Assembly (NCBI GenBank): GCA_944387495.1 | Contig: CALXFD010000003.1 | Span: forward strand, 3,534 to 67,533 | DNA length: 64,000 nucleotides | Direction of reading: 5' to 3' | Source of the DNA: an uncultured Clostridia bacterium | GTDB lineage: Bacteria; Bacillota; Clostridia; TANB77; CAG-508 | Shown here: positions 1 to 64,000 of the stretch, one piece after another | How the letters are laid out: every line of letters starts with the position of its first letter | How positions within the stretch are numbered: the stretch's first letter is position 1 | Position numbers and translations under genes: made by a program | The notes under the pieces: model-generated | The model's database searches: none | What the model was told of the DNA's origin: nothing | What the model saw: only the letters and a program-made list of their open reading frames with translations

Positions 1-2
1 AA

Positions 3-95
3 GAGCACGAATTAGAACAAAAAATAATCAAAAAAGCAGACATAATTGATGAACAAATGAAAATTGCAGAACAATATGGATTGGAGGATTATTGA
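3..95 (+). CDS. 3' end of an upstream gene (partial, product unknown)
   Basis: Open frame runs in from the window edge. Its stop TGA (93-95) overlaps the ATG (95-97) of the next gene, suggesting translational coupling. Confidence 0.3.
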   Translation, partial: EHELEQKIIKKADIIDEQMKIAEQYGLEDY

Positions 96-559
96 TGAAA
101 ACTACAGAAAATTATGATAAGGCATATGCTGAGGTTATTGAAGTATTAAATTACATTCCATTGGAAGATTATAAAAAAATACCTAAAACATATATAAAAT
201 ACATGGAAGAAAATAGTGATGAGAATAGTTCATTTGTATATAATATTGCATTACCATTTGAAAAACAAAATATTTCAGATGCTGCGAAAAATATACTAGG
301 TATGATATTTAGGTTATTTATTATTTCACAAGAGAAAAAAGACGAGCTTAATGCCAAAGACAAAGAAAATAAAAATAATGAAGAAAGAGAAAAGCAAATA
401 AAATACAATCCAGATAATCTATTCAAAAATAAAAATGTTCAAAAGTGTGTAAATAAAAAAAGTAATAAGTATCAGACAAATTCACTTATTAAAATAAAAG
501 AAGAAACTTTTTTTACTAAACTTTTAAATTTTGTAAAAAAATTATTCAAAAAACAGTAA
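95..559 (+). CDS. hypothetical Lys/Glu-rich protein
   Basis: ATG at 95 with GGAGGA 6-7 nt upstream (the ORF track starts 3 nt earlier at a TTG). No recognisable motif. Confidence 0.45.
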   Translation: MKTTENYDKAYAEVIEVLNYIPLEDYKKIPKTYIKYMEENSDENSSFVYNIALPFEKQNISDAAKNILGMIFRLFIISQEKKDELNAKDKENKNNEEREKQIKYNPDNLFKNKNVQKCVNKKSNKYQTNSLIKIKEETFFTKLLNFVKKLFKKQ

Positions 560-586
560 ATATTATTTCATTAACAATAATAATTA

Positions 587-627
587 AGGAGATTGGAATG
601 TTAGAAAATATAACTTTCCAATCTCCT
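587..627 (+). terminator. perfect 12-bp stem hairpin after CDS 95..559 (possible terminator); a 16-codon micro-ORF with a strong RBS starts inside it
   Basis: aggagattggaa ..17 nt.. ttccaatctcct. No clean U-tract follows. Confidence 0.3.
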
Positions 628-846
628 CTCTATATATTTCCAATATAAATTGCTCAATCTTTTCAATTCTATTTTAAAATTTTCTAAAAATCAAATGTGG
701 GTAAATCAGAAGATTATAAACAGGAGCTCACCGATATTATATCTGATAGAATACAAGAAAAATACAAACAAAAAACAAGAACAAATTTTCGCAAAAATAT
801 TGAAAAATGGTAAGGAATATGATATAAATATATAAAATAAAAAAAT

Positions 847-877
847 TCAAATGTCCGAAAAAAGCGGACATTTGAAA
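847..877 (+). promoter_or_regulatory. perfect 12-bp hairpin (ttcaaatgtccg / cggacatttgaa) 14 nt upstream of the RBS of the 892 gene
   Basis: Inverted repeat read directly. Preceded by an A-run and followed by no U-run, so its function is unclear (leader structure or terminator for the opposite strand). Confidence 0.3.
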
Positions 878-891
878 GAAAAGAGGTAATA

Positions 892-1731
892 ATGGAACAA
901 AATAATGAATTAAAAATATTTGAAGATAAAAAAATTAGAGCAAAATGGGATGATGAACAAGAGAAATGGTATTTTTCAGTAGTAGATGTAATAGCAGTAT
1001 TAACAGATAATGATTACCAAAAATCAAGAAACTATTGGAAATGGCTTAAAAATAAGTTAATTCAAGAGGGAAGTGAGTTGGTTAGTGATACTAACCAACT
1101 GAAGATGAAATCTGTTGATGGTAAATATTATAATACTTATGTAATGACTACAGAGCAAGTTTTACGTTTAATCCAATCAATACCATCTAAAAGAGCAGAG
1201 CCGTTTAAATTATGGTTAGCACAAGTTGGAAAAGAAAGAATAGATGAAGCATATGATCCAGAGATAGCAATAAATAGAGCATTAGATACATATAGAAAAA
1301 AAGGATATTCAGAGGAGTGGATAAATCAAAGATTAAAAACTATTGATATAAGAAAAGAATTTACAGATGAATTAAAAGAAAAAGGAATAAGTGCAAGTAA
1401 GGATTTTGCAATATTAACAAATATTTTAACACAAGCGTGGAGTGGTTATTCTGTTAAAGAATATAAAAATTTAAAAGGTTTAAAAAAAGAAAATTTACGA
1501 GACAATATGACTAATATGGAACTTGTTTTAAATATGCTTGCAGAAACATCTTCTACTGAAATATCAAAAAGTAAAAATCGTAAAGGATTTAAAGAGGCAG
1601 AAGATTCAGTTAAAAAGGGAGGAAATATTGCAAAAATTGCAAGAGAGCAGTTAGAGAAGGAAACTGGTAAGAATGTTATATCTGATAAAAATGCTAAGGA
1701 AATAAGAGAGTTAAATACTGGCGAAGAATAA
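892..1731 (+). CDS. Bro-N / DinD-like (phage antirepressor-like) domain protein
   Basis: N-terminal segment KIRAKWDDEQEKWYFSVVDVIAVLTD..SRNYWKWLKNKL..KLWLAQVG resembles the Bro-N/DinD family. RBS AAGAGG upstream. Confidence 0.55.
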   Translation: MEQNNELKIFEDKKIRAKWDDEQEKWYFSVVDVIAVLTDNDYQKSRNYWKWLKNKLIQEGSELVSDTNQLKMKSVDGKYYNTYVMTTEQVLRLIQSIPSKRAEPFKLWLAQVGKERIDEAYDPEIAINRALDTYRKKGYSEEWINQRLKTIDIRKEFTDELKEKGISASKDFAILTNILTQAWSGYSVKEYKNLKGLKKENLRDNMTNMELVLNMLAETSSTEISKSKNRKGFKEAEDSVKKGGNIAKIAREQLEKETGKNVISDKNAKEIRELNTGEE

Positions 1732-1752
1732 AGAAATACTTACTACTTCAAA

Positions 1753-1796
1753 AAAGTTCTAAAATTTCAAGAAATAATTTGAAATTTTAGAACTTT
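1753..1796 (+). terminator. rho-independent terminator (18-bp perfect stem)
   Basis: aaagttctaaaatttcaa / ttgaaattttagaacttt inverted repeat after the stop of the 892 gene. Confidence 0.5.
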
Positions 1797-1862
1797 TCAT
1801 ATTATCACAATTTATGTAAAGAAAACATAAAATATAGCAAAAGAGAAAAAGGAGGCAGAAAA

Positions 1863-3111
1863 ATGTCAAATTACATAATAGAAGGTGGAAAAAGGGTAGA
1901 AGGAAAAGTAAAAATTTCAGGTTCCAAAAATTCAAGTTTGCCAATAATAGCAGCAACAATATTAAATGGAGGAAAAACAACACTATACAATGTGCCAAAA
2001 ATAAAAGACACAGAAATGATGTATGAAATACTAAAAACATTAGGAGCAAAAGTAGAAAAGAAAAACAACAAAGTAGTAATAGACACAAGCAAAATAGAAA
2101 AATTAGAAATACCAGATGACTTAATGCATAAGATGAGGTCATCAGTAATACTTGCAGGAGCAATGCTAGGAAAATACCATGAAGCAACATTTACATATCC
2201 GGGAGGATGTGACATTGGAACAAGACCAATAGACCTACATTTAAAATCTTTTGAAAAATTAGGCATAAATATTGACAAAAACTATGGAAAAATAAGGTGC
2301 TTTTGTGATAGAATAGTAGGGGAAAAAATAGACCTAGATTTTCCAAGTGTAGGAGCAACAGAAAATGCAATATTAGCAGCATGTTTAGCAGAAGGAACAA
2401 CAGTTATAACAAATGTTGCAAGAGAGCCAGAAATAATAGATTTACAGAATTTCTTAAATAGAATGGGAGCAAAAGTAAAAGGTGCTGGTTCAAATAAAAT
2501 AGAAATAGAAGGTGTAAAAAAATTAAAAGATGTTAGTTATAATATAATGCCAGATAGAATAGAGGCAGGAACATTTTTATGTTTGTCAGCTATTTCAGGT
2601 GGTCATTTGTTATTAGAAGATGTTAATCCATCACATATAGTTCCTATACTAACAAAACTAGAAGAAGCAGGATGCAATTTAGATATTAAGAAAAATGAAA
2701 TAGAAATAGAAGCACCAAAAAGATTAAAAGCAGTTGATATAAAAACAATGCCATACCCAGGTTTCCCAACAGATATGCAATCAATATTTGCAACAACATT
2801 AACTATTGCAAAAGGTACATCTGTGATAGTTGAAAATATTTTTGAAAATAGATATAAATATACACGGAGAATTAGTAAGAATGGGAGCAAAAATTACAAT
2901 AGAAGGTAAAACAGCTGTGATTAAAGGTGTTAGAAAATTATATGGTGCCAAAGTTAAAGCAACAGATTTAAGAGGAGGAGCAGCATTAGTATTAGCAGGT
3001 GTTGTAGCAAAAGGAAAAACAGAAATAGAAAATATAGAATATATATTAAGAGGATATGAAAATCTAGATACTAAATTAAAAAATATAGGAGTTAATATAA
3101 TAAGTAATTAA
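1863..3111 (+). pseudogene. murA: UDP-N-acetylglucosamine 1-carboxyvinyltransferase MurA, interrupted by a +1 frameshift near 2861-2864
   Basis: ORF 1863..2909 carries MurA motifs up to ENIFENRYKY. The MurA C-terminus (ELVRMGAKI..ATDLRGGAALVLAG..RGYE) continues in the +1 frame as ORF 2830..3111. One extra A in aaatatAcacgg explains the shift. Confidence 0.7.
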
Positions 3112-3123
3112 GGGAGGTTCAAA

Positions 3124-4125
3124 TTGCGAAAAGATAATTCAAAAGAATATAATGTGGATTTATACCATTTTGAACATCAAGAAGAGGAAACATTAGAAGA
3201 GTTAATGAAGAAAAAGAAAGAAAGAGAAAGAAGAATAAAAGAAAAAAATAGGCAAAACCAAGAAGAATTTAATGAAGAGTTTGATTTTGATACAGAAACA
3301 GTAATAGGAATGACAAATAAAAATAATAAAAAAATAGAAGATGAAAAAAGAAAACAATTCTCAAAAAATCAAAGAAGAAAAGAAAGAAGAATAAAGAAAA
3401 TAAAACTAGTATTAAAAATTATAGTTTTACTAGGGCTTGTAGCAGGTGCGATAGTATTTGCTACATGTTCACCTTTTTTTGACATTAAAGAAATACAAGC
3501 ATTAAACTCAAATCAAATAAGTAGTGAAACTATAATAAGTTTATCAGGCTTAAAAACAGGGCAAAATATTTTTCAATTTTGGACAAGTGATGTACAAAAA
3601 AATATAAAAACAAATGCATATATTGAGAGTGTAAAGGTTAAAAGAAAATTTCCTAATAAAATTGAAATAGAAGTGCAAGAAAGAGAACCTAAATTTAGTA
3701 TACCAGTATTAGGACAGTATGCATATATGAGTAGTCAAGGATATGTACTAGAAATTAAAGCAAATGAATTAAATCTTCCAATTATAAATGGTTTAAAAAC
3801 ACCAGAAGAGAGCATCTCACCTGGTAATAGAATAAATGAAGAAGATTTGAATAGCCTAGAAACAATATTAAAAATAATGAATTCAATGAAAGAATCTAAT
3901 TTAGACAGTAAAGTCACTACAATTGACATAAGTGATAAAAATGATTATATTATATATATGCAAAGTGAAAACAAAAAAATACACTTAGGAGATGGCTCAA
4001 ATTTAAGCAATAAAATGTTATATGTTATAGCAATAATAGAAGAAGAAAAAGATAAAAAGGGAGAAATTTTTGCAAATGGAGATTTAAACGATAAGTTTAA
4101 AGTATATTTTAGAGAAGAAGTATAA
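3124..4125 (+). CDS. ftsQ: cell division protein FtsQ/DivIB with a long Lys/Glu-rich N-terminal cytoplasmic extension
   Basis: TTG start with GGGAGG 8 nt upstream. One TM segment followed by a POTRA-like region. Position between murA and the DUF881 genes matches divIB in B. subtilis. Confidence 0.7.
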   Translation: MRKDNSKEYNVDLYHFEHQEEETLEELMKKKKERERRIKEKNRQNQEEFNEEFDFDTETVIGMTNKNNKKIEDEKRKQFSKNQRRKERRIKKIKLVLKIIVLLGLVAGAIVFATCSPFFDIKEIQALNSNQISSETIISLSGLKTGQNIFQFWTSDVQKNIKTNAYIESVKVKRKFPNKIEIEVQEREPKFSIPVLGQYAYMSSQGYVLEIKANELNLPIINGLKTPEESISPGNRINEEDLNSLETILKIMNSMKESNLDSKVTTIDISDKNDYIIYMQSENKKIHLGDGSNLSNKMLYVIAIIEEEKDKKGEIFANGDLNDKFKVYFREEV

Positions 4126-4132
4126 AGTAGAG

Positions 4133-4906
4133 GTGAAGAATTTGGAAAAAAATAAATTTTGGAAAAAGATAAATCAAGATGAGCAAAATATGACAAATAA
4201 AAAGGTTATTTGTGCAGTATTGGGAATAATGTGTTTAGCATTAACTTTTGGAATATTTGTGCAAGTAAGAACTGTAAAAAGTACAAATTCAACAGTTAGC
4301 CAAAACTATGAAGAAAATAATTTAAGAGCAGAGGTCTTAAAGTATAAAGAAAGATATGATAATAAATTTAAAGAATTAGAAGAGGCAGAAAAAGAACTAG
4401 AAAAAGAAAGAGAAGAAGCAACTAAAAATAATTCAGAACTAGAAGAAAAAGAAGCAAAGATAAAAGAAGGAAATAAATTAACAGGAATGACAGATGTTAC
4501 TGGACCAGGTGTTACAATAACACTTTCAGATGGAAAAGGTATAACATCATCAACATTAAACCCAAGTACATTATTAGTACATGATATAGATGTTTTAAGT
4601 GTAGTAAATGAATTAATAAATGCAGGAGCAGAAGCAATATCAATAAATGACCAAAGATGGGTTGCTACAACAGCAATATCATGTAGAGGAAATACAATTG
4701 ATATAAATGGAGAAAGAATTGGAGCACCATTTGTAATAAAGGCAATTGGTTTACCAGAATATCTATCAGGTCTAGAAAGACCAGGAGGATATTTGTATAT
4801 ATTAAGAGAAAATAATGTAGGGGTAAAATTGGAAAAATCTAATAGTATTACAATACCTAAATATACAGGTGTAATTGATTTTGAATATATTCAAGATGTA
4901 AATTAG
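4133..4906 (+). CDS. DUF881 family protein (YlxW-like)
   Basis: N-terminal TM, coiled coil, and C-terminal GMTDVTGPGVTITLSD..AISINDQR motif. Exact start uncertain (GTG 4133, TTG 4142 or ATG 4190). Confidence 0.65.
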   Translation: MKNLEKNKFWKKINQDEQNMTNKKVICAVLGIMCLALTFGIFVQVRTVKSTNSTVSQNYEENNLRAEVLKYKERYDNKFKELEEAEKELEKEREEATKNNSELEEKEAKIKEGNKLTGMTDVTGPGVTITLSDGKGITSSTLNPSTLLVHDIDVLSVVNELINAGAEAISINDQRWVATTAISCRGNTIDINGERIGAPFVIKAIGLPEYLSGLERPGGYLYILRENNVGVKLEKSNSITIPKYTGVIDFEYIQDVN

Positions 4907-4916
4907 GAGGAAATCT

Positions 4917-5618
4917 ATGAAGAAAGGTATAAAAAAAGGAAAAATAACAATGACAATTACTATTGGAATTGCTTGTTTTGCACTTGTAACTGTAATGATG
5001 ATGCAATTTAAAATAGTAAATGAAACAGATATAACATCAATAGAAAATATGCAAGAGGCAGAACTAAAAACTGAACTTGCAAATTGGAAATCTAAATATG
5101 ATGATATTAATGCAAAATATGAAGATACAAAAAGTAAAATAGAAGAATATAAAAATGATGAACAATCTAGTAATGAATCAAGTAAACTACTTGATGATGA
5201 ATTAAATCAAACTAATAAAATATTAGGGCTAACAGATGTACAAGGTGAAGGAATAGTACTAACATTACAAAGTGGAAAAGACCTTACACCTATAAATGCA
5301 GATGATTTATTAACAATAGTAAATTCTTTAAAATTTGCAGGAGCAGAGGCAATATCAATAAATGACCAAAGGATAGTGAGTACAACAGATATAACATATA
5401 TAAATAATCAATTTGTTAAAGTAAATGGACAAAGAATATTAGAACCATATGTTATAAAAGCGATAGGAAATCAATCATACTTAGAAAGTGCATTAAAAGG
5501 AAATGGCGGATGGGCAGAAGAATTGCAAGCAATAGGTCATACAGTGACAATTGAAAAAGATGATAAATTGACAATAAATAAATATAATGGAGAAATAGAG
5601 ACAAAATATATACAATAA
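4917..5618 (+). CDS. DUF881 family protein (YlxX-like paralog)
   Basis: Same architecture as the preceding gene: GLTDVQGEGIVLTLQSG..AISINDQR. Confidence 0.7.
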   Translation: MKKGIKKGKITMTITIGIACFALVTVMMMQFKIVNETDITSIENMQEAELKTELANWKSKYDDINAKYEDTKSKIEEYKNDEQSSNESSKLLDDELNQTNKILGLTDVQGEGIVLTLQSGKDLTPINADDLLTIVNSLKFAGAEAISINDQRIVSTTDITYINNQFVKVNGQRILEPYVIKAIGNQSYLESALKGNGGWAEELQAIGHTVTIEKDDKLTINKYNGEIETKYIQ

Positions 5619-5640
5619 TTTTTAATTAAGGAGGTTTTTT

Positions 5641-6030
5641 ATGATATTTGTAGCAATATTAATAGGATGTATTTTAGGAGCTATATTAGGTATGAATGCA
5701 CCTATGATTTCATATACATATTCAAGTTATTTAGCAATAGCAATAATTGCAGCACTTGATTCAGTTTTTGGGGGAATTGCCTCAGTTATTAAAAAGAATT
5801 TTGATTTAAAAATATTTATATCAGGATTTTTTGGAAATGCAATACTTGCTATATTATTAACAATATTAGGTCAAAAACTTAATGTAGATATATATTTGGC
5901 AGCAATAGTTGTATTTGTATGGAGAATGTTCATGAATTTAGGTACAATAAGAAGATATTATGTTGAAAAATGGACAGATAAAATCAAGGAAAAAGCTCAT
6001 AGTAAAGAAGTTGCTGATAAAAAAGAATAA
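5641..6030 (+). CDS. sbp: small basic membrane protein Sbp (DUF1290)
   Basis: 129 aa, three TM segments, basic C-terminal tail. Sits between the DUF881 pair and ftsA as in B. subtilis. Confidence 0.6.
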   Translation: MIFVAILIGCILGAILGMNAPMISYTYSSYLAIAIIAALDSVFGGIASVIKKNFDLKIFISGFFGNAILAILLTILGQKLNVDIYLAAIVVFVWRMFMNLGTIRRYYVEKWTDKIKEKAHSKEVADKKE

Positions 6031-6087
6031 AAACTAAAAGTGTTACAACATTGTTTCAAAAATATTACAAAAATATTACAATTACTC

Positions 6088-6116
6088 TTGACTTTTTTCT
6101 TAAAATGTAATATATA
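6088..6116 (+). promoter_or_regulatory. putative sigma-A promoter for ftsA (TTGACT -17- TATATA)
   Basis: Hexamers read directly, about 45 nt upstream of the ftsA start. Confidence 0.3.
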
Positions 6117-6156
6117 TACACTTAGAAAAATTATACTAAAAAATGGAGGAATTAAC

Positions 6157-7386
6157 TTGGCTATCGGTGATATCATAGTAGGTATTGACATAGGTACGAG
6201 TAAGGTTAGCACCGTTGTAGGAGAAGTCAATAATTTTGGACAAATAGAAATCATATGTAATACCTCATATAAATGTAGTGGTTTAAAGAAATGTAAAATT
6301 ATAAACGAAGATGAAATAAGTTTAAGTGTAGCAAAAACAATCAAAGATGCCGAAGAAGAGACAAATTTGAAAATAAATTCAGCATATGTTACAATTCCAG
6401 GAAAATATGCTACAATAGTTCAAAATACGATAACAAAAGAAGTAAAAGATAAATATTCTGGAATATCAGTAAGAGATGTACAAAATGCTATAATGCAAGT
6501 AAAAGATATAGAAATTCCAGATGGTAAAACATTAATAGATATAGTTCCAGATAAAATAACATTGGAAAATGGTACAGTAGTTACAGATCCAGTAGGAAAT
6601 TTAAGTTCAAGTTTTACAATAAGTGCTCAAATAATATTAGCAGAAAAAGATTATGTAAGACAACTTCATAATATATTCAAAAAAGCAGGACTTGAAATAG
6701 ATGGAATAGTACCAATAACATTAGCAGAAAGAAATTTAATCTTAGATAATAATGAAATGCATGATAATATAATGCTATTAGACATAGGAGCTGGAAATAC
6801 AGATATAGGAGTATTTGAAGGTTCAAGTTTTATTTATACAAATTCAATTCCATTAGGAGGAGATAATATAACACATGATATAGCATTAGTATTAAACATT
6901 TCAGAAGAAGAAGCAGATAAATTGAAAAAGCAATATGGTTTAGCATTAAAATCATATATAGATAATGATAATGACATTATTTTAAATACTTCAAAAGATG
7001 ATAACAAAAATAGAATAATAAAAAGCTCAGAATTAATAGAAATAATAGAAGCAAGAATAGAAGAAATGTTTTCAATTATAAATAAAGACATAACAAATAG
7101 TGGAGTAAAACAAAAAATAAATAATGTTGTATTAACAGGACAAGGAATTGTTAATATAAATAAAAGTGATGTAGCTGGAAAAATTAGTTTAAATATACCA
7201 GTAAAAATATCAACAGGTAGAGCAGTAAGTACTGTAAAACCAGCATATAGAACGAGTTATGCACTAGTAAGATATATAGCAGCAAGACCATTTGCAAAAA
7301 CAGTGTCAAGTAGTATAGATACTCAAAATAATGAAAGCTTTTTAAGAAATATAATAGATAGAATAAAAGAATTTTTCTATTCATAG
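6157..7386 (+). CDS. ftsA: cell division protein FtsA
   Basis: Actin-fold motifs GIDIGTSKV.. and DIGAGNTDIG. The likely start is TTG 6157 after GGAGGA; the track ORF begins upstream at 6040 in the non-conserved leader. Confidence 0.85.
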   Translation: MAIGDIIVGIDIGTSKVSTVVGEVNNFGQIEIICNTSYKCSGLKKCKIINEDEISLSVAKTIKDAEEETNLKINSAYVTIPGKYATIVQNTITKEVKDKYSGISVRDVQNAIMQVKDIEIPDGKTLIDIVPDKITLENGTVVTDPVGNLSSSFTISAQIILAEKDYVRQLHNIFKKAGLEIDGIVPITLAERNLILDNNEMHDNIMLLDIGAGNTDIGVFEGSSFIYTNSIPLGGDNITHDIALVLNISEEEADKLKKQYGLALKSYIDNDNDIILNTSKDDNKNRIIKSSELIEIIEARIEEMFSIINKDITNSGVKQKINNVVLTGQGIVNINKSDVAGKISLNIPVKISTGRAVSTVKPAYRTSYALVRYIAARPFAKTVSSSIDTQNNESFLRNIIDRIKEFFYS

Positions 7387-7441
7387 TTAGTTATTATATA
7401 AGTAAAAAATATTTAAGATATAAATAAGGGAGGAAAACTAA

Positions 7442-8563
7442 ATGATGGATTACAATGAGGATAACAATGTTTCAATGATGGATGGAACAGCAACAATAAA
7501 AGTTATAGGTGTAGGAGGAGCAGGAAATAACGCTGTAAATAGAATGATTGATGCTGGAATAAAAGGTGTTGACTTTATTGCTGTAAATACAGATAGACAA
7601 GCTCTACAAACATCAAAAGCAAATACAAAAATTCAAATAGGAGAAAAAATAACAAGAGGATTAGGAGCAGGTGCAAATCCAGATATAGGAGCACAATCAG
7701 CAGAAGAAAGCAAAGCAGAATTATCAGAAGTATTAAGAGGAGCAGATATGGTATTTGTTACAGCCGGAATGGGTGGAGGAACAGGTACAGGAGCTGCACC
7801 AGTTGTTGCACAATCTGCAAAAGAAATGGGAATATTAACAATAGGTGTTGTTACAAAACCATTCACATTTGAAGGTAAAAAAAGACTTTCACAAGCAGAA
7901 AGAGGAATAGAAAGTTTAAAAGGTAAAGTAGATACATTAGTAGTAATACCAAATGATAAATTACTACAAATTATAGATAGAAAAACATCAATAATAGAAG
8001 CATTTAAAATGGCAGATGATGTTTTAAGACAAGGTGTACAAGGAATATCAGACTTAATTGCAATTCCAGGACTTGTAAACTTAGACTTTGCAGATGTTAA
8101 AACAATAATGCTAAATCAAGGAATGGCACATATGGGTGTTGGTAGAGCAGCAGGAGAAAATAGAGCAGAAGATGCAGCAAAACAAGCTATTCAAAGTCCA
8201 TTACTAGAAACATCAATCGAAGGAGCAAGAGGAGTAATAATAAACATTACAGGTGGAGAAGATTTAGGATTACATGAAGTAAATACAGCAGCAGAATTAG
8301 TACAACGCAGTGTAGACCCAGAAGCAAATATCATATTTGGTACAGTAACAGATCCATCAATGGAAGATGAAATCCAAATTACAGTTATAGCAACAGGATT
8401 TGAAAAACCAGAATCAATATCAAGTATTGGTGTAGATAATATGGTATCAAAAACATGGGAAAAGAAAATAAGCTCAATTCCATCAAGCTCAGAAGTAAGC
8501 TCGTCACAAAATGATTTAGACATACCATCTTTTTTAAGAAAAAACAAAAATAAAAGCTTATAA
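7442..8563 (+). CDS. ftsZ: cell division protein FtsZ
   Basis: GGGTGTG tubulin signature, [36 protein letters not shown]. Confidence 0.95.
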
Positions 8564-8565
8564 AA

Positions 8566-8695
8566 GTTAAATTGGGGACGTTTCTTTTTGGACATTTTTG
8601 ACCATTTGGGGACGTTTCCTTTTGGACAAAAATGTCCAAAAGGAAACGTCCCCAAATGGTCAAAAATGTCCAAAAAGAAACGTCCCCAATTTAAC
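8566..8695. repeat. perfect 130-bp palindrome (63-bp arms, 4-nt AAAA centre) made of tandem TTGGGGACGTTTCYTTTTGGACA units in a head-to-head arrangement
   Basis: Reverse complement of 8566-8628 equals 8633-8695 exactly. It starts 3 nt after the ftsZ stop. Related units occur at 18406-18450 and 35874-35924. Confidence 0.85.
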
Positions 8696-8870
8696 CTGTC
8701 CCCAAAAACTGAGCAATTTTTACTATTTTTAATGAACAAAATGTTCTAAATTATCGATTATTTCTTAATTTCTACAATAAGAAAAGACAGTATTTTCAAA
8801 TGAAAGGTAGTACAATAATACATGTATTTAACAAAAGATATTAAAACAAAGTTAAATATCAGGTGATAAG

Positions 8871-9758
8871 ATGACAGTATACATAGATGTAGTTTTAATA
8901 GAAAACTTAATCATGAATTACATAATAATATTTGCAACAGGTATAATTTTAAAAATAAAGATGAAGCAAATTAGAATGATATTAGGAAGTCTTATAGGTG
9001 CAATATATACAATAATAGCATATGTTTCAAATTTAAGGATTTATTCAAATTTTATATTAAAATTTATACTATCAATAATAATAGTATATATATCTTTTAA
9101 TCCACAAACACAAAAACAATTATGGAAATCTCTTTTAATATTTTATTTAACTTCACTTGTTTTTGGAGGAGCAGCTTTTGCAATTATATATGTAGTAAGA
9201 CCACAAGAAATATTAAGAAATAATCAATTAATATTTGGAACAACATCAATGAAAGTAATATTATTTTCAGCTATACTTGCATTTATAGTTATAATATTAG
9301 CATTTAAAATAGTAAAAAACAAAATATCCAAGAAAGATATGTTTTGTGATATAGAAGTAAAAATAAATGAAGAAATAATAAAAACAAAAGCAATGATTGA
9401 TACTGGTAATTTTTTAAAAGAGCCAATTACAAATAAGCCAGTAGTAGTAATAGAACATACATTATTATATGATTGTATACCAAAACAAATATTGAATAAT
9501 ATAGAACAAATATTGGGAGGTGATTTTTCAAATGTACCAGAAGAAATAAGAGAAGAATATATTTCTAAACTAAAATTTATTCCTTTCAGTTCACTCGGAA
9601 AACAAAATGGTATGTTGATTGGAATAAATGCAAAATATATAAAAATAAAAAGTGAAGAAAATGAAAATATAAATGAAAATGTTATAGTTGGAATATATAA
9701 TAAATCATTAACGAAAAGGGGAGAATATAGAGCTTTAATAGGAATTGAACTAGTATAA
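8871..9758 (+). CDS. spoIIGA: sporulation sigma-E processing aspartic protease SpoIIGA
   Basis: Five N-terminal TM helices plus the catalytic motif MIDTGNF. Immediately upstream of sigE. Confidence 0.85.
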   Translation: MTVYIDVVLIENLIMNYIIIFATGIILKIKMKQIRMILGSLIGAIYTIIAYVSNLRIYSNFILKFILSIIIVYISFNPQTQKQLWKSLLIFYLTSLVFGGAAFAIIYVVRPQEILRNNQLIFGTTSMKVILFSAILAFIVIILAFKIVKNKISKKDMFCDIEVKINEEIIKTKAMIDTGNFLKEPITNKPVVVIEHTLLYDCIPKQILNNIEQILGGDFSNVPEEIREEYISKLKFIPFSSLGKQNGMLIGINAKYIKIKSEENENINENVIVGIYNKSLTKRGEYRALIGIELV

Positions 9759-9840
9759 AAAATAGAATTAATAAAAATATAATCTGCAATATAAAATATA
9801 AAGCTCTTTATAAAAATACATTATATAAGGAGAGGGTTAA

Positions 9841-10581
9841 ATGAAAATAATAGATTTTGTAAAAAATAGTATATCTTCAATTTGTGCAAAATACTTAAAT
9901 GATAAAGAGGAAATAGAGTATTTACCAATATTTTATATAGCAGGAAGCCAAACATTGCCACCACCATTATCCCCAGAAGAGGAAGAAGAATATATAAAAC
10001 AATTATCAAATGAAGATAATTTTGAAGCAAGACAAATATTAGTAGAAAGAAATTTAAGATTAGTTGTATATATAGCAAAAAAATTTGAAAATACAGGAAT
10101 AGGAATAGAAGATTTAATTTCAATAGGTACAATAGGACTAATGAAAGGAGTAAATACATTTAATACAGGAAAAAATATAAAACTTGCCACATATGCATCA
10201 AGATGTATAGAAAATGAAATATTAATGTTTTTAAGGAAAAATAATAAAATAAAAGGAGAAATTTCAATAGATGAACCATTAAATAAAGATGGAGATGGAA
10301 ATGAATTACTATTATCAGACATATTAGGAACTGAACCTGATGTAACATCAAGAAATATAGAAGATGAAGTAGATAAAACATTATTAAGAGCAGCAATTCT
10401 AAAATTAAATGATAGAGAAAAAGAAATAATGGAAATGAGATTTGGTTTTAGAAATGGCGGAAAAGAAAAAACGCAAAAAGAAGTGGCAGATGAACTTGGA
10501 ATATCACAAAGTTACATATCTAGATTAGAAAAGAAAATAATTAGTAAAATGAAAAAAGACATAGCTAGCAAAATAGGATAA
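9841..10581 (+). CDS. sigE: RNA polymerase sporulation sigma factor sigma-E (pro-sigma-E)
   Basis: Pro-sequence ..[13 protein letters not shown], sigma-70 regions 2 and 4 ([33 protein letters not shown]). Confidence 0.9.
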
Positions 10582-10723
10582 AAATGAGAGCAAAATTAAG
10601 TTCATGTTTTATATTATAATAACAAACTAAAAAGCAATATTATGAGAAGATGCCAAATTAGACGAATAGAAAACTTTTTTTTGTAAATACTTATATTAAG
10701 TATTATAAAAGGAGGTTTTCTTT

Positions 10724-11497
10724 TTGCTAAACAAAGTAGAAATATGTGGTGTAAATACTTCTAAACTACCATTATTAAGCAAAGAAGAAAAAGAAGAATT
10801 ATTTGTAAAAATAAAACAAGGAGATAATGAAGCAAGAAATAAATTTATAAATGGAAATTTAAGACTAGTTTTAAGTGTAATACAAAGATTTTATGGTAGA
10901 GGTGAAAATGCAGATGATTTATTTCAAGTAGGATGTGTTGGCTTAATAAAAGCAATAGATAATTTTGACCTAAACCAAAATGTACAATTTAGCACATATG
11001 CAGTTCCAATGATAATAGGAGAAGTAAAAAGATATTTAAGAGATAATAATAGTATAAGAGTAAGTAGGTCTATACGTGATTTGGCATATAAAGTAATACA
11101 ATATAAAGAAAAATATGGTAAAGAAAATGGTAGAGAACCTAAGGTAGAAGAAATAGCCAAAGAATTAGGTGTAACAAAAGAAGAAATAGCATTTAGTTTA
11201 GATGCAATTCAAGACCCGGTATCACTACAAGACCCAGTATATAATGATGGTACAGAAAGTATCTTTATAATGGATCAAGTAAAAGATAGTAAAAATACAG
11301 ATGAAATGTGGGCAGAAAACATGACAATAAAAGGAGCATTAGAAAAACTAAATGATAAAGAAAAAATGATAGTAACCAAAAGATTTTTTGATGGAAGAAC
11401 ACAAATGGAAGTAGCAGAAGAAATAGGAATATCACAAGCACAAGTATCAAGGCTTGAAAAAAGTGCAATACAGCATATAAAGAGATGGTATAAATAA
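10724..11497 (+). CDS. sigG: RNA polymerase sporulation sigma factor sigma-G
   Basis: N-terminus NKVEICGVNTSKLPLLS typical of SigG, and region 4 QMEVAEEIGISQAQVSRLEK. TTG start after GGAGG. Confidence 0.9.
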   Translation: MLNKVEICGVNTSKLPLLSKEEKEELFVKIKQGDNEARNKFINGNLRLVLSVIQRFYGRGENADDLFQVGCVGLIKAIDNFDLNQNVQFSTYAVPMIIGEVKRYLRDNNSIRVSRSIRDLAYKVIQYKEKYGKENGREPKVEEIAKELGVTKEEIAFSLDAIQDPVSLQDPVYNDGTESIFIMDQVKDSKNTDEMWAENMTIKGALEKLNDKEKMIVTKRFFDGRTQMEVAEEIGISQAQVSRLEKSAIQHIKRWYK

Positions 11498-11651
11498 TAT
11501 AGCTGTAAATTGGAATTTATAAAAAATTAGAATGAGATTAAATCAAAAGAGTATAATTAAAATATTTTATAATATTTTTAAATTATATTCTTTTATTTTT
11601 TTTAACGAATATAATATAATAAAATCTATTAAACTGAAAGGGGAATATGTA

Positions 11652-11888
11652 ATGCAAGAAAAAGGCTTAGATTTTAGACATAAAGAAGTAGTAAATATAA
11701 ATGATGGAAAAAGACTAGGTTTTGTTCAAGATGTTTGTGCAGATTTAGAAACAGGAGCAATTACATATATAATAGTTCCTGGCGAAAAGAGTAAAATATT
11801 CAATATTTTTAAAACAAATAATGGAATTACTATTCCTTGGAAAAATATAAAATGTATAGGAGAAGATTTAATTTTAGTAGAGCTATAA
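11652..11888 (+). CDS. ymxH: YlmC/YmxH family sporulation protein (PRC-barrel)
   Basis: 78 aa beginning MQEKGLDFRHKEVVNINDGKRLGFV. ATG 11652 with RBS GAAAGGGGA. Follows sigG as in Bacillus. Confidence 0.7.
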   Translation: MQEKGLDFRHKEVVNINDGKRLGFVQDVCADLETGAITYIIVPGEKSKIFNIFKTNNGITIPWKNIKCIGEDLILVEL

Positions 11889-11967
11889 TTGACAAGTATA
11901 CATAAATTAATATATAATATGTTAGAAACATGTAGATATAAAGTTCTAATAAATAGGAGGACAAAGC

Positions 11968-12180
11968 ATGAAAAACAAAATTTTATCTATTAAAGAGAAA
12001 AAATATTTTGATGTTGAGCTTCAGGGAATGGAAAAAATACATTTGAATGTAGAAGTTAGTGATAATGGAGAAATACTTCCTTTGGATGAAATGGATATGC
12101 GAATAATAATTCAACTTCGGACAGTAGATAAAAAATTGTGGAAAAAGTTAGAAGAAGAGCTAAAAAAACTTGCATGTTAA
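11968..12180 (+). CDS. hypothetical small protein (70 aa)
   Basis: Strong RBS AGGAGGA, and an intrinsic terminator directly after the stop. Confidence 0.45.
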   Translation: MKNKILSIKEKKYFDVELQGMEKIHLNVEVSDNGEILPLDEMDMRIIIQLRTVDKKLWKKLEEELKKLAC

Positions 12181-12185
12181 TTTAG

Positions 12186-12212
12186 AAAAAATCCCTATTA
12201 GGGATTTTTTCA
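12186..12212 (+). terminator. rho-independent terminator (aaatccctaa / ttagggattt + T-run)
   Basis: Inverted repeat plus TTTTTT read directly. Confidence 0.6.
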
Positions 12213-12291
12213 TTATATAATTCTTGATTTTTTGGTAATTTTAAAGTATAATTTAATAACGAAAAAGAGAAAAAAGAAGGGAAGAATTTTA

Positions 12292-14046
12292 ATGAAAGCA
12301 ATAGAAATAAGAAATAAATATTTAAACTTTTTTAAAGAACATGGACATACAGTTATACCATCAGCATCATTAATACCAGAAAACGATCCATCAGTATTAT
12401 TTACAACAGCAGGAATGCAACCACTAGTTCCATACTTATTAGGAGAAAAACATCCAGATGGAAAAAGACTTACAGATTATCAAAAATGTGTAAGAACAAA
12501 TGATATTGATGAAGTAGGAGACAATAGACATTTAACTTTTTTCGAAATGTTAGGAAATTGGTCATTAGGAGATTATTTCAAAGAAGAATCAATACAAATG
12601 AGCTTTGAATTCCTAACAAAAGAATTAGGAATTCCAGTAGAAAAATTATCTGTAACATGTTTTGCAGGAGATGAAGATTGCCCAAGAGATGTTCTTTCAG
12701 CAGAGTGCTGGAAAAAAGCTGGAATTTTAGATGGACATATATATTTTTATGGAAAAGATGATAACTGGTGGATAGCAGGAGAAGAAGGACCTTGTGGACC
12801 AGATACAGAAATGTTTTATGATACAGGGAAACCAGCATGTGGTCCAGATTGTCAACCTAGCTGTGATTGTGGTAAATATGTTGAAATTTGGAACAATGTT
12901 TTTATGGAATATTTTAAAGATAAAAATGGTTATTCAAAATTAAAACAAAAGAATGTTGATACAGGATTAGGTCTAGAAAGAATGACAATGCTTTTACAAG
13001 GCAAAAAAACGCCATTTGATACAGAATTATTTGCACCAATTATGAACAAGCTAGAAGAGCTACAAAAAGAAGATATTATAGAAAGTAGAAGAATAATATC
13101 AGAACATTTACGTTCAAGTATGATGATAATATCAGATGGAGGAAGACCAAGTAATATAGATAGAGGATATGTTTTAAGAAGATTAATTCGTAGAATGATA
13201 AGACATATGAATAAATTACAAATAGACTTAAATGAACTATCAAATCTAATAGAACTAAATGTAGAAACATTAAAAGAAATGTATCCAGATTTAGAAAAAA
13301 ATAAAGAAACAATAAAATCAGTAATAAATGAAGAAAAAGACAAATTTGTAAAAACACTTGCACATGGAGAAAGAGAATTCCAAAAAGAAATGAAAAAAGT
13401 GCAAGAACAAGGTAAAACAGAAATTGATGGACAAGTAGTATTCAAATTATATGACACATATGGATTCCCACCAGAAGTAACAAAAGACTTAGCACAAGAA
13501 AACAATATGACAATAGATATGAAAAAATTTGATGAACTATTTAAAGCACATCAAGAAAAATCAAGAATGGGAAGCACACAAAAATTCAAAGGTGGATTAG
13601 CAGACCAAAATGAAAAAACAATAGCATATCATACAGCAACACATTTATTACACCAAGCATTAAAAACTGTATTAGGTGACCATGTAAAACAAAGTGGTTC
13701 AAATATAACAGAAGAAAGATTAAGATTTGACTTTACACATCCACAAAAAATGACAAAAGAAGAAATACAAGAAGTAGAAGATTTAGTAAATGAACAAATA
13801 AAAAGAGATTTACCAGTAACATGTGAAGAAATGAGCTATGAAGATGCAAAAAAATCAGGAGCAATTGGTTTATTTACAGATAAATATGGAGATAAAGTAA
13901 AAGTATATACAATAGGAGATTTTAGTAAAGAAATATGTGGAGGACCACATGTAACACACACAGGAGATATGGGAACATTTAAAATCAAAAAAGAAGAATC
14001 AAGCTCATCAGGTGTAAGAAGAATAAAAGCTGTTTTAATAAAATAG
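12292..14046 (+). CDS. alaS: alanine--tRNA ligase, short form (catalytic + tRNA-recognition + editing domains, no C-Ala domain)
   Basis: FTTAGMQP, RHLTFFEMLGNWSLGDYFK, GPCGPDTEMFYD, VDTGLGLERM. Editing-domain motifs HTATHLLH and CGGPHV. Protein ends right after GVRRIKAV. ATG 12292 after AAGAAGGGA. Confidence 0.75.
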   Translation: MKAIEIRNKYLNFFKEHGHTVIPSASLIPENDPSVLFTTAGMQPLVPYLLGEKHPDGKRLTDYQKCVRTNDIDEVGDNRHLTFFEMLGNWSLGDYFKEESIQMSFEFLTKELGIPVEKLSVTCFAGDEDCPRDVLSAECWKKAGILDGHIYFYGKDDNWWIAGEEGPCGPDTEMFYDTGKPACGPDCQPSCDCGKYVEIWNNVFMEYFKDKNGYSKLKQKNVDTGLGLERMTMLLQGKKTPFDTELFAPIMNKLEELQKEDIIESRRIISEHLRSSMMIISDGGRPSNIDRGYVLRRLIRRMIRHMNKLQIDLNELSNLIELNVETLKEMYPDLEKNKETIKSVINEEKDKFVKTLAHGEREFQKEMKKVQEQGKTEIDGQVVFKLYDTYGFPPEVTKDLAQENNMTIDMKKFDELFKAHQEKSRMGSTQKFKGGLADQNEKTIAYHTATHLLHQALKTVLGDHVKQSGSNITEERLRFDFTHPQKMTKEEIQEVEDLVNEQIKRDLPVTCEEMSYEDAKKSGAIGLFTDKYGDKVKVYTIGDFSKEICGGPHVTHTGDMGTFKIKKEESSSSGVRRIKAVLIK

Positions 14047-14122
14047 TTAATATAATTTTATGAACTTAATAAAAAGGCTTTGATATAAAATAATTGTTTA
14101 TAAAAAATGAGGAGGGAATAAT

Positions 14123-14467
14123 ATGGATGATTGTTTATTTTGTAAAATAGTAAAAGGAGATATACCATCAAACAAGGTATATGAAGATGATGAAATTTTA
14201 GCATTTTATGATATAAATCCAGCAACACCAATTCATATATTAGTAATACCTAAAAAACATATATCTTGCCATAATGATATAGCAAAAGAAGATGAAGCTT
14301 TAATCGGAAAAATGCATTCAGTAGCAAATAAAATAGCAGAAGAAAAAGGATTTAAAGAAAAAGGATATAGATTAATAATTAATTGTGGAGAAGATGGCGG
14401 ACAAGAAGTAATGCATTTACATATGCATATACTAGCAGGGAAAAGCCTAGGAGCAAAAATAGCATAG
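14123..14467 (+). CDS. HIT family (histidine triad) protein
   Basis: HxHxHxx motif HLHMHIL. 114 aa. Confidence 0.8.
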   Translation: MDDCLFCKIVKGDIPSNKVYEDDEILAFYDINPATPIHILVIPKKHISCHNDIAKEDEALIGKMHSVANKIAEEKGFKEKGYRLIINCGEDGGQEVMHLHMHILAGKSLGAKIA

Positions 14468-14482
14468 ATATATATAAATAAA

Positions 14483-14535
14483 AAATATCCCTATTATATT
14501 TTGGATTTACAAAAAAATATAATAGGGATATTTAT
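14483..14535. terminator. hairpin terminator (15-bp stem atatccctattatat / atataatagggatat)
   Basis: Perfect inverted repeat downstream of the HIT gene. Confidence 0.45.
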
Positions 14536-14607
14536 AGTATAAAATTATATGATGTATAGTAAATTTGTACATAATATAATAATGTGATAGTAATGGGATA
14601 AAAAGGG

Positions 14608-14648
14608 AAATAGCATATTTGAAAATTAGTTCAAATATGCTACTTTTA
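14608..14648 (-). terminator. terminator downstream of tRNA-Met (13-bp stem tagcatatttgaa / ttcaaatatgcta; T-run on the minus strand)
   Basis: Inverted repeat. The reverse complement is followed by ttccctttt. Confidence 0.5.
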
Positions 14649-14654
14649 AGTTTA

Positions 14655-14731
14655 TGGTAGCGAAGATGTGATTCGAACACATGACCCTTCGGGTATGAAC
14701 CGAATGCTCTAGCCAACTGAGCTACTTCGCC
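14655..14731 (-). tRNA. tRNA-Met (anticodon CAT; could alternatively be the lysidine-modified tRNA-Ile2)
   Basis: Reverse complement gives GGCGAAGTAGCTCAGTTGGCTAGAGCATTCGGTTCATACCCGAAGGGTCATGTGTTCGAATCACATCTTCGCTACCA. Cloverleaf folds by hand, with anticodon loop TTCATAC and a GTTCGAATC T-loop. Confidence 0.85.
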
Positions 14732-14785
14732 ATTTGTGATTGACAAATAATATTATAACTGCTTAAAAAGATTTTGTCAAGTAAA

Positions 14786-14822
14786 AAGTACAAGAAATTT
14801 TATTTTTCTTGTACTTTTTCTG
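14786..14822. terminator. bidirectional hairpin terminator (aaaagtacaagaaa / tttcttgtactttt)
   Basis: 14-bp perfect stem at the 3' end of the minus-strand ORF 14800..15141. Confidence 0.5.
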
Positions 14823-15141
14823 AATCATCAATATTAATTTCTTTATGAGCTTTATTAACAGTTCTATTTTGGCTTGGAACATATTGAGGAACATCAATTT
14901 GTCTTGTATTTTTAGTTCTAGAAGTTTTTTTAGAAACTTTTTTTGTTGGTGTTGGTTCAAGCATTTTTAATAATGAGTTAGCTCTATCACTTAAATTTTT
15001 CTCAACTTCTTTAAGTTCTGATGCAATATAAGAATCTTCTTTATTTTCTCCATTATTAAAAAAGTCTTTGAATGCATTGAAAATTCCAGACCAAAAACCT
15101 ACATTATTTATATTATTTTCTAATACTTTACTTGTTTTCAT
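14800..15141 (-). CDS. hypothetical protein (113 aa, Lys-rich C-terminus)
   Basis: ORF lying between the POR operon and tRNA-Met. No strong RBS and no recognisable motif. Confidence 0.35.
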   Translation of the reverse strand: MKTSKVLENNINNVGFWSGIFNAFKDFFNNGENKEDSYIASELKEVEKNLSDRANSLLKMLEPTPTKKVSKKTSRTKNTRQIDVPQYVPSQNRTVNKAHKEINIDDSEKVQEK

Positions 15142-15261
15142 AAATTCTTAGCCTTAGCTAAGTTTTCACCTCTTTTTTAAAAATTTAACTTCACAATAAA
15201 ATTATAGCACAAAATTAATGAATTGACAAGATATATGCTAAAAAAAAAATAGGGACTATAA

Positions 15262-16215
15262 TTAATCCCTATTTGTAACTTCCTCTAATTTTAATAATTC
15301 ATCCCATCTTTCATCAACAATTCTTTGGAATTCTTGAATCATCCACTCATTACCAGGTTTAAACATGTGTTTAAATCTCTTTTGAGGTCTTAAAAATTCT
15401 TCGATAGGTAATTTTTTAGCTGGTTTATAAGTAATATGGTAAACTCCATTTACAACTTCATATAAAGGCCAATAGCATGTATCTGCTGCTAATTTATTTA
15501 TTTTCATTAAATCTTCTGTTGGATAACCCCAACCTCTTGGGCATGGTGCCATTACATTTAAGAAACATGGACCTTCTGTATAAATAGCTTTTTCAGCTTT
15601 TTGATATAAGTCTGCAAAATTGTTCATTGCTAATGTTTGAGCAACATATGGTAAATGATGTCCTACCATAACTTTTGTTAAATCTTTTCTTTCTTGTGCT
15701 TTACCAGGGATTACAGTTCCAGCTGGTGAAGTTGTTGTATCTGCAAATTTTGGTGTAGCAGAAGAACGTTGAATACCAGTATTCATATATGCACCATTGT
15801 CATAACATACATAAACCATATCATGATGTCTTTCCATAGCACCAGATAATGATTGAAGTCCGATATCATATGTTCCACCATCTCCACCAAATGCGATGAA
15901 TTTAGTTTCTCCATCTTTTGGTAATTTACCTTGTTTTTTCATAGAAACATATGCAGCTTCTACACCTGAAATTGTAGCTCCTGTACATTCAAATGCAGTA
16001 TGGATGTAAGAATCAGTCCAAGATGTATAAGGATAAATAAATGAAGATACTTCTAAACATCCTGTTGCTACACCTACAACTGCATGGTCTTCTGGTTTTA
16101 AAGCTCTCATAATATGTCTTACAACTGGTGGAGCTCCACAACCTGCACACATTCTATGACCAGAAGTAAATCTTGCTGGTTTTGTTGAAACTACTTCTTT
16201 TAAATTATATGCCAT
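15262..16215 (-). CDS. porB: 2-oxoacid:ferredoxin oxidoreductase, beta subunit (TPP-binding)
   Basis: GCGAPP..GDGG TPP-binding pattern. Last gene of the gamma-delta-alpha-beta operon. Confidence 0.85.
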   Translation of the reverse strand: MAYNLKEVVSTKPARFTSGHRMCAGCGAPPVVRHIMRALKPEDHAVVGVATGCLEVSSFIYPYTSWTDSYIHTAFECTGATISGVEAAYVSMKKQGKLPKDGETKFIAFGGDGGTYDIGLQSLSGAMERHHDMVYVCYDNGAYMNTGIQRSSATPKFADTTTSPAGTVIPGKAQERKDLTKVMVGHHLPYVAQTLAMNNFADLYQKAEKAIYTEGPCFLNVMAPCPRGWGYPTEDLMKINKLAADTCYWPLYEVVNGVYHITYKPAKKLPIEEFLRPQKRFKHMFKPGNEWMIQEFQRIVDERWDELLKLEEVTNRD

Positions 16216-17408
16216 TATTTGTCACCTTCCCTTCTTAAACCTAAATATCTATAAGGATTTTCAACTTTTCCTGTTTTTACGATTTCTAATAAATCATTAT
16301 AAACTTTTTCAATATCATCAGACTTAGTATCTCTACCACCAATACCATAAACATAATTTACAGCAGGTACATTTTTGTTATTTACATACATAGCAGATGT
16401 AACATCTGCAAATAATGCACCACCAGCAGCATTTAGAGAATCTGCTTTATCTAAAATGGCGATAGCTTTTAAGTGTGATAAACTATTTGCAATTTCATCA
16501 ACTGGGAATGGTCTAAATACACGAACTTTTAATAATCCTGCTTTTATACCTTGATTTCTTAATTTGTCAACAACAAATTTAGTAGTACCAGCAGTTGAGT
16601 TCATACAAACTATTGCTATTTCAGCATCATCTAATTTATATTCTTCGAAAAGACCATATTTTCTACCAGTCATTTTTTCAAAATCTTTTGCAACATCTAA
16701 AATAACTTGTTTTGCATTTTTCATAGCTTCTGCTTGTGCAGCTTTATGTTCAAATAAATAGCTTTGTAAATCAAGTGGACCAACTGCAATTGGTTCTTTT
16801 TTATTTAATAAATAATGTTCTGGGTGATACTCACCAACAAATTCTTTAACTTTATCATCTTCAACTAATTCTATATTTTCAATAGAATGTGAAGTAATAA
16901 ATCCATCTTGACATACCATTAAAGGTAACATTACATCTTTATTTTCAGCTATTCTATGAGCCATTAAAGTATTATCATATGCTTCTTGGTTATTTTCTGA
17001 AAATAGCATAATCCAACCAGCATCTCTAACACCCATAGCATCTGAATGGTCATTGTGTATATTTAAAGGACCGGATACTGCTCTATTTACTAATGAAAGA
17101 ACAATAGGAAGTCTTAAACTTGAAGCAATATAAATCATTTCCCACATTAAAGATAAACCATTTGCAGAAGTTGCTGTCATAGCTCTTGCACCTGCTGCTT
17201 CTGCACCAATACAAGCACTCATAGCACTATGTTCACTTTCAACTGCAACAAATTCAGTATCTACTAAACCATTATCAACAAAAGTTGAAAAATATTGTGG
17301 TATTTCAGTAGATGGTGTAATAGGGAAAGCAGCTACAACATCTGGATTAATTTGTTTCATAGCAGTTGCTGTTGCTTCATTACCACTTAATCTTTCTCTA
17401 ATAGACAT
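16215..17408 (-). CDS. porA: 2-oxoacid:ferredoxin oxidoreductase, alpha subunit
   Basis: 397 aa with conserved pyrimidine-binding-domain motifs. Its stop overlaps the start of the beta subunit. Confidence 0.85.
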   Translation of the reverse strand: MSIRERLSGNEATATAMKQINPDVVAAFPITPSTEIPQYFSTFVDNGLVDTEFVAVESEHSAMSACIGAEAAGARAMTATSANGLSLMWEMIYIASSLRLPIVLSLVNRAVSGPLNIHNDHSDAMGVRDAGWIMLFSENNQEAYDNTLMAHRIAENKDVMLPLMVCQDGFITSHSIENIELVEDDKVKEFVGEYHPEHYLLNKKEPIAVGPLDLQSYLFEHKAAQAEAMKNAKQVILDVAKDFEKMTGRKYGLFEEYKLDDAEIAIVCMNSTAGTTKFVVDKLRNQGIKAGLLKVRVFRPFPVDEIANSLSHLKAIAILDKADSLNAAGGALFADVTSAMYVNNKNVPAVNYVYGIGGRDTKSDDIEKVYNDLLEIVKTGKVENPYRYLGLRREGDK

Positions 17409-17707
17409 TATTCAACACCTTCCTCTCTCATTTCAATAGCTCCGAAAGGACAAGTTTTTGCACAAACTCCACATCCTTTACAATAATCATAATTGAAATC
17501 TTTTCTTTTTTGAGTTTCATCAACAGGAATTGCATTATCAGGGCAAACAGGGAAACATAATCCACATTGTTTACACTTTTCTGAAAGAAAAACAGGATAA
17601 GAGCTTCTCCAATCACCAGTTTTAAATTCAACAGCATTTCCAGCAGTATAAATATCTCCACCAGGAGTTAATTTCTCCATTGGAGTATTAGAATTTATAT
17701 CTGTCAT
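17408..17707 (-). CDS. porD: 2-oxoacid:ferredoxin oxidoreductase, delta subunit (2x[4Fe-4S] ferredoxin)
   Basis: Two CxxCxxCxxxCP motifs (CKQCGLCFPVCP, CKGCGVCAKTCP). Confidence 0.8.
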   Translation of the reverse strand: MTDINSNTPMEKLTPGGDIYTAGNAVEFKTGDWRSSYPVFLSEKCKQCGLCFPVCPDNAIPVDETQKRKDFNYDYCKGCGVCAKTCPFGAIEMREEGVE

Positions 17708-17725
17708 TATTATAACCTCCTTTTA

Positions 17726-18307
17726 TTATTGAATTTTCTTAACTTGCTCCAATGCAAGTTCAAGAGCTTTCATATTTCCATCAATTACTTCTGGCTTTTT
17801 AGCAAATTTATGTTTAAAAGAACCTTCCATGTCATTTAATAAGTCTTCATCACTCATAATTCCACTAACTTTAACAATAGCTGCAAGCATAGGAGTATTT
17901 GGAAAATATCTTCCCAAAGCTTCTTCTGAAATCTTTCTTGCATCTATTGTATAGATTGAGCCAGAATAACCTTTTAATTCTTCTTTTAATTTTTCAGCAG
18001 ATTTTGTTGTATTAATAACAATAGCACCACTTGATTTTAAACCAGCTGTTACATCAACAGATTCAAGTAATGTGTCATCAACAACTACAACATAATCTGG
18101 TTCATAGATATTACTATGAATTGTTATAGGTGTTTTGCTTATTCTGTTATAAGCAGTAATAGGTGCACCCATTCTTTCAGGACCATATTCAGGAAATCCT
18201 TGAATATATTTACCTGTGTTAAATGCGGCATCAGCTAGTAATAAAGATGCAGTTTTAGCACCTTGACCACCTCTACCATGCCATCTAATTTCTATCATGT
18301 TATCCAT
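17726..18307 (-). CDS. porG: 2-oxoacid:ferredoxin oxidoreductase, gamma subunit
   Basis: WHGRGGQG N-terminal motif of POR/VOR gamma subunits. Confidence 0.8.
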   Translation of the reverse strand: MDNMIEIRWHGRGGQGAKTASLLLADAAFNTGKYIQGFPEYGPERMGAPITAYNRISKTPITIHSNIYEPDYVVVVDDTLLESVDVTAGLKSSGAIVINTTKSAEKLKEELKGYSGSIYTIDARKISEEALGRYFPNTPMLAAIVKVSGIMSDEDLLNDMEGSFKHKFAKKPEVIDGNMKALELALEQVKKIQ

Positions 18308-18405
18308 TAAAAATGCCTCCTTTTTATCAAATTTATTATGAGATAAGTATATGCCTAAAATGCAAATGTGTCAAGGAAAATTTGCTAATTAGAATAGGTG
18401 GTTGA

Positions 18406-18450
18406 AACATTGGGGACGTGTCAAATCGTCTCAAAAAATCCATTTTTACG
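18406..18450. repeat. degenerate solo copy of the GGGGACG repeat unit (attggggacgtgtc..ccatttttacg)
   Basis: An 11/11 match to attggggacgt and a similar tail, in the divergent promoter region between the POR operon and the response regulator. Confidence 0.4.
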
Positions 18451-18513
18451 TGCAGTCAGAAGAAAAAATTATTAAATACTTGTATAATTAAAATAATTGT
18501 GATATAAATATAT

Positions 18514-19284
18514 ATGAAAAATAAAGCTAAGAAGAAAGGCGGAGTTTTTGTGGACGAAGAATTTGATAGAACTCAAAAAACTATTTTAGTAGTAGATGAT
18601 GAAGAACCTATAAGAGATATTTTATCTCATAATTTATCAAAAGAAGGATATAGAATAATTGAAGCAGGGGATGGGATGACTGCTGTTGATATGGCATTAT
18701 CTGAACATCCAGATTTAGTGTTGCTTGATATTATGCTTCCAAGACTTGATGGTTTATCTGTATGTAAGAGAATAAAAAATTCTCTGAATGTACCTATTTT
18801 AATGCTTACAGCAAAAGATGGAGAAATTGATAAAATCTTAGGTTTAGAATTAGGAGCAGATGATTATATAACAAAACCATTTAGTATTAGAGAATTAATA
18901 GCAAGAGTAAAAGCAAATTTAAGAAAAGTAGAAGTTAATTCAATACCAAGAAATGAGAATAATGTAGCTAAAAAACAAGATAATAAAATTGTAGTAAATG
19001 ACTTAGAATTAGATTTAGATAAATTTGAAGTAAAAGTTAGAGGAGAAATCATAGATTTAACTGTTAGAGAATTTGAAGTTATAAAATTTTTAGCATCACA
19101 ACCAGGTCAAGTTGTTACAAGAGAAACTTTATTAGAAAAAGTTTGGGGCTATGAATATTATGGAGATATAAGAACTGTTGATGTAACAGTTAGAAGAATT
19201 AGAGAGAAAATAGAAAAAGATACTTCTGCACCAAAAATATTGATAACTAAAAGAGGAGTAGGGTATTATATAGCTTCAAAATAG
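18514..19284 (+). CDS. OmpR-family two-component response regulator (no cognate histidine kinase in the window)
   Basis: Receiver domain with acceptor Asp in LVLLDIMLP, and a C-terminal winged-helix (VTVRRIREKI..GVGY). About 25-aa N-terminal Lys-rich extension. Confidence 0.8.
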   Translation: MKNKAKKKGGVFVDEEFDRTQKTILVVDDEEPIRDILSHNLSKEGYRIIEAGDGMTAVDMALSEHPDLVLLDIMLPRLDGLSVCKRIKNSLNVPILMLTAKDGEIDKILGLELGADDYITKPFSIRELIARVKANLRKVEVNSIPRNENNVAKKQDNKIVVNDLELDLDKFEVKVRGEIIDLTVREFEVIKFLASQPGQVVTRETLLEKVWGYEYYGDIRTVDVTVRRIREKIEKDTSAPKILITKRGVGYYIASK

Positions 19285-19547
19285 AAAATTAGAATTTTAT
19301 AAAAAGTTATAAATAAATTCAAAATTATTTATAGCTTTTTTATTTTGCCTTATAGAAAATTTAAAATTTTGTACAAGTGAAAGTATTATATAAATAAAAT
19401 AATAAGATTTATCATATATATTTATAAAAAAATGAATATAAGCTAACAAGAACAAATAATAGTATAAAAAATAAAAACTAATACTGTTAATATGACGAAA
19501 AATGTCGAAAATTGCGATGAAAAAACCAAAAAAATAAGCCTAAATTG

Positions 19548-19576
19548 TTGACAATAAGAAGATAGGGTAATATACT
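19548..19576 (+). promoter_or_regulatory. putative sigma-A promoter (TTGACA -17- TATACT)
   Basis: Read directly, about 135 nt upstream of the 19711 ORF. Confidence 0.3.
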
Positions 19577-19710
19577 AAATAAAATTATATAATTTATTTC
19601 ATAGAAATTTCTAGTCATTATAACTTAAAAATTTTTTAAAGTTATATTCCCATAATTTTCAAAAAATAAAATAAGGAGGTTTATATTTAGTGCACTAAAA
19701 ATATATTATT

Positions 19711-20340
19711 ATGAATAGAAAGTTTGTGTCAAAAAGTAATTATGTATTAAGGAAAGTATTAAATAAGGAAGAAAATCTAGATATATTAAAAGATATGATA
19801 GAAAGTATTTTACAAATAAAAATTAAAAAAATAGAATTAAATCCATATTTAGAAAAGAAAAAACAAAATTTACCCGCAGAAGAGAACTTTGGAATTGCAG
19901 ATGTTAGACTTGAAAAAGCAGATGAAGAAGAATTAAATGTAGGAATTCAATTTGTAGATGGATATCATGTAATTACAAAAATGCTAATATATTATGCACA
20001 AATACATGCAAATCAATTAGAATATGACAAAGATAGAAAAGTTGCTAAAACTGTGACTATTAATTTTGTTGATTTTGATTTTTTAAAACAGCCTAATTAT
20101 CATCAAAAAATAAGTATGGCAGGAAAAGAGAATCCAGAAGCATTGGTTAATAATATAGAAATGCATGTAATAGAATTAGGCAAATTTAAAGAAACATTAG
20201 ATGTTTTTATTAATAAAGAAAAAGCATGGGTATCATATTTTAGAGGGAAAAAAGTAGAAGAGATTTGTGCAAATTATCCTATAATAAAGAAACTAGATGA
20301 AAAATTAATGGAGTATTGGAATAATGAAGTAATGGAGTAG
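19711..20340 (+). CDS. Rpn-family PD-(D/E)XK nuclease paralog, truncated (lacks the N-terminal ~15 aa and the C-terminal tail of the full-length copy at 25243..26136)
   Basis: Collinear similarity to the 25243..26136 protein: LRKVLNKEENLDILKDMIESILQIKIKKIELNPYLEKK vs FKKIFSKDECNSELKDLLEGILETKIQKVEVKNPELPK, and NIEMHVIELGKF vs NAEIHFIELPKF. Confidence 0.5.
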   Translation: MNRKFVSKSNYVLRKVLNKEENLDILKDMIESILQIKIKKIELNPYLEKKKQNLPAEENFGIADVRLEKADEEELNVGIQFVDGYHVITKMLIYYAQIHANQLEYDKDRKVAKTVTINFVDFDFLKQPNYHQKISMAGKENPEALVNNIEMHVIELGKFKETLDVFINKEKAWVSYFRGKKVEEICANYPIIKKLDEKLMEYWNNEVME

Positions 20341-20362
20341 CTAAAACAAAAACTGATGCACA

Positions 20363-22786
20363 TTAGTGTGCATCAGTTAAAACAGGTTTAAATGTTACAT
20401 TAATAACAGTTCCTTCTGGTACTAATTCTCCTGCTGTATAATCTTGAATAGTTACAATTCCAGTACCATTCATACTTATATTTAAGTTTTTAGCTTTTAA
20501 AGCACTTTGAGCTTGTGATGCATTCATACCAGACAAATCTGGAACTTCAACAGATGTAGAAACAGTATCACCTTCGCCATAAATTATTATAATTGAATTT
20601 TTAGAAAGTTTTACACCTGGCTTTGGTGTTTGGTCAGATACTAATGTTGAGTTTTCATCACCTGAGCAAACAGATTTACAAGTAAATCCTGCATTAGTAA
20701 GAACTTTTTTAGCTTCTGTTACAGTTTTATTTCTTATATCAGGTACTGTAATTAAATTATCTGAATTAGAATTTTCACTATCTGTATTATTAGAAGGTAC
20801 ACCTAAGTATGGTAATATTTCTGTTAACATTTGAGAAACAACTGGACCTGCAACTTGACCACCTTGGTATCCATTTTCACTTTGTGGGTCATATAATGTA
20901 AGTAAAATAGCAACCTGTGTATCTTCAATTGGAGAAATAGCAACAAAAGATGCTACATATCCATTATCTTTATTACTTTCTACTGGTTCAGATGTTCCTG
21001 ATTTTCCACCTACTGAATAACCAGAAACAGAAGCATTTTTACCAGTTCCTTCTAAGACAACAGATTCCATCATAGATTTTACTTTATCAGCAGTTGATTT
21101 AGAAATTACTTGTCTAACCTCTGTTGGTTCAGTAGTTGTAACAGCACCAGTATCAGTATTTGTAATAGATTTTACTATATTTGGTTTCATAAGTTTACCA
21201 TCATTTGCAACAGCGGAAATAGCTGTAATTAATTGTAATGGAGTTATTTGGAATCTCTGTCCAAATGCATATGTGGCAAGCTCAACAGGTCCCATTTCAT
21301 CTAAATCATGGAAGATACTATTTTGTTCTCCATATAATCCAGAATTAGTTTTATCAAATAATCCAAATGCTTGATAATATTTAAACAATGTAGGAGCAGT
21401 AATTCTAGATGCTAATTGCATAAATGCAGGGTTACAAGAATTACAAAGAGCTTGTCTTAAAGTTTGAGAACCATGAGGGTTACCATGTCTCCAACATTCA
21501 ATTGTTCTATCTTCTACAACCTCATATCCTTTGCAGTAAAAATCGTTTAGCTTATCAGTTGTTGTAATATTTTCTTCTAATGCAGCACTTGCAGTTATAA
21601 TTTTAAAAGTAGAACCAGGTTCATAGCTTTCTGCAACAGATTTGTTTGACCACATTTTATACAAAGCTTCATTTTTTTCTTCACTACTTAAAGAATCATA
21701 AGTTTGAGCAAGAGTACTATTAGGTGTATAAGGTGAGTTTAAGTCATAATCAGGGTAACATGCCATAGCTAAAATATCACCATTTTGTGGATTCATAACA
21801 ATAACATTTCCACCACGTTCACATTCATTTTTTTCAACTGCTTGTTTTAGATATTTTTCAACAATTGATTGAATATTTAAGTCAATAGTAAGAGTTATAT
21901 CACTTCCGTTTTCAGCAGAGATATAAGTTTCTTCTGCATTAGGAATCTCTTGTTGACTACTATCTTTTGAACTTACAATCTTACCAGGAGTACCAGTTAA
22001 AGTAGAATCCCATTGTGACTCAATACCACTTAAACCTTGGTTATCAGAACCACAAAATCCGATAACATTAGAAGCAAGGCTACCATAAGGGTAATAACGT
22101 TTTGTGTCTTCATCAATATTAATGCCAACTGCTATATCATTATCTTCCATCCAAGATTTTAATTGGTCAACTTTATCTTTTTCAACTTTCTTTGCAATAG
22201 TTTCAACTTGTGAGTTACTTGATACTTTTTCCAATGTTTCGTTATAATCTAACTCAAAGATATCAGATAAACCTTTTGCAACTTTTTCTTTTAATTCTTT
22301 TGTTTTATCATCATCTTTACCTTTAATCTTAGTAGGATTAATAGTAATAGTATCAACCTGTGCACTTATAGCTAGTGCTTTACCAGTTGAATCATATATA
22401 TTACCACGTTTTGGACTTAAAATTTGATTAATTGTTTGTTGTTGATAAGCAAGTTCTTTTAATCTACTTCCATCAATAAATTGTAAATAAGCAATTCTTC
22501 CCAATAATAAGATTAATATAAGTAATATAACGATAAATGTATTTCTAACTTTTTTAGTACATATTAAGTTTTTAGAATTAAAATCTTTTTTTAGTTTGAT
22601 TACATTATTTTCATTATTTTGTTGAATATTTTGAGAAGAATTTTTTTGTGTAATATTATATGTTTTAGAACGAGCATTATTAGATTTTAAATTTTTTTTC
22701 TCTTTTATATTTGTCTTTTTAGAAGTTTTTTTATTATTTGTTCTTTTCTTTATATTTTGTTCTTTTTTCTTATTTTTATTATTCAT
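20363..22786 (-). CDS. class B penicillin-binding protein with two C-terminal PASTA domains (SpoVD/FtsI family) and a Lys/Asn-rich N-terminal extension
   Basis: Transpeptidase motifs STFK and SxN, with KSG in GGKSGTS. Two PASTA repeats. ATG 22786 after AAGAGG. Confidence 0.85.
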   Translation of the reverse strand: MNNKNKKKEQNIKKRTNNKKTSKKTNIKEKKNLKSNNARSKTYNITQKNSSQNIQQNNENNVIKLKKDFNSKNLICTKKVRNTFIVILLILILLLGRIAYLQFIDGSRLKELAYQQQTINQILSPKRGNIYDSTGKALAISAQVDTITINPTKIKGKDDDKTKELKEKVAKGLSDIFELDYNETLEKVSSNSQVETIAKKVEKDKVDQLKSWMEDNDIAVGINIDEDTKRYYPYGSLASNVIGFCGSDNQGLSGIESQWDSTLTGTPGKIVSSKDSSQQEIPNAEETYISAENGSDITLTIDLNIQSIVEKYLKQAVEKNECERGGNVIVMNPQNGDILAMACYPDYDLNSPYTPNSTLAQTYDSLSSEEKNEALYKMWSNKSVAESYEPGSTFKIITASAALEENITTTDKLNDFYCKGYEVVEDRTIECWRHGNPHGSQTLRQALCNSCNPAFMQLASRITAPTLFKYYQAFGLFDKTNSGLYGEQNSIFHDLDEMGPVELATYAFGQRFQITPLQLITAISAVANDGKLMKPNIVKSITNTDTGAVTTTEPTEVRQVISKSTADKVKSMMESVVLEGTGKNASVSGYSVGGKSGTSEPVESNKDNGYVASFVAISPIEDTQVAILLTLYDPQSENGYQGGQVAGPVVSQMLTEILPYLGVPSNNTDSENSNSDNLITVPDIRNKTVTEAKKVLTNAGFTCKSVCSGDENSTLVSDQTPKPGVKLSKNSIIIIYGEGDTVSTSVEVPDLSGMNASQAQSALKAKNLNISMNGTGIVTIQDYTAGELVPEGTVINVTFKPVLTDAH

Positions 22787-23040
22787 ATATAACACGCCTC
22801 TTTTGTTAAAATTTGCAAGTATATTTTATATTAAAAGAGTGGAAAAATCAATAAAAAGTTGAAAAAAATCTATATTTAATATATAATTCAAATGGCAAAA
22901 ATATAGGCTATTTAAAATTTATAAAATCTTTATAAATAAAAATTAATAATAAAGGTATAATAGCTGATATATAGAAAAAATAAATACTAGAAAAGCTAAA
23001 ATATACATTCTAAAAACTAAATTAGAGGAGAAATTATAAT

Positions 23041-23913
23041 ATGAGTAATATATTAGAAGAAACAAATTTTATATTAAAAAAGTATAAAATAAAAGCAAAT
23101 AAAGCATTAGGACAAAACTTTTTAATAAGTCAAGAAGTTGTAGATAAAATAGTAGAAAGTAGTAATATATCAAAAGAGGATTTAGTAATAGAAATAGGTC
23201 CAGGATTAGGAACACTTACAAAAGAGTTACTAGAAAAAGCAGGAAAAGTAATAGCAATAGAATTAGATGATAAAATGTTACAAATATTAAATGATAGATT
23301 TGCTTTATATGATAATTTTGAACTAATAAATAATGATGTATTAAAAGTTGATTTAGGTAAAATAATAAAAAAAGAAAAGAAAGAAAATAACTTAAAAAAA
23401 GCAAAAGTTGTAGCAAACTTACCATATTACATAACTACACCAATTATAATGAAATTATTAGAAGAAAAATTGGACTTAGAAAGTATAACAGTAATGATAC
23501 AAAAAGAAGTGGCAGATAGATTAGCAGAAATACCAGGTGGAAAAAATACTGGTGCAATAACTTATACTGTATATTTTTATGCAGAAACTGAAAAAATATT
23601 AGAAGTACCAAATAATTCATTTATACCTGAACCAGAAGTTACATCTGAGGTTATAAAATTAAATATAAGAAAAGAAGAACCTGTAAAAGTTGATGATAAA
23701 GAACTGTTCTTTAAAATAATAAAAAGTGCTTTTATGCAAAGAAGAAAAACTTTATTAAATGGACTTACAAATGCAAAAGTATTTAAAAATAAAGAAGAGG
23801 GCATAAAGGTTTTAAAAGAACTAGGAATTAGTGAAAATATAAGAGCAGAAAAATTAACATTAGAACAATTTGCACAATTATCAGATTTACTTATAAAAGA
23901 TTCAGAAAATTAA
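23041..23913 (+). CDS. rsmA: 16S rRNA (adenine1518/1519-N6)-dimethyltransferase RsmA/KsgA
   Basis: LGQNFL, EIGPGLG and NLPY motifs. Confidence 0.9.
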   Translation: MSNILEETNFILKKYKIKANKALGQNFLISQEVVDKIVESSNISKEDLVIEIGPGLGTLTKELLEKAGKVIAIELDDKMLQILNDRFALYDNFELINNDVLKVDLGKIIKKEKKENNLKKAKVVANLPYYITTPIIMKLLEEKLDLESITVMIQKEVADRLAEIPGGKNTGAITYTVYFYAETEKILEVPNNSFIPEPEVTSEVIKLNIRKEEPVKVDDKELFFKIIKSAFMQRRKTLLNGLTNAKVFKNKEEGIKVLKELGISENIRAEKLTLEQFAQLSDLLIKDSEN

Positions 23914-24118
23914 ATTTTTATAATTAAAATAATTTTAAAATTACTTAGAAAAAGTATATGAGGGGAAGAAAATATTATTAATAAATTAAAATGTAAATGT
24001 AATAACACAAAAAATAAGAAAAGAAAATAAAAAAATTGTAAAAGCGAGTAAAATATTTTATACGGGACTTGAAAAATTAATTTATTTGGTATAGAATAAA
24101 AATGCCTAAAATTGGTAA

Positions 24119-25171
<1,053 letters not shown>

Positions 25172-25186
25172 TAAGTGTATAAAAAT

Positions 25187-25228
25187 AAAGTATGTCAAGA
25201 ATAAAATCTGGCATACTTTATTTTTGCT
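25187..25228 (+). terminator. rho-independent terminator after gap
   Basis: aaagtatgtca ..loop.. tggcatacttt followed by atttttg. Confidence 0.5.
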
Positions 25229-25242
25229 TTCAGAAGGTTTTA

Positions 25243-26136
25243 TCATAGCACTTTTATATCTTCTCTTGTCAAACCTGTTATTTTTTCAATTGTAGATATT
25301 TCAAAACCTTCTTCCTTCATTTTTTTAGCAATTTCTTTTTTATTTTCATTTTTTCCTTCTTCCTTTCCAACTCTTTTGGCAGCCTCCATCTCTGAATAGT
25401 AACTCCATCTTGCTAACTCTCTTTCTTCGTATTCTTCTCTCTCTTTTGGGTTCATACTCATTACTTCTAACTCTGTTTTAGCTTTTTTTACTTCTTCATT
25501 TACTTTTTCTGCCATTTTAATTTTCTCCTCCTTCCTCGTTAATAGCCATAGCCACTGGTCTAACTTTCTCTTTATGCCTGGCTTCTTTTCTATAAACTTT
25601 GGTAATTCTATAAAATGGATTTCTGCATTTTCCGTGACTAATCCATTTTCTTCTTTATATCCCATGTCTACATATTCTTCTTTTTTTATTTTATCAAACC
25701 TCATATGTGCTATATTATGGTATGTATTTGTTTTGAAAAAATTAAAGTTTAATATCCATATTGATATAGTTTTCTTTAAGTACTTATATTCGTCTCCTGG
25801 CATTAACTGTGGACTTATTAATTTTGATAAATATACTAGACTTCTATTTCCTAAGTTATATTCATCTCTTGTTTGCATTTCTATATCTAGTGTTATTTTG
25901 TCATTTATTTTTGCTTTTATATCTAATCTTGCTAATTTTTCTCCTAATATATTTTTTGGTAGCTCTGGATTTTTTACTTCTACTTTTTGTATTTTTGTTT
26001 CTAATATTCCTTCTAATAAATCTTTTAATTCACTATTACATTCGTCTTTGGAAAATATTTTCTTAAATATTAAATCATTTGTTAGTGGTAATATTTTCGT
26101 TTCTCTTACTTTTTGTATTACCTCTTGTTTTGTCAT
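25243..26136 (-). CDS. Rpn-family recombination-promoting nuclease / putative transposase (PD-(D/E)XK; YhgA-like)
   Basis: N-terminal LTNDLIFKKIF..LDIKA..DIEMQ nuclease core and a Glu/Lys-rich C-terminal tail typical of the family. Confidence 0.75.
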   Translation of the reverse strand: MTKQEVIQKVRETKILPLTNDLIFKKIFSKDECNSELKDLLEGILETKIQKVEVKNPELPKNILGEKLARLDIKAKINDKITLDIEMQTRDEYNLGNRSLVYLSKLISPQLMPGDEYKYLKKTISIWILNFNFFKTNTYHNIAHMRFDKIKKEEYVDMGYKEENGLVTENAEIHFIELPKFIEKKPGIKRKLDQWLWLLTRKEEKIKMAEKVNEEVKKAKTELEVMSMNPKEREEYEERELARWSYYSEMEAAKRVGKEEGKNENKKEIAKKMKEEGFEISTIEKITGLTREDIKVL

Positions 26137-26356
26137 ATATACTTTTTGCTCCTTTCTATTTTACCAAATCTATTGTTTTTAAGCAACAGTCATTTTGGTA
26201 AAAATTTCTTAAATTTTATTATTAAATCACTTTTTATTTTTAAATAAAAAAGAACAAAGTTTACTAATAAGATAAAAAACATTGCTTTTATAAAAAATAT
26301 ATAGTAGAATAAAAATGCAAATAAGAGAAAACAAAACATAGAAAGGAAGTGAAAAA

Positions 26357-28027
26357 ATGACTCCAAAAGGAATAGGAATAGGCGTAAGTGACTTCAAAAT
26401 GCTAAGAATAAGAAATAACTACTATATAGATAAAACAATGTATATAAAAGATATAATAGATAATCAGTCAAGTGTAATATTGGTAACAAGACCAAGAAGG
26501 TTTGGGAAAACATTAAATATGAGTATGTTAAAATACTATTTTGATTGTAGACAAAAAGATAGTAAAGAGTTATTTAATGGGTTAAAAATAATGAAACAAG
26601 ATGAGAAATATAAAGAAAAACTAGGAAAATATCCAGTAATATATTTAACACTTAAAGATGCAGGATTAATGACTTATGAAATGATGATAATGCAACTAAA
26701 AACAATAATGATGGAATTATTTTATGAACATAAAGAACTGCTAGAAGGTGAAATGTCGGAAGGAGAAAGAAATATATTTAACAAAATTTTATCTGCAAAT
26801 GCAACAGATTTAGATTTGTTAAATTCATTAAAAATGCTATCAAAATTAATGAGTCAATATTACAATAAACCAGCAATTTTATTATTAGATGAATACGATG
26901 TGCCATTACAAAATGCATATGTAGAAGGCTACTATGAAGAAGCTATGAAATTTTTTAAAAATTTTTATGGAGTAACATTTAAAGATAATCCATATTTAGA
27001 AAAAACAGTAATAACAGGGGTAAGTAGAGTAGCCAAAGAAAGTATATTTAGTGGTGCTAACAATTTTAAGGTATATACTGTATTAGATAATGAATTTGCA
27101 GATGATTTTGGAATTACAGAAGAAGAGATGGATAAAATAATAGAAGACTTTGAAATACAAGAAAATAAGAAAGAAATAAAAAAATGGTATGATGGATATA
27201 AAATAGGAGAAGTTGAAGAAATATATAATCCATGGAGTATATTAAATTACCTAGCAGATAAAAAATTAATGCCATATTGGGTAAATACGAGTTCAAATGA
27301 TTTGATAAAAGTAATATTAAAAAATTCAAGTTCAGTAAAAGAAAAAATGCAAGAATTATTAAAAGATAAATCAATAGAAGTAAAAATAAATTTAGATACA
27401 GTAATAACAGGAATAGAAAATAATGAAGATAATATCTGGGGGGTAATGCTTGGCACAGGATATTTGAAAGTAGAAGAGGTTATTGATAACATAAGTAAGA
27501 TATATAAAGTTAAATTGCCAAACTATGAAGTAAAGCATTTATTTGAAGACATAGTAGATGATTGGTTTAGAGATAAAGTGATAGGAAATGATTTAAAAAG
27601 TATATTAAAAGATTTAATAACATTAAACTTAGATGAATATGAAAGAAAGTTTGAAATTTTAGTAAAAGAAATGTTTAGTTATATGGATGTTGGAGAAAAT
27701 ACAGCAGAGAATTTTTATCATGCATTTGTCTTAGGAATTTTAGTGGGATTAAAAGATAGTTATTATGTGAATTCAAATAGAGAGTCTGGCATAGGAAGAT
27801 ATGATATTATGTTAGAGCCAAAAAATCAAAATGGCAATGCTTTTATAATGGAATTTAAAGTATATAGAGAAGGTAAAGAAGAAAATATTAAAGAAACAAT
27901 AGATAATGCAAAAAGACAGATAGAAGAAAAAGAATATGAACGCAATTTAAAAGAAAGAGGCTTTAATAATATTACTAAAATGATATATGTTTTTAAGGGA
28001 AAAGAGGTTAGTATAGAAGTATATTAA
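26357..28027 (+). CDS. AAA-ATPase-like domain protein with C-terminal PD-(D/E)XK (PDDEXK_9-type) domain
   Basis: N-terminus GVSDFKMLRIRNNYYIDKT..TRPRRFGKT (Walker A-like) and a C-terminal ..RYDIMLEP..MEFK nuclease-like segment. Family typically 520-560 aa. Confidence 0.7.
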   Translation: MTPKGIGIGVSDFKMLRIRNNYYIDKTMYIKDIIDNQSSVILVTRPRRFGKTLNMSMLKYYFDCRQKDSKELFNGLKIMKQDEKYKEKLGKYPVIYLTLKDAGLMTYEMMIMQLKTIMMELFYEHKELLEGEMSEGERNIFNKILSANATDLDLLNSLKMLSKLMSQYYNKPAILLLDEYDVPLQNAYVEGYYEEAMKFFKNFYGVTFKDNPYLEKTVITGVSRVAKESIFSGANNFKVYTVLDNEFADDFGITEEEMDKIIEDFEIQENKKEIKKWYDGYKIGEVEEIYNPWSILNYLADKKLMPYWVNTSSNDLIKVILKNSSSVKEKMQELLKDKSIEVKINLDTVITGIENNEDNIWGVMLGTGYLKVEEVIDNISKIYKVKLPNYEVKHLFEDIVDDWFRDKVIGNDLKSILKDLITLNLDEYERKFEILVKEMFSYMDVGENTAENFYHAFVLGILVGLKDSYYVNSNRESGIGRYDIMLEPKNQNGNAFIMEFKVYREGKEENIKETIDNAKRQIEEKEYERNLKERGFNNITKMIYVFKGKEVSIEVY

Positions 28028-28033
28028 TAAAAA

Positions 28034-28085
28034 AATAGCAAAATTAAAACCACACACACAAGTTTAATTTTGCTATTTTTCCGTT
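28034..28085 (+). terminator. rho-independent terminator (atagcaaaattaaa / tttaattttgctat + T-run)
   Basis: Inverted repeat read directly. Confidence 0.55.
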
Positions 28086-28259
28086 CTTAAAATCTAATAT
28101 TTTACAAAAGTAAATAAAATATTACACTTTAATCACAAAACCATTACAAATAATAAAAACACACTGAAAATGTATCACAACCTCATTATACAAAACGAAA
28201 ATATAAAAGTCAATAAAAAATCAAAAAAATTTTAATAAAAATTATTGTAAAAAAATAAC

Positions 28260-28288
28260 TTGAAAAATCCATATAATTGATATAAAAT
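28260..28288 (+). promoter_or_regulatory. putative sigma-A promoter for pgk (TTGAAA -17- TAAAAT)
   Basis: Read directly, about 60 nt upstream of the pgk RBS. Confidence 0.4.
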
Positions 28289-28351
28289 AGTATCATCAAG
28301 AAAAAATTGGAAATACTTATAAAAAGTAATCCAAAAAGGGAGGAATTCAAA

Positions 28352-29536
28352 ATGAACAAAAAAACAGTAAAAGACATTGATTTAAAAGGAAAGAAAGTAT
28401 TTGTAAGATGTGACTTCAATGTACCAATGGATGAAAACCAAAATATAACAGATAACACAAGAATAGTAGCAGCATTACCAACAATAAAATATTTATTAGA
28501 GCAAAACTGCAAAATAGTACTTGCATCACATTTAGGAAGACCAAAGGGAGAATTTAAACCAGAATTTTCATTGGCACCTGTTGCAAAAGAATTATCAAAA
28601 TTATTAGATAAAGAAGTAATAATGGCAAAAGATGTTGTAGGGGAAGACGCTATGGCAAAAGCTGAAAACTTAAAAGAAGGAGAAGTTTTATTACTTGAAA
28701 ATGTAAGATTTCATAAAGAAGAAACAGACAATGACCCAGAATTTGCAAAAAAATTAGCATCAATGGCAGAAGTTTTTGTAAATGATGCATTTGGAACAGC
28801 ACATAGAGCACATGCTTCAACGACAGGTATTGCAGATTATTTACCAGCAGTATCAGGATTTTTAATTGAAAAAGAATTAAAATTCTTAGGAAATGCAGTA
28901 AATAACCCAGAAAGACCATTTGTTGCAATACTAGGAGGAGCAAAAGTTTCAGATAAAATTGGTGTAATAGATAGTTTATTAGAAAAAGTAGATACATTAA
29001 TGATAGGTGGAGGAATGGCATATACATTCTTTAAAGCACAAGGATATGAAGTAGGAAACTCAATTTGTGAAATGGATAAATTAGATTTAGCTAAAAATGC
29101 TATGGAAAAAGCTAAACAAAAAGGTGTTAAATTAATGCTTCCAGTTGATACAAAAGTAGGAAAAGAATTTAAACCAGATACAGAAAGCAAAACAGTAAAA
29201 TGGACAGAAATTCCAGCAGATTGGGAAGGTTTTGATATAGGTGCAGAAACAATAAAAATGTTTAGTGATGAATTAAGAAAAGCAAAAACTGTTGTATGGA
29301 ATGGACCACTAGGATTATTTGAATTTGAACAATTTGCAATTGGAACAAATGAAATTGCAAAAGTATTATCAGAAATTGATGCAACAACAATAATAGGTGG
29401 AGGAGATTCAGCAGCAGCAGTTAAAAAAGCAGGATTAGAAGATAAAATGACACATATTTCAACAGGTGGTGGAGCTTCACTTGAATTCTTAGAAGGTAAA
29501 AAATTACCAGGAATTGAATGTTTAATGGATAAATAA
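28352..29536 (+). CDS. pgk: phosphoglycerate kinase
   Basis: RCDFNVP and GGGASLE motifs. ATG 28352 after AAGGGAGG (the track ORF starts 45 nt upstream). Confidence 0.95.
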
Positions 29537-29556
29537 ATAGCAAAAGGATGTAGAAT

Positions 29557-30195
29557 ATGAATGATTTTAAAAAATCTTTAAAAGGATTTAAAGAAAAGAA
29601 AAAAATAAGTTATTATAAAACATATGAAAGAAATATTAGAGGAGAAAAAGTATATACAGGAATTATAGAAACTAAGAAAGAATTAACCCAAGATAATTAT
29701 CTTGGGGGAGTTTCTTGCTTTATAATAAATGATGAAGGTAAAGTGTTGATAGAAAAAAGAGCAAATACAAAAATAAACTCAGGAGAAATAGATTTATGCT
29801 CAGGTCATATTGATGGAGAAGAAACACCAACACAAGCTATGATTAGAGAATATGTAGAAGAATTGCATAATGGTTCATCAGAAGAAAAAGAAAAGGCAAG
29901 AAATGAAGCTATACAAAACCTTTGTAAATTAGATGAATTAGATTTAATATTTCATAATAGAGGAAATACAAGAAAGTTTTTTATACAATTTTATACTATG
30001 AAAACTAAATTAGAAAATGTGACAATACAACCAGAAGAAATAGATAGTATAGAATGGGTAAATTTAGATGAGGCTTTTGATTTAATTAGACAAGGCAAAA
30101 CTAAATTTCCATATGATGAAAGATATGAAAAAATATTTGAAAAAGTAAGTGAACATTATAAAGGAATAAAAGAGGAAAAAGTTCTAAATAAATAA
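29557..30195 (+). CDS. NUDIX hydrolase
   Basis: Nudix box GHIDGEETPTQAMIREYVEEL (Gx5Ex7REUxEE). Confidence 0.7.
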   Translation: MNDFKKSLKGFKEKKKISYYKTYERNIRGEKVYTGIIETKKELTQDNYLGGVSCFIINDEGKVLIEKRANTKINSGEIDLCSGHIDGEETPTQAMIREYVEELHNGSSEEKEKARNEAIQNLCKLDELDLIFHNRGNTRKFFIQFYTMKTKLENVTIQPEEIDSIEWVNLDEAFDLIRQGKTKFPYDERYEKIFEKVSEHYKGIKEEKVLNK

Positions 30196-30210
30196 AAATG
30201 GAGAAAAAAG

Positions 30211-30771
30211 ATGGTTATAACTTTATCAGGAGTAACAGGAGTAGGAAAATCATATTTTAAAAAAGCTATTCAAGATGATTTAGGTATTGAAGCACAAGTT
30301 ATTGTAACAACAAGAAAAATGCGTGATGGTGAAAAAGATGGAATAGATAAAAAATTTGTAACAGATGAAGAATTTGAAAAATTAAAAAAAGCAGGAGAAA
30401 TAGTAGTAACATTTGAATATTTAGGAAATAAATATGGTTATCCTAAAAAAAATATGCAAAGCAAATTAAATAGTGTAGTGGAACTGCATTATTCTATTAT
30501 ATATCAACTAAAAGAAGAGGTAAAAAATACTTTTTCTATATATATGCTTCCTAAAAACTTGGAAATTGCTAAGCAAAAATTAAAAGAAAGAAACTTACCA
30601 AAAGATGTAGAAAAAGCTCGACTTGATGAAATAGAAGAACATATAAAGAGATTTAAAGAAGATGAAGAGTTACGAGGACAATTTGATTATGTTTTCTATA
30701 ATGATTATACAGAAAAAGCAAGAGAAGAGTTAATGAAAATAATAAAAGAAAAAATTAATAATTTAAAGTAA
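30211..30771 (+). CDS. guanylate kinase-like P-loop kinase (divergent Gmk paralog)
   Basis: ITLSGVTGVGKSY P-loop and VTTRKMRDGEKDGIDKKFVTDEEFEKL..YLGNKYGYPK, matching the Gmk TTRxxRxGExxGxDYxFV..YGT pattern with substitutions. Confidence 0.6.
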   Translation: MVITLSGVTGVGKSYFKKAIQDDLGIEAQVIVTTRKMRDGEKDGIDKKFVTDEEFEKLKKAGEIVVTFEYLGNKYGYPKKNMQSKLNSVVELHYSIIYQLKEEVKNTFSIYMLPKNLEIAKQKLKERNLPKDVEKARLDEIEEHIKRFKEDEELRGQFDYVFYNDYTEKAREELMKIIKEKINNLK

Positions 30772-30791
30772 AAAGATAGAAAAAATAAAAT

Positions 30792-30862
30792 GAACCCCAT
30801 TAGTAGACTATAACAAAAAAGTTGTGGTATATGCTAATTGGGGAATTTTTTTATTGAAAAGA
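30792..30862 (+). terminator. imperfect hairpin + T-run after the gmk-like gene
   Basis: ccccattag .. ctaattgggg followed by aattttttt. Confidence 0.35.
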
Positions 30863-31056
30863 ACTCAAAAATATAGAAATTAAAATTTTAAATCAAAATA
30901 AAAAAGAAAGTTTTAGCAAACTTACAAAATTCCTAGTAAAATTAATAAAAATATGATAATATGTTAAAAGCAAATGGTTTATAGGTAATCCCCAAAACCT
31001 AAATATAATATAAGGAGAATGTGAATATTTATAAAAATATATCACAGAAATAGTAT

Positions 31057-31605
31057 ATGGAAATATTAGATATAGTAGATGAAAGAAATGAATTAACAGG
31101 CAAAACCGCATCAAGAGAAGAAATACATAATAATGGATTATGGCATAGAAAAGCAACATGTTGGATAATGAATGAAAAAGGAGAAATATTATTACAAAAA
31201 ATAGCAAAACAAAAGAAAAACAATGCTGGAAAATGGACAAGAATAGGTGGACATATTAAAGCAGGGGAAACACCGTTAGATGGAGTAATAAGAGAAGTAA
31301 GAGAAGAAATAGGAATAGAACTAAAAAAAGAAAATATAAGATTATTATATATAAGAGCATTTGAAAAGCCATATAAAGAAACAGGGCTACATAGATATTG
31401 GAGTTATAATTATTTTGCATTAGTAAATTATAAAATAGAAGAATATGTATTACAAAAAGAAGAAGTAAGTGAAGTAAAATATATGAAGATAGAAGAAATG
31501 GAAAAAATAGTAGAAACAAACAATCAAGATTATGCTTTTGTAAAATGGGAAAATATAAATGATGTTATAGCAGAATTAAAAAGGCAAAGAGCAAAAATAA
31601 AATAG
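31057..31605 (+). CDS. NUDIX hydrolase (second copy, different subfamily)
   Basis: Nudix box GGHIKAGETPLDGVIREVREEIG. Weak RBS. Confidence 0.65.
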   Translation: MEILDIVDERNELTGKTASREEIHNNGLWHRKATCWIMNEKGEILLQKIAKQKKNNAGKWTRIGGHIKAGETPLDGVIREVREEIGIELKKENIRLLYIRAFEKPYKETGLHRYWSYNYFALVNYKIEEYVLQKEEVSEVKYMKIEEMEKIVETNNQDYAFVKWENINDVIAELKRQRAKIK

Positions 31606-31732
31606 TTTATTCATAGAGCAAAAATCCAACAAAATACTTGAAATATGATTATATTTGATATAAAATAGTATTGCAATTAAATAAACTAGATATAATATAA
31701 TAAAGAAGTTCTAAACTGAAAGGAGTCTTTTT

Positions 31733-32482
31733 ATGAGAAGAAAAGTAATTGCGGGAAACTGGAAAATGAATATGTTACCAAATGAGGCAATAGAATATAT
31801 TGATAAATTAGCACCATTAGTAAAAGACACAAAAAATGAAGTTATATTATGTGTTCCATACACAGATTTATTTTATGCCTTATTAACAGCACAAAATACA
31901 AATATAAAAATAGGTGCACAAAATATGCATTTTGCAGAAAAAGGTGCATATACAGGTGAAGTTTCAGCTAAAATGTTAAAATCTATAAATGTTGAATATG
32001 TTATAATAGGTCATTCTGAAAGAAGACAATATTTTAACGAAACAGATGAAACTGTAAACAAAAAAATAAAATCAGCATTTGAAAATGGCTTAAAGCCAAT
32101 AGTGTGTGTAGGAGAAACACTAGAAGAAAGAGAAAGCGGAAAAACAGAAAGTATAATAACAAAACAAACAGAACTTGCATTAGATGGACTAACAAATGAG
32201 CAAGTAGAAAATACAATTATTGCATATGAACCAATATGGGCAATAGGAACAGGAAAAACAGCAACAAGTGAAGATGCAAATAATTCTATAAAAGCTATTA
32301 GAAATAAAATAGAAAAACTTTATGGAAAAGACGTTGCAGAAAAAGTAATAATACAATATGGTGGAAGCGTAAAATCTAAAAATGCAAAAGAACTATTTTC
32401 AATGTCAGATATAGACGGAGGATTAGTTGGTGGAGCAAGCTTAGACCCAGAAGAATTTTCTAAAATAGTAAATTTTGAATAA
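31733..32482 (+). CDS. tpiA: triosephosphate isomerase
   Basis: AGNWKMN, IGHSERR and AYEPIWAIGTG motifs. Confidence 0.95.
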   Translation: MRRKVIAGNWKMNMLPNEAIEYIDKLAPLVKDTKNEVILCVPYTDLFYALLTAQNTNIKIGAQNMHFAEKGAYTGEVSAKMLKSINVEYVIIGHSERRQYFNETDETVNKKIKSAFENGLKPIVCVGETLEERESGKTESIITKQTELALDGLTNEQVENTIIAYEPIWAIGTGKTATSEDANNSIKAIRNKIEKLYGKDVAEKVIIQYGGSVKSKNAKELFSMSDIDGGLVGGASLDPEEFSKIVNFE

Positions 32483-32546
32483 TGAATTTTAATTAAGTTA
32501 TAATAGATATAATATTATATAATTTTATGAAAAAAGGATGGTAAAA

Positions 32547-34088
32547 ATGAAAGATAAATTAACAATGCTTATGATTTTAGATGGTTTTGGAGATAATCCA
32601 AATAAAGATGGAAATGCAATAAAACTTGCAAAAACTCCAAATATAGATAGACTTATGAAAACATATCCAAATACAGATATATATACAAGTGGAAAATATG
32701 TTGGATTACCAGATGGACAAATGGGAAATTCAGAAGTTGGACATACAAATATTGGAGCAGGAAGAATTGTATACCAAGAATTAACAAGAATTACAAAATC
32801 AATAGAAGATGGAGAATTTTTCTCAAACCCAGAATTTATATCTGCTATTGAAAATTGTAAGAAAAATAATTCTAAATTACACATATTAGGTCTAGTATCA
32901 GATGGTGGAGTTCACAGCCATAATAGACATTTATATGGATTATTAGAAATGGCAAATAGAAGAGATTTTAATAATGTATATGTACATTGCTTTTTAGATG
33001 GTAGAGATACACCACCAGCATCAGCAGAAAGCTATATAATGAAATTAGAAGAAAAAATGAAAGAAAAAAATGTAGGAAAAATAGCAAGTCTTTCAGGTAG
33101 ATTCTATGCAATGGATAGAGATAAAAGATGGGAAAGAGTTAAAAAATGCTATGATGCATTAGTAAAAGGTGAAGGAATAAAAGCAGGAAGTGCAGTAAAA
33201 GCAATAGAAGATTCTTACCAAAAAGAAGTATTTGATGAATTTGTAGAACCAACAGTAATATGTAATGGAGAAGAACCAATTGCAAAAATAGAAAAAAATG
33301 ACTCAGTTATATTTTTCAATTTCAGACCAGATAGAGCAAGAGAAATAACAAGAGCATTAGTAGATACAGAATTTGATGGATTTGAAACAGAAAAAGACTT
33401 AAATTTATATTATGTATGTTTTACAAGTTATGATGAAACAATGCCAAATGTTCATATAGCGTTCAAAAAAGAACCATTACACAATACATTTGGTGAATAT
33501 ATTAGCAAATTAGGATATACACAATTAAGAATAGCAGAAACAGAAAAATATGCACATGTTACATTTTTCTTCAATGGTGGAGAAGAAAAACAATATCCAG
33601 GAGAAGATAGAATATTAGTACCTTCACCAAAAGTAGAAACATATGACATGAAACCAGAAATGAGTGCATATGAAGTAACAGATAAAGTATTAGAGGCAAT
33701 AAAACAAGATAAATATGATAGCATAATATTAAACTATGCAAATACAGATATGGTAGGACATACAGGAAGTTTAGAAGCAGCCATAAAAGCAGTAGAAGCA
33801 GTAGATGAATGTGTAGGAAAAGTAGTAAAACTAGTAGAAGAAAAACAAGGAAACTTAATAATAACAGCAGACCATGGAAATGCAGAGCAAATGATAGATT
33901 ATAGTACAGGAGAACCACATACTGCACATACAACAAATCCTGTTCCAATTGTATTAGTAACACCAAATAAAAATTTAAAATTAAAATCAAATGGAAAATT
34001 AGCAGATTTAGCACCAACAATGCTTGATTTAATGAATCTTGAAAAACCAGAAGAAATGACTGGTGAAAGTTTATTAGATAAGGAATAA
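32547..34088 (+). CDS. gpmI: 2,3-bisphosphoglycerate-independent phosphoglycerate mutase
   Basis: ILDGFG, SEVGH and DGRD motifs. 513 aa from ATG 32547 (the track start 32538 is too close to the RBS). Confidence 0.9.
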
Positions 34089-34094
34089 GGGGAA

Positions 34095-35102
34095 ATGTTG
34101 AATCATACGAAAAAGATAAAAGATATATATGAAGATATACAAAGAAAACTATTCTATATGATACCAGAAAAATGGGATGCATTATATCTTTATAGTTCAG
34201 TAATAGACATTAGTGAAAAAGAAAAAACAGGAGAATTATTTTTCTATTATATCCCAAAAGGGATATTTAGAAAAAATCCTGTTAATGTCTATGAAATTCC
34301 AAATAAATTTAATATAGATGAAGAACAATATCTTCAATTAGTTGAAATATTATATAATGAAATAAAAGAACTAAGAGAAGAATTTAAAAAACAGAATATA
34401 GAAAAAATATGGAGTAATATTACAATTTCTATATATAATATGCAATTCAAAGTTGAATATAAATATGATGACTTGAAAAATGACGAATTTTCAAGTTATG
34501 AAAGACATGTAATTTGGAGATATAAATATTTAGGAATTGGAATAGAACAAGTAAGCAAACAAGACAAAGAAATATTGCAAAAATATTTCTTAATGCCAAG
34601 AACCTTAGAAGAAAAAGAAGAATACAATAGTGGAATATATATTGAACAAGATACAAAAAATATTATAGAATACAATACAGAAGAAGAAAATCAAGACGAA
34701 TATGAATATAATTTTGAAGAAAAGCATGAATCTCCATATATAATTGAAACAGTAAAAAAAGAAAAAAAATATAATCAATTTACAAGCACAAAAATAGAAA
34801 ATGCATGGGACAACAGGAAAAAAAGAAAAACCAAAAAACCATTGCAAGTAAATATACGTGAATTTCAAAATTCATTAAAAGAACAATTAAAAAAAGAAGA
34901 ACCAAGAAAAGCAATGGGAGTAAAAGAAGCAGTTGAGAGTATTGATATAGAAAATATCCTCGAAAAAACTGTTCAAGATAATCACGAAAGAAAAAATTTT
35001 AATCAAATTTTAAATCAAAATGTTGATTCAAAAGAAAGAAAAAATATATCTAAAAAAAGAAATCAAATATTATTTTCAGAAGACGAATTAGATAATAATT
35101 AA
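34095..35102 (+). CDS. DUF600/YezG-like (polymorphic-toxin immunity protein family) N-terminal domain with a ~180-aa Lys/Glu-rich C-terminal extension
   Basis: IYEDIQRKLFYMIPEKWDALYLYSSVID..GELFFYYIP .. IWRYKYLGI matches the DUF600 pattern (IPEEWEKVYLY..EVYFYY..WKYKKLGI). Confidence 0.5.
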   Translation: MLNHTKKIKDIYEDIQRKLFYMIPEKWDALYLYSSVIDISEKEKTGELFFYYIPKGIFRKNPVNVYEIPNKFNIDEEQYLQLVEILYNEIKELREEFKKQNIEKIWSNITISIYNMQFKVEYKYDDLKNDEFSSYERHVIWRYKYLGIGIEQVSKQDKEILQKYFLMPRTLEEKEEYNSGIYIEQDTKNIIEYNTEEENQDEYEYNFEEKHESPYIIETVKKEKKYNQFTSTKIENAWDNRKKRKTKKPLQVNIREFQNSLKEQLKKEEPRKAMGVKEAVESIDIENILEKTVQDNHERKNFNQILNQNVDSKERKNISKKRNQILFSEDELDNN

Positions 35103-35180
35103 TATAATAATAGTTATCAATTTTAGGTTATAAACCTAATTAAATATACAATAAACTTAATATTGAAAGGAGCAATTAAA

Positions 35181-35873
35181 ATGATTTATTCAAAGGAATT
35201 AGAAGAAATGTGTACAGTTGCAAAAGGAGTTAATCATGGACCAGCACCAATTCCAGAAGAAGGAAAATGGGTTAAAGCAAAAGAAATAAAAGATATATCA
35301 GGATTAACACATGGTATTGGATGGTGTGCACCACAACAAGGAGCATGTAAATTAACTTTAAATGTAAAAGATGGAGTTATTCAAGAAGCATTAATAGAAA
35401 CAATAGGATGTTCAGGAATGACACATTCAGCTGCCATGGCAGGAGAAATATTAACAGGAAAAACAATATTAGAAGCACTAAATACAGACTTAGTATGTGA
35501 TGCTATAAACACAGCAATGAGAGAATTATTCTTACAAATAGTATATGGAAGAACACAAACAGCATTCTCAGAAGGAGGACTTCCAGTAGGAGCAGGACTT
35601 GAAGACTTAGGAAAAGGTCATACATCACAAGTAGGAACAATTTATTCAAGCACATTAAAAGGACCAAGATACTTACAATTAACAGAAGGATACATAGTAG
35701 AATTAGGATTAGATAAAGATGACCAAATCATCGGATATAAATATGTTCATATGGGAAAAATGATGGATAACATCAAAAAAGGAATGGACCCAATGGAAGC
35801 AATAGAAAAAGCTTCTGGTACATATGGAAGATTTAACGAAGCTGTTAAGAAAATAGACCCAAGAAAAGAATAA
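35181..35873 (+). CDS. NifU/IscU-like Fe-S scaffold-domain protein
   Basis: GWCAPQQGACKL and ETIGCSGMTHSAAMAGE resemble IscU cluster-ligand segments. ATG 35181 after AAAGGAG. Confidence 0.6.
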   Translation: MIYSKELEEMCTVAKGVNHGPAPIPEEGKWVKAKEIKDISGLTHGIGWCAPQQGACKLTLNVKDGVIQEALIETIGCSGMTHSAAMAGEILTGKTILEALNTDLVCDAINTAMRELFLQIVYGRTQTAFSEGGLPVGAGLEDLGKGHTSQVGTIYSSTLKGPRYLQLTEGYIVELGLDKDDQIIGYKYVHMGKMMDNIKKGMDPMEAIEKASGTYGRFNEAVKKIDPRKE

Positions 35874-35924
35874 TGTCCAATTGGGGACGTTTCTGTTTGG
35901 ACATTTTTGTCCAATCTGGGACAC
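35874..35924. repeat. solo copy of the GGGGACG repeat unit (tgtccaattggggacgtttctgtttggacatttttgtccaatctgggacac)
   Basis: A 31-nt near-identity to the 8566-8695 palindrome unit, including the ggacatttttgtcc hairpin. Starts immediately after the stop of the NifU-like gene. Confidence 0.65.
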
Positions 35925-35966
35925 ATCTATTATAAAAATAAACAAAATAAAATAGGAGGTATAAAA

Positions 35967-36968
35967 ATGGCAGTAACATTTGAAAGTTATGAAAGAAGAA
36001 TAGACCAAATTAAACCAGTAATGGAAAAATACGGAATTAAAGATTTTGAAGATGCATTAAAAATATGTACAGATAAAGGATTTAATCCATATGATATAGT
36101 AAAAGGAGTACAACCAATTTGTTTTGAAAATGCATGTTGGGCATACACATTAGGTGCTGCAATAGCAATCAAAAAAGGATGCACAAAAGCAGCAGATGCA
36201 GCAAAAGCAATAGGAGAAGGATTACAAGCATTCTGTATTCCAGGTTCAGTTGCAGATGATAGAAAAGTTGGATTAGGACATGGAAACTTAGCATCAATGC
36301 TATTATCAGAAGATACAAAATGTTTTGCATTCTTAGCAGGACATGAAAGTTTTGCAGCAGCAGAAGGAGCAATCGGAATTGCAAAATCTGCAAATAAAGT
36401 AAGAAAAGAACCATTAAGAGTTATCTTAAATGGACTTGGAAAAGATGCAGCACAAGTAATTTCAAGAATAAATGGATTTACATATGTAAAAACAGAATTT
36501 GATTTCTTTACAGGAAAAGTAAATATAGTAGAAGAAATACCATATTCAAAAGGAGAAAGAGCAGAAGTTAGATGTTATGGTGCAAATGATGTTAGAGAAG
36601 GTGTAGCAATAATGCACTTAGAAGGTGTAGATGTTTCTATAACAGGTAACTCTACAAACCCAACAAGATTCCAACATCCAGTTGCAGGTACATATAAAAA
36701 AGAATGTATAGAACAAGGTAAAAAATACTTCTCAGTTGCATCAGGTGGAGGAACAGGTAGAACATTACACCCAGACAATATGGCAGCTGGACCAGCTTCA
36801 TATGGTATGACAGATACTATGGGAAGAATGCACTCAGATGCACAATTTGCAGGTTCTTCATCAGTACCAGCACACGTAGAAATGATGGGATTAATCGGTA
36901 TGGGTAATAACCCAATGGTTGGAGCATCAGTTGCAGTAGCAGTTGCAGTAGAAGAAGCAATGAAATAG
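35967..36968 (+). CDS. GGGtGRT family protein
   Basis: Family-naming motif VASGGGTGRTLHP present. ATG 35967 after AGGAGG. Confidence 0.75.
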   Translation: MAVTFESYERRIDQIKPVMEKYGIKDFEDALKICTDKGFNPYDIVKGVQPICFENACWAYTLGAAIAIKKGCTKAADAAKAIGEGLQAFCIPGSVADDRKVGLGHGNLASMLLSEDTKCFAFLAGHESFAAAEGAIGIAKSANKVRKEPLRVILNGLGKDAAQVISRINGFTYVKTEFDFFTGKVNIVEEIPYSKGERAEVRCYGANDVREGVAIMHLEGVDVSITGNSTNPTRFQHPVAGTYKKECIEQGKKYFSVASGGGTGRTLHPDNMAAGPASYGMTDTMGRMHSDAQFAGSSSVPAHVEMMGLIGMGNNPMVGASVAVAVAVEEAMK

Positions 36969-36970
36969 AA

Positions 36971-37000
36971 TAAAAAAATGGGCAGAAGCCCATTTTTTTT
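36971..37000 (+). terminator. rho-independent terminator (aatgggcagaagcccatt + T8)
   Basis: Read directly. Confidence 0.7.
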
Positions 37001-37079
37001 GACTTTATAATTTTAAATTATGAATTATATAAAAAATATTAGTACATAATAATATAAAAATCTATGAATAGGTGAAAAA

Positions 37080-39281
37080 ATGAAAAGAAAATATATAATT
37101 CCAATGTGTATAATTTCCTTTATTTTAGTAATTACAGTTTTTTTGTCATTACTTTTTTTAAATTATGTACAAAATTTAATTAAAGAAACAACTTCAAAAA
37201 ACTTAGGAGAAATAGCAAAACAAGATGCAAGTAGGTTGGAAAATGTAATACAAGAACATGTGAGAATTTTAGAAACTATTGTAAATCAGGCGAAACAAGA
37301 AGGTATAAAACAAGAAGAGGTTCTTTTTAAAATATTTAATAATAATTCAGGAAAGGAAGAGTTTTCGCGAATTGGAATTTTGCATAAAGATGGTAATACA
37401 GTAACAAATGATGGAATAAATGTTGATTTATCAGAAGATGTAGAATATTTTTTTTCAACAGATACAGTCCAAATTTCAAAAAGTAGGGTAAGTAAGATTA
37501 ATCAAGAAGAGATTAATATATATTCTCAAAAACTTAGTATAGAAAATCAAGAAATAGTGGTTTTATTAGTAATTGAAACAGATAAGTATGAAGAAATGTT
37601 TTCACAAAAAATATATAATGGAAATGCAAGAGAATATCTAATTACAAGTTCAGGAGAGATTTTAGCAAATTCAAAAGGAGAAAAAAATGGAGAAAATATT
37701 TATGCAGAATTAGAAAAAGTAAATAAAGAACAAGAAAAAAATAAAAATTATATTAGAGAAATGCAAGATTCTATATCAAAAAAAATAGATGGACAAATTG
37801 TATATAAATATCAAGGGCAGAACTTATATATTGCATATGAAAATATGGAAGAAGAAAATTGGGTATTAGTTGTAATAACACAAGGTAATATAATAGCTGA
37901 GGAATTGAATCATTTGTTACAAATTATATTAGTAATTTCAATTATTATATTAATAATAGTTTTTGTAGTTACAACATATATAATTTTATCAAATATATCA
38001 AAAAAAGAAAGCTTGTATAGATTAGCATATGTGGACCCTGTTACGAAATTAGGAAATTATAACTATTTCGTAGAAAAAGGAAAAGAGTATTTAGAAAGAA
38101 AAACACAAGATAATAAATATGTTATAGTTGTAGATATAGATAAATTCAAAGCTTTTAATAATAGATATGGGCATAAAATAGGTGATAAATTATTAAGCAA
38201 AATAGGAAATATATTAAAATTAATATTGCCAGAAGAAACACTAATATGTAGGCTTGCAAATGATTTATTTGCACTTGTTGTAATTACAGACAAAAGAGCT
38301 GAAAAAATAGCAAATTTAATTGACGAAAGTTTAACAAATATACAAATAGATAATATAGAATATAAAATATATATTTCAATAGGTATTTATGAAGTAAAGG
38401 AAAATAATGATAATATAATAGAATTAGTAGACAAAGCATTAGTAGCTCATAAGATGGTAAAAGGAAATTATAGTATAAGATATAATGTATTTGAGCAAAA
38501 AGAAGAAGAAAAAGAATTAAAAGAACATGAGATAGAAAGAACAATGGAAAAAGCATTAGAAAATCAAGAATTTAAAATATATTATCAACCCAAAATATCA
38601 ATAAAAAATGAAAAAATACTTGGTGCAGAAAGTTTAGTTAGATGGGAAAAAGAGGGTAAAATAATACCACCAAATGAGTTTATTCCAATTTTTGAAAAAA
38701 ATTATTTTATAATAGAATTAGATAAATATGTATTTGAAGAAACTTGTAAAGATATAGCAAAATGGAAAAAAGAATATAAAGAAGTACCATTAATATCAGT
38801 AAATGTTTCAAAAGAAAATTTTATAAATCCAGAGTTTATAGAAGAATATATAAAAATAGCAAAAAAATATAATATAAGACCAGAAGAAATTGAATTAGAA
38901 ATAACAGAAAGAGGAGCTGTAAAAGAAAATATAAACATAATAAATAAAATTAAAAAAGCAGGTTTTATAGTATCAATAGATGATTTTGGCACAGGATATT
39001 CAAGTTTGAGTTTATTGCAGGATTTAACAATAGATATAATAAAAATAGATAGAGAATTTATAAAACAAATTAATTTTAAAGATAAAAGTAAAAATATAGT
39101 AGAATATATAATTTTAATGGCAAAAAAATTAAACTTAAAAACTGTTGCAGAAGGAGTAGAGAAAAAAGAAGAGGTAGAATATTTGAAAGAATTAGGATGT
39201 GATTTAATACAAGGTTATTATTATTTTAAACCATTGACAAAGTTGGAATTTGAGGAGATTTTAATAAAAACAGATAAATAA
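37080..39281 (+). CDS. membrane sensor protein with periplasmic Cache-like domain, degenerate GGDEF domain and intact EAL domain (putative c-di-GMP phosphodiesterase)
   Basis: Two TM segments flank a ~245-aa extracytoplasmic region. The GGDEF position reads RLANDLF. EAL motifs ESLVRW, DDFGTGYSSL, EGVE and QGYYY are present. Confidence 0.8.
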   Translation: MKRKYIIPMCIISFILVITVFLSLLFLNYVQNLIKETTSKNLGEIAKQDASRLENVIQEHVRILETIVNQAKQEGIKQEEVLFKIFNNNSGKEEFSRIGILHKDGNTVTNDGINVDLSEDVEYFFSTDTVQISKSRVSKINQEEINIYSQKLSIENQEIVVLLVIETDKYEEMFSQKIYNGNAREYLITSSGEILANSKGEKNGENIYAELEKVNKEQEKNKNYIREMQDSISKKIDGQIVYKYQGQNLYIAYENMEEENWVLVVITQGNIIAEELNHLLQIILVISIIILIIVFVVTTYIILSNISKKESLYRLAYVDPVTKLGNYNYFVEKGKEYLERKTQDNKYVIVVDIDKFKAFNNRYGHKIGDKLLSKIGNILKLILPEETLICRLANDLFALVVITDKRAEKIANLIDESLTNIQIDNIEYKIYISIGIYEVKENNDNIIELVDKALVAHKMVKGNYSIRYNVFEQKEEEKELKEHEIERTMEKALENQEFKIYYQPKISIKNEKILGAESLVRWEKEGKIIPPNEFIPIFEKNYFIIELDKYVFEETCKDIAKWKKEYKEVPLISVNVSKENFINPEFIEEYIKIAKKYNIRPEEIELEITERGAVKENINIINKIKKAGFIVSIDDFGTGYSSLSLLQDLTIDIIKIDREFIKQINFKDKSKNIVEYIILMAKKLNLKTVAEGVEKKEEVEYLKELGCDLIQGYYYFKPLTKLEFEEILIKTDK

Positions 39282-39308
39282 GCTGAAATTATTAAAAATA
39301 TTAATATA

Positions 39309-39352
39309 AAAGTAAATTCTAGTTTTAAATAAAATTTAGAATTTACTTTTAA
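39309..39352 (+). terminator. rho-independent terminator (aaagtaaattcta / tagaatttacttt)
   Basis: 13-bp perfect stem followed by an AT-rich tail. Confidence 0.55.
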
Positions 39353-39521
39353 ATTTATATATATTTTTAAGCCTATAAAAATATATTTTAGGAAAATAAA
39401 ATTTTATAGATTTTATACTTTATTTTGTTTGTAAATAAAACTATGAAATGCTGATATAGCAAGTGTTCGAGAGATAATATAAAAACACGAACAAATTTTT
39501 TAACTTTTTTCAAAAAAAGTA

Positions 39522-39550
39522 TTGACAAAGAATAAAATAGAGTATAAAAT
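39522..39550 (+). promoter_or_regulatory. putative sigma-A promoter (TTGACA -17- TAAAAT)
   Basis: Consensus -35 hexamer and a good -10, about 60 nt upstream of the DUF45 gene. Confidence 0.45.
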
Positions 39551-39608
39551 ATGTTCATAAAAACAAACAACAATTCGTAAAACAAAAATTCAAAGAAGGA
39601 GTGATATT

Positions 39609-40145
39609 ATGAACATAGTTAGAAGAAAAATAAATGTTAGAACATATGTAGAAAGCGGAATAGAAAGACATCCAGTGCCAGTGTTGGGAACAGACTATAA
39701 AGTAAAAATAGTATACAAAAATGTAAGAGTACCAGAACTAGATGTTCAAGATAAAGTAATAAAAATATCACTTCCTAATAGATACAAAAAAAGTGATAAT
39801 CAAGAAATCTTAGACTTAGCAATAGAAAAAATGTATGAACAAATAGCAAAAGTAGAAATAGAAAGAGCAATGGAAAAAACTAGAATAATGTTAGGATTTG
39901 CACCAGATGATTATGAAATAAAAAATATGAAAAAAGAAATAGCAAGATGTATAGATAACAAAATAACAATAAATCCTAAAATAGTAATGTACCATAGAAA
40001 TATTATAGATTTTATAGTTTTACATGAATATTGTCATTTAAAATATAAAACACATTCAAAATATTTTTATAGAATGCTCGAAAAATATGAAACAAATTTT
40101 GAAAAATACGAAAAAATATTAAAAGCAGACTTGTTACAATACTAA
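39609..40145 (+). CDS. DUF45 / YgjP-like zinc metallopeptidase (HExxH)
   Basis: C-terminal VLHEYCHLKY HExxH motif. 178 aa. RBS AAGGAG. Confidence 0.7.
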   Translation: MNIVRRKINVRTYVESGIERHPVPVLGTDYKVKIVYKNVRVPELDVQDKVIKISLPNRYKKSDNQEILDLAIEKMYEQIAKVEIERAMEKTRIMLGFAPDDYEIKNMKKEIARCIDNKITINPKIVMYHRNIIDFIVLHEYCHLKYKTHSKYFYRMLEKYETNFEKYEKILKADLLQY

Positions 40146-40166
40146 AAATACTGTATAATTAAAGGC

Positions 40167-42140
40167 ATGATGAAAGAGATAAAAGTAAATAAAAAATATA
40201 ATGAAAAAAAATTAAATAAGATAATATTAGAACAAATTCCTGAATGTAATTACAATAATTTTTGTAAATTGCTAAGAAAAAAAGATATAAAAGTAAATGG
40301 TAAAAGAACCAATAAAGATATAGTAATTTATGAAAATGATGTAATAACAATATATTTACCAGAAAATATAGAAAATAAAGAAATAAAAATAGATATAGTA
40401 TATGAAGATGACAATATAATAATGGTAAATAAACCAGCTAATATAGAAGTAACAGGAAATGCAAGTTTAACAGAACTTATACACAAAAAGTATGCAAATT
40501 GTGAATTTAAGCCAATGCCATGCCACAGAATAGATAGAAACACAATAGGTCTAGTATTATTTGCTAAAAATGAAGAAAGTTTAAACATACTGTTAGAAAA
40601 ATTTAAAAAGCGCGAAATAGAAAAACATTATTTAGCACATGTGTATGGAATACCAAAAATAAAAAAGCAAAGACTAGAAGCATATTTATTCAAAGATAAT
40701 AAAAAAGCACAAGTATATATTAGTGATAATTTTAAAAAAGGAGCACAAAAAATTATCACTATTTATAATGTTGTAGAAGAAAGAAAAGATAATACATCAA
40801 TATTAGATGTAGAAATTCAAACAGGCAAAACTCATCAAATAAGAGCTCACCTATCATATATTGGTTATCCAATAATAGGTGATGGAAAATATGGCAAGAA
40901 TGAGATAAATAAGAAATTTCATAAAAAATACCAAGAGTTATGTAGTTATAAAATGAAATTTAATTTTAAAACAGAAAGTGGCATTCTAAATTATTTAGCA
41001 CAAAAAGAAATAATACTAAAAAGTGCAAATAAAGAAAACATGACAAGCATTGAAAAAGAAAGCTTATATGTAAGAAATAATAGGATTATTGAAGTAATAA
41101 TGAAAGAAATGAAAGATAAATGTCCTGATGCGATAGATTTAATTGGAATTGCTGGCTCATTTTGCAATGGTGATATTTACAAAAAGTCAGATTTAGATTT
41201 AGTAATTATTTCTAATAATGACAGTGCAAAATGTTTAGATAAATGCTTTATCATTGATGATGTAGCTTTTGATATTTATACACAGGGATGGCAAAGATTT
41301 GAAACTATGGCTAAATATAAACATCCTTATGTTACTAAATTGTTTGATTTAAATATTGTATATTCACGTAATAAAGATGTTGTAAAAAAATATAAATTTT
41401 ACCAAGCTTTACTTCAATCTAATATGAACAATACGGAACTTGTTAACGCTCATATAGGCTCACATTTTACGAAGGTTTTAGGAAGTGTTAGTTCTTTACA
41501 AAATGTTTCTAATATGGGTGTTGCATATAGAAAATTATCACGTATTATTAAAGAGATTGAATTTATCCTTTTTATGATTAATAGAACTTATGTTAAAAGG
41601 GGAACGAAAAGAATTCCAGAAGAAATAGCAAGTTTAAAAATATTACCTAAAGATTTTTTGCCTATTTATAATGATATGGTTAATTGTAAGACATTGGAAG
41701 AAATTAAGAGTAAATCATTATTAATTACAAGTTCAATAAAAGAACTATTAGATAATATGAGTATCAGCTATGAGTTGATAGAAGATAATAAAAAAGATTT
41801 TACTAAAAAAGTGATAAATGTAACTGATTTACTAGGAACTTATGAAGAAATTTATTCAAATTGGAAAAATAAGATGTATCATGCTATTGATATTAATAGT
41901 GTTTATCTATCTTTCGTAACCATGAGTGCTTGTCAAGAATTTTATGATGAAATGTCAGATAGGTTTGATATTCCTGGAATAGAGTTATTAGAGAAATATA
42001 ATCCAGATGATTTAAAAGGAAATGCTAATTCTTTTGATAATTCTTTAAATGAATGGAAAAAACTATACGATATGTTTGAATTAACAGTACAATATTATTC
42101 TAATTTGGAAGAATTTGAAAATTTATACAAAGAAAAGTAA
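40167..42140 (+). CDS. RluA-family pseudouridine synthase (N-terminal S4-like domain) fused in frame to a C-terminal nucleotidyltransferase module (~350 aa)
   Basis: PUS motifs HRIDRNTIGLVLFAKN and GKTHQIRAHL in residues 1-290. Then MTSIEKESLYVRNNRIIEVIMKEMKDKCPDAIDLIGIAGSFCNGDIYKKSDLDLVI (GS..DxD NTase signature) plus a helical tail. Confidence 0.7.
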   Translation: MMKEIKVNKKYNEKKLNKIILEQIPECNYNNFCKLLRKKDIKVNGKRTNKDIVIYENDVITIYLPENIENKEIKIDIVYEDDNIIMVNKPANIEVTGNASLTELIHKKYANCEFKPMPCHRIDRNTIGLVLFAKNEESLNILLEKFKKREIEKHYLAHVYGIPKIKKQRLEAYLFKDNKKAQVYISDNFKKGAQKIITIYNVVEERKDNTSILDVEIQTGKTHQIRAHLSYIGYPIIGDGKYGKNEINKKFHKKYQELCSYKMKFNFKTESGILNYLAQKEIILKSANKENMTSIEKESLYVRNNRIIEVIMKEMKDKCPDAIDLIGIAGSFCNGDIYKKSDLDLVIISNNDSAKCLDKCFIIDDVAFDIYTQGWQRFETMAKYKHPYVTKLFDLNIVYSRNKDVVKKYKFYQALLQSNMNNTELVNAHIGSHFTKVLGSVSSLQNVSNMGVAYRKLSRIIKEIEFILFMINRTYVKRGTKRIPEEIASLKILPKDFLPIYNDMVNCKTLEEIKSKSLLITSSIKELLDNMSISYELIEDNKKDFTKKVINVTDLLGTYEEIYSNWKNKMYHAIDINSVYLSFVTMSACQEFYDEMSDRFDIPGIELLEKYNPDDLKGNANSFDNSLNEWKKLYDMFELTVQYYSNLEEFENLYKEK

Positions 42141-42157
42141 ATTTTAATAGATACTAC

Positions 42158-42195
42158 AATAGCCTAGAATTAAATCCTAGGCTATTGTTTTAATG
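42158..42195 (+). terminator. rho-independent terminator (tagcctag / ctaggcta + TTTT)
   Basis: Read directly. Confidence 0.6.
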
Positions 42196-42518
42196 ACTTA
42201 GAGCTTAAAAATTTTCCAACCTTTTTTATAATCATACAAATTATTATTATAATACTCCCACAAAGTTCTAAAACTACTTATTTTTAATAATTCTAGAATT
42301 TTGTGGGAGTAATTTATGGAGCGGATGTCGTAGTTATCTACAATTTTTTCTCTTATTAACAATTGATATAAAAATCAATCTCATTGTCTTTGCCTTAACA
42401 TAAAATTTATGTTTTGCAAGTAATTTATTTAAAATTTTACAAACCTTTGTTCTAAAATATATTGGCTTTTATGCTAGAATATTGTATAATTTGGAAAAAA
42501 AGGAAGTGCGAAATTTAT

Positions 42519-43112
42519 ATGAATATAAATAAAAATATAATTAACATTATAAAAAGAAATGATACTAAATTTAAGAATATGAAATTTATGCAAGATGAAC
42601 AATTAAAAAAAGAATTTTTTACATCATTGAAAAATTACGAATTTAAACTGACTGAACAATCAGCTTATAAAATAGCATTATGGATAGAATCCAATGAAAA
42701 GCATTTATCTGCATCTCAGCAAAGCAATTTTACTAATTATAGTTTAGGTGAAATACTTTTAGTTGATTTAGGTTGGAATAATTATGATAGAGAATTTGCC
42801 TATATACATCCTGCTGTTGTTATAAAAGTAACTTCTACAAAAATATTTATAGTTCCTTGCTCAAGTGGTACTCCTAGAAAAGATAAAAATGGAAATATAT
42901 ATCCTGAATTTGAAGTTGGAACAATTAACGATGGATTTCAAAAAAATACAGTAGTTATGCTATATGAAGCAAAATACATTGATAAAAATAGAGTTATTTC
43001 AAGATTAGGAAAAATCTCAAATCAATTTTTTGATAAAATTTATAATAAACTATTTGAACAAATCTTCGAACCAATACATTATAAAATGCAGAAACTAGAA
43101 AATAATCAATAA
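42519..43112 (+). CDS. PemK/MazF-like toxin-fold protein with a ~90-aa N-terminal extension; no adjacent mazE-like gene
   Basis: GEILLVDLG..HPAVVIK..IFIVPCSSGT..KNTVVMLYEAKYIDKNRVISRLGKIS collinear with MazF/EndoA (GDVYFADL..RPVLVI..ILLEQIRTIDKQRL). ATG 42519 after AAAGGA. Confidence 0.55.
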   Translation: MNINKNIINIIKRNDTKFKNMKFMQDEQLKKEFFTSLKNYEFKLTEQSAYKIALWIESNEKHLSASQQSNFTNYSLGEILLVDLGWNNYDREFAYIHPAVVIKVTSTKIFIVPCSSGTPRKDKNGNIYPEFEVGTINDGFQKNTVVMLYEAKYIDKNRVISRLGKISNQFFDKIYNKLFEQIFEPIHYKMQKLENNQ

Positions 43113-43169
43113 TAATCTTATTTTTGCATATAATAAGTATAGAAATATAAAAGAAATTTTATATTTTGA

Positions 43170-43303
43170 TTGACTTATCGTATCAAAAATGCTACACTAA
43201 ATATAGATATTTGAGGCGGTATGCCGATGCCATAGGTTTTAGACCTATGATGAAAAGTAAAATAGCTTAATACTTGATGACAAGTGTTAAGCTATTATTT
43301 TTG
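43170..43303 (+). ncRNA. candidate small RNA: promoter (TTGACT -17- TGcTACACT) driving a ~100-nt transcript that ends at an intrinsic terminator (tagcttaa..ttaagcta + T-run)
   Basis: Promoter hexamers at 43170-43198. Internal hairpin ccatagg/cctatga and the terminator at 43263-43303. Only 4- and 7-codon ORFs inside. Confidence 0.25.
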
Positions 43304-43484
43304 TTATAGAAAAAATCAAGCATTTTATTTGTTGATTTTCATATATATCTGTTCTATTAGTTCGAGCAGAAACGTCGTTGGAGCGAATCACATACAAGTT
43401 ACGAATTTTGTTCTCTTTCTAGTGATATTATATAAGAATTACTATTAAAGTTCAAGATTATTTTTACAATTTTTTCAAATAATA

Positions 43485-43513
43485 TTGATTTTAGAACTTT
43501 CGTTTGGTATAAT
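43485..43513 (+). promoter_or_regulatory. putative sigma-A promoter for the KilA-N gene (TTGATT -17- TATAAT)
   Basis: Perfect -10 hexamer, 40 nt upstream of the start codon. Confidence 0.45.
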
Positions 43514-43552
43514 GGTGTAAAATAATTACTATTTCTAAAAGGAGGTTAAAAT

Positions 43553-44350
43553 ATGCCAGAGTTAAAAGTTTTAAATCAAAAGATAACTTATATAAAAATT
43601 GATGATGAAGATTATATATCAATTACTGATATGTTAAAATCAAAAGATGGGGATTTTTTTGTTTCAGATTGGTTAAGAAATAGAAATACTATTGAATTTT
43701 TAGGCATTTGGGAAGAAATTCATAATCCTAATTTTAATTATGGCGAATTCGCCATAATTAAAAGTCAAGCAGGTTTAAATAGTTATAAAATAAGTGTAAA
43801 AGAATGGACAGAAAAAACAAATGCAATTGGAATAATATCAAAAGCTGGAAGATATGGTGGAACTTATGCTCACAAAGATATTGCTTTTGAATTCGGAATG
43901 TGGATTAGCCCCAAATTCAAATTATTATTGATAAAAGAATTTGAAAGGCTAAAAGCAGAAGAACAAAAGCAAATAGGCTGGAATGCTAAAAGAGAACTTT
44001 CAAAAATTAATTATAGAATACATACTGATGCCATAAAGAATAATTTAGTGCCTAAAGAATTAACTAAAAGTCAAATAAACTTTGTTTATGCAGAAGAAGC
44101 TGATGTTTTAAATATGGCACTATTCGGTATAACTGCAAAAGAATGGCGTACTAATAATCCTAATTTAGGTGGAAATATAAGAGATTATGCTACAATGAAT
44201 GAATTAATATGTTTAGCAAATTTAGAAAATTTAAATTCAGTTTTTATAAAAGAAGGTTTAAAACAATCTGAAAGGCTTAAAAAATTAAACAAAATTGCTA
44301 TATCTCAGATGCAAATTTTGAATGATACTGATATAAAATATTTAAAATAA
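43553..44350 (+). CDS. KilA-N domain-containing protein (phage antirepressor-like)
   Basis: N-terminal YISITDM..FLGIWEE..KSQAGLNSY..GGTYAHKDIAFEFGMWISP block typical of KilA-N. RBS AAAGGAGG. Confidence 0.7.
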   Translation: MPELKVLNQKITYIKIDDEDYISITDMLKSKDGDFFVSDWLRNRNTIEFLGIWEEIHNPNFNYGEFAIIKSQAGLNSYKISVKEWTEKTNAIGIISKAGRYGGTYAHKDIAFEFGMWISPKFKLLLIKEFERLKAEEQKQIGWNAKRELSKINYRIHTDAIKNNLVPKELTKSQINFVYAEEADVLNMALFGITAKEWRTNNPNLGGNIRDYATMNELICLANLENLNSVFIKEGLKQSERLKKLNKIAISQMQILNDTDIKYLK

Positions 44351-44404
44351 ATATTTTTATATACTTATAAAAAGCTTTTAGATTATTTAGAACTATAGTA
44401 ATAA

Positions 44405-44442
44405 AAAAAGAAACCTCACTTTGTCTAGTGTGGTTTCTTTTT
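44405..44442. terminator. bidirectional hairpin terminator (aagaaacc / ggtttctt) between the KilA-N gene and tRNA-Gly
   Basis: Stem flanked by an A-run on one side and a T-run on the other. Confidence 0.45.
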
Positions 44443-44457
44443 ATGAATATTACCTGT

Positions 44458-44531
<74 letters not shown>

Positions 44532-44643
44532 ACATACATATACATATTATACAATTAAATATAAAAAATTTCAATAAAAATATTTGATTTTACTAAAATT
44601 CATGTTATAATTAAAAAGAAGAATTTAAAATAGGGAGAAATGT

Positions 44644-45384
44644 ATGAATCAAATATTAGTAACTAAAAAGTTATACATAACGCCAGAATTAAAAAGAAAA
44701 AAGAAAATATATAAATTTAACTTCATAATATCACTATTTTTTTTACTAGTATTAGTATCATTATATATTTATGCAGCATATGATAGAAATAAAACAGCAG
44801 AACAATCAGAAGAAATCTTAGCAAGTGTAGATATACCAGAAGATACAACAGTAGCAGATAGTGATGTATTAGTAGCAGTTCTAAATGATACTGAACAAGA
44901 TAATATAGAAGAAGCACCAGTTGCAAATTTAAAGCCGACTGTAAATAAAACAAAACAAAAATCATCATCTGGATATACATATGTTGTAGATGCTAAAATA
45001 CAAATACCAAAGATAAATGTAGAATATGGAATAGTATCAGGAGAGACTAAATCAGTACAAGAAACAGAAGAATTATTAAAAATGTCACCAGTTAAATTCC
45101 ATGGACCAGAACCAAATGAAGTAGGAAATTATTGTATAGTTGGTCATAATTATAGAAATACTAAATTTTTTAGTAAAGTACCAACATTAGTAAATGGAGA
45201 TATAATAAAAATAACAGATATGACTGGAAAAACAGTTGAATATGCAGTTTATGATAAATACACTGTTGTACCAGAAGATGTAAGTTGTACATCACAAGAA
45301 ACAGGAGGAAAAACAGAAATTACATTAATAACATGTACAGATGATAGTAAACTAAGAGTTATAGTAAAAGCAAGAGAAGTATAG
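44644..45384 (+). CDS. sortase family transpeptidase (N-terminal membrane anchor)
   Basis: Catalytic His in VGHNYRN, catalytic Cys in ITLITCTD, and Arg in RVIVKARE. Confidence 0.75.
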   Translation: MNQILVTKKLYITPELKRKKKIYKFNFIISLFFLLVLVSLYIYAAYDRNKTAEQSEEILASVDIPEDTTVADSDVLVAVLNDTEQDNIEEAPVANLKPTVNKTKQKSSSGYTYVVDAKIQIPKINVEYGIVSGETKSVQETEELLKMSPVKFHGPEPNEVGNYCIVGHNYRNTKFFSKVPTLVNGDIIKITDMTGKTVEYAVYDKYTVVPEDVSCTSQETGGKTEITLITCTDDSKLRVIVKAREV

Positions 45385-45387
45385 AAT

Positions 45388-45435
45388 AAAAACTGAAAAG
45401 TTAGTAAATAAATAGATTAACTTTTCAGTTTTTTA
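45388..45435 (+). terminator. rho-independent terminator (aaaactgaaaagtta / taacttttcagtttt + T-run)
   Basis: Read directly. Confidence 0.65.
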
Positions 45436-45570
45436 TTTTATCAAAAAATATTAAGAAGTTTATAAAAATAGTTGTAATATATGCAAGTGTTAATTATTTT
45501 TATGTATATTATACTTGTTTTTTTCTACTATTCAGTATATAATATACCAGATAAAGATAGGAGATGATAT

Positions 45571-45861
45571 ATGATGCAAGTAAGCAAAGAAGAAATATTA
45601 CATATTGCAAATTTAGCAGATTTAACATTAGAAGAAAATGAAATAGAAAAATATAGAGAAAATTTACAAGAAATATTAAATTTTGCAGATATAGTAAATA
45701 ATGCAAATACAGAAAATTTAGATATAACAATAGGAACTAATGAAGCAAAAAATGTATTTAGAAAAGATGAAGTAGAAATATTTGAAGATAATGAGGCATT
45801 ATTAAGAAATGCACCAAGTGAAGAACAACATATGTTTAAAATACCAAAAGTATTAAATTAA
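45571..45861 (+). CDS. gatC: Asp-tRNA(Asn)/Glu-tRNA(Gln) amidotransferase subunit C
   Basis: ~95 aa with a typical GatC N-terminus (VSKEEILHIANLADLTLEENE). First gene of the gatCAB operon. Confidence 0.85.
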   Translation: MMQVSKEEILHIANLADLTLEENEIEKYRENLQEILNFADIVNNANTENLDITIGTNEAKNVFRKDEVEIFEDNEALLRNAPSEEQHMFKIPKVLN

Positions 45862-45949
45862 TGAGTAATAAAAATAATAACAATTTATCATTAAGGAAAT
45901 ATGTAAAGCTTATAAAAAAATGACATAATAAGAAGGAGGATATTAGTTT

Positions 45950-47410
45950 ATGGAAATTACTGAATTAACAGTACATGAATTGCAAGAAAAGTTAAAAAAT
46001 AAAGAGATTAAAGTAACAGACATAACAAAAGCATATATAGATAAAATAAATGAAAAAGAAAAAGATGTACAAGCATTTGTAACTTTATTAACAGATGAAG
46101 CTTTAAAGGAAGCAGAAGAAATCCAAACTAAAATAGATAATGGAGAAAATTTAGGAGATTATGCAGGTATTCCAATAGGAATAAAAGACAATATATGTAC
46201 AAAAGGTGTAAAAACAACATGTAGTTCAAAAATGTTAGAAAATTTTGTTTCTCCTTATGATGCAACAGTAATGGAAAAATTAAATAAAGAAAATCTAATA
46301 GATTTAGGAAAATTAAATATGGATGAATTTGCAATGGGAGGTTCAACAGAACATTCATATTTTAAAATAACAAAAAATCCAAGAAATCTAAATAAAGTAC
46401 CAGGAGGTTCATCAGGAGGAAGTGCAGCAGCAGTAGCTGCTAATATGGTACCATGGGCTTTGGGAAGTGATACAGGTGGTTCAATAAGACAACCTGCTAG
46501 TTTTTGTGGTGTTGTAGGTCTAAAACCAACATATGGTTTAGTATCAAGATATGGACTAGTTGCTTTTGCATCATCACTTGATCAAATTGGACCTATAACA
46601 AAAGATGTAGAAGATGCAGCAATATTATTAAATCTAATAGCTGGTCATGATAAAAAAGATACAACATCAGCAGATATAGAGAAAAAAGATTATACAAAAT
46701 GTCTAAAAAAAGATATAAAAGGTATAAAAATAGGAGTTCCAAAAGAATTCTTTGGAGAAGGAATTAATGAAGAAGTAAAAAATACATTATATAAAGCAAT
46801 TGAAAAATACAAAGAAATGGGAGCAGAAGTAGAAGAATTTTCATTAGATATTGCAAAATATTCATTAGCAGCATATTACATAATAGCATGTGCAGAAGCA
46901 AGTTCAAATTTAGGTAGATTTGATGGAATAAGATATACATATAGAACAAAAGAATTTAAGAATTTAAAAGAATTATATAGAAAATCAAGAAGTGAAGGTT
47001 TTGGACCAGAAGTCAAAAGAAGAATTATTTTAGGAACATATGTATTATCATCAGGATATTATGATGCATATTACAAAAAAGCTCAAAAAGTAAGAACATT
47101 AGTGATGAATGAATTTAATAATGCATTTAAAAAATATGATGTAATATTAACTCCAACATCACCAACAGTTGCATTTGACATAGGCTCAAAAACAAGCGAC
47201 CCACTAGAAATGTATTTATCAGATATTTGTACAGTTTCAGTAAATATAGCAGGGTTACCAGCAATATCAATTCCTTGTGGTCAAGATAAAGAAAATATGC
47301 CAATAGGAATGCAACTAATAGGAAATAGATTCTGTGAAGAAACAATTTTAAATGTAGCTTATAAATTTGAACAAGATTTAAAATTTAGAGAAAATTATAA
47401 ATCAGAATAA
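45950..47410 (+). CDS. gatA: Asp-tRNA(Asn)/Glu-tRNA(Gln) amidotransferase subunit A
   Basis: Amidase signature [25 protein letters not shown]. Confidence 0.95.
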
Positions 47411-47506
47411 TAAAGATTTTAAATTAATTCATAAAAAGTAAAAAATAAATAAAAGTTCATAAAAGTTACTAGAATTAAGAAATAACCAGAAAATTATAAA
47501 GGAGAA

Positions 47507-48952
47507 ATGAAAATGTCAAGAGATAACTATGAAGTAATTATAGGACTAGAAGTACATGCAGAGCTTTCAACAAAAACAAAAATATTTTGTTCATGTCCAA
47601 CAAAATTTGGTGCTAGCCCTAATACACAAGTATGTCCAATATGTATGGCAATGCCAGGAACATTACCAGTTTTAAATGAAAAAGTTGTTGAATATGCAGT
47701 AAAAGCTGGTCTTGCAACAAATTGTGAAATAGAAAAAAATAGTAAAAATGATAGAAAAAATTATTTTTATCCAGATTTACCAAAATCATATCAAATATCT
47801 CAATTTGATAAACCTTTATGTAAAAATGGATATGTAGAAATAAATGTAAATAATACTAAAAAGAAAATAGGAATAACAAGAATTCATATAGAAGAAGATG
47901 CAGGAAAATTAAATCATGATGATTTTTCAGGTGGAAGCTTAGTAGATTTAAATAGAGCAGGAGTACCATTAATAGAAATAGTTTCAGAACCAGATTTAAG
48001 AAGCAGTGAAGAAGCAGAAATATATTTGAAAAAATTAAAATCAATATTAGAATATATAGAAGTTTCAGACTGTAAAATGCAAGAAGGTTCATTTAGAGCA
48101 GATGTAAATGTTTCTGTAAGAAAAAAAGGTGATTCAAAATTAGGAACACGTACAGAAACTAAGAATATGAATTCATTTAGAAGTATCGTAAGAGAAATCG
48201 AATATGAAATAGATAGACAAATAGAAGTAATAGAAAGAGGAGAAAAGGTAGAACAAGAAACATTAAGATGGGATGATGTATCAGGAAAAACATTCCCAAT
48301 GAGAGATAAAGAAAATGCAGATGATTATAGATATTTCCCAGAACCAGATTTAGTGGCTATAAAATTATCAGATGAATATATAGAAAATGTAAGAAAAACA
48401 TTACCAGAATTACCAGAAAGTAGAAAAGAAAGATATTTAACACAATATAATTTATCAGAAAAAGATGCAAATATTATAACATCATCTAAATATCTATCAG
48501 ATTTATTTGAAAATGCTATAAAAGTATGTAACAACCCAAAAGCTGTAAACAATTGGATAATTTCTGATATATCAAGAATTTTAAATGAAAAAGAAATGGA
48601 AGCATCAGAAATACCATTTAATGCAGAACAATTAGGAAATTTAGTAATTCTAATAGACAAAGGAACAATAAGTTCAAGCATAGGTAAAAAAGTATTAGAA
48701 GAACTATTTGAAAACCCAAAAGACCCAGAAGAAATAATAAAAGAAAAAGGTTGGATACAAATATCAGATGAAAACGAAATAAAAGAAATCGCACTAAAAA
48801 TATTAGAAGCAAACCCACAATCAATTGCAGACTACAAAGCTGGAAAAGATAGAGCATTAGGATTTTTAGTAGGACAAGCAATGAAACAAACAAAGGGAAA
48901 AGCCAACCCTAAGATGTTGAATGAAATATTTTTAGAAGAATTGAAAAAATAA
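47507..48952 (+). CDS. gatB: Asp-tRNA(Asn)/Glu-tRNA(Gln) amidotransferase subunit B
   Basis: YEVIIGLEVHAEL N-terminus and C-terminal YqeY-like tail. Confidence 0.95.
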   Translation: MKMSRDNYEVIIGLEVHAELSTKTKIFCSCPTKFGASPNTQVCPICMAMPGTLPVLNEKVVEYAVKAGLATNCEIEKNSKNDRKNYFYPDLPKSYQISQFDKPLCKNGYVEINVNNTKKKIGITRIHIEEDAGKLNHDDFSGGSLVDLNRAGVPLIEIVSEPDLRSSEEAEIYLKKLKSILEYIEVSDCKMQEGSFRADVNVSVRKKGDSKLGTRTETKNMNSFRSIVREIEYEIDRQIEVIERGEKVEQETLRWDDVSGKTFPMRDKENADDYRYFPEPDLVAIKLSDEYIENVRKTLPELPESRKERYLTQYNLSEKDANIITSSKYLSDLFENAIKVCNNPKAVNNWIISDISRILNEKEMEASEIPFNAEQLGNLVILIDKGTISSSIGKKVLEELFENPKDPEEIIKEKGWIQISDENEIKEIALKILEANPQSIADYKAGKDRALGFLVGQAMKQTKGKANPKMLNEIFLEELKK

Positions 48953-48955
48953 AGC

Positions 48956-49023
48956 ATTATACCTCGTAAGTTTGAAAAATAGAATAAATTTAACTATTTC
49001 AAACTTATGAGGTATAATTTATT
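48956..49023 (+). terminator. long-stem intrinsic terminator after gatB
   Basis: attatacctcgtaagtttgaaa / tttcaaacttatgaggtataat. Confidence 0.6.
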
Positions 49024-49102
49024 TCCAAAAATAATTGCAAAATATATAAACTTGTGATATAAAAGAAGATAATAGTTATAGAGAAAATAACAGCGAGGTG
49101 AA

Positions 49103-49840
49103 ATGATGATAAAAGCTTATGCTAAATCAGATATAGGAAAAGTAAGAGATATAAATCAAGATTATTACTATATATCAACATCCTTAGATGAAGTCCAATT
49201 ATATATGTTAGCAGACGGTATGGGTGGATATAATGGTGGAGAAATAGCAAGCAAATTAGCTATACAATCAGCCAAAAGTTATATAGAAAATAATTTTAAA
49301 GATATAGAAAAAGATAAAGAAAGTATAATTCAGCTAGTTGGAAGTAGTATGGAATATGCAAATATGATAGTATATGAAAAATCAAAAGAAAATCCAGAAT
49401 TAGAAGGAATGGGTACTACTTTGGAAATATGTTTAATATATAATAATAGAGCATTTATAGGACATATTGGAGATAGTAGAATTTACAGAATAAGAAAAGA
49501 TTTTATGAGGAAATTAACACAAGACCATAGTTATGTACAAAAATTAGTAAAAGATGGAACAATAACACAAGAACAAGCTGCACATCATCCACAAAAAAAC
49601 ATGTTGATGAAAGCATTAGGCTGTAATGCATTTGCAGAACCAGATGTTATGATAAAAGGATTTTTAAAAGATGATATTATTATAATGACATCAGATGGTT
49701 TAACAAATTTAGTACCACAAGAAGAAATCTTCAAATGGGCAAAAAAAGATATTGAACAAGCACCAAAAGAATTAGTAAAGATGGCTAATGATAATGGAGG
49801 ATATGACAATATTACTGTAATTGTTATAAAAAATATATAA
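49103..49840 (+). CDS. stp: PP2C-family Ser/Thr protein phosphatase
   Basis: SDIGKVRDINQD, ADGMGG and GGYDNITV motifs. Confidence 0.85.
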   Translation: MMIKAYAKSDIGKVRDINQDYYYISTSLDEVQLYMLADGMGGYNGGEIASKLAIQSAKSYIENNFKDIEKDKESIIQLVGSSMEYANMIVYEKSKENPELEGMGTTLEICLIYNNRAFIGHIGDSRIYRIRKDFMRKLTQDHSYVQKLVKDGTITQEQAAHHPQKNMLMKALGCNAFAEPDVMIKGFLKDDIIIMTSDGLTNLVPQEEIFKWAKKDIEQAPKELVKMANDNGGYDNITVIVIKNI

Positions 49841-49886
49841 GATAGACAATCTACATATAACCACATATTAAGGAGAGAGAGAAAAT

Positions 49887-51857
49887 ATGATTTTAGAAGG
49901 AAAATTGTTAGGTAATAGGTATGAAATTATCGAAAAAGTAGGCAATGGAGGAATGGCAACTGTATATAAAGCAGAAGATAAAGTACTTAAAAGATATGTT
50001 GCAGTTAAAATTTTAAGAGATGAATTCACAACAGATGAAGAATTTATCAAAAGATTTGAAGTAGAAGCACAATCAGCAGCTAGATTAACACATCCAAATA
50101 TTGTTTCTATATATGATGTTGGAGTAGAAGATAATTTATACTATATTGTAATGGAACTTATACAAGGAAAAACTCTTAAAGAAATTATTGTAGAAGAAAA
50201 AGGTCCATTACCTTGGAAGTGGTCTGTAAATGTTGCAATACAAATAGCTTCTGCATTAGAGATGGCACATAAAAATAATATAATACATAGAGATATAAAG
50301 CCACATAATATTATAATAACAGAAGATGGAATTGCAAAAGTAACAGACTTTGGAATTGCAAAAGCAGTTTCAAACTCAACAATAACAGCATTTGGAACAA
50401 CAATAGGTTCAGTACATTATTTTTCACCAGAACACGCAAGAGGTGGATATACAGATGCAAAATCAGATTTATATTCATTAGGAGTTGTAATGTATGAAAT
50501 GGTAACAGGTAGAGTACCATTTGATGCAGATACTCCTGTGTCTGTTGCATTAAAACATATGCAAGAAGAGCCAGAAGAACCGATAGAATTAAATCCAAAT
50601 TTACCAGTTGCAGTAAATAAAATAATAATGAAAGCATTAAAAAAAGATGTTACATTACGTTATCAAACAGCAAGTGATATGTTAGGAGATTTAAGAAGAG
50701 CATTAAAAAATCCAAATGGTGATTTTGTAGAAGAAAAAGATTATGATAATACAGCAAAAACACAAAAAATAAATACAGACTTATATGGAAACATTGATGA
50801 CGGAAGCGAGCAAAATAGAAAAGGAAAAAAAGAAGGAAAATTAAAGAGATTTATTAAAAATCATAAAGCATTAAGTATAATAATAGGTTTAATATTATTA
50901 TTTGCACTAAGCTTAGGCGGAACAATGGCAGTACTAAACATAACAAACCCAGCAGAAGTACAAGTACCTAACTTAGTTGGACTATCAAAAGAAGAAGCAC
51001 AACAAGAAACAGAAAATGCAAAATTAAAATTTGAAGTAGCAAGTGAAGAATATAATAAAGATGTACCAGAAGGATATGTAATATCACAAGATCCTAAATA
51101 TATAGACAATTATAGTGTAAAAGAAGGAGAAACAATAAGAGTAGTAATAAGTAAAGGACAAGAAAAAACAACAGTGCCAAAAGTAGTAGGAATGACATTA
51201 GAAGAGGCACAAAAAGCATTAGAAGAAGCAAACTTAAAAGCAGAAGTAGTAGAAGAAACAAGTAAAACAGTAGAAGCAGGATATGTAATATCACAAGAAG
51301 TAGAAGCAGAAGAAGAAGCATTTGCAGGGGATACAATAAAAATACATGTAAGTACAGGAACAGGAATAAAAGAAGTAACAGTACAAAGTGTTGTAGGACA
51401 AAGTGAAGCAAATGCAAAAAGTACATTAACAGGTTTAGGACTAAAAGTAAATGTAGCATATGAAGAAGATACATCAAAAGATGACGGAGTAGTATTAAGA
51501 CAAAGCATAGATGGAGGAAAAACTGTTGAAGAAGGTACTACAATAACAATTACAGTAAATAAAATAGAAGAAATGAAAGAAGTTTCAGTAAATATAAATG
51601 TTAAATCCTTATTAAAAGGAGACATATATGAAAAAGAAGATGGAAATACAACAGAACAAAAAGTAAAAAATGTAAAATTGAGGGTAGTTGTAGGAACTGA
51701 TACAATTTATAATCAAACAGTAGAAGCTTCTAGAACAAATATAACTACTTCTACAAAAGGAACTGGAAGCAAAGAAATAAAGGTATATATAGATGACGTC
51801 TTAGTTAATAATGGTACAATAAAATATTCTGATATGACATCATATACAGCTGAATAA
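49887..51857 (+). CDS. prkC: Ser/Thr protein kinase with PASTA repeats (PrkC-like)
   Basis: Hanks kinase motifs (VAVK, HRDIKPHN, DFGIA), one TM segment, and extracellular PASTA repeats. Confidence 0.9.
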   Translation: MILEGKLLGNRYEIIEKVGNGGMATVYKAEDKVLKRYVAVKILRDEFTTDEEFIKRFEVEAQSAARLTHPNIVSIYDVGVEDNLYYIVMELIQGKTLKEIIVEEKGPLPWKWSVNVAIQIASALEMAHKNNIIHRDIKPHNIIITEDGIAKVTDFGIAKAVSNSTITAFGTTIGSVHYFSPEHARGGYTDAKSDLYSLGVVMYEMVTGRVPFDADTPVSVALKHMQEEPEEPIELNPNLPVAVNKIIMKALKKDVTLRYQTASDMLGDLRRALKNPNGDFVEEKDYDNTAKTQKINTDLYGNIDDGSEQNRKGKKEGKLKRFIKNHKALSIIIGLILLFALSLGGTMAVLNITNPAEVQVPNLVGLSKEEAQQETENAKLKFEVASEEYNKDVPEGYVISQDPKYIDNYSVKEGETIRVVISKGQEKTTVPKVVGMTLEEAQKALEEANLKAEVVEETSKTVEAGYVISQEVEAEEEAFAGDTIKIHVSTGTGIKEVTVQSVVGQSEANAKSTLTGLGLKVNVAYEEDTSKDDGVVLRQSIDGGKTVEEGTTITITVNKIEEMKEVSVNINVKSLLKGDIYEKEDGNTTEQKVKNVKLRVVVGTDTIYNQTVEASRTNITTSTKGTGSKEIKVYIDDVLVNNGTIKYSDMTSYTAE

Positions 51858-51865
51858 AAATATAG

Positions 51866-51898
51866 AATAGACTTTCTAATCAGAAGGTCTATTTTTAT
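51866..51898 (+). terminator. intrinsic terminator after prkC
   Basis: tagactttct..agaaggtcta followed by ttttt. Confidence 0.5.
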
Positions 51899-52000
51899 GA
51901 GTCAGACGATACACAATAAAGTTTAAATAATCATTTGATAATACTAAATTTTTATTATATAATATAAGCATATAAAAAATGTCTGATACATGGAGGAAAT

Positions 52001-52882
52001 ATGCAAGGTTTAATAATAGAAAACAGAACAAATTTATACAAAATAGAAACAAAAGAAAAAATATATGAAGCAACAGCACGAGGAAAATTTAAAAAAGATG
52101 AAATCACACCAGTTGTTGGAGATATAGTAGAAATACAAGTAATAGACGAAGAAAATAGCAAAGCAGTAATAGAAAATATTGAAGAAAGAAAAGTATATAT
52201 AAAAAGACCAAAACTTGCAAATATAACGCAAATAATATTTGTTGTATCAAGCAAAGACCCAAAGCCAGATTTATTAATGCTAGATAAGCAATTAGCTTTT
52301 GCAGAATTCTTGGAAATAAAAGCTGTTATCGTATTAAACAAAACAGATTTAGATAAAAAGAAAGAATTTCAAAACATAAAACAAGTATATGAAAAAATAG
52401 GATATAAAATAATAGAAACAAATGCTAAAAATAGAGAGGGAATAAAAGAATTAAGAGAGATTCTAAAAAACAATATAAATGCATTTTCAGGAAATTCAGG
52501 AGTAGGAAAATCAACATTAATAAATGGCATTTTTAATAATGAAATAACACAAGAAGGGGAAATTAGTAAAAAGAATAAAAGAGGTAAAAATACAACGACA
52601 TCAACAAAATTATATGAGATAGATAAAAATACATATATAGCAGATACACCAGGATTTTCTACATTTGATATCTCTGAAATAGAAAGTAAAGATTTAGCTC
52701 AATATTTTATAGAATTTAATAAATATATACCAAATTGTGAATTTGTAGGTTGTACACATATAAAAGAAGAAAATTGTGGTATAAAACAAGCAATAGAAGA
52801 AGGAAATATTGCTCAATCTAGATATGAAAGATTTTGCAGGATATATAGTGAACTAAAAGAAAAGGAGGAAAGAAGATGGTAG
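52001..52882 (+). CDS. rsgA: ribosome small-subunit-dependent GTPase RsgA
   Basis: Circularly permuted GTPase with G-motif order G4 (NKTD), G1 (GNSGVGKST), G3 (DTPG), and a C-terminal Zn-binding C..C..H..C. Confidence 0.9.
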   Translation: MQGLIIENRTNLYKIETKEKIYEATARGKFKKDEITPVVGDIVEIQVIDEENSKAVIENIEERKVYIKRPKLANITQIIFVVSSKDPKPDLLMLDKQLAFAEFLEIKAVIVLNKTDLDKKKEFQNIKQVYEKIGYKIIETNAKNREGIKELREILKNNINAFSGNSGVGKSTLINGIFNNEITQEGEISKKNKRGKNTTTSTKLYEIDKNTYIADTPGFSTFDISEIESKDLAQYFIEFNKYIPNCEFVGCTHIKEENCGIKQAIEEGNIAQSRYERFCRIYSELKEKEERRW

Positions 52883-53544
52883 AGGTTTCAACATCAATTT
52901 TAACAGTAGAAAAAGGGGAAGAATCAAAAACTTTTTTTGAATTAGAGGCAGGTAAAACAGATTATTTTCATATAGATGTAATGGATGGAAAATTTGTAGA
53001 AAAAGATACTTATGAAAAGATGCTTGAATATGCATCATATATAAAAAGAATATCAAATTTACCATTAGATGTTCACTTAATGGTGGAAGATATAAAAAGT
53101 GCAATAGAAGATTTTATAGCAGTAGAACCAAATATAATAACATTTCATTTAGAAGCATGTAAAAGTAAAGAAGAAGTTAAAGAAATTATAGATTATATAA
53201 AACAAAATAATTGTAAAGTAGGAATTGCTATAAAACCAGAAACAAATATAGAAGAAGTATATGAATATTTACCATATATTCATATGTGTTTAGTAATGAC
53301 AGTAGAGCCAGGAAAAGGTGGACAAACATATTTAAAAGATATGACAGAAAAAATAAATAAATTAAAAAAATATATAGATGAAAATAATTTAGAAAATGAT
53401 ATAGAAGTAGATGGTGGAATAAATCTAAGAACAGCACCAGAAGTAAAAAAAGCAGGAGCAAATGTATTAGTTGCAGGTACAGCAATTTTAATGGCAAATA
53501 ATTATGGAGAGATTATAAAAGAATTAAAAGAGGAAATTGAATAA
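52876..53544 (+). CDS. rpe: ribulose-phosphate 3-epimerase
   Basis: HIDVMDG and VDGGIN motifs. Overlaps the rsgA stop by 7 nt. Confidence 0.85.
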   Translation: MVEVSTSILTVEKGEESKTFFELEAGKTDYFHIDVMDGKFVEKDTYEKMLEYASYIKRISNLPLDVHLMVEDIKSAIEDFIAVEPNIITFHLEACKSKEEVKEIIDYIKQNNCKVGIAIKPETNIEEVYEYLPYIHMCLVMTVEPGKGGQTYLKDMTEKINKLKKYIDENNLENDIEVDGGINLRTAPEVKKAGANVLVAGTAILMANNYGEIIKELKEEIE

Positions 53545-53547
53545 ACT

Positions 53548-53585
53548 AAAAGGTTGATATTGTGGAAATATCAACCTTTTTTGTA
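53548..53585. terminator. bidirectional terminator (aaaaggttgatatt / aatatcaacctttt)
   Basis: Perfect palindrome between convergent genes. Confidence 0.6.
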
Positions 53586-53599
53586 TAAGCTTTTGGCTA

Positions 53600-54922
53600 T
53601 TATTTATCTTTTTTATCATTATCTGTATTAGTATTGTTTTCAGCTTTTTTAGTATCTTTATTATCTTTTTTGGTATCAGAATTATTGTTTTTTGCTTTCT
53701 TACTATCTTTATCATCTTTACTTTCAGCTATTTTGTCAGCTCTATTTAAAGTTAATAAATTATAAGTAATTAAGCCCATACCAACAATTATAAATGCTAA
53801 GCTTATAATTCCACCAACATATGGAATTAAACAAATAGCCCATAAGATAATAGTTGTTAAAATTAAAATACCAAATCTTCCAACAGTTTTGTTAACTTTT
53901 AATTTATCACAAACTAAATTATTTATACTAATAATAGTAATTGAAGTTCCGATACAAGCAATCATAAATAAAGCAAGTAACATTAAAAGTCCGATAGGAA
54001 CTGTTATACTAATAAATAATAGTAAAATAGAAACTATAAATAATACAATTGGTGTTAAAATACCAGCTAAAATAACAGGTAATATTTTTTTGCTAGAAAT
54101 GTAATTTGTAGTATTATTTAAGAACTTAGGTGTAAGTTTTAAACCAATAAGCCAAATTACAATTACTAAAACAAGTGTTGAACCAAGAGATATTAAATAT
54201 GTTTCAATACTTGCAGAGCTAGAAGAACCTGTTGAAATTGGCGAATATGAAACATCACCAACAACTGATTTATTTGGTATAGATAATTCATTTGGTGCAG
54301 AATAATTTAGAGAACCAGCAATATATCCAGTTGTAGCATTTTCTCCTTCATTTGCATTAGAATCTGGGAATTTTATATTATCTGTTCTTACAAATGCATT
54401 TCTACCTACAACACCATTAATAGATAAACTGTTTGATATAACCTTAATATCTCTACCAACATATCCATCAATAGTAACATTGTCAGAAGAAGCATATAAA
54501 TCATAAGCAATTCCTTTTATAGTAATATTTGTAGATATAGCAAATACATTACCTAAAATATAACCATTTTCTGTTACAGTTAAATCATTACTATATACAA
54601 ATACATCTCCACCAATTTGAGAATCAATTGTAACATTTTTACCAAAAATAAAAACATTACCATCAACAAGATAATCTATTGTAACATCATTTTGGAAGAT
54701 AAAAACATCTCCTTCTTTCATAGATATATCTTGACTAGTATTTGTTACACTTTCATTTTCTGATGTGCTAGTTGTGTCAACTTGGGTATTTGTATTAGTA
54801 GTTTCAGCTGTAGAATTTGTAGTGTTAGTAGTTGTTTCATTATCTGCCTTTGCAATAGGCATAATCATTGAAATTAAAAATAACAAAGTTATTACTGCAA
54901 TACTAAATTTTTTCTTAAACAT
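53600..54922 (-). CDS. secreted/membrane protein with bactofilin/DUF4097-like beta-helical repeats, C-terminal multi-TM region and Lys/Asp-rich tail
   Basis: Signal peptide; repeated GDVFI..NDVTIDxxVxGNVFxxGxNVTIDG pattern; 5-6 TM helices; KDDKDSKKAKNNN tail. RBS AGGAGG. Confidence 0.5.
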   Translation of the reverse strand: MFKKKFSIAVITLLFLISMIMPIAKADNETTTNTTNSTAETTNTNTQVDTTSTSENESVTNTSQDISMKEGDVFIFQNDVTIDYLVDGNVFIFGKNVTIDSQIGGDVFVYSNDLTVTENGYILGNVFAISTNITIKGIAYDLYASSDNVTIDGYVGRDIKVISNSLSINGVVGRNAFVRTDNIKFPDSNANEGENATTGYIAGSLNYSAPNELSIPNKSVVGDVSYSPISTGSSSSASIETYLISLGSTLVLVIVIWLIGLKLTPKFLNNTTNYISSKKILPVILAGILTPIVLFIVSILLLFISITVPIGLLMLLALFMIACIGTSITIISINNLVCDKLKVNKTVGRFGILILTTIILWAICLIPYVGGIISLAFIIVGMGLITYNLLTLNRADKIAESKDDKDSKKAKNNNSDTKKDNKDTKKAENNTNTDNDKKDK

Positions 54923-55157
54923 AAAAACCTCCTATTTCATAAATTATTAAAATATTTTACATACACAAAATATATATCTTAAACCTTATTTTGTCAATAA
55001 GTGTGAATTTAAAAATAATCTTAATAAAGCAAATTTATTGATTTATAGGAAAATTAGAGTAGATACCATTATTGACATAATTATAAAATCAATATATAAT
55101 ATTAAAGGTTTATAGATATATCCACAAAATCTAAATAAAATAAATGAAGGAATAATT

Positions 55158-56387
55158 ATGAAAAAAGTAGAACTATTAGCACCAGCAGGTTCATTTGAAA
55201 AAGCAAAAATAGCATTTTTATATGGAGCAGATGCAGTATATTGTGGAACATCATCACTATCATTAAGAACAAGAGCAGACATGAAAGATGATGACTTAGA
55301 AAACACAATAAAATATGCACATGAAATAGGTAAAAAAGTATATGTAACATTAAATATATTTGCCTGGGATGAAAAATATGATGAAATAATAGAAATGGCA
55401 AAAAAATTAGAAATATTAAAACCAGATGGAATAATAGCAGCAGATGGTGGAGTTATAGATGTATTAAAACAATATGCACCAAGTGTAAAAATAAATGTAA
55501 GTACACAAGCAAATATTGTTAGTTTACATTCAGCAAATTTCTGGTATAAAAATGGTGCCAAAAGAATGATAATGGCAAGAGAAATGAATAAAGAGCAATT
55601 AAAATATATAATGGAAAACAAACCAGAAGGTATGGAAATAGAAATATTTGTCCATGGAGCAATCTGTTTTGCATTTTCAGGAAGATGCTTTTTAAGTGAC
55701 TTTTTAGCATGTAGAAGTGCCAATTTAGGAGATTGTGCACAAAGTTGTAGATGGTCATATAACTTATATGCAGAAGAAAAAAATAATCCAGGAGAATTAA
55801 TGCCAATAGAAACAAGTGAATATGGTACAAGTATTTTTTCTTCAAAAGATTTGTGCTTAATAAAAGAAATTCCAGAAATTATCGAAATGGGAGTAGATAG
55901 TTTAAAAATAGAAGGAAGATTAAAAACAGAATATTATTTAGCAAGTGTAATTAATACATATAGAAATGCAATAGATGACTATGAAAAAGAACCTGAAAAT
56001 TATGATTATACAAAATATTTAAAAGAACTAGAAAAAGTAAAAACAAGAGGACTTACAACATTCTATTTTAATGATAGAAATAATAAAGATATACAAGAAT
56101 ATGGCGGAAGACAATATAACGAAGAATATGAATTTGGTGGAAAAGTTGTAGAATATAAAGAAGATAAAACTGTAATAGAAATAAAAAATAAATTAAATGT
56201 AGGAGATACATTAGAATTATTAGTTCCAGGAAAATTAGAACCAGTTTCTTTTGAAATTGAAAAATTATGGGATATTGAAACAGATGAAGAAATTGACGCA
56301 ATAAGCCCAGGAGTAAAAGGACAAAAAGTATTAATGAAAATACCTGTAAAATGTGAAAAAGACTGGATATTAAGAAGAAAAAAATAG
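55158..56387 (+). CDS. U32 family peptidase (collagenase-like PrtC/YhbU)
   Basis: ELLAPAG..AIxxGADAVY N-terminus, and CRWSY inside the Cys cluster conserved in U32 peptidases. Confidence 0.85.
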   Translation: MKKVELLAPAGSFEKAKIAFLYGADAVYCGTSSLSLRTRADMKDDDLENTIKYAHEIGKKVYVTLNIFAWDEKYDEIIEMAKKLEILKPDGIIAADGGVIDVLKQYAPSVKINVSTQANIVSLHSANFWYKNGAKRMIMAREMNKEQLKYIMENKPEGMEIEIFVHGAICFAFSGRCFLSDFLACRSANLGDCAQSCRWSYNLYAEEKNNPGELMPIETSEYGTSIFSSKDLCLIKEIPEIIEMGVDSLKIEGRLKTEYYLASVINTYRNAIDDYEKEPENYDYTKYLKELEKVKTRGLTTFYFNDRNNKDIQEYGGRQYNEEYEFGGKVVEYKEDKTVIEIKNKLNVGDTLELLVPGKLEPVSFEIEKLWDIETDEEIDAISPGVKGQKVLMKIPVKCEKDWILRRKK

Positions 56388-56431
56388 GAGCTTTTATTTC
56401 CTATTTTGCATAGTATATTATATGACAAATA

Positions 56432-56470
56432 AACGAATAATATTAAAGATTATTCGTTTATATTTTACCT
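56432..56470 (+). terminator. hairpin terminator (aaataaacgaataat / attattcgtttatat + T-run)
   Basis: Read directly. Confidence 0.5.
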
Positions 56471-56542
56471 TATAGAAAAATTAATTAAATAAAAAATACT
56501 ATAAGAGTAAAAATGTAATATCTATGAAGGGAAGAGTTCAAT

Positions 56543-57511
56543 ATGGAAAATAAAAAAGGATTAGTAGGAAATACTCCTATGATTAAAATTGATTATACAT
56601 ATGAAGGAAAAAGTAGATATATGTATGCAAAAATGGAAATGTATAATCTTACAGGAAGTATAAAAGATAGAGTAGCATACCAAATAATAAAAAATGCAAA
56701 ACAAAAAGGAATACTAAAAGATAAAATGCCAATAATAGAAGCAACAAGCGGTAATACTGGAATCGCATTATCTGCTCTCGGAGCATATTATAAACATCCT
56801 ATATATATATTTATGCCAGATTGGGCAAGTCAAGAAAGAATAAAACTTATGAAACAATATGGTGCAAATATAATTCTTATTTCAAAAGAAGAGGGAGGAT
56901 TTATAAGATGTGTAGAAGAAGCAAAAAAACTTGCAAAAGAGAAAAATGGATTTCTATCAAATCAATTTGCAAATGAGGATAATATTGTTGCACATTATGA
57001 AACAACAGGAAAGGAAATAGTAGAACAGTTAACTGAAACACCAGGAGCTTTTATTTCAGGAGTTGGAACAGGTGGGACATTAATTGGGATTGCAAAAAGA
57101 TTAAAAGAAAATTATAAAGATGTAAAAATAATAGCATTAGAACCAGATAAAATGCCGATGATATCAAAAGGGGAGGTATATGGTCATCATAAAATAGAAG
57201 GAATCGGAGATGACTTCATACCAGATTTATTTAATAAAAAATTGGTTGATGATTTTGTTTTAGTAAATGATGATGATGCAATTAATATGTCTAGAAAATT
57301 GGCAAGAGAACTAGGTTTAGGTGTGGGAATTTCATCAGGAGCAAATTTTATAGGAAGTGCTATAAAGCAAAATGAAATAGAAAAGCCAATAGTAACAATA
57401 TTTGCAGATGATAATAAAAAATATTTGTCAACAGATTTGAGCAAAGAGATAGATGAAAATAAGGACTTTTTGTCAAATAAAATAGAGCTCTTAGATTTTA
57501 GTGTAGTTTAA
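56543..57511 (+). CDS. cysK: cysteine synthase / O-acetylserine sulfhydrylase family (PLP-dependent)
   Basis: PLP-lysine motif SIKDR, and SGNTG. The last 37 nt lie inside the 86-bp inverted-repeat arm. Confidence 0.8.
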   Translation: MENKKGLVGNTPMIKIDYTYEGKSRYMYAKMEMYNLTGSIKDRVAYQIIKNAKQKGILKDKMPIIEATSGNTGIALSALGAYYKHPIYIFMPDWASQERIKLMKQYGANIILISKEEGGFIRCVEEAKKLAKEKNGFLSNQFANEDNIVAHYETTGKEIVEQLTETPGAFISGVGTGGTLIGIAKRLKENYKDVKIIALEPDKMPMISKGEVYGHHKIEGIGDDFIPDLFNKKLVDDFVLVNDDDAINMSRKLARELGLGVGISSGANFIGSAIKQNEIEKPIVTIFADDNKKYLSTDLSKEIDENKDFLSNKIELLDFSVV

Positions 57512-57784
57512 TTTGCCTGGTGGTGGAGCTTATAGTAAAAAAAATTTATTTAATCTTAATGTGCGAAGCGGAATAATTTAGAAGCTCTTTGCGAAATAAC
57601 TGGAATAATGTTCGTGTGAAATTTATTTCTAATAAATTTCAGCACAGAAAAAGGTTCCAGTTTTTCGCATAGAGATTCTTAATTATGTAGCTGAGCCGTT
57701 AAGATTAAATAAATTTTTTTTACTATAAGCTCCACCACCAGGCAAATTAAACTACACTAAAATCTAAGAGCTCTATTTTATTTG
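57474..57784. repeat. foldback structure: perfect 86-bp inverted repeat arms (57474-57559 and 57699-57784) around a 139-bp partly palindromic core with a central 11-bp hairpin
   Basis: Arms are base-for-base reverse complements. The left arm contains the cysK stop and final 12 codons. The core halves are about 70 percent mirror-similar. Confidence 0.9.
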
Positions 57785-57815
57785 GCAAAAAAGAATTCAA
57801 TTTTTGAATTCTTTT
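57785..57815. terminator. bidirectional palindromic terminator (aagaattcaa ttt ttgaattctt) at the 3' end of sigK
   Basis: Perfect palindrome flanked by A and T runs. Confidence 0.55.
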
Positions 57816-58507
57816 GATAATTTATCAATAGCTTTTGTTTCAATCCTAGACACATAGCTACGAGAAATTCCGAGCATTTCTGCAATTTCATGCTGTGTTT
57901 TAGGTTTATGCCCACCTAGGCCAAATCGTAATTCTAAAATAGTCTTTTCACGAGTTTTTAAAATAGATTTCATTTTCTCATATAAAAATTTAATTTTCAT
58001 TTTGATATCAACTTCTTCTTCAATAGGTCTTTCATTATTTTCTAAAACTTCTTGTAATGTTACAACATTATCATCTTTATCTTTTCCTATTGGCTCATTT
58101 AAATATACTTCTGCACCAAGTTTTTTAGTAGACCTCAAATGCATTAATATTTCATTATCAATACATCTAGAAACATATGTAGAAAGTCGAGAACCTTTAT
58201 CAACATTAAAACTATTTATACCTTTTATAAGACCAATAGTTCCAATTGAAATTAAATCATCTTGATTAACATTTGAAGTACTATATTTTTTAGAAATATG
58301 GGCAACTAATCTTAAATTTCTTTCAATTAAAATATTTCTAGCTTCTTCATTACCATTTTTCATTTGTTCTAAATACATTTTTTCTTCTTCTTGTGTTAAA
58401 GGTTCAGGAAATAAATTACTACCTGAAATATATCCAACAACAAAAACAGCTGATTTCAGAAATTCTATAAATCCTAAAATACCTGACAAACAAAGTGCAG
58501 AAAACAT
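57797..58507 (-). CDS. sigK: RNA polymerase sporulation sigma factor sigma-K (pro-sigma-K), uninterrupted
   Basis: Pro-sequence MFSALCLSGILGFIEFLKSAVFVVGYISGSNLFPEPLT, then [22 protein letters not shown], and EIAEMLGISRSYVSRIETKA. ATG 58507 with GGAGG 6 nt upstream. Confidence 0.9.
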   Translation of the reverse strand: MFSALCLSGILGFIEFLKSAVFVVGYISGSNLFPEPLTQEEEKMYLEQMKNGNEEARNILIERNLRLVAHISKKYSTSNVNQDDLISIGTIGLIKGINSFNVDKGSRLSTYVSRCIDNEILMHLRSTKKLGAEVYLNEPIGKDKDDNVVTLQEVLENNERPIEEEVDIKMKIKFLYEKMKSILKTREKTILELRFGLGGHKPKTQHEIAEMLGISRSYVSRIETKAIDKLSKEFKN

Positions 58508-58650
58508 ATAGCACCTCCATACTATAAAAAATTTAAAATCTGTATATAAATTCACACATAACAATTATATGAATAAAAAAAATAAAAGTGCATGGACCAA
58601 TTAATTTTAATATTTTGTAATTAAATGAATTCAAGAAAATATAATTTAAT

Positions 58651-59448
58651 ATGAAAAGTTTAGGAAAAGTTTTTAAAGGTATTTTAATAGGAGCAGGTGC
58701 AATACTTCCAGGAATAAGCAGTGGAGTTTTATGTGTTATATTGGGAATATATGAAAAAATTTTGAATTCAGTTTTGAATTTTTTTAGTGATGTAAAAGGT
58801 AATTTTAAATATTTATTTCAATTTATAGTAGGTATTGGAATAGGTGTAATAATATTTAGTAATATATTAGAATTTTTATTTTATAGATTTCCAATACAAA
58901 TTAATTCTATATTTATAGGTTTAATAATAGGAACAATACCGGCATTGTTAAAAGATGTGAATAAAAAAGAAAAATTTGAGAAGAAAAATTTAATATTTTT
59001 AGTTATTGCTCTAATAATAGGAATAGGTACAGTAATTTTAGAAAATAATTTTAATGTACAAAATAATATTGATATAAATTATATATATTTATTTATATCA
59101 GGTTTTGTAATGTCTCTTGGCATAATAATTCCAGGAGTAAGTAGTACCATAATCTTGATGTTACTAGGTGTTTATTCTACATATTTACAATCTATTGCAA
59201 ATATGTATTTACTAGTATTAATTCCAATGGGCTTAGGGTTAATATTAGGAAGTATAATAGTTATGAAATTGATGAAATATCTAATGGAAAAATATTATGG
59301 CAAAATATTTTACAGTATAATTGGATTTACAATAGGTTCTCTTTTTGTGCTTTTTCCAGAAATAAATAACTTTATGGAATGTGTTTTAATGATTTTATGT
59401 GTATTATTAGGTATTTTTGTAGTAAAAAAATCGGAATCCCACTTGTAA
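58651..59448 (+). CDS. DUF368 family membrane protein
   Basis: Two internal repeats each carrying an ILPGISSG / IIPGVSST motif, and 7-8 TM helices. Confidence 0.65.
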   Translation: MKSLGKVFKGILIGAGAILPGISSGVLCVILGIYEKILNSVLNFFSDVKGNFKYLFQFIVGIGIGVIIFSNILEFLFYRFPIQINSIFIGLIIGTIPALLKDVNKKEKFEKKNLIFLVIALIIGIGTVILENNFNVQNNIDINYIYLFISGFVMSLGIIIPGVSSTIILMLLGVYSTYLQSIANMYLLVLIPMGLGLILGSIIVMKLMKYLMEKYYGKIFYSIIGFTIGSLFVLFPEINNFMECVLMILCVLLGIFVVKKSESHL

Positions 59449-59503
59449 ACATAATCAAATTTTGATATAATAGCACAATAAATAATATAGAGGAGAGAGA
59501 ACA

Positions 59504-61159
59504 ATGGATTATAAAGATTTAGCAGAATTAATATTTCCAAATGCAAAGGATATTTCATATTATGAAGAAAAATACCCAGAAAGAGACTTAAAAGAAGGTG
59601 CTATTGTAACAAGATTTGCTCCAAGCCCAACAGGTTTTGTACATATTGGTGGGTTATATCAATCTTTAATTGCAAGAAAATTAGCCACACAAACAGATGG
59701 AGTTTTCTTTTTAAGAGTTGAAGATACAGACCAAAAAAGAGAAGTAGAAAACGGGATTAGTGGAATAGTACAAGCATTAAATGACTTTGGTATAATACCA
59801 GATGAAGGTATGATTTCAGAAACAGAGGGAAAAGGAAATTATGGACCATATAGACAATCACAAAGAAAAGAAATATATCAAAGTTATGCAAAATATTTAA
59901 TAAGCCAAGGTAAAGCTTATCCATGTTTCTGTACACCAGAAGAGGGAGAAGAAATAAGAGCAAAACAAGAAGCAGCTAAAATTAGACCAGGATATTATGG
60001 TGTATGGGCAAAATGTAGAAATATAACAGTAGAAGAAGCAATAGAAAAAATAAAAAATGGTGAAAGTTATATTATAAGATTTAAATCACCAGGTAGAGAA
60101 GATAGAAAAATAAAACATCATGATGTTATAAAAGGAAATGTAGATTTTCCAGAAAATGACCAAGATATAGTAATAATAAAAGCAGATGGTCTTCCAACAT
60201 ATCATTTTGCACATGCTATTGATGATCATTTAATGAGAACTACACATGTAATTCGTGGTGATGAGTGGTTATCTTCTATTCCACTACATTTACAATTATT
60301 CCACGAATTAGGATTTAAAGCTCCTAAATATGCACATATTGCTCCAATAATGAAAAATGACAATGGAAACAAGAGAAAGCTAAGTAAAAGAAAAGACTCA
60401 GAAGCAGCAGTAAGTTATTATGATGAAGAAGGTATACCAGAAGAGGCAGTAAAAGAATATTTATTAAATATTGCAAATTCTAATTTCGAAAATTGGAGAA
60501 GAGCAAATAAAGAAAAATCAATAGATGAATTTGAATTACAATTAAATAAAATGAGTGTAAGTGGCGCATTATTTGACATGGTAAAATTATTAGATGTTGG
60601 TAAAACAGTAATATCAATGTTTACAGCACAAGAAGTATATGATAGAGCATTAGTATGGGCAAAAAAATATGATAAAGAATTAGAAGAAATGCTACAAGAT
60701 AAAGAATATGCATTAAAAGTATTTGGAATAGAAAGAGGAAACAAAAAGCCAAGAAAAGATATTTCAAAATGGGCAGAAGTAAAAGAAAATATAGAATATA
60801 TGTATGATGATAAATTCTTATCAAAAGAGCAAGAATATCCATATCAAGTAATAAATGAAAAAGAAGATATAGACAAAATATTAACATTATATTTAGAAAA
60901 ATATTATGACGAAAATGATGATAAACAAACATGGTTTGACAAAATAAAAGAATTAGCAGGAGAAATGGGATATGCAAAAGAGGTAAAAGAATTTAAGGCA
61001 AACCCAGAAATGTATAAAGCACATGTTGGAGATGTAAGCACTGTATTAAGAGTAGCTCTTACAGGAAGAACAAATACACCAGACATGTATGAAATAATGC
61101 AAGTATTAGGAAAAGACAGTATAGAAAAAAGATTTGAAAAAGCAAAAAATAATAATTAA
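59504..61159 (+). CDS. gltX: glutamate--tRNA ligase (long form, 551 aa)
   Basis: Class I motifs PSPTGFVHIGG (HIGH region) and KLSKR (KMSKS). HIGG rather than HIGH favours GluRS over GlnRS. gatCAB is present in the window. Confidence 0.75.
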   Translation: MDYKDLAELIFPNAKDISYYEEKYPERDLKEGAIVTRFAPSPTGFVHIGGLYQSLIARKLATQTDGVFFLRVEDTDQKREVENGISGIVQALNDFGIIPDEGMISETEGKGNYGPYRQSQRKEIYQSYAKYLISQGKAYPCFCTPEEGEEIRAKQEAAKIRPGYYGVWAKCRNITVEEAIEKIKNGESYIIRFKSPGREDRKIKHHDVIKGNVDFPENDQDIVIIKADGLPTYHFAHAIDDHLMRTTHVIRGDEWLSSIPLHLQLFHELGFKAPKYAHIAPIMKNDNGNKRKLSKRKDSEAAVSYYDEEGIPEEAVKEYLLNIANSNFENWRRANKEKSIDEFELQLNKMSVSGALFDMVKLLDVGKTVISMFTAQEVYDRALVWAKKYDKELEEMLQDKEYALKVFGIERGNKKPRKDISKWAEVKENIEYMYDDKFLSKEQEYPYQVINEKEDIDKILTLYLEKYYDENDDKQTWFDKIKELAGEMGYAKEVKEFKANPEMYKAHVGDVSTVLRVALTGRTNTPDMYEIMQVLGKDSIEKRFEKAKNNN

Positions 61160-61208
61160 TATAATAAGATTTTGTTATTGTAATTAAAATTATAACTAGG
61201 AGGCTTTT

Positions 61209-61421
61209 ATGTTATATGAAGTTGGAGATATTGTAAGAACTAAAAAAGTACATCCATGTGGAAGTAAATTGTGGGAAATTACAAGAGTTGGTGTAGATTT
61301 TAAATTAAAATGCTTAGGGTGTGGACATGTAGTAACAATGGAAAGACCAAAAGCATTAAAAGCGATAACAAAATTAGAAAAAAAATATAATGAAAATGAA
61401 AAAGACAATAAAACATCCTAA
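61209..61421 (+). CDS. DUF951 family small protein
   Basis: YEVGDIVRTKKVHPCGS..W.I.RVG.D..LKCLGCGH pattern with the four-Cys/His cluster typical of DUF951. Confidence 0.55.
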   Translation: MLYEVGDIVRTKKVHPCGSKLWEITRVGVDFKLKCLGCGHVVTMERPKALKAITKLEKKYNENEKDNKTS

Positions 61422-61422
61422 A

Positions 61423-62067
61423 TTAATTTTTAGGATGTTTTATTTCTAAATGTTCATCAATAAAATTCCAAACATCATCTTTATAAATTTTTCGTTCAGA
61501 AGAAAATGGGAATGTTGGAATATCACCAATAGGGTTTAATTCTTTTTGTAAACTATTCACTACATCTGTTACTTTTGTAACTGCTATTTTATCAGCCTTA
61601 TTAGCTAAAATCATACAAGGCAATCCAGATGAAATAATATAATTATACATAAGTCTATCATTAGCAGTTGGAGAATGTCTAATATCTATTAAAAATATAA
61701 TTAAAGAAATTTGTTCTCTTTTTAATAAATAGTTTTCAATAAACTTTCCAACTTGTTCTTGTTCTTTTTTAGACATTTTACTATAACCATATCCTGGTAA
61801 ATCAACAAAATAGAAGAAATCATCAATATTATAAAAATTAATTTGACGAGTTTTGCCAGGAGTGCTACTTGTTCTTGCTAGTTTTTTTCTATTAATCATA
61901 GTATTTATAAAACTAGATTTACCTACATTAGATTTGCCGACTAAAACTATTTCTGGTAGGTTGTTTTTTGGGTATTGTTTTGGACCGACTGCTGATATTT
62001 CAAATTTTGGATTTTTTACTATCATAGTATTAATTAATGCTTTTGAAAAAACATTTTCTCCTTTCAA
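61423..62067 (-). CDS. engB: ribosome biogenesis GTP-binding protein EngB/YsxC
   Basis: GKSNVGKSS (G1), DLPGYG (G3), NKADK (G4). Start could be 62067 or the internal Met at 62025. Confidence 0.85.
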   Translation of the reverse strand: MKGENVFSKALINTMIVKNPKFEISAVGPKQYPKNNLPEIVLVGKSNVGKSSFINTMINRKKLARTSSTPGKTRQINFYNIDDFFYFVDLPGYGYSKMSKKEQEQVGKFIENYLLKREQISLIIFLIDIRHSPTANDRLMYNYIISSGLPCMILANKADKIAVTKVTDVVNSLQKELNPIGDIPTFPFSSERKIYKDDVWNFIDEHLEIKHPKN

Positions 62068-62134
62068 TTTTTATATTTTATATTTTAACAGAAAAATTGG
62101 GGCTGTGTCAAATTTGTAGAATGGACACCTATTG

Positions 62135-62980
62135 CTACACAAAAAGTAGTAGTATTCCTAATGATTGTATTATAAACAGATTTAGCATATTTGAAGTTAG
62201 TAAATTATGAGTTGCTTCTACAACGCCAAGCATTTTTTCTTCTTCATTATTTTTATAATATTTTTGAGATTCGAAGAATGTAATTAATTCTGGGATACTT
62301 GTTATAAATCCCAATAAAATACCTAATATACTTTCTGGTATTTTGAAGATTTCTGCTAAATTTTCTAAGTTATTTCCCAATTTGTCACTTACTAGATATA
62401 TTAAAATTCCAGAAATTATTAGATAAATAATATAAATATAAGTTTTCTTATTTTTTGATTTTTCCTTATTTTCTGTAATTTCTTCATTTTCTAATAACAT
62501 CTTATCTTGATTTTTAAAATATTTATCATTAATTATATGTGTGAAAAAAGTAAATATAAAATATAATATTAGAAAAATTGGTATAATACAAATATTTATT
62601 TCTATATTAAACAAAATAAATATTGATGGAATTATTATTGTTAGAAGTACAAGGAATAAGCTTATTTTAATACCTTTGTTTTTTATTTCTTTATAATTTT
62701 TATTAATGATTATTGCAAATATATATTGTAACAAATTTATTATATTTGAACTAAATATATTGTAAATACTTGTTCCAGAAAGTTTTTTTAAACTTGAAAT
62801 TCCAACGGTTAGGAATTCTGGGATAGATGTTGCAATTCCTGCTATTTTCCCAATGGAATGTGCTTTTAGATTTAAATTTTCTGCAAGTTTTCTAAGTAAG
62901 GTTACTAAAAAGTATTTTGAAATTATTACAATTAAACTTGAATAAAATATAAACTCCAATATTTCTATTAACATGAACAA
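62135..62980 (-). CDS. CaCA-family (sodium/calcium exchanger-type) membrane protein
   Basis: Two alpha-repeat signatures, GIATSIPEF and GFITSIPEL, in hydrophobic halves separated by a charged loop. Confidence 0.55.
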   Translation of the reverse strand: MFMLIEILEFIFYSSLIVIISKYFLVTLLRKLAENLNLKAHSIGKIAGIATSIPEFLTVGISSLKKLSGTSIYNIFSSNIINLLQYIFAIIINKNYKEIKNKGIKISLFLVLLTIIIPSIFILFNIEINICIIPIFLILYFIFTFFTHIINDKYFKNQDKMLLENEEITENKEKSKNKKTYIYIIYLIISGILIYLVSDKLGNNLENLAEIFKIPESILGILLGFITSIPELITFFESQKYYKNNEEEKMLGVVEATHNLLTSNMLNLFIIQSLGILLLFV

Positions 62981-63147
62981 AATTCTCCTTCACAAATTTT
63001 TTAAATATTAACATTTTGCATATTTTATTTTAAAAGTAGAACAAATAAAATACATATTTTTAGTTATTTTCTCCAATTTGTTGCCATTTATTAGAAAATA
63101 TTATATAATGACAGTATTATTAAAAATATGTAAAGGGGAGAACGCGT

Positions 63148-63408
63148 ATGGAACATGTAGAAATTGGACGTGTATACCGTCATTTTAAAGGAAATTATTA
63201 TTTTGTGGAAAATATTGCATATGATTCGGAAACTATGGAAAGAATGGTAGTATACAAACCTTTATATCAAAGAGAAGATGGTCGAGGAATTTGGGTTAGA
63301 CCTGAGAAAATGTTTTTAGAAGAGATATCGCAAGAAAGAGCTGATAATATTACAGGTCAAAAGGTAAGATTTGAATTAGTTGAAGATATTAAGAAAAATT
63401 ATATATAA
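63148..63408 (+). CDS. DUF1653 family protein
   Basis: YRHFKGNYY..VVYKPLY..W.RP..MF pattern. Confidence 0.55.
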   Translation: MEHVEIGRVYRHFKGNYYFVENIAYDSETMERMVVYKPLYQREDGRGIWVRPEKMFLEEISQERADNITGQKVRFELVEDIKKNYI

Positions 63409-63449
63409 AAATTAATAATAAGTGTTAATAAAGAGGAGTTGAATAAATT

Positions 63450-64000
63450 ATGATAGATATAAAATTATTAAGAGAAAACCCTGAATTGGTTAAAGAAAAT
63501 ATTAAAAAGAAATTTCAAGATAACAAACTTCCTATGGTTGATGAAGTTTTAGAATTAGATGTTAAAAACAGAGAAGCAAAATTAAACGGAGATAATTTAA
63601 GAGCAGAAAGAAAAAGTTTAAGTTCACAAATAGGTGAATTAATGAAAGCTGGAAAAAAAGAAGAAGCAGAAACAATAAAAGCAAAAGTACAAGAAATAAA
63701 TGAAAAATTAGAAGAAAATGAAAAATTAGAAAATGAATATGCAGAAGAAATAAAAATTAAAATGATGAAGATTCCAAATATAATGCATGAATCAGTTCCT
63801 ATTGGTAAAGATGATAGTGAAAATGTAGAAATTCAAAAATTTGGAGAGCCAGTAGTACCAGATTATGAAATTCCATTTCACGGAGAAATATTAGAAAATT
63901 TAGGTGGACTTGATTTAGATAGTGCAAGAAGAGTTGCTGGACAAGGTTTTTACTATTTATTAGGAGATGTAGCAAGACTTCATTCAGCAGTTTTAACATA
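63450..64000 (+). CDS. serS: serine--tRNA ligase (N-terminal part; continues past the window end)
   Basis: MIDIKLLRENPELVKENIKKK N-terminal coiled-coil arm, then entry into the catalytic core (GQGFYYLLGDVARL). Confidence 0.85.
   Translation, partial: MIDIKLLRENPELVKENIKKKFQDNKLPMVDEVLELDVKNREAKLNGDNLRAERKSLSSQIGELMKAGKKEEAETIKAKVQEINEKLEENEKLENEYAEEIKIKMMKIPNIMHESVPIGKDDSENVEIQKFGEPVVPDYEIPFHGEILENLGGLDLDSARRVAGQGFYYLLGDVARLHSAVLT

Follow-up and report, generated by a model that had tools for sequence, protein, structure and literature searches.

The locus between ftsZ and the spoIIGA-sigE-sigG operon of this uncultured Clostridia bacterium raises the question of where a long perfect palindrome comes from, and whether it was built to guard the sporulation genes, as originally predicted. 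The window, i.e., the whole 64-kb stretch of DNA analysed, was compared with sequences from related genomes (L numbers are our own labels for these). We consider it probable (about 0.8) that the palindrome consists of four clustered REP-type units, two in tandem facing two inverted ones, from a REP-RAYT system found in a clade of uncultured low-GC gut Clostridia. The coordinates of the features are collected in Table 1.

Table 1 Positions, strands and assignments of the features discussed in the text.
Feature	Position	Strand	Basis or remark
ftsZ	7442..8563	+	NCBIfam TIGR00065, E=3.4e-136; stop TAA 8561-8563
Left arm	8566..8628	+	GTTAAA, then tandem REP units U1 (8572-8605) and U2 (from 8606); unit = TTGGGGACGTTTCYTTTTGGACA + spacer
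AAAA centre	8629..8632	.	junction from loss of 73 nt found in the conspecific long allele (alignment A1)
Right arm	8633..8695	-	reverse complement of the left arm without mismatch; both REP units in - orientation
Extra partial unit CTGTCCCC (reverse complement of GGGGACAG)	8696..8703	-	just outside the right arm; conserved in strains
Remnant of the ancestral ftsZ intrinsic terminator (TAAATTATCGATTATTTCTTAATTTCT)	8747..8773	+	comparison with L088, L127, L128, L129, L147 and L150
spoIIGA, first gene of spoIIGA-sigE-sigG	8871..9758	+	TIGR02854, E=1e-65
Degenerate fragment of a sister GGGGACG family (cattGGGGACGtgtcaaatcgtctca)	18402..18426	+	sequence comparison
Solo full-length REP element (ATGTCCAATTGGGGACGTTTCTGTTTGGACATTTTTGTCCAATCTGGGACACATCT)	35873..35928	+	shares its first A with the end of the upstream gene's TAA
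cysK	56543-57511	+	left arm of the sigK-linked repeat overlaps the last 15 codons
sigK	57797-58564	-	3' end faces the cysK 3' end (convergent)

Direct sequence comparison bore out most of the structural description in the original prediction. The two 63-nt arms are 100% complementary around AAAA, the left arm begins 2 nt past the ftsZ stop codon, i.e., on the third base after it, and the palindrome is GC-rich (38.5%) in a window of 26.6% GC, close to the predicted background of 27%. Each arm does consist of two tandem units, but these measure 34 nt and not about 33 (8572-8605 and 8606-8639, 27/34 identical), and the outer six nucleotides per arm (GTTAAA) lie outside the repeat family. The core GGGGACGTTTCYTTTTGGACA was matched five times in the window against 0.00 expected, with four matches in the palindrome and one in a solo element. 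Folded as RNA, positions 8540-8760 gave -116.7 kcal/mol (z=-19.8) with a single uninterrupted 63-bp stem, which ends in AAUUUAAC and is followed by CCUGUCCCC, with no T-run after it. Downstream of the palindrome, spoIIGA starts at 8871, sigE at 9841 and sigG at 10724. The unit, which had been proposed as a query for RNA family databases, belonged to no Rfam family at the gathering threshold: two tRNAs passed in the window and nothing at the palindrome, while a relaxed threshold returned generic long-hairpin matches to microRNA precursors, all sub-threshold. An assembly artefact was considered and ruled out, as other contigs encode the same SpoIIGA protein: the independent contig L123 carries the identical full palindrome including its ftsZ end, and L124, which comes from another study and begins within the left arm, agrees in both centre and right arm. 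In addition, a junction k-mer specific to this short allele, absent from the long allele described below, is present in assemblies of two studies. Many short contigs end within the repeat, as is expected of repeats in short-read assemblies.

A census of the unit identified it as a dispersed repeat that occurs as monomer, in tandem and head to head. Its 21-nt core (GGGGACGTTTCNNTTTGGACA) was found in at least 120 places (counted in 8-kb tiles) in about 39 uncultured Clostridia, Clostridium and Eubacteriales MAG species, figures that are a lower bound from one genome per species; one of the listed matches was a chance match in a Halobacillus gene. The hosts of the repeat-carrying MAGs include mouse, chicken and goat guts. 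Based on 146 copies in the loci examined, the full element is about 56 nt long and reads aTGTCCAtTT-GGGGACG-TTTCCTTT-TGGACA-TTTT-TGTCCAtTTTGGGACACATCT; 12 of the 146 copies lie within ORFs and the remainder are intergenic. Enough flank for classification was available for 144 copies, which comprised 64 monomers with a truncated second unit, 66 copies of the core only, often as inverted pairs 90-250 nt apart, and 14 copies in head-to-head pairs joined via AAAA, an arrangement that the window palindrome shows at its centre. Copies in tandem were also seen in L050 and L064. The solo element of the window follows a gene with a weak, sub-threshold NifU match, and its orthologous site is also occupied in another species (L072). 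Plasmid and phage collections contained no BLAST match to the consensus, and a full-text literature search for the GGGGACG repeat returned only unrelated papers.

The sequence around GGGGACG has the properties of a hairpin. Flanks that pair perfectly over at least 6 bp were present at 132 of 220 GGGGACG sites (60%) compared to 4% of control positions, and the consensus single-stranded DNA fold places GGGGACG in the loop of an ATGTCCA/TGGACAT stem. Sister families in the same loci keep GGGGACG between flanking arms that are different but mutually complementary (TTGCCA..TGGCAA; GATGTTTTT..AAAAACATC; GGGATT..AATCCC; GAGAC..GTCTC; TGTCGCA..TGCGACA; TGTCCA in the window family), and several such families co-exist within the one genome of L076. 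As the stems differ while GGGGACG is constant, the unit appears to be a hairpin whose loop is conserved. The degenerate sister-family fragment in the window belongs to the same GGGGACG family as a MITE-like element of about 215 nt in the spoIIGA-sigE spacer of L150 (1588-1830), which has 32-nt inverted ends (ATGGAACGTTGGGGACGTGCTAAATCGTTCCA) and an AT-rich interior.

The search for an associated enzyme started from ORFs flanked on both sides by units and was continued by similarity. It yielded an ORF of 264-266 aa between units in L028 and L054 and, by similarity, also in L115. Both unit-flanked ORFs matched Pfam PF01797 (Y1_Tnp) above the gathering score (L054 E=2e-15; L028 E=5e-17) as well as NCBIfam NF047646, the REP-associated tyrosine transposase (L054 E=4e-18, 65.6 bits; L028 E=1e-20, 73.9 bits), where both scores fall just below the curated cut-off of 80 bits. 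The protein carries the HUH (NHVHL) and YIHQNP motifs, and one homolog has been named RayT by JGI. A profile of 24 homologs searched against the PDB matched only 4ER8 (TnpArep of E. coli), marginally (E=0.032) and with HUH and YIxxNP aligned; phmmer with a single RAYT sequence found no match among the PDB sequences, and phmmer with an approximate IS200 TnpA query found nothing among all ORFs in about 1 Mb. The gene order small gene - RAYT - radA was found in 6/6 lineages (L054, L028, L115, L153, L157 and L160), in all of which inverted units flank the RAYT gene with their tails toward it, the units of the most distant lineage being from a diverged family. This conserved synteny fits a RAYT gene that is vertically inherited and putatively single-copy. 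The 64-kb window contains neither a RAYT gene nor radA, and the enzyme is therefore known from related genomes only. Because a RAYT gene flanked by inverted units is the layout of a REPtron, we read the palindrome as a REP cluster (BIME/REPIN-like). That this RAYT acts on the GGGGACG unit is assumed, since the conserved motif lies in the loop and not at the stem foot as in GTAG/CGTC REPs.

Some further observations concern the enzyme and its contigs. In the RAYT protein (L054 4333-5130), a C-terminal extension of about 120 aa (residues ~140-266 of alignment A2) is conserved, with a helix-turn-helix-like segment (TKTQIARVTGINRKIIERAI) at its end; the profile gave a faint match to the phage immunity repressor PDB 8BNY (E=0.28), and the E. 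coli TnpA-REP chain (165 aa) aligns with the N-terminal part only, the extension having no counterpart there. Many RAYT contigs are 0.9-1.0 kb long, approximately what the gene spans from one flanking repeat to the other, which indicates that the repeats systematically fragment short-read assemblies of this clade.

The copies are placed with respect to genes in an unusual manner. A random distribution and copies inside coding sequences had been named as signs of a simply selfish repeat: some copies do lie within coding sequences, but the distribution relative to genes is far from random. Among 58 copies that follow a same-strand gene, 29 begin at most 2 nt from its stop codon compared to 5.9 expected under uniform placement, a number reached in 0 of 200,000 simulations. 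The exact junctions are stop|TGTCCA or TAG|GGACA, a TA-ATG overlap is created in 18 of 34 stop-abutting copies, and in the opposite orientation the same end of the element abuts the Shine-Dalgarno sequence of the neighbouring gene. In the left flank of the copies, A/T richness was the only feature seen in the target-consensus search, and neither a target-site consensus nor a duplication was found. Between co-directional genes both orientations were equally common (48 vs 43), which argues against a strand-specific RNA function. The consensus contains no TA dinucleotide and is free of stop codons in all six frames, a property equalled by 11 of 20,000 shuffles, and in-frame copies were found in LepA (a 15-aa N-terminal extension), MiaA, ComEC and PolA (in an inter-domain linker). 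Other copies adjoin unrelated genes such as the NifU-like gene, radA and thrS. We also considered whether REP copies generally replace terminators and rejected this: a separate terminator-like hairpin follows 20/37 stop-abutting copies and 346/731 ordinary stops, and since the frequencies are equal the element normally lies in the 3' UTR with the terminator not replaced. Neither known RAYT biology nor current models of REP spread predict that the left end falls exactly on stop codons.

Separate observations were made where the element meets a start codon. At two sites (L115 ~3700-3850 and L044 1048-1100), it lies between the Shine-Dalgarno sequence and the original start, and its tail contributes an ATG (AGATGTGTCCC) at the proper Shine-Dalgarno distance. 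At lepA the tail ATG is in frame and places MCPQMDKNVQTETSP ahead of the normal MRHIRNF, while at radA (L115) it opens a mini-ORF whose TAA overlaps radA codons four and five. The tail ATG may thus suggest translational bridging of the flanking genes.

The history of the ftsZ-spoIIGA spacer was traced through a metagenome scan with SpoIIGA, which gave four loci and was completed by exact-protein look-ups. The spacer lacks the element in four related species (L127, L128, L147 and L150; SpoIIGA 52-73% identical), where it contains a canonical hairpin with a T-run (GAAATAATCG..CGATTATTTC TTTTTTT), and two species (L088 and L129) have one element exactly between the stop codon and the next base, with the terminator intact. 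In this comparison of the spacer in relatives, which had been proposed as a check of the locus, the element is absent in four and single in two. In three conspecific strains (L138, L131 and L137; SpoIIGA 98-99% identical), the palindrome is longer (about 203 nt) and imperfect, and is composed of two full elements tail to tail with a 27-nt centre between them. The window allele corresponds to this long allele with the 73 nt that separate two direct TGGACA repeats taken out (alignment A1). In a 92%-identical relative (L143, L144) the right arm has five units compared to two in the window, and among the spacers compared the multi-unit cluster is limited to the window species and this relative. 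Since short, long and five-unit forms exist, the locus is structurally unstable and the perfect symmetry is recent.

Two irregularities were seen in the contigs of this locus. In L131 (1-700), L137 (1-700) and L121 (1-385), the latter with a five-unit variant, the same or nearly the same SpoIIGA and the repeat cluster are joined to different upstream genes, namely an RCC1/WD40-repeat protein, a PMT_2 glycosyltransferase and a sequence without assignment; such joins stem either from chimeric assembly across the repeat or from genuine rearrangement mediated by the REPs. A 39-nt centre of the long allele (AGATGTATGGATTGACCATAGGTCAATCATCATATATCT) has opposite orientations in L133 (1-60) and L138 (370-410), which may reflect assembler ambiguity instead of a true inversion, because the arms exceed the k-mer length of assemblers.

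In the window lineage the ftsZ terminator has decayed. The remnant has lost the loop and one arm, its T-run is interrupted, and the fold of 8735-8780, which contains it, gave -2.1 kcal/mol (z=-0.6) compared to -13.2 kcal/mol (z=-6.1) for the terminator of L088. Six relatives keep the canonical terminator, and its collapse is confined to the lineage that carries the multi-unit cluster; between 8300 and 9000 no terminator-like site was found. The palindrome itself lacks the G+C-rich 5-15 bp stem and subsequent U-run of an intrinsic terminator. Because the terminator collapsed exactly where the multi-unit cluster occurs, a secondary role of the cluster as terminator substitute at ftsZ-spoIIGA is possible but unproven, and it is plausible that the palindrome now represents the sole remaining barrier or processing site between the two genes.

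We propose the following origin for the cluster. In an ancestor, a RAYT acting on single-stranded hairpin DNA would have put one element right behind the ftsZ stop codon. This element would then have been duplicated both in tandem and in inverted orientation, and a later slippage deletion would have led to the present symmetric form; the perfection of the arms would reflect recency or arm-to-arm conversion and not functional selection. The cluster is probably transcribed as part of the ftsZ 3' UTR, where the 63-bp RNA duplex would block 3' exonucleases and be a substrate of RNase III. With the ancestral terminator collapsed, it is perhaps the only structure that limits read-through into spoIIGA, which would be a secondary consequence of the cluster and not its origin. 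What speaks against the REP reading, besides the points on the enzyme, the loop motif and the stop-codon placement given above, is that mobility is deduced from comparisons, no event having been observed directly, and that the collapsed terminator leaves room for a selected local function.

Such a function was the core of the original prediction, in which a purpose-built hairpin guards the pro-sigma-factor operons, with giant hairpins at the entry of both sigE and sigK. The second of these hairpins is a 93-nt inverted repeat (57467-57559 / 57699-57791) with 99% complementarity and arms 139 nt apart, and it is unrelated in sequence to the GGGGACG elements. As sigK lies on the minus strand, this repeat is found between the convergent 3' ends of cysK and sigK and not at the entry of sigK, so the proposed symmetry did not survive; the repeat could be another mobile element or a bidirectional terminator. 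A dedicated insulator or terminator selected to stop ftsZ read-through into spoIIGA-sigE-sigG would fit the extremely stable RNA hairpin, the conservation of the ftsZ terminator in six relatives and its collapse only with the multi-unit cluster, and the lack of another terminator-like site in 8300-9000. However, no T-run follows the stem, the element sits beside many unrelated genes and inside coding sequences (lepA, miaA, polA, comEC), four relatives manage without it, copies elsewhere precede a separate terminator as often as ordinary stops do, the locus is polymorphic between strains (short, long and five-unit forms), and the sigK repeat offers no parallel. We therefore regard this explanation as unlikely, and as the origin of the element it is not supported. 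Another explanation is that the REP family was co-opted as a translation-compatible module for gene boundaries, the expanded ftsZ cluster having replaced the terminator and its polymorphism tuning read-through into spoIIGA-sigE. It draws on the six-frame openness, the left end on stop codons, the TA-ATG overlaps and the Shine-Dalgarno abutment, and the element at lepA, miaA and radA is read as an N-terminal extension or a bridging mini-ORF. We judge it quite unlikely; if true, it would imply strain-level or cell-level variation in sporulation entry.

The alternatives of a MITE dimer or a regulator-binding array had also been raised. The former was right in as much as the unit is a small mobile repeat, dispersed and RAYT-linked, but a classical MITE derived from a DDE-transposase IS, with the units as terminal inverted repeats and the palindrome as a MITE with lost interior, is improbable. 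Inverted unit pairs 90-250 nt apart with AT-rich interiors (L011, L043, L068, L069 and L070) and the 27-nt centre between the inverted elements of the long allele would suit it, against which stand the lack of a target-site duplication or target consensus in our search and the covariation of stems around an invariant loop, typical of hairpin-recognised elements. Moreover, the sole transposase found among ORFs flanked by units on both sides in about 1 Mb was the Y1/HUH RAYT. None of these ORFs was recognised as a DDE transposase, with the family-library scan covering the recurrent Y1 cluster, and a DDE partner may lie elsewhere. An invertible DNA switch, in which the arms flank a flipping segment that alters spoIIGA expression, is suggested by the 39-nt centre of L133 being opposite to that of L138, L131, L137 and L144; yet short-read assemblies do not fix the orientation of a centre between arms that exceed the k-mers of the assemblers. 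The window allele, besides, has lost the centre that would flip, the locus has no neighbouring recombinase gene and no promoter-like site was found in the element, which makes a switch barely credible. Eight TGTCCA/TGGACA-type motifs about 10 nt apart, roughly 80-210 nt upstream of a conserved spoIIGA promoter block, could be taken for a regulator-binding array with TTGGACA/TGTCCAA as operators, e.g., degenerate Spo0A (TGTCGAA) or SpoIIID-like boxes. The motifs presumably resemble the 0A box with one mismatch, which is a lead and not a test. However, it is the CG core of the 0A box that the mismatch affects, and the array is also present at genes unrelated to sporulation and within coding regions and is missing upstream of spoIIGA in most relatives, so that this alternative fell away with only the slightest probability left to it.

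Read as a REP cluster, the palindrome can be compared with several known systems. Like the REP/BIME/REPIN elements of E. coli and Pseudomonas with their RAYT (TnpA-REP), the Clostridia units are short hairpin repeats with many mostly extragenic copies that occur singly, in tandem and as inverted doublets. Both have a syntenic Y1/HUH transposase (here putatively single-copy) between inverted repeats, and in both the copies usually lie in 3' UTRs or between cistrons and occupied sites persist across species. Inverted doublets that form larger hairpins are found here in the 14/144 head-to-head copies, the window palindrome and the long allele. In contrast to the GTAG at the stem foot of those REPs, all Clostridia families have an invariant GGGGACG in the loop, and neither GTAG nor CGTC was found at the stem foot. 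Further differences are that several families with unrelated stems share one loop within one genome, that unit stems are short (6-9 bp) and loops long (11-18 nt), that the RAYT adds a C-terminal extension of ~120 aa, and that the units are hosted by a Gram-positive spore-former of 27% GC. Read as its reverse complement, CGTCCCC, the motif recalls the CGTC-tagged REPs (Rickettsia RPE-4/RPE-6, Neisseria dRS3; PMC3733652), in which head-to-head dimers likewise predominate and some copies are intragenic. In those, however, the tag is terminal, stems are 8-9 bp, loops are 4-5 nt and a transposase is not associated (PMC3733652), whereas here the motif is internal to the loop and the RAYT gene is flanked by units.

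Other likenesses are more partial. Rickettsia palindromic elements (RPE) are similar by description in that in-frame copies are tolerated in essential genes (here lepA, miaA, polA and comEC, with a consensus that has no stop codon in six frames), but they are 100-150 bp long with no known transposase, and no sequence similarity was seen. MIRUs share a tandem unit number that varies between close relatives, placement between operon genes and open frames whose start overlaps the upstream stop (here the TA-ATG of 18/34 stop-abutting copies); they differ in being oriented with the operon and not being transposase-linked hairpins, while both orientations are equally common here. Rho-independent terminators resemble the palindrome as stable stem-loops directly downstream of a gene but have a U-tract and a stem of 5-15 bp compared to 63 bp, and relatives have a genuine terminator besides the element.

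To our knowledge, REP elements have been studied almost only in Proteobacteria. Firmicutes are absent from the list of the tagged-REP survey (Di Nocera et al. 2013, PMC3733652), and for Clostridia PMC5581495 notes only that Group 1 RAYT genes occur there. On this basis the REP-RAYT system of this large clade of uncultured gut Clostridia is apparently undescribed. Its recognition explains the palindrome downstream of ftsZ, which is not to be taken as a sporulation regulator without experiments. It is also relevant to the quality of MAGs of the clade, since the repeats break short-read assemblies, with contigs that end within them and some that join unrelated genes. The stop-codon placement and the six-frame openness of the element are unpredicted by current models of how REPs spread, and the invariant loop, the many naturally covarying stems and the syntenic RAYT together form a ready data set for the study of RAYT recognition.

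Follow-up and report, generated by a model that had tools for sequence, protein, structure and literature searches.

A dispersed hairpin-forming repeat of uncultured gut Clostridia and its probable link to a RAYT-like Y1 transposase gene

Introduction

In an uncultured gut Clostridia bacterium, a short hairpin-forming sequence lies between a NifU-like gene and a gene of the GGGtGRT family, inside a putative operon and in direct contact with the stop codon of the first gene. This position raises the question of whether the sequence acts on the transcript of its neighbours or is one copy of a mobile repeat, and, if it is such a copy, to which enzyme the repeat belongs. A preliminary description, made from the letters of the window (the whole 64-kb stretch of DNA analysed here), had placed it in a dispersed family of the REP/BIME type. 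Here we describe the repeat in the window, its distribution and forms in related genomes, and the transposase gene that it brackets there.

Results

The repeat in the window

The NifU-like gene (35181..35873, + strand) ends in a TAA codon at 35871-35873, and the repeat begins on the very next base, 35874, as had been described. Its other end lay further downstream than first given. Because the conserved tail TGTCCAATCTGGGACACATCT (35908-35928) belongs to the element, the copy reported as 35874-35924 ends 4 bases later, at 35928. This solo full-length element (35874..35928, + strand, 55 nt) is situated between the NifU-like stop codon and the Shine-Dalgarno site of the GGGtGRT-family gene (35967..36968, + strand), which starts 38 nt downstream of it and is followed by an intrinsic terminator at 36972-36999. 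Nearly all genes of the window are on the + strand. Pfam supported the gene names used in the preliminary description, with 661 bits for the GGGtGRT gene, a weak NifU_N match for the NifU-like gene (21.7 bits against a cut-off of 22), and matches for SpoIIGA, POR and the response regulator.

Read 5' to 3', the solo copy has the order TGTCCAA-TTGGGGACGTTTC-TG-TTTGGACA-TTTT-TGTCCAA-TC-TGGGACACATCT. The conserved core TTGGGGACGTTTC (35881..35893, + strand) contains a GGGGAC motif related to GGGGWSAS. Folding placed a central hairpin, TTGGACA-TTTT-TGTCCAA, at 35897..35914 (+ strand), with stems at 35897-35903 and 35908-35914. In the RAYT loci described below, the 3' tail GGGACACATCT (35918..35928, + strand), the reverse complement of which carries an ATG, is turned towards the transposase gene. 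Five GGAC-type motifs, spaced about 9-14 nt, can be read by eye in each element, and the G+C content of the solo copy, counted by hand, is about 44%, compared with about 27% for the AT-rich window. Folded as RNA, the solo copy formed two hairpins with a minimum free energy of -19.8 kcal/mol (z = -3.15), in agreement with the TTGGACA/TGTCCAA hairpin noted before; folded as DNA, it gave about -9 kcal/mol (z about -3).

Two other identities were considered for the element and rejected. TGGACA resembles a -35 box of an outward promoter, but there was no -10 box at the right spacing and a promoter scan showed no excess. The reverse strand reads AAACGTCCCC, which recalls the CGTC-tagged REP superfamily, but here CGTC lies inside a loop and not at an unpaired end before an 8-9-bp stem. 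The repeats of that superfamily are without a transposase (PMC3733652), which also counts against this identity.

The recurrence of the repeat in the window was borne out. The 13-mer TTGGGGACGTTTC matched exactly five times (8572+, 8606+, 8643-, 8677- and 35881+) and once more, at 18410+, with one mismatch; the six matches with up to one mismatch compare with 0.01 expected from shuffles, and the eight with up to two mismatches with 0.26 expected. The solo copy scored 42.5 bits against the repeat-arm profile (E = 4e-11), and 35872-35922 was 84% identical to 8563-8613. Minus-strand open reading frames over the repeats, already suspected to be artefacts, received no support from a codon-usage gene caller.

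Four of the exact matches belong to a perfect palindrome at 8566..8695, which starts 3 nt past the stop codon of ftsZ (7442..8563, + strand; Pfam). It is 130 nt long, with 63-nt arms that are 100% complementary around a 4-nt loop, and it consists of four arms of the repeat (8567-8597 and 8599-8629 on the + strand, 8630-8661 and 8664-8695 on the - strand), so arranged that it resembles a REPIN or a cluster. An extra GGGGACAG module at 8697..8712 on the minus strand (TTTTTGGGGACAGG) is the outer 5' module of the right-hand arms. The folding energy of the palindrome was -112 kcal/mol (z = -21). Many bacteria cannot maintain a perfect 130-nt palindrome with a 4-nt loop, owing to cleavage of the SbcCD type. 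The complete identity of the arms suggests recent formation or ongoing hairpin-templated correction. In another sample, a contig (L257, 1723-1830) ends inside the ftsZ-downstream palindrome, with the same structure. For many homologs of the transposase described below (clusters P0002-P0005 and others) the only source is a contig of about 1 kb; the repeats are probably points at which assemblies break.

A degenerate copy had also been reported at 18406-18450, in the divergent intergenic region between POR and the response regulator. Here a relic of the core (CATTGGGGACGTGTC, 18408..18422, + strand) held, and the longer copy did not. The recognisable stretch comprised only about 12-17 nt (ACATTGGGGACGTGTC), the repeat profile gave a 12-nt match with E = 3.7, and no fold signal was seen at 18406-18450 (z = 0.17). 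Because a core match of 12/13 is improbable by chance (0.01 expected), we read this stretch as, at best, a decayed relic of the element. The sole related locus (L032) was not syntenic on that side, and no full-copy ancestor was traced.

A separate inverted repeat was noticed at 57467-57559 and 57699-57791 of the window. Its 93-nt arms are 99% complementary and are separated by a 139-nt spacer; it lies between a gene for a PLP-dependent enzyme and a convergent sigma-70-family gene, its left arm overlapping the last 45 nt of the former. This segment (57467-57791) could be invertible or cruciform-forming.

The family across genomes

Further copies were found in related genomes. In an exact search with one genome per species, at least 118 stretches, spread over 38 species-level MAGs, contained a 23-nt core. 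The hosts among the matches listed were all uncultured Clostridia, Clostridium, Eubacteriales or Bacillota gut MAGs, and the closest relatives of the window among them had genes about 88% identical at the nucleotide level. The 23-nt core had no match in viral contigs, and the family is therefore not phage-borne. Rfam searches of the whole window at gathering thresholds returned only two tRNAs, and a search with the solo copy at E up to 1 returned only a meaningless miRNA match.

Sites were defined with the arm profile and a codon-usage gene caller, which gave 153 sites in 118 loci plus the window. Although 83.5% of this DNA is coding (16.5% non-coding), 141 of the 153 sites (92%) were intergenic. 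Within co-directional spacers, 47 copies were sense and 45 antisense to transcription, and tandem, divergent and convergent spacers were used roughly according to their availability. The density in the window, two sites and one relic in 64 kb, corresponds to about one site per 30 kb.

Alignment of 141 copies gave a unit consensus that begins with TGTCCA, or with its inverted form GGGACA, and continues as n-TTGGGGACGTTTC-nn-TTTGGACA-TTTT(T). Beyond this the unit ends in one of three ways: in a "full" tail, GTCCA-nnn-TGGGACACATCT, as in 57 of the 141 copies including the solo copy of the window; in a reverse-complement arm, which produces a tight palindromic doublet; or in unrelated sequence, which gives a "short" form. 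The GTAG tag was absent from the consensus, and GGGAC/GTCCC-type motifs were conserved in its place. As read from the alignment, the unit is a string of GGAC-type modules in alternating orientation that would be able to pair in several ways.

All 15 intergenic regions with two arms had a + arm followed by a - arm, convergent with the 5' ends outward. Five tight +- doublets were found, together with the ++-- palindrome of the window. No decayed partner arm was seen beside 82 of 89 single copies, and the singles are therefore not simply broken doublets.

Filled and empty sites

Ten site clusters contained an empty ortholog, the filled and empty members of each pair coming from different species. 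In the radA-disA spacer, L046, L119 and L122 have the element and L101, L126 and L128 lack it; at a tRNA-proximal site, L094 has it and L053 and L097 lack it. A full element at 4625-4678 of L074 directly abuts the Shine-Dalgarno site of the gene that follows, and the orthologous spacer of the window, at 63416..63439, is empty. Three states were found downstream of ftsZ: the window has the four-arm palindrome, L079 has one full copy with a separate terminator behind it, and in L049 the site is empty.

The NifU site itself was identical to the window in L131 and L136, and in L063 the element was present with its 5' module inverted. Relatives with an identical GGGtGRT protein had no element at this site and carried other genes instead. 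In L132, L134 and L135 (620-1000, orthologs of window 35874-35966) a 107-aa gene stands upstream of the identical GGGtGRT gene, and in L133 (295-982) the same position is held by an NTP_transf_2 and NTase_sub_bind pair, which is toxin-antitoxin-like. The spacer before GGGtGRT is a hot spot of gene-content variation.

No target-site consensus was seen at the filled and empty junctions, and no target-site duplication at seven such pairs. These junctions bear on the idea that the copies are MITEs of a DDE-type insertion sequence, as the arm pairs, which look like terminal inverted repeats, might suggest; a duplication is lacking, and the only gene bracketed by the arms encodes a Y1 HUH enzyme and not a DDE transposase. 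Ordinary intrinsic terminators are the companion idea. A loose terminator scan did flag two small hairpins in the solo copy, but no U-run comes after the main hairpin, the second operon gene lies directly behind the copy, neither orientation prevails among the copies, and the operon has its terminator elsewhere, at 36972-36999. We find it barely credible that the copies are either terminators or such MITEs.

A Y1 transposase gene bracketed by the repeat

A Y1 HUH protein of 256-265 aa was encoded in 3 of the at least 118 core-bearing loci. It matched Pfam Y1_Tnp with E = 5e-17, and the best NCBIfam model was REP_Tyr_transpos (REP-associated tyrosine transposase) at 73.9 bits, just under the cut-off of 80, with IS200 at 25.9 bits. 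A protein search with this sequence returned 415 homologs, for which the few source names read "transposase [Clostridia bacterium]" or "REP element-mobilizing transposase RayT". Four more lineages, with proteins 58-80% identical and DNA fetched independently, brought the comparison to seven lineages.

In all seven, inverted copies of the element lie on both sides of the Y1 gene, with their ACATCT ends facing it and their TGTCCA/GGGACA ends outward, the arrangement also found in the two-arm spacers. The gene order, small ORF - RAYT - radA - disA, was likewise constant in 7/7 lineages, and the longer loci add mreB and a radical-SAM gene upstream of the Y1 gene. The Y1 gene is, to judge from these sequences, vertically inherited at a single locus. 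The 64-kb window contains no transposase gene. For the window organism the link to the enzyme would thus run through its relatives, of which the nearest (about 88% nucleotide identity) has the bracketed gene, and the solo copy of the window aligns base for base with the repeats that bracket the RAYT gene of this nearest relative (L046).

In L128, the lineage that diverges most, the gene is flanked by another repeat (GGGGACAGTCCCC...), which reads GGGGACAGTCCCCATGC...TGTCGCAT.GGGACAGA. A third copy of this variant occurs in another spacer 2 kb away, and the variant was absent from all other loci (133 of the 136 fetched). Its confinement to the most divergent lineage argues that repeat and enzyme diverge together. 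A 22-mer of the variant found no match in metagenomes, but its shorter palindromic core did. This 19-nt palindrome, CATGGGGACAGTCCCCATG, occurred in at least 120 JGI metagenome contigs (L137-L256) of 40-73% G+C, in several extended repeat contexts and often several times per contig. It adjoined RAYT-like genes in six contigs, whose products were 33-44% identical to the Clostridial protein. With so many contigs of varied context, six of them with a RAYT-like neighbour, the motif class is therefore widespread.

The HxH and Y-x-H-x-N-P motifs of the protein were invariant in 23-30 homologs. A single-sequence search of the transposase against PDB sequences gave nothing relevant, whereas the family profile had as its best, though weak, match 4ER8, the E. 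coli TnpA-REP. An AlphaFold model of the Y1 protein (pLDDT 86.6) had as its top Foldseek match 4ER8_A, TnpA-REP with a REP hairpin (E = 8e-7, TM 0.71 on the target), followed by the TnpA proteins of IS608, ISDra2 and IS200. The approximately 100 extra C-terminal residues were modelled as helical (pLDDT 84-91), and HTH_23 and HTH_28 matches in this part were sub-threshold (E 0.0025-0.14).

The HTH-like extension, together with the five GGAC-type motifs per element at intervals of about 9-14 nt, would also suit a system in which a host protein that binds double-stranded DNA, for example a nucleoid-associated protein or the Y1 protein itself in a regulatory role through its HTH, occupies the copies, and in which they organise or regulate the chromosome without transposing. 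The invariance of the HUH and Tyr residues speaks instead for a probable nuclease or transferase activity, and the presence/absence polymorphism and palindromic doublets are typical of mobile repeats. We therefore hold the binding-site interpretation to be highly improbable, and favour a repeat that serves as the substrate of the Y1 enzyme.

Polarity towards gene boundaries

The 5' (TGTCCA/GGGACA) end was nearer a gene than the 3' end at 97 of 119 single-arm sites (p = 2e-12), and the polarity persisted after orthologous sites had been merged (84/104, p = 1.6e-10). The 5' end was flush with a boundary at 48 of the 119 sites, compared with 3 for the 3' end. These boundaries were stop codons at 27/119 sites (TAA followed by TGTCC, TAG by GGAC); at about 21 sites the boundary was the complement of a Shine-Dalgarno site (CCTCCTT followed by TGTCC). 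At one further site the 5' end abuts the 5' end of a tRNA gene. About half of the copies abut gene starts and not stops. Flush contact with stop codons has already been reported for GTAG REPs (PMC3733652); the contact of the Clostridial family with start-side signals is less usual.

At five independent sites the element was found between a Shine-Dalgarno site and the start codon, namely at radA in two lineages, at lepA, at der and at one other gene (L101 3740-3830, L122 3780-3860, L104 1274-1360, L012 and L020/L037/L068). In each of them the Shine-Dalgarno site is correctly spaced from an ATG in the AGATGT end of the element. The resulting upstream ORF (MCPxMDKNVQTETSPNG...) ends 10-40 nt past the element and overlaps the true start; at lepA, instead, it reads in frame with the gene and adds 15 or 23 codons to it. 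These observations allow a joint reading, which we offer as a speculation and consider unlikely: the 5' end would be placed at a stop codon, a Shine-Dalgarno site or a tRNA 5' end, or would be ratcheted there by transposase-driven adjacent deletions, and at radA, lepA and der, all essential genes, translation would begin from the ATG inside the element, coupled through a conserved upstream ORF of 20-30 codons or as an in-frame N-terminal extension.

The same contacts could indicate that the element is primarily a cis-acting RNA, a 3'-end stabiliser, intercistronic attenuator or translation modulator kept for its effect on the flanking genes. Its position inside a putative operon, its good folding (-19.8 kcal/mol, z -3.15), the 5' ends flush with stops and Shine-Dalgarno sites, the well-placed internal ATG at the five start-side sites and the known occurrence of classical REPs near stop codons (PMC3733652) are all consistent with such a function. 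Against these stand the balance of sense and antisense copies, the use of tandem, divergent and convergent spacers according to availability, the same site being empty in close relatives, the separate canonical terminator after the element in L079 and the lack of an Rfam match. A primary function as RNA thus seems improbable to us. Because orientation is neutral (45 versus 47), half of the copies are at gene starts and the site is dispensable in relatives, an RNA-level role would be at most a side effect, and the family is explained without it.

Discussion

We conclude that the sequence at 35874-35928 is probably one copy of a dispersed, non-autonomous REP/REPIN-like (TIR-type) family of AT-rich uncultured gut Clostridia, that the same holds for the arms of 8566-8695, and that the family is tied to a Y1 HUH gene of the RAYT/TIRYT kind. 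The assignment to the REP/BIME-type class of dispersed, hairpin-forming, stop-proximal repeats has stood up: the family occurs in at least 38 genomes, is 92% intergenic and often flush with stop codons, and flanks a REP-type transposase gene in all seven lineages compared.

By analogy with E. coli TnpA-REP and the TnpA of IS200/IS605 (PMC3333891, PMC8266576), the enzyme would recognise the folded single-stranded element by its hairpins and GGGAC-type motifs. By cutting and rejoining the element it would insert copies into intergenic DNA or take them out. Between the NifU-like and GGGtGRT genes the copy would be a passenger, co-transcribed with the operon and able to form hairpins of about -20 kcal/mol; should it alter the stability of the mRNA or the coupling of the two cistrons, this would be a secondary effect.

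The system is REP/REPIN-RAYT-like, with the TIRYT/TIRtron class and the GGGGWSAS-bearing Y1 subclass 2.1 as its nearest counterparts, and is thus a known kind in an unusual host group. In TIRtrons, the gene for a long Y1 protein with an HTH tail, TIRYT, is flanked by inverted repeats in which GGGGWSAS recurs (Di Nocera et al. 2013, PMC3733652), and TIRYT was later equated with subclass 2.1 of the Y1 HUH proteins (Quentin et al. 2018, PMC6006769); their C-terminal domain is of the Bac_DnaA_C, HTH_23 or HTH_28 type (PMC3733652, PMC6006769). The Clostridial system shares the long Y1 protein (256-265 aa), whose helical C-terminal extension, with its sub-threshold HTH_23 and HTH_28 matches, may be HTH-like. 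Its flanking inverted repeats carry a GGGGWSAS-type motif, either GGGGACAC, found in the downstream RAYT-flanking repeat of L119 and in tails of L012, L020, L037 and others, or GGGGACAG, found in both RAYT-flanking repeats of L128, and they come from a moderately abundant family that occurs as singles, dimers and clusters. It differs from TIRtrons in its AT-rich Clostridial hosts, in a 55-nt composite unit of five GGAC-type modules, in a core motif, GGGGACGT, that departs from GGGGWSAS at position 7, and in many tails with only three Gs (GGGACAC). The likeness to subclass 2.1 is drawn from protein length, the possibly HTH-like tail and the flanking motif, and Quentin et al. reported no REP-like sequences near subclass 2.1 genes (PMC6006769).

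Compared with the REPIN-RAYT systems of Pseudomonas, Enterobacteria and Neisseria (PMC3116915, PMC5581495, bioRxiv 10.1101/2021.07.10.451892), we found the same single-locus transposase in kept synteny, flanked by its own repeat, the same extragenic repeats, often as inverted doublets able to fold into a long hairpin, and the same shift of repeat sequence with transposase lineage. The Clostridial system, however, is without a GTAG tag, its protein is about 100 aa longer, and its density is moderate in comparison with Pseudomonas REPINs, which typically number hundreds of copies. E. coli TnpA-REP (PMC3333891, PMC8266576; 4ER8) was the best structural match to the predicted model, with conserved HUH and Tyr residues, and the REP/BIME system shares a hairpin-forming putative substrate and a REPtron-like bracketing of the gene. 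Sequence identity to the E. coli protein is, however, 16%, at 256-265 aa versus 165 for 4ER8, and the E. coli REP is a 35-40-nt bulged palindrome preceded by GTAG, whose BIMEs bind IHF and gyrase. IS200/IS605 elements and their miniature derivatives have the same catalytic fold and ends with subterminal hairpins; unlike them, the Clostridial gene is at one conserved locus per lineage examined, apparently neither multi-copy nor mobile, there is no tnpB, and the element is far shorter than an insertion sequence.

The preliminary description had recognised no named family. This holds for the Clostridial repeat, of which no published description was found in the literature searched and which is absent from the reports of PMC3733652 and PMC6006769. 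It does not hold for the kind of repeat, which has been named through the TIRYT/TIRtron GGGGWSAS repeats and Y1 subclass 2.1. Bertels et al. placed Clostridial RAYTs in Group 1 and linked abundant repeats only to Groups 2 and 3 (PMC5581495).

Work on REP/REPIN-RAYT systems has been confined almost entirely to Proteobacteria, and surveys list Clostridial RAYT-like genes without a repeat family (PMC5581495, PMC6006769). The present case spans dozens of species of gut Clostridia and combines a transposase at one locus with repeats that bracket it, dispersed copies, a repeat and an enzyme that diverge together, and filled and empty sites. It extends the REP/REPIN-RAYT picture to Gram-positive anaerobes and offers a concrete candidate substrate for long Y1 proteins that end in an HTH tail, a group of which little is understood. 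In practice, the repeat accounts for spurious ORFs and probably for contig breaks in these MAGs, and it is a possible strain marker. Its polarity towards gene boundaries gives a starting point for asking how repeats of this kind select their sites or stay at them, and, if the joint reading given above were true, gene boundaries and translation initiation in this clade would include a transposase-linked repeat as an integral and polar component.

What the first reader, a model, noticed from the sequence alone, without database searches (positions are those of the whole stretch)
40167..42140. In-frame fusion of an RluA-type pseudouridine synthase to a nucleotidyltransferase (GS..DxD) module
Residues 1-290 are a complete S4 plus RluA pseudouridine synthase (HRIDRNTIG catalytic Asp). 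The ORF then continues without a stop into a sequence that looks like the start of an independent minimal nucleotidyltransferase gene (MTSIEKESLYVRNNRIIEVIMKEMKDKCPDAIDLIGIAGSF..SDLDLVI) plus a ~250-aa helical domain. I do not recognise this as an established architecture. An RNA-modification enzyme joined to an NTase could be a dual RNA-modifying protein or a toxin/antitoxin-like module captured by stop-codon loss. The upstream neighbour is a solitary DUF45 HExxH metallopeptidase with its own strong promoter.
Basis: partly seen in the sequence, partly recalled or inferred. Interest (0 to 1): 0.55.

Follow-up and report, generated by a model that had tools for sequence, protein, structure and literature searches.

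The report
Strain-specific RluA–nucleotidyltransferase gene fusion
A housekeeping RNA-modifying enzyme gene (rluA) has really been joined in frame to an imported kanamycin-nucleotidyltransferase-like gene in some strains of one low-GC gut bacterium, because a swapped-in accessory gene cassette removed the rluA stop codon; it looks like a young by-product of gene-cassette turnover, not a conserved new enzyme architecture.

Summary
The 657-aa ORF (40167-42140) is real. It consists of a complete RluA-type pseudouridine synthase, two new codons (Glu-Asn), and then a complete 366-aa nucleotidyltransferase that starts at its own Met. It is not an assembly error. Identical or near-identical fused alleles occur on at least 37 contigs from three accession series.

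The same 90% protein cluster also holds 290-aa unfused rluA alleles ending in a stop codon. At the DNA level, a 2.1-kb cassette (NTase plus a PemK-like gene) replaces a 1.07-kb segment (DUF3592-like gene). The left breakpoint lies inside the last two codons of rluA. The NTase lost its own Shine-Dalgarno sequence, so it can probably be made only as the fusion.

The NTase belongs to a widespread, uncharacterised family of stand-alone proteins (~360 aa). Its predicted fold is closest to ANT(4') kanamycin nucleotidyltransferase, and relatives are repeatedly linked or fused to GNAT acetyltransferases. They are never linked to RluA: 80 genomes and 1.84 billion representative proteins yielded no second RluA-NTase fusion.

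My reading is an incidental, tolerated, bifunctional "beads-on-a-string" protein in an accessory-gene hotspot between rluA and tRNA-Gly. The toxin/antitoxin and dual-RNA-modifier readings are not supported. Interest is modest.

The parts
39609..40145 (+). ygjP/DUF45-like HExxH metallopeptidase gene, upstream neighbour, present in all haplotypes. A promoter-like site (TTGACA-17-TAAAAT) lies at 39522-39550.
   Evidence: Pfam PF01863, E 4.9e-25. Promoter scan. Present in fused and unfused loci.
40131..40159 (+). Promoter-like site TTGTTA-17-TATAAT. It ends 8 nt before the rluA ATG. rluA has almost no Shine-Dalgarno sequence (-0.1 to -3.6 kcal/mol).
   Evidence: This is a consensus match only.
40167..41033 (+). 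RluA-type pseudouridine synthase part of the fusion (residues 1-289): S4-like N-terminus plus the catalytic domain with HRIDRNTIG. It is 98.4% identical in DNA to the unfused 290-aa alleles up to position 41034.
41034..41039 (+). Fusion joint. The codons GAA AAC (Glu-Asn) replace GCT TTT TAA (Ala-Phe-stop) of the unfused allele. Homology to unfused rluA ends at 41034 and homology to stand-alone NTase genes begins at 41037-41040.
   Evidence: DNA alignment. blastn. Low-pLDDT tether at residues 286-289 of the model.
41040..42140 (+). ANT(4')/KNTase-like nucleotidyltransferase part (366 aa), starting at the family's native Met. It has GS(39-40), D51xD53 and D78, two helical domains, and all 35 family-invariant residues. 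It has no SD of its own (-1.6 kcal/mol).
42156..42188 (.). 15-bp hairpin located 16 nt after the stop codon, the likely end of the ygjP-rluA::NTase transcription unit. The scan scores it on the minus strand. On the plus strand it is followed by TTTAAT.
41035..43177 (+). The 2.14-kb segment specific to the fused haplotype (NTase plus PemK-like gene). It replaces 1.07 kb of the unfused haplotype (L011 5471-6536: rluA stop, 258-aa DUF3592-like gene, spacer).
   Evidence: blastn of the window against L010, L011 and L018. Alignments. Pfam of the 258-aa ORF.
42462..43112 (+). PemK/MazF-like ORF with a ~90-aa N-terminal extension. Gene callers give 197 aa from the ATG at 42519, which has an SD. It was co-acquired with the NTase but is not linked to it anywhere else.
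   Evidence: Pfam PF02452, E 1e-8..
43178..43385 (+). Segment shared by all haplotypes (right-hand anchor of the replacement). It has a promoter-like site and the hairpin-plus-T-run at 43261-43296, so it may be a small RNA.
   Evidence: No Rfam family.
43378..44465 (+). 1.09-kb KilA-N element (gene 43553-44350, PADLOC candidate PDC-S22) inserted at the 3' end of tRNA-Gly. It is present in some haplotypes only.
44458..44531 (-). tRNA-Gly(UCC), the right border of the variable region.

Best explanation
The ORF is a real, recently formed chimeric gene. In one lineage of a ~27% GC bacterium, the stretch between rluA and tRNA-Gly is a hotspot where accessory genes are exchanged. One exchange replaced the gene just downstream of rluA (a DUF3592-like membrane protein) with a 2.1-kb segment carrying an ANT(4')-like nucleotidyltransferase gene and a PemK-like gene. 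The left crossover fell inside the last two codons of rluA and a few bases before the NTase ATG. It deleted the rluA stop codon and the NTase's Shine-Dalgarno sequence, and left the two reading frames in phase (shown). As a result, the ribosome that starts on rluA reads through Glu-Asn into the NTase and makes a ~76-kDa protein. In that protein a complete pseudouridine synthase and a complete NTase fold independently on a short flexible tether (inferred from the models and the missing SD). The RluA part most likely keeps its housekeeping rRNA/tRNA pseudouridylation role. The NTase part most likely keeps whatever its stand-alone relatives do, which by fold and by recurrent GNAT linkage is nucleotidylylation of a small molecule, plausibly an antibiotic-like compound (inferred). 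The fusion itself is probably neutral or merely tolerated. It has nevertheless persisted long enough to sit on two diverged strain backgrounds.
For: 1) Both forms occur in one 90% cluster. The 656-aa fused alleles are P0160 (17 contigs), P0162 (8), P0163 (8), P0167 (2), P0171 (1) and P0121 (1). The 290-aa alleles are P0159 (22), P0161 (9) and others, ending ...SANKAF* or ...SANKSL*, against ...SANKEN-MTSIEKE in the fusion.
2) Breakpoints: window 37000-41034 matches unfused L010/L011 at 98.4%. Window 41040-42146 matches the stand-alone NTase gene of L001 at 89.5%. Window 42147-43177 is unique to the fused haplotype, and homology resumes at 43178.
3) The stand-alone gene has a GGGAGG SD (-11.6 kcal/mol). 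Across 79 family members the median is -8.7. The internal Met here scores -1.6.
4) The NTase is a stand-alone family: 258 hits of ~360-375 aa and 222 relatives in GTDB species genomes. An RluA-like gene lies within 6 kb in 1 of 80 loci, on the opposite strand. The 120 best RluA orthologues are 288-300 aa. In an exhaustive phmmer search of 1.84e9 representatives, the top 150 hits match residues 2-290 or 292-657, never both.
5) The NTase half is intact. It keeps all 35 invariant residues. dN/dS against L001 is 0.22. The fused lineage has 13 unique amino-acid changes against 24 in the stand-alone lineage.
6) Fold: the AF2 model has pLDDT 94.4. The top PDB matches are ANT(4')-Ia 6un8/1kny (E 2e-6, TM 0.72 on the target), then ANT(4')-IIb and LinB. 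GNAT fusions occur in both orders, with adjacent GNAT genes in relatives.
7) Full-length model: both domains are confident, pTM is 0.62, and pLDDT falls below 50 only at 66-70 and at the joint 286-289.
8) Fused alleles of the window and L009 differ at dS 0.080 in rluA but dS 0.010 in the NTase half. ygjP is ~18% diverged while the cassette is ~0.3% diverged.
Against: There is no expression or protein evidence, so translation as one polypeptide is inferred from sequence only. The purifying-selection signal (omega 0.22) mostly predates the fusion. Since the fusion there are only 2 synonymous and 3 non-synonymous differences, so post-fusion constraint on the NTase half is untested. The same joint lies on two rluA backgrounds, with the last rluA difference only ~35 nt from the joint. 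This could mean either homologous-recombination spread or a repeated, site-directed event, and I cannot tell which. Identity to ANT(4') is only ~13%. An extra ~110-aa helical domain is present, and the window protein has no KNTase_C Pfam hit, so the substrate is a guess. The organism was not identified.
Confidence: 0.75

Rival explanations
1. The fusion is adaptive. Tethering the NTase to an RNA- or ribosome-binding pseudouridine synthase gives a new function. One possibility is a dual RNA-modifying enzyme in which the S4/RluA module delivers the NTase to rRNA or tRNA. Another is an antibiotic-inactivating enzyme held at the ribosome, the target of aminoglycosides and lincosamides.
For: The fused haplotype is common (at least 37 contigs) and is found on two diverged strain backgrounds without any restoration of a stop. 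The NTase has lost its own SD, so its expression now depends on the fusion. Both halves are intact. The closest folds are enzymes that inactivate ribosome-targeting antibiotics.
Against: No other RluA-NTase fusion or adjacency was found in 80 genomes or in 1.84e9 representative proteins. The unfused allele is about equally common in the same species. The joint is only two residues with no evolved linker, and pTM 0.62 gives no sign of a domain interface. The event is young (dS 0.01). The family's recurrent partners are GNATs, not RNA-binding domains.
Confidence: 0.1
2. The NTase half is dead cargo. After losing its ribosome-binding site and being welded to RluA, it is a non-functional appendage on its way to decay, and only RluA activity matters.
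For: The fusion arose by an apparently accidental breakpoint. Post-fusion polymorphism in the NTase half is 2 synonymous to 3 non-synonymous changes (omega ~0.34, not distinguishable from neutrality). KNTase-type enzymes act as dimers (established knowledge of ANT(4')-Ia), which an N-terminal 33-kDa appendage might disturb.
Against: No stop, frameshift or loss of any of the 35 invariant residues occurs in any fused allele. The fused lineage shows fewer unique substitutions than the stand-alone sister (13 vs 24). The model is confident in the fusion context. The event is too young to expect decay, so this rival is not excluded.
Confidence: 0.1
3. It is a captured toxin-antitoxin or anti-phage defence module. 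The NTase would act as an MNT/MntA-like antitoxin or a nucleotide-signal synthase, working with the co-acquired PemK-like toxin.
For: The NTase and the PemK-like ORF arrived in the same 2.1-kb segment. There are weak hits to MntA (E 0.03-0.07) and PADLOC PDC-S09 (E 5e-4). The hotspot also carries the defence candidate PDC-S22 (KilA-N, E 1e-128). Foldseek lists MntA and Hailong HalB at low rank.
Against: MntA scores 13-14 bits against a cutoff of 60. The matches cover only the ~60-residue NTase core. No invariant Arg/His exists for a HEPN Rx4-6H motif. PemK, KilA-N and YgjP homologues are absent from all 80 other NTase loci. The closest homologue sits after an NAD-salvage cluster. The two-domain fold matches ANT(4') far better (TM 0.72 versus 0.42-0.46 on short MntA chains). 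The PemK-like ORF has no PADLOC hit.
Confidence: 0.04
4. It is an assembly or sequencing artefact: a missed stop, a frameshift, or a chimeric join of two organisms' contigs.
For: A stand-alone relative of the NTase (L001) occurs in the same sample (ERZ28616110) as a fused contig (L025). Contig coverages are low (about 4-8x in the record names).
Against: The same joint was recovered in nine assemblies from three accession series, made with different assemblers, and in NCBI and Logan data. The window's NTase is only 89.5% identical to L001, so it is not the same molecule. The contigs continue on both sides into the species' core genes. Two fused alleles carry distinct linked SNPs.
Confidence: 0.01

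Closest known systems
RluA-family pseudouridine synthases (TIGR00005; E. coli RluA/RluC/RluD type)
   Same: The N-terminal 289 residues have the PseudoU_synth_2 domain and the HRxDxxTxG catalytic-Asp motif. They have the usual ~290-aa length, and the sequence is virtually identical to unfused alleles in the same species.
   Different: The native last two residues and the stop codon are replaced, and a 366-aa foreign enzyme is appended. The TIGR00005 score is 7 bits under the trusted cutoff. The target uridine(s) are unknown.
ANT(4')-Ia kanamycin nucleotidyltransferase (PDB 1KNY, 6UN8) and ANT(4')-IIb (4EBJ); more distantly the lincosamide NTase LinB (3JYY)
   Same: The layout is the same two-domain one: an N-terminal pol-beta-type NTase with GS...DxD plus a third Asp, followed by a helical domain. 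These are the best structural matches (E 2e-6, TM 0.72 normalised to the target). Some relatives carry a precomputed KNTase_C Pfam hit.
   Different: Identity is only ~13%. The protein is 366 rather than ~253 aa, with a further conserved ~110-aa helical domain (GTYEEIYSNWKNKM, CQxFYDE). The window protein has no KNTase_C hit. The family is absent from phage records and, apart from one weak partial match (23.8% identity, 51% coverage), from plasmid records. The substrate is unknown.
Bifunctional resistance enzymes made by gene fusion, e.g. ANT(3'')-Ii-AAC(6')-IId and AAC(6')-Ie-APH(2'')-Ia (PMC6017855)
   Same: These are in-frame fusions of two complete enzymes created by cassette rearrangement. 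Relatives of this NTase are themselves fused to GNAT acetyltransferases in both orders (L046, P0025, P0298, P0319).
   Different: Here the partner is a housekeeping RNA-modification enzyme, not a second small-molecule modifier. No shared substrate is evident.
MNT/MntA minimal nucleotidyltransferase antitoxins (type VII TA with HEPN toxins)
   Same: They share the minimal NTase core motif (weak hits).
   Different: The model cutoff is failed (13-14 vs 60 bits). There is no HEPN partner or Rx4-6H motif. The protein is three times larger, with conserved extra domains.

Membership tests
RluA-family pseudouridine synthase | PseudoU_synth_2 catalytic domain (PF00849) above the gathering score | tested here: met
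   115.9 bits vs 26.8, residues 83-230.
RluA-family pseudouridine synthase | Catalytic Asp in the HRLDxxTSG-type motif | tested here: met
   HRIDRNTIG is present in the translation. It is identical in the unfused alleles.
RluA-family pseudouridine synthase | TIGR00005 rluA_subfam trusted cutoff | tested here: not met
   185.7 bits vs 192.7, a near miss. The alignment spans model positions 3-284 of 298.
RluA-family pseudouridine synthase | N-terminal S4-like RNA-binding domain | tested here: inconclusive
   No Pfam S4 hit at E<=0.1. The TIGR00005 span starts at residue 11, and the model shows helix-helix-strand elements at 15-61.
RluA-family pseudouridine synthase | Pseudouridine formation at defined rRNA/tRNA sites | not testable with these tools
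   Needs biochemistry or pseudouridine mapping.
Pol-beta superfamily minimal nucleotidyltransferase (PF01909) | G[SG]-x9-13-DxD motif plus a third carboxylate; Pfam gathering score | tested here: met
   GS 39-40, D51/D53 and D78 are invariant in 28 family members. PF01909 scores 21.2 bits (fusion) and 23.9 bits (half) vs 21, which is marginal.
ANT(4')/KNTase aminoglycoside nucleotidyltransferases | Two-domain fold: NTase domain plus helical KNTase_C-type domain | tested here: met
   Foldseek top 11 hits are all ANT(4')-Ia or ANT(4')-IIb, E 2e-6 to 3e-4, TM 0.55-0.72 on the target. The model has pLDDT 94.4.
ANT(4')/KNTase aminoglycoside nucleotidyltransferases | Sequence membership (PF07827 KNTase_C, or a PDB sequence match) | tested here: not met
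   The window protein has no PF07827 hit at E<=0.1. A profile search against PDB sequences finds no ANT. Only some relatives carry a precomputed PF07827 hit.
ANT(4')/KNTase aminoglycoside nucleotidyltransferases | Catalytic base Glu contributed by the helical domain (E145 in ANT(4')-Ia, from memory) | tested here: inconclusive
   Invariant E174/E195 exist in the helical domain, but no residue-level superposition was available.
ANT(4')/KNTase aminoglycoside nucleotidyltransferases | Adenylylation of aminoglycosides / resistance phenotype | not testable with these tools
   Needs MIC and enzyme assays.
MNT/MntA-HEPN type VII toxin-antitoxin | MntA model above cutoff; adjacent HEPN toxin with an Rx4-6H motif | tested here: not met
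   NF047752 scores 13-14 bits vs 60. There is no invariant R/H in the helical part. No conserved partner gene occurs in 80 loci.
Conserved multidomain architecture 'RluA + NTase' | Recurrence of the fusion or of gene adjacency in independent lineages | tested here: not met
   The only fused hits are in the window's own 90% cluster. None of the 80 genomic NTase loci has a same-strand or adjacent RluA gene; one (L031) has an RluA-like gene ~2.3 kb upstream on the opposite strand. None of the top 150 hits in 1.84e9 representatives covers both halves.

The most novel reading that the evidence does not exclude
The fusion is under selection because the RluA/S4 module brings the ANT-like NTase to the ribosome or to a specific RNA. 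It would then either nucleotidylylate RNA or inactivate a ribosome-targeting compound at its site of action. That would make it a natural example of a resistance or modification enzyme tethered to the ribosome-biogenesis machinery.
Probability: 0.08. Interest if true: 0.65.

Novelty: new variant of a known kind. Interest (0 to 1): 0.3.

Why it matters
This is a clean, population-resolved snapshot of how a new multidomain protein is born in bacteria. Both the ancestral allele (with a stop codon) and the derived fused allele are circulating in the same species. The breakpoint is mapped to within five bases, and the donor gene family has been identified. If the fused protein proves active in both halves, it shows that cassette turnover next to core genes can create bifunctional enzymes in a single step.

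Separately, the NTase belongs to an uncharacterised ANT(4')-like family of ~360-aa proteins. The family is frequently GNAT-linked and spread across gut Bacillota and several other phyla. It is a reasonable candidate for a new small-molecule or antibiotic nucleotidyltransferase class and deserves a substrate screen. The architecture itself is not conserved, so it does not by itself point to new RNA biology.

Tried and rejected
- Missed stop or assembly chimera: rejected. The fusion appears in multiple independent assemblies, and two fused alleles carry distinct linked SNPs.
- Known RluA accessory domain: rejected. All 120 closest RluA orthologues are 288-300 aa, and the C-half is a separate stand-alone family.
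- Orthologous loci with the two halves as adjacent separate genes: looked for and not found. Unfused alleles are followed by a DUF3592-like gene, not the NTase. NTase loci elsewhere lack RluA.
- TA or defence module: PADLOC, NCBIfam MntA and neighbourhood tests were negative or weak.
- Other long RluA-containing hits (P0122, P0124, P0134, P0135, P0137): single-contig singletons with unrelated partners or spurious extensions. I treated them as mis-calls or chimeras, not as evidence for a fusion-prone site.
- PDB sequence-profile search: nothing significant.
- Plasmid and phage collections: one weak hit and none.
- Rfam scan of the region: only the tRNA.
- Literature search for an RluA-NTase fusion: nothing relevant.
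- Organism identification failed. The genome scan did not recover the window's own species via the NTase, and no source names were attached to the close proteins.
Full report
OBSERVATION

The window contains a single ORF at 40167..42140 (+) of 657 aa; the DNA shows no stop or frame change. Pfam finds PseudoU_synth_2 at residues 83-230 (E 2.4e-33) and NTP_transf_2 at 311-390 (21.2 bits in the fusion, 23.9 bits for the half alone, cutoff 21). NCBIfam finds TIGR00005 rluA_subfam over residues 11-278 at 185.7 bits, just below the 192.7 cutoff. The catalytic motif HRIDRNTIG and the NTase GS...DLD motif are present. The only caveat is that the S4 domain is not recovered by Pfam; it is supported only by the TIGR00005 span and the predicted secondary structure.

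THE TWO HALVES ARE NORMALLY SEPARATE PROTEINS

Searching with residues 292-657 returned 258 proteins. Nearly all are 356-390 aa and start at the same Met. The closest, P0001, is 84% identical and exactly 366 aa. A genome scan found 222 relatives in GTDB species representatives. Most are Bacillota, with some Chloroflexota, Patescibacteria, Kosmotogaceae and Treponema. In the 80 loci kept, the ORF is stand-alone in practically all of them.

The 120 closest RluA orthologues (73-77% identity) are 288-300 aa. An RluA-like gene lies within 6 kb of the NTase in only 1 of 80 genomes, on the opposite strand. PemK, KilA-N and YgjP homologues are never nearby.

A full-length search of 5.8 billion clusters found a single fused cluster, the window's own (P0121, 99% identity). 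An exhaustive phmmer search of 1.84 billion representatives listed 150 hits of at least 180 bits. Each matched residues ~2-290 or ~292-657, and none matched both. The literature search found no description of such an architecture.

THE FUSION IS REAL AND POLYMORPHIC WITHIN ONE SPECIES

The 90% cluster of P0121 contains 656-aa fused alleles: P0160 on 17 contigs, P0162 on 8, P0163 on 8, P0167 on 2, P0171 on 1 and P0121 on 1. Sources include ENA, Logan and NCBI. The same cluster also contains 290-aa alleles: P0159 on 22 contigs, P0161 on 9, and others. Unfused proteins end ...ILKSANKAF* or ...SANKSL*, while fused proteins read ...ILKSANKEN-MTSIEKE.... Fused contigs come from nine assemblies of three accession series, and L018 is 100% identical to window 39823-47500. 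An artefact is therefore excluded for practical purposes.

HOW IT AROSE

The blastn comparisons show the following:
- Window 37000-41034 aligns to the unfused loci L010/L011 at 98.4%, ending 8 nt before the end of their rluA CDS.
- Window 41040-42146 aligns at 89.5% to the stand-alone NTase gene of L001 and nowhere else in that locus. L026 likewise matches only 41037-42136.
- Window 42147-43177, which holds the PemK-like ORF, is unique to the fused haplotype.
- Homology to the unfused loci resumes at 43178.

So 2.14 kb (41035-43177) replaces 1.07 kb of the unfused haplotype (L011 5471-6536). That replaced stretch holds the rluA stop and a 258-aa gene with a sub-threshold DUF3592 hit.

At base level, the unfused AAT AAA GCT TTT TAA becomes AAT AAA GAA AAC ATG. 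The stand-alone gene in L001 has GGGAGG 8 nt upstream of its ATG. In the window that position is rluA coding sequence. The predicted SD:anti-SD duplex is -1.6 kcal/mol, against -11.6 in L001 and a median of -8.7 in 79 family members. Independent initiation at 41040 is therefore unlikely, and the NTase is probably made only as the fusion (inference).

The wider region is an accessory hotspot. The KilA-N gene (PADLOC PDC-S22, E 1e-128) lies in a 1.09-kb element inserted at the 3' end of tRNA-Gly(UCC) (44458-44531, minus strand). Other haplotypes carry a larger island or none.

AGE AND SPREAD

Two fused alleles, the window and L009, differ at dS 0.080 in the RluA half but only 0.010 in the NTase half. 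L009's rluA is closer to unfused alleles (dS 0.013) than to the window's rluA. Along the locus, ygjP is ~18% diverged, rluA ~2%, and the NTase-PemK segment ~0.3%. The same young cassette and joint therefore sit on two diverged backgrounds. This could reflect homologous-recombination spread or repeated insertion, and I cannot distinguish the two.

IS THE NTase HALF ALIVE?

It retains all 35 invariant residues of a 28-member alignment. dN/dS against L001 is 0.22 (dS 0.33). With L026 as outgroup, the fused lineage has 13 unique amino-acid changes against 24 in the stand-alone lineage. No fused allele has a stop or frameshift.

One caveat matters here. Most of this divergence predates the fusion. 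Since the fusion there are only 2 synonymous and 3 non-synonymous changes.

WHAT THE NTase IS

The AF2 model of the half is confident (pLDDT 94.4, pTM 0.92): an alpha/beta NTase domain followed by two helical bundles. Foldseek against the PDB puts ANT(4')-Ia kanamycin nucleotidyltransferase first (6un8, 1kny; E 2e-6; TM 0.72 on the target; ~13% identity). ANT(4')-IIb, the 3c18 NTase-like protein and LinB follow. MntA and HalB match only the core. A sequence profile finds nothing significant in the PDB.

Relatives are fused to GNAT acetyltransferases at either end: L046 (529 aa), P0025 (550 aa), P0298 and P0319. Others have adjacent or overlapping GNAT genes: L026, L027, L031, L059/61/62, L069/70 and L103. 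This echoes known bifunctional aminoglycoside-modifying enzymes such as ANT(3'')-Ii-AAC(6')-IId (PMC6017855).

The family is absent from phage records and almost absent from plasmid records. I infer a small-molecule, possibly antibiotic-like, nucleotidyltransferase of unknown substrate. Membership in the ANT(4') family proper is not established: there is no KNTase_C hit, and the protein has an extra ~110-aa domain.

THE FUSION PROTEIN

A full-length model built from a block alignment of both families gives mean pLDDT 88.8 but pTM 0.62. pLDDT falls below 50 only at a loop (66-70) and at residues 286-289, which is the joint. This fits two independently folded domains on a very short tether, with no predicted interface.

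VERDICT

It is wrong on the TA-like and dedicated dual-RNA-modifier ideas. The best explanation is an incidental, tolerated gene fusion created by accessory-cassette replacement at the 3' end of rluA (confidence ~0.75).

The rivals are an adaptive ribosome- or RNA-tethered NTase (~0.1), an NTase half that is functionally dead cargo (~0.1), a TA/defence module (~0.04) and an artefact (~0.01). The finding is a new variant of known kinds, and interest is modest (0.3). It is mainly useful as a caught-in-the-act example of domain fusion and as a pointer to an uncharacterised ANT(4')-like, GNAT-associated enzyme family.

Noticed in passing
window 43378-44531: A 1.09-kb element carries a KilA-N gene (43553-44350) that matches PADLOC phage-defence candidate PDC-S22 at E 1e-128. 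It is inserted at the 3' end of tRNA-Gly(UCC) (44458-44531, minus strand), with a partial duplicate of the tRNA end at 43377-43421. It is absent from haplotype L011, and in L010 it is part of a larger island (NT5C, glutamine amidotransferase, LysR, aldolase). No integrase is visible.
   Followed up: partly
window 43178-43385: A ~200-nt intergenic segment is conserved in all haplotypes. It has a promoter-like TTGACT-17-TACACT site and a 16-bp hairpin plus T-run (43261-43296). It may be a small RNA or a leader. There is no Rfam match above noise.
   Followed up: partly
window 42462-43112: A PemK/MazF-like ORF has a ~90-aa N-terminal extension (the likely true start is the ATG at 42519, 197 aa, with an SD). 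It has no recognisable antitoxin gene and no PADLOC hit. It is specific to the fused haplotype.
   Followed up: partly
window 39609-40145 vs L009 89-625: The ygjP/DUF45-like metallopeptidase gene is ~18% diverged between two strains whose neighbouring rluA differs by ~2% and whose NTase cassette differs by 0.3%. This is a hyper-divergent allele or a recombination import next to the hotspot.
   Followed up: no
window 40131-40170: rluA has essentially no Shine-Dalgarno sequence (-0.1 to -3.6 kcal/mol). A TATAAT -10-like hexamer ends 8 nt before its ATG. It may be a leaderless or near-leaderless mRNA, or it may be translationally coupled to ygjP.
   Followed up: no
L001 6001-7106; L026 2277-3373; window 41037-42149: In three different genomic contexts, nucleotide homology of the NTase gene starts within 3 nt of the ATG and ends within 9 nt of the stop. 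The gene appears to move, or to be retained, as a bare ORF with no shared flanks. The mechanism is unexplained.
   Followed up: partly
L046 5506-7095; P0025; P0298; P0319; L026 3373-4317; L031 2445-2927: The NTase family is repeatedly fused to, or adjacent to, GNAT acetyltransferases, at either terminus. One relative (P0129, 602 aa) carries a xylose-isomerase-like TIM barrel instead. This suggests a small-molecule modification pathway.
   Followed up: partly
L001 1-5835: The closest stand-alone NTase gene lies just downstream of an NAD-salvage cluster (nadE, prs, nadD-like, CinA, NrtR, NAD kinase) and a nucleoside 2-deoxyribosyltransferase. This may be a coincidence or a hint of a nucleotide or nucleoside substrate.
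   Followed up: no
P0124, P0134, P0135, P0137 (proteins): These are single-contig metagenomic proteins that join fragments of close RluA or NTase relatives to unrelated domains (zinc ribbon/TSP3, polysaccharide pyruvyl transferase, a lipoprotein-like N-terminus, a coiled coil). They are probably assembly chimeras or mis-calls, unlike the well-replicated fusion studied here.
   Followed up: partly

Follow-up and report, generated by a model that had tools for sequence, protein, structure and literature searches.

Background

The large inverted repeats of plastid genomes and the palindromes of sex chromosomes flip-flop and evolve in concert. Repetitive extragenic palindromes and elements of the ERIC, BOX and Correia type form multi-copy families with a consensus sequence, and the repeats of typical invertons are 10-40 bp in length. 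Template switching between inverted repeats is documented both to homogenize the arms and to invert the spacer (Abraham & Hazkani-Covo 2021, PMC8604942), and invertons that partly overlap genes are an existing category (bioRxiv 10.1101/2023.03.11.532203).

Here we describe an element that can be set beside each of these systems. It is a 325-bp palindrome between a cysK-like gene and a convergent sigK gene, and it lies in the 64-kb window, by which we mean the whole stretch of DNA that was analysed (64,000 nucleotides). As in the plastid and sex-chromosome repeats, its arms are closer to each other within a genome than they are between lineages, and its single-copy spacer is found in both orientations; as in shifts of the plastid repeat boundary, that boundary has come to lie inside a gene, with the result that the gene end is duplicated. 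However, those repeats extend over kilobases to megabases and their orientations are equimolar, whereas the element covers 0.3 kb between convergent genes of a bacterial chromosome and its orientation is apparently fixed in each strain. With quasipalindrome correction under the Ripley model (PMC8604942) it shares identical arms, paired mutations and a spacer converted to its exact reverse complement, none of which calls for a dedicated enzyme. In the cases of that study the arms measure ~5-16 bp and the spacers only a few bases, as opposed to 93-bp arms and a 139-bp spacer here, and at the lengths of the element, unlike in those cases, RecA-type homologous recombination is an equally plausible agent. 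The present case also goes beyond them in that maintenance of the element can be traced over two lineages. Finally, like the ERIC, BOX and Correia-type elements and the repetitive extragenic palindromes, it is an imperfect palindrome of the 100-300 bp kind in a transcribed intergenic region, but it is single-copy and locus-specific, and is made from the neighbouring gene's own 3' end.

Geometry of the palindrome

The features of the locus are as follows (positions are those of the window):

56543-57511, plus strand: cysK-like gene of the PLP-dependent cysteine synthase family, 322 aa (PF00291, E=1e-69)
57467-57559, no strand: left arm, with cysK codons 309-322 and the stop codon at 57467-57511 and non-coding sequence at 57512-57559
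57560-57698, no strand: spacer (core), 139 bp, an imperfect palindrome
57617-57641, no strand: central perfect hairpin, with an 11-bp stem (TGAAATTTATT / AATAAATTTCA), a 3-nt loop and the symmetry centre at 57629
57699-57791, no strand: right arm, adjoining the likely sigK terminator, with an orphan inverted copy of the cysK tail on the minus strand at 57747-57791 (FLPNKIELLDFSVV*)
57790-57814, minus strand: AT-rich short hairpin (AAAGAATTCAA / TTGAATTCTTT) that overlaps the sigK stop codon, has 2 G-C pairs and is followed by a T-run
57797-58507, minus strand: sigK, sporulation sigma factor K, 236 aa (TIGR02846, 305.5 bits against a cutoff of 298.65; NF004471, 312 bits)

The product of the first gene belongs to the PALP / cysteine-synthase family, and matches the cysK equivalog model TIGR01139 with 291 bits, which is under its cutoff of 351. 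The 236-aa sigK gene is called in all related contigs.

An inverted-repeat search recovered two arms of 93 nt each that are 99% complementary and lie 139 nt apart. Their sole mismatch (T57473 against G57785; 92/93 identity) changes a native serine to proline in the right-arm copy of the cysK tail, and the end of the right arm is separated from the sigK stop codon (57797-57799) by 5 nt. The longest perfect stretch measures 86 nt (57474-57559 / 57699-57784). It is this stretch that a preliminary description of the locus, made from the sequence alone, had reported as arms exact at 86 of 86 positions; the observation is correct, and the full arms are slightly longer. In the same way, its count of the last 12 cysK codons in the left arm is true of the perfect part (~12 codons), while the full arm has 14 codons and the stop. 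A 23-mer of the arm occurs twice in the window, once on each strand, with 0 occurrences expected by chance, and the folding energy of the region is -214.9 kcal/mol as opposed to -72 +/- 5 for shuffled sequences (z = -26.6); the palindrome is thus far above chance expectation.

The spacer is itself self-complementary, being identical to its own reverse complement at 106 of 139 positions; the value of 76% replaces the mirror similarity of about 70% first given for its halves. The perfect 11-bp hairpin that had been noticed at its centre was found again, its stem halves lying at 57617-57627 and 57631-57641. What breaks the symmetry are non-complementary 'bubbles' formed by the outer ~13 nt on each side of the spacer (57560-57572 and 57686-57698), and these mark its orientation. 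Elsewhere in the window, a second long palindrome with perfect 63-nt arms lies at 8566-8695, unrelated to the cysK-sigK element; the element is therefore not the sole long stem of the window, and the initial statement, by which the others have stems of 8-18 bp, is wrong in this respect. An Rfam scan of positions 57000-58300 recovered plant miRNA hairpin models alone, all of them below their gathering cutoffs (the best being MIR2630, with 69 against 144). We regard these sub-threshold matches as generic similarity between long hairpins, and a known RNA family was rejected on these grounds.

Origin of the arms in the cysK 3' end

The left arm begins exactly at codon 309 of the 322 codons of the cysK-like gene and carries the last 14 codons (FLSNKIELLDFSVV) together with the stop. 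Examination of related proteins revealed a C-terminal extension of ~25 residues (..DNKKYLSTDLSKxIDxNxxFISNxIELxxYExx), which is present in all of the best 120 homologues at ~70% identity. As this tail is conserved among them, the codons in the left arm are the host's own sequence, and it follows that the right arm is the copy. The proposal that the structure is an inverted duplication left by a rearrangement thus holds as an account of its origin; its further implication, a passive fossil, does not agree with the concerted evolution of the arms and with the state of the sister lineage, both described below.

The native origin of the left arm also excludes a mobile element as the source of the CysK C-terminus. 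A MITE or the remnant of an insertion sequence that had entered the end of cysK and so provided its C-terminus would superficially resemble what is seen, in that the element has a size of 325 bp and long terminal inverted repeats, and the Rfam matches, all sub-cutoff, are to long-hairpin miRNA precursors of plants. However, the outer 45 nt of the left arm are host tail, homologous position by position in 120 CysK-like proteins, and the element has one copy in the 64-kb window. A scan of the JGI metagenomes with a 22-mer of the arm gave 0 matches, and the related loci contain no homologous sequence beyond short AT-rich chance matches. We regard this origin as effectively refuted by the single copy in the window and the native coding sequence in the outer arm, and it is hardly credible.

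With the central palindrome as the query (its loop given as N), the scan of the JGI metagenomes returned 17 matches, all of them unrelated chance occurrences in other contexts. Comparison of the centre of the core with the codons for 'FISNK' in the cysK genes of relatives gave exact matches of 15-18 nt (BLAST E ~0.001-0.3), which we judged non-significant at 27% G+C.

Recurrence of the element in independent assemblies

Contigs for comparison were gathered by exact-protein look-ups with CysK, SigK and close variants of these. The same geometry, identical or near-identical to that of the window, was recovered in more than 20 contigs from independent samples, projects and assemblers, which include metaSPAdes NODE contigs, MEGAHIT k87 and k141 contigs and scaffolds; across independent projects, the element is complete with unique flanks on both sides. 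Many other contigs of the species terminate inside it, as expected of a repeat that is longer than the assembler's k.

One suggestion made at the outset was that the palindrome is an assembly foldback artefact, to which a chimera may be added. Long inverted repeats do often cause short-read assemblers to break contigs or to join them wrongly, and the contigs that end in the element would agree with such a reading. Against this, the structure recurs with its unique flanks in metaSPAdes, MEGAHIT k87/k141 and scaffold assemblies of separate projects, it shows strain-specific paired variants of a kind that an artefact would not generate, and its inner 139 bp are not a perfect foldback. The recurrence in more than 20 independently assembled metagenome contigs, with their strain-specific variants, refutes the artefact, to which we attach next to no probability.

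Concerted evolution of the arms in two lineages

Comparison of the two arms across these contigs revealed changes that are mirrored from one arm to the other. The substitution T57508A is accompanied by A57750T (L003, L011, L012, L104, L110 and L111), a 1-nt deletion at 57521 by one at 57737 (L011 and L012), and a run of A8 in one arm and T8 in the other is shortened to A7 and T7 (L104, L110 and L111).

We also recovered a sister lineage, whose CysK (P0004) is 82% and whose SigK (P0137) is 95% identical to the proteins of the window. Its sigK-side contigs (L137-139) contain, 70 nt past the putative sigK terminator and in sigK sense, a 92-nt segment that matches at 86 of 92 positions the cysK tail (LYSNKIELLNFSLV*) and the 47 nt downstream of it in L023, a contig from another sample. 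The outer boundary of the arm lies at the codon homologous to codon 309 of the window, and the three differences between the coding parts of the two copies are all synonymous. The cysK-side and the sigK-side contigs halt at the same base, which is the behaviour expected of contigs that reach the inner end of an arm. This sister repeat is pieced together from contigs of different samples, none of the 8 (L023 and L133-139) extending past the inner boundary of the arm, and synteny indicates that its arms are probably inverted rather than direct.

Thus, arm identity within a genome is 99% for the window and at least 93% for the sister lineage, the latter across two samples, whereas between the lineages it is 57% (64% in the coding part and 48% in the non-coding part). 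The arms remain near-identical in each genome while diverging freely between lineages, which is concerted evolution: one arm has repeatedly been copied onto the other. Taken with the sister arm pair, this difference in identity suggests that the inverted duplication is older than the split of the two lineages and has been homogenized without interruption since, and the sister lineage thereby supports a long-term upkeep of the repeat.

More distant relatives present a different picture. A scan of GTDB genomes with a profile of the CysK subfamily recovered 80 loci from uncultured gut Clostridia MAGs, the best at 73% identity; the species of the window and the sister lineage are not among them. 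Seven species-level relatives retain the convergent cysK-sigK arrangement, with SigK proteins that are 88-90% identical, and in all seven the long repeat between these genes is absent. Their intergenic regions measure 27-238 nt and contain ordinary terminator hairpins of 13-20 bp. The comparison of the cysK-sigK intergenic region that the preliminary description had proposed therefore yields short regions with ordinary terminators in the distant relatives, and in the sister lineage a 92-nt arm pair of its own.

The spacer occurs in both orientations

Orientation A of the spacer, that of the window, is found in L001-7, L009, L010, L014, L015, L017, L019 and L020, and orientation B in L011, L012, L016, L021, L104, L110-112, L131 and L140. 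In L016 and L104 the spacer is the exact reverse complement of that of the window (139/139), and in L011 and L012 it is so at 137 of 139 positions. Orientation is uniform for each flank haplotype, with at least 10 assemblies of the window type all in A, at least three of the L104 type all in B and both of the L011 type in B. In L104 (B) and L010 (A), both of which are MEGAHIT k87 contigs, perfect repeats reach at most 71 and 35 nt respectively; the arm polymorphisms that keep them below k mean that k-mers alone set the orientation of the spacer in these two contigs. Both the constancy within haplotypes and these sub-k repeats argue against the orientation being an arbitrary choice of the assembler.

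L010 and L016 are mosaic contigs, in which markers of the window type are combined with markers of the L104 type, and they may be natural recombinants or chimeras of mixed-strain assembly. With these two mosaic, the flank distances are ambiguous as to the count of inversion events, of which strictly one is required. At least one inversion of the spacer has thus taken place between strains that are close relatives. This bears out the part of the preliminary description that proposed an invertible or recombinogenic segment, the 139-bp core being present in nature in both orientations; the same result does not extend to a programmed switch, for which we found no supporting evidence.

Such a switch would be an inverton: the 139-bp core would be turned over by a site-specific recombinase whose gene lies elsewhere, and antisense transcription, termination or transcript stability at the sigK/cysK 3' ends would change with it, so as to diversify sporulation or cysteine metabolism in the population. 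Like the invertons recovered by PhaseFinder and PhaVa, the element is a segment bounded by inverted repeats, one of which overlaps a gene, and it is met with in both orientations in gut metagenomes. The overlap of one repeat with a gene end recalls, in particular, the 'partial intergenic invertons' (bioRxiv 10.1101/2023.03.11.532203). The structure is moreover kept in two lineages, and a mixed population would also be expected to break many contigs within the element. The differences from invertons are that no invertase was found in the window, that no promoter or coding change results, and that the repeats are far longer than usual: the 93-bp arms greatly exceed, for instance, the 11-bp repeat of the intragenic thiC inverton (10.1101/2023.03.11.532203). 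Among the ORFs of at least 100 aa in the 64-kb window, phmmer gave no match to a Hin- or XerD-like recombinase; this is a weak test that covers 64 kb, and such an enzyme could act in trans. A promoter scan found no sigma-70-type promoter in the core. The region as a whole has 3 promoter-like matches, of which two form a mirrored pair in the arms, and this number is not above the 2.7 expected by chance. Both genes face inward, so nothing lies downstream to be switched. Haplotypes have a fixed orientation, and among the assembled contigs no sample was seen with both. The non-coding part of the arms, at 48% identity between the lineages, argues against a conserved recombinase site.

The two states also appear nearly equivalent. 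The spacer is 76% self-complementary, it folds similarly on the two strands (-55.7 and -48.2 kcal/mol), and its inversion creates no new junction sequence. As the stop codon lies inside the arm, the CysK protein is the same in both orientations, and we found no orientation-dependent promoter, coding change or terminator in the core. Given that the two orientations form almost the same hairpin and that no new junction arises, orientation is likely to be near-neutral, and we infer a slowly changing polymorphism at the level of strains. Of the features that define a functional inverton, the element shows the repeats and the two orientations, but no orientation-dependent functional element in the core. 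The programmed switch is consequently unsupported, and we consider it improbable.

Doubtful, too, and in our estimation a distant prospect, is a version in which the palindrome is under selection and acts, in an orientation-sensitive manner, as a control element at the 3' ends that cysK and sigK share, with a core that is flipped by a trans-acting recombinase or by regulated recombination. If it were true, flipping of the core would alter read-through, antisense transcription or RNase III processing across sigK. The consequence would be a heritable and reversible heterogeneity in the late-sporulation commitment of a gut anaerobe, governed by a phase switch that acts from the 3' side of a gene.

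The element at the position of the cysK terminator

The AT-rich hairpin at 57790-57814 is the likely sigK terminator. The same short hairpin is found after sigK in the sister lineage, and in the window a TTTT also follows it on the plus strand, although with just 2 G-C pairs it fails the rule of the terminator scan. That scan recovered 0 terminator-like sites between 57300 and 57950, and in neither orientation is the central hairpin followed by a T-run. What stands after cysK here is only the giant hairpin and then the small sigK hairpin, whereas the relatives have an ordinary terminator at this position. The base of the giant stem has U-rich tracts that are partly paired inside it.

In several respects the element is reminiscent of a bidirectional intrinsic terminator: it lies between convergent 3' ends, in place of the ordinary cysK terminator of the relatives, and, whichever strand is read, its symmetric stem has A-rich sequence to one side and U-rich sequence to the other. 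It differs from such terminators in a stem that is about 10 times longer, in the U-rich tract that is partly in the stem and in its failure under the scan rule. Since the giant hairpin stands where relatives have a normal terminator, its most likely role in the cell would be that of an end for the cysK transcript or of a barrier between the convergent genes, a view that we derive from sequence comparison. A predicted role as a read-through insulator or as a target of RNase III, which had been put forward from the outset, is likewise plausible.

The alternative is that the element is a neutral relic with no role in the cell, which persists as conversion outruns mutation and as its deletion would cost cysK its stop codon or sigK its terminator. 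Several observations agree with this. The non-coding part of the arms is free to change (48% identity between lineages), the element is absent from all of the more distant relatives, and between strains it shows no extra conservation relative to its flanks (97.8% as opposed to 94-98% for the flanking genes). The second, unrelated perfect palindrome in the window also suggests that this genome tolerates or generates palindromes. On the other hand, the arms have kept their length (93 and 92 nt) and the same outer boundary in lineages whose CysK proteins are just 82% identical, cysK has no other terminator after it, unlike in the relatives, and long inverted repeats are rare, with four of arm length 35 nt or more, and none above 46 nt, in 686 kb of related loci. 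The retention of ~280 nt of non-coding DNA in two lineages of a compact genome may point to a function. We therefore hold the neutral relic to be possible, though on the unlikely side.

Conclusions

The element is a clear case of known repeat-driven DNA dynamics, namely of an inverted repeat with concerted evolution of its arms and inversion of its spacer. The explanation that we favour, with moderate confidence, is a long-lived, genuine and heritable chromosomal inverted duplication that is homogenized and flipped by recombination or template switching from arm to arm, and that occupies the position of the cysK terminator. In this explanation the 3' end of the cysK-like gene (codons 309-322 and the stop) would have been copied, along with 48 nt of downstream sequence, in inverted orientation beside the sigK terminator, giving rise to 93-bp arms around an older, degenerate palindromic spacer of 139 bp. 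Arm identity and spacer inversion would then stem from one process that acts between the long arms, be it intramolecular recombination/gene conversion or template switching in replication: the arms would stay identical through gene conversion or template switching, while a crossover or a double template switch would invert the spacer. RecA-type recombination, template switching and a trans-acting recombinase are all possible candidates for the mechanism, and a dedicated invertase would not be needed. With lower confidence, we suggest that the structure is tolerated, and perhaps retained, by virtue of having taken the place of the intrinsic terminator of cysK. In the cysK transcript the element would form a hairpin exceeding 300 nt, with an A-tract and a U-rich tract on either side of its base whichever the direction of transcription. 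This giant hairpin would terminate transcription, or block it, in the interval between the two convergent genes. If it is truly a functional barrier between cysK and a late-sporulation sigma gene, it would represent an unusual form of terminator or insulator.

Elements of this kind break short-read assemblies, and they are open to being mis-scored as phase-variable 'invertons' by tools that use inverted repeats and orientation; the present one illustrates the distinction between a strain-level inversion polymorphism and a demonstrated switch. It offers a compact natural example, legible from public metagenome assemblies alone, of how a long inverted repeat evolves in a bacterial chromosome: coding sequence ties down one arm, conversion brings the second into line with it, and the spacer between them flips.

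Variation at the cysK-sigK inverted repeat and its flanks

The product of the cysK-like gene (56543-57511, plus strand), which is convergent with sigK, scores below the NCBIfam cutoffs for both CysK and CysM and falls in a large subfamily from gut Clostridia, whose members share a conserved C-terminal extension of about 25 residues. The intergenic region upstream of this gene (56388-56542) is largely replaced from strain to strain: in the related metagenome contigs L011 and L016 its identity is 53.5%, as against 94-98% in the flanking genes, and the gap there exceeds the window's by about 46 nt.

Across the equivalents of window positions 57385-57771, the arms and flanks of the inverted repeat in L010 and L016 mix window-like markers with those of L104, a contig of another flank haplotype that carries the spacer as its reverse complement (orientation B). 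The arm pairs are mismatched in both contigs: at the mirrored marker pair 57508/57750, L010 has T/T and L016 has A/A, and in each of them A7 faces T8. Partial conversion tracts, recombination between strains or assembly from mixed strains could each account for these patterns. A further contig, L131 (1557-2772), has the element in orientation B, next to a frameshifted sigK gene (188 + 53 aa) with an identity of just about 86%; upstream of this sigK a second cysK-like gene, 78% identical, replaces the VCA0040-like gene. Either L131 arose by natural recombination or the contig is a chimera.

At the centre of the spacer (57619-57636, AAATTTATTTCTAATAAA) there is an exact match of 15-18 nt to the codons for the conserved motif FISNK in the cysK tail of many relatives, recovered with BLAST e-values of about 0.001-0.3. 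The match may have been left by an earlier duplication of the end of cysK, or it may have arisen by chance, the DNA being AT-rich.

Palindromes adjoining sporulation sigma-factor genes

The window contains a second long perfect palindrome:

8562-8699, ftsZ-spoIIGA intergenic palindrome; arms 8566-8628 and 8633-8695

It has ftsZ on one side and the spoIIGA-sigE-sigG operon on the other, and its 63-nt arms match at 100% around a loop of 4 nt (8566-8695). Each arm comprises two units of about 31 nt (TTGGGGACGTTTCNTTTTGGACATTTTTGACCA), inside which are TGTCCAA motifs that resemble Spo0A boxes. The palindrome is identical in contig L143, and L141 has one additional unit and a differing upstream context; other contigs have ends that fall within it.

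In the lineage represented by contigs L133-L136, whose SigK (P0140) is 92% identical, the 0-60 nt past the sigK stop contain GGGGACGGGGG followed by a perfect palindrome, CATTTTTGTCGAAAT-ACGC-ATTTCGACAAAAATG. Its arms include TGTCGAA, which resembles a consensus Spo0A box, and all four contigs terminate within or close to it. Its GGGGACG motif is reminiscent of the ftsZ-spoIIGA palindrome. Within the window, both long palindromes, namely that at 8562-8699 and the cysK-sigK element, are adjoined by sporulation sigma-factor genes.
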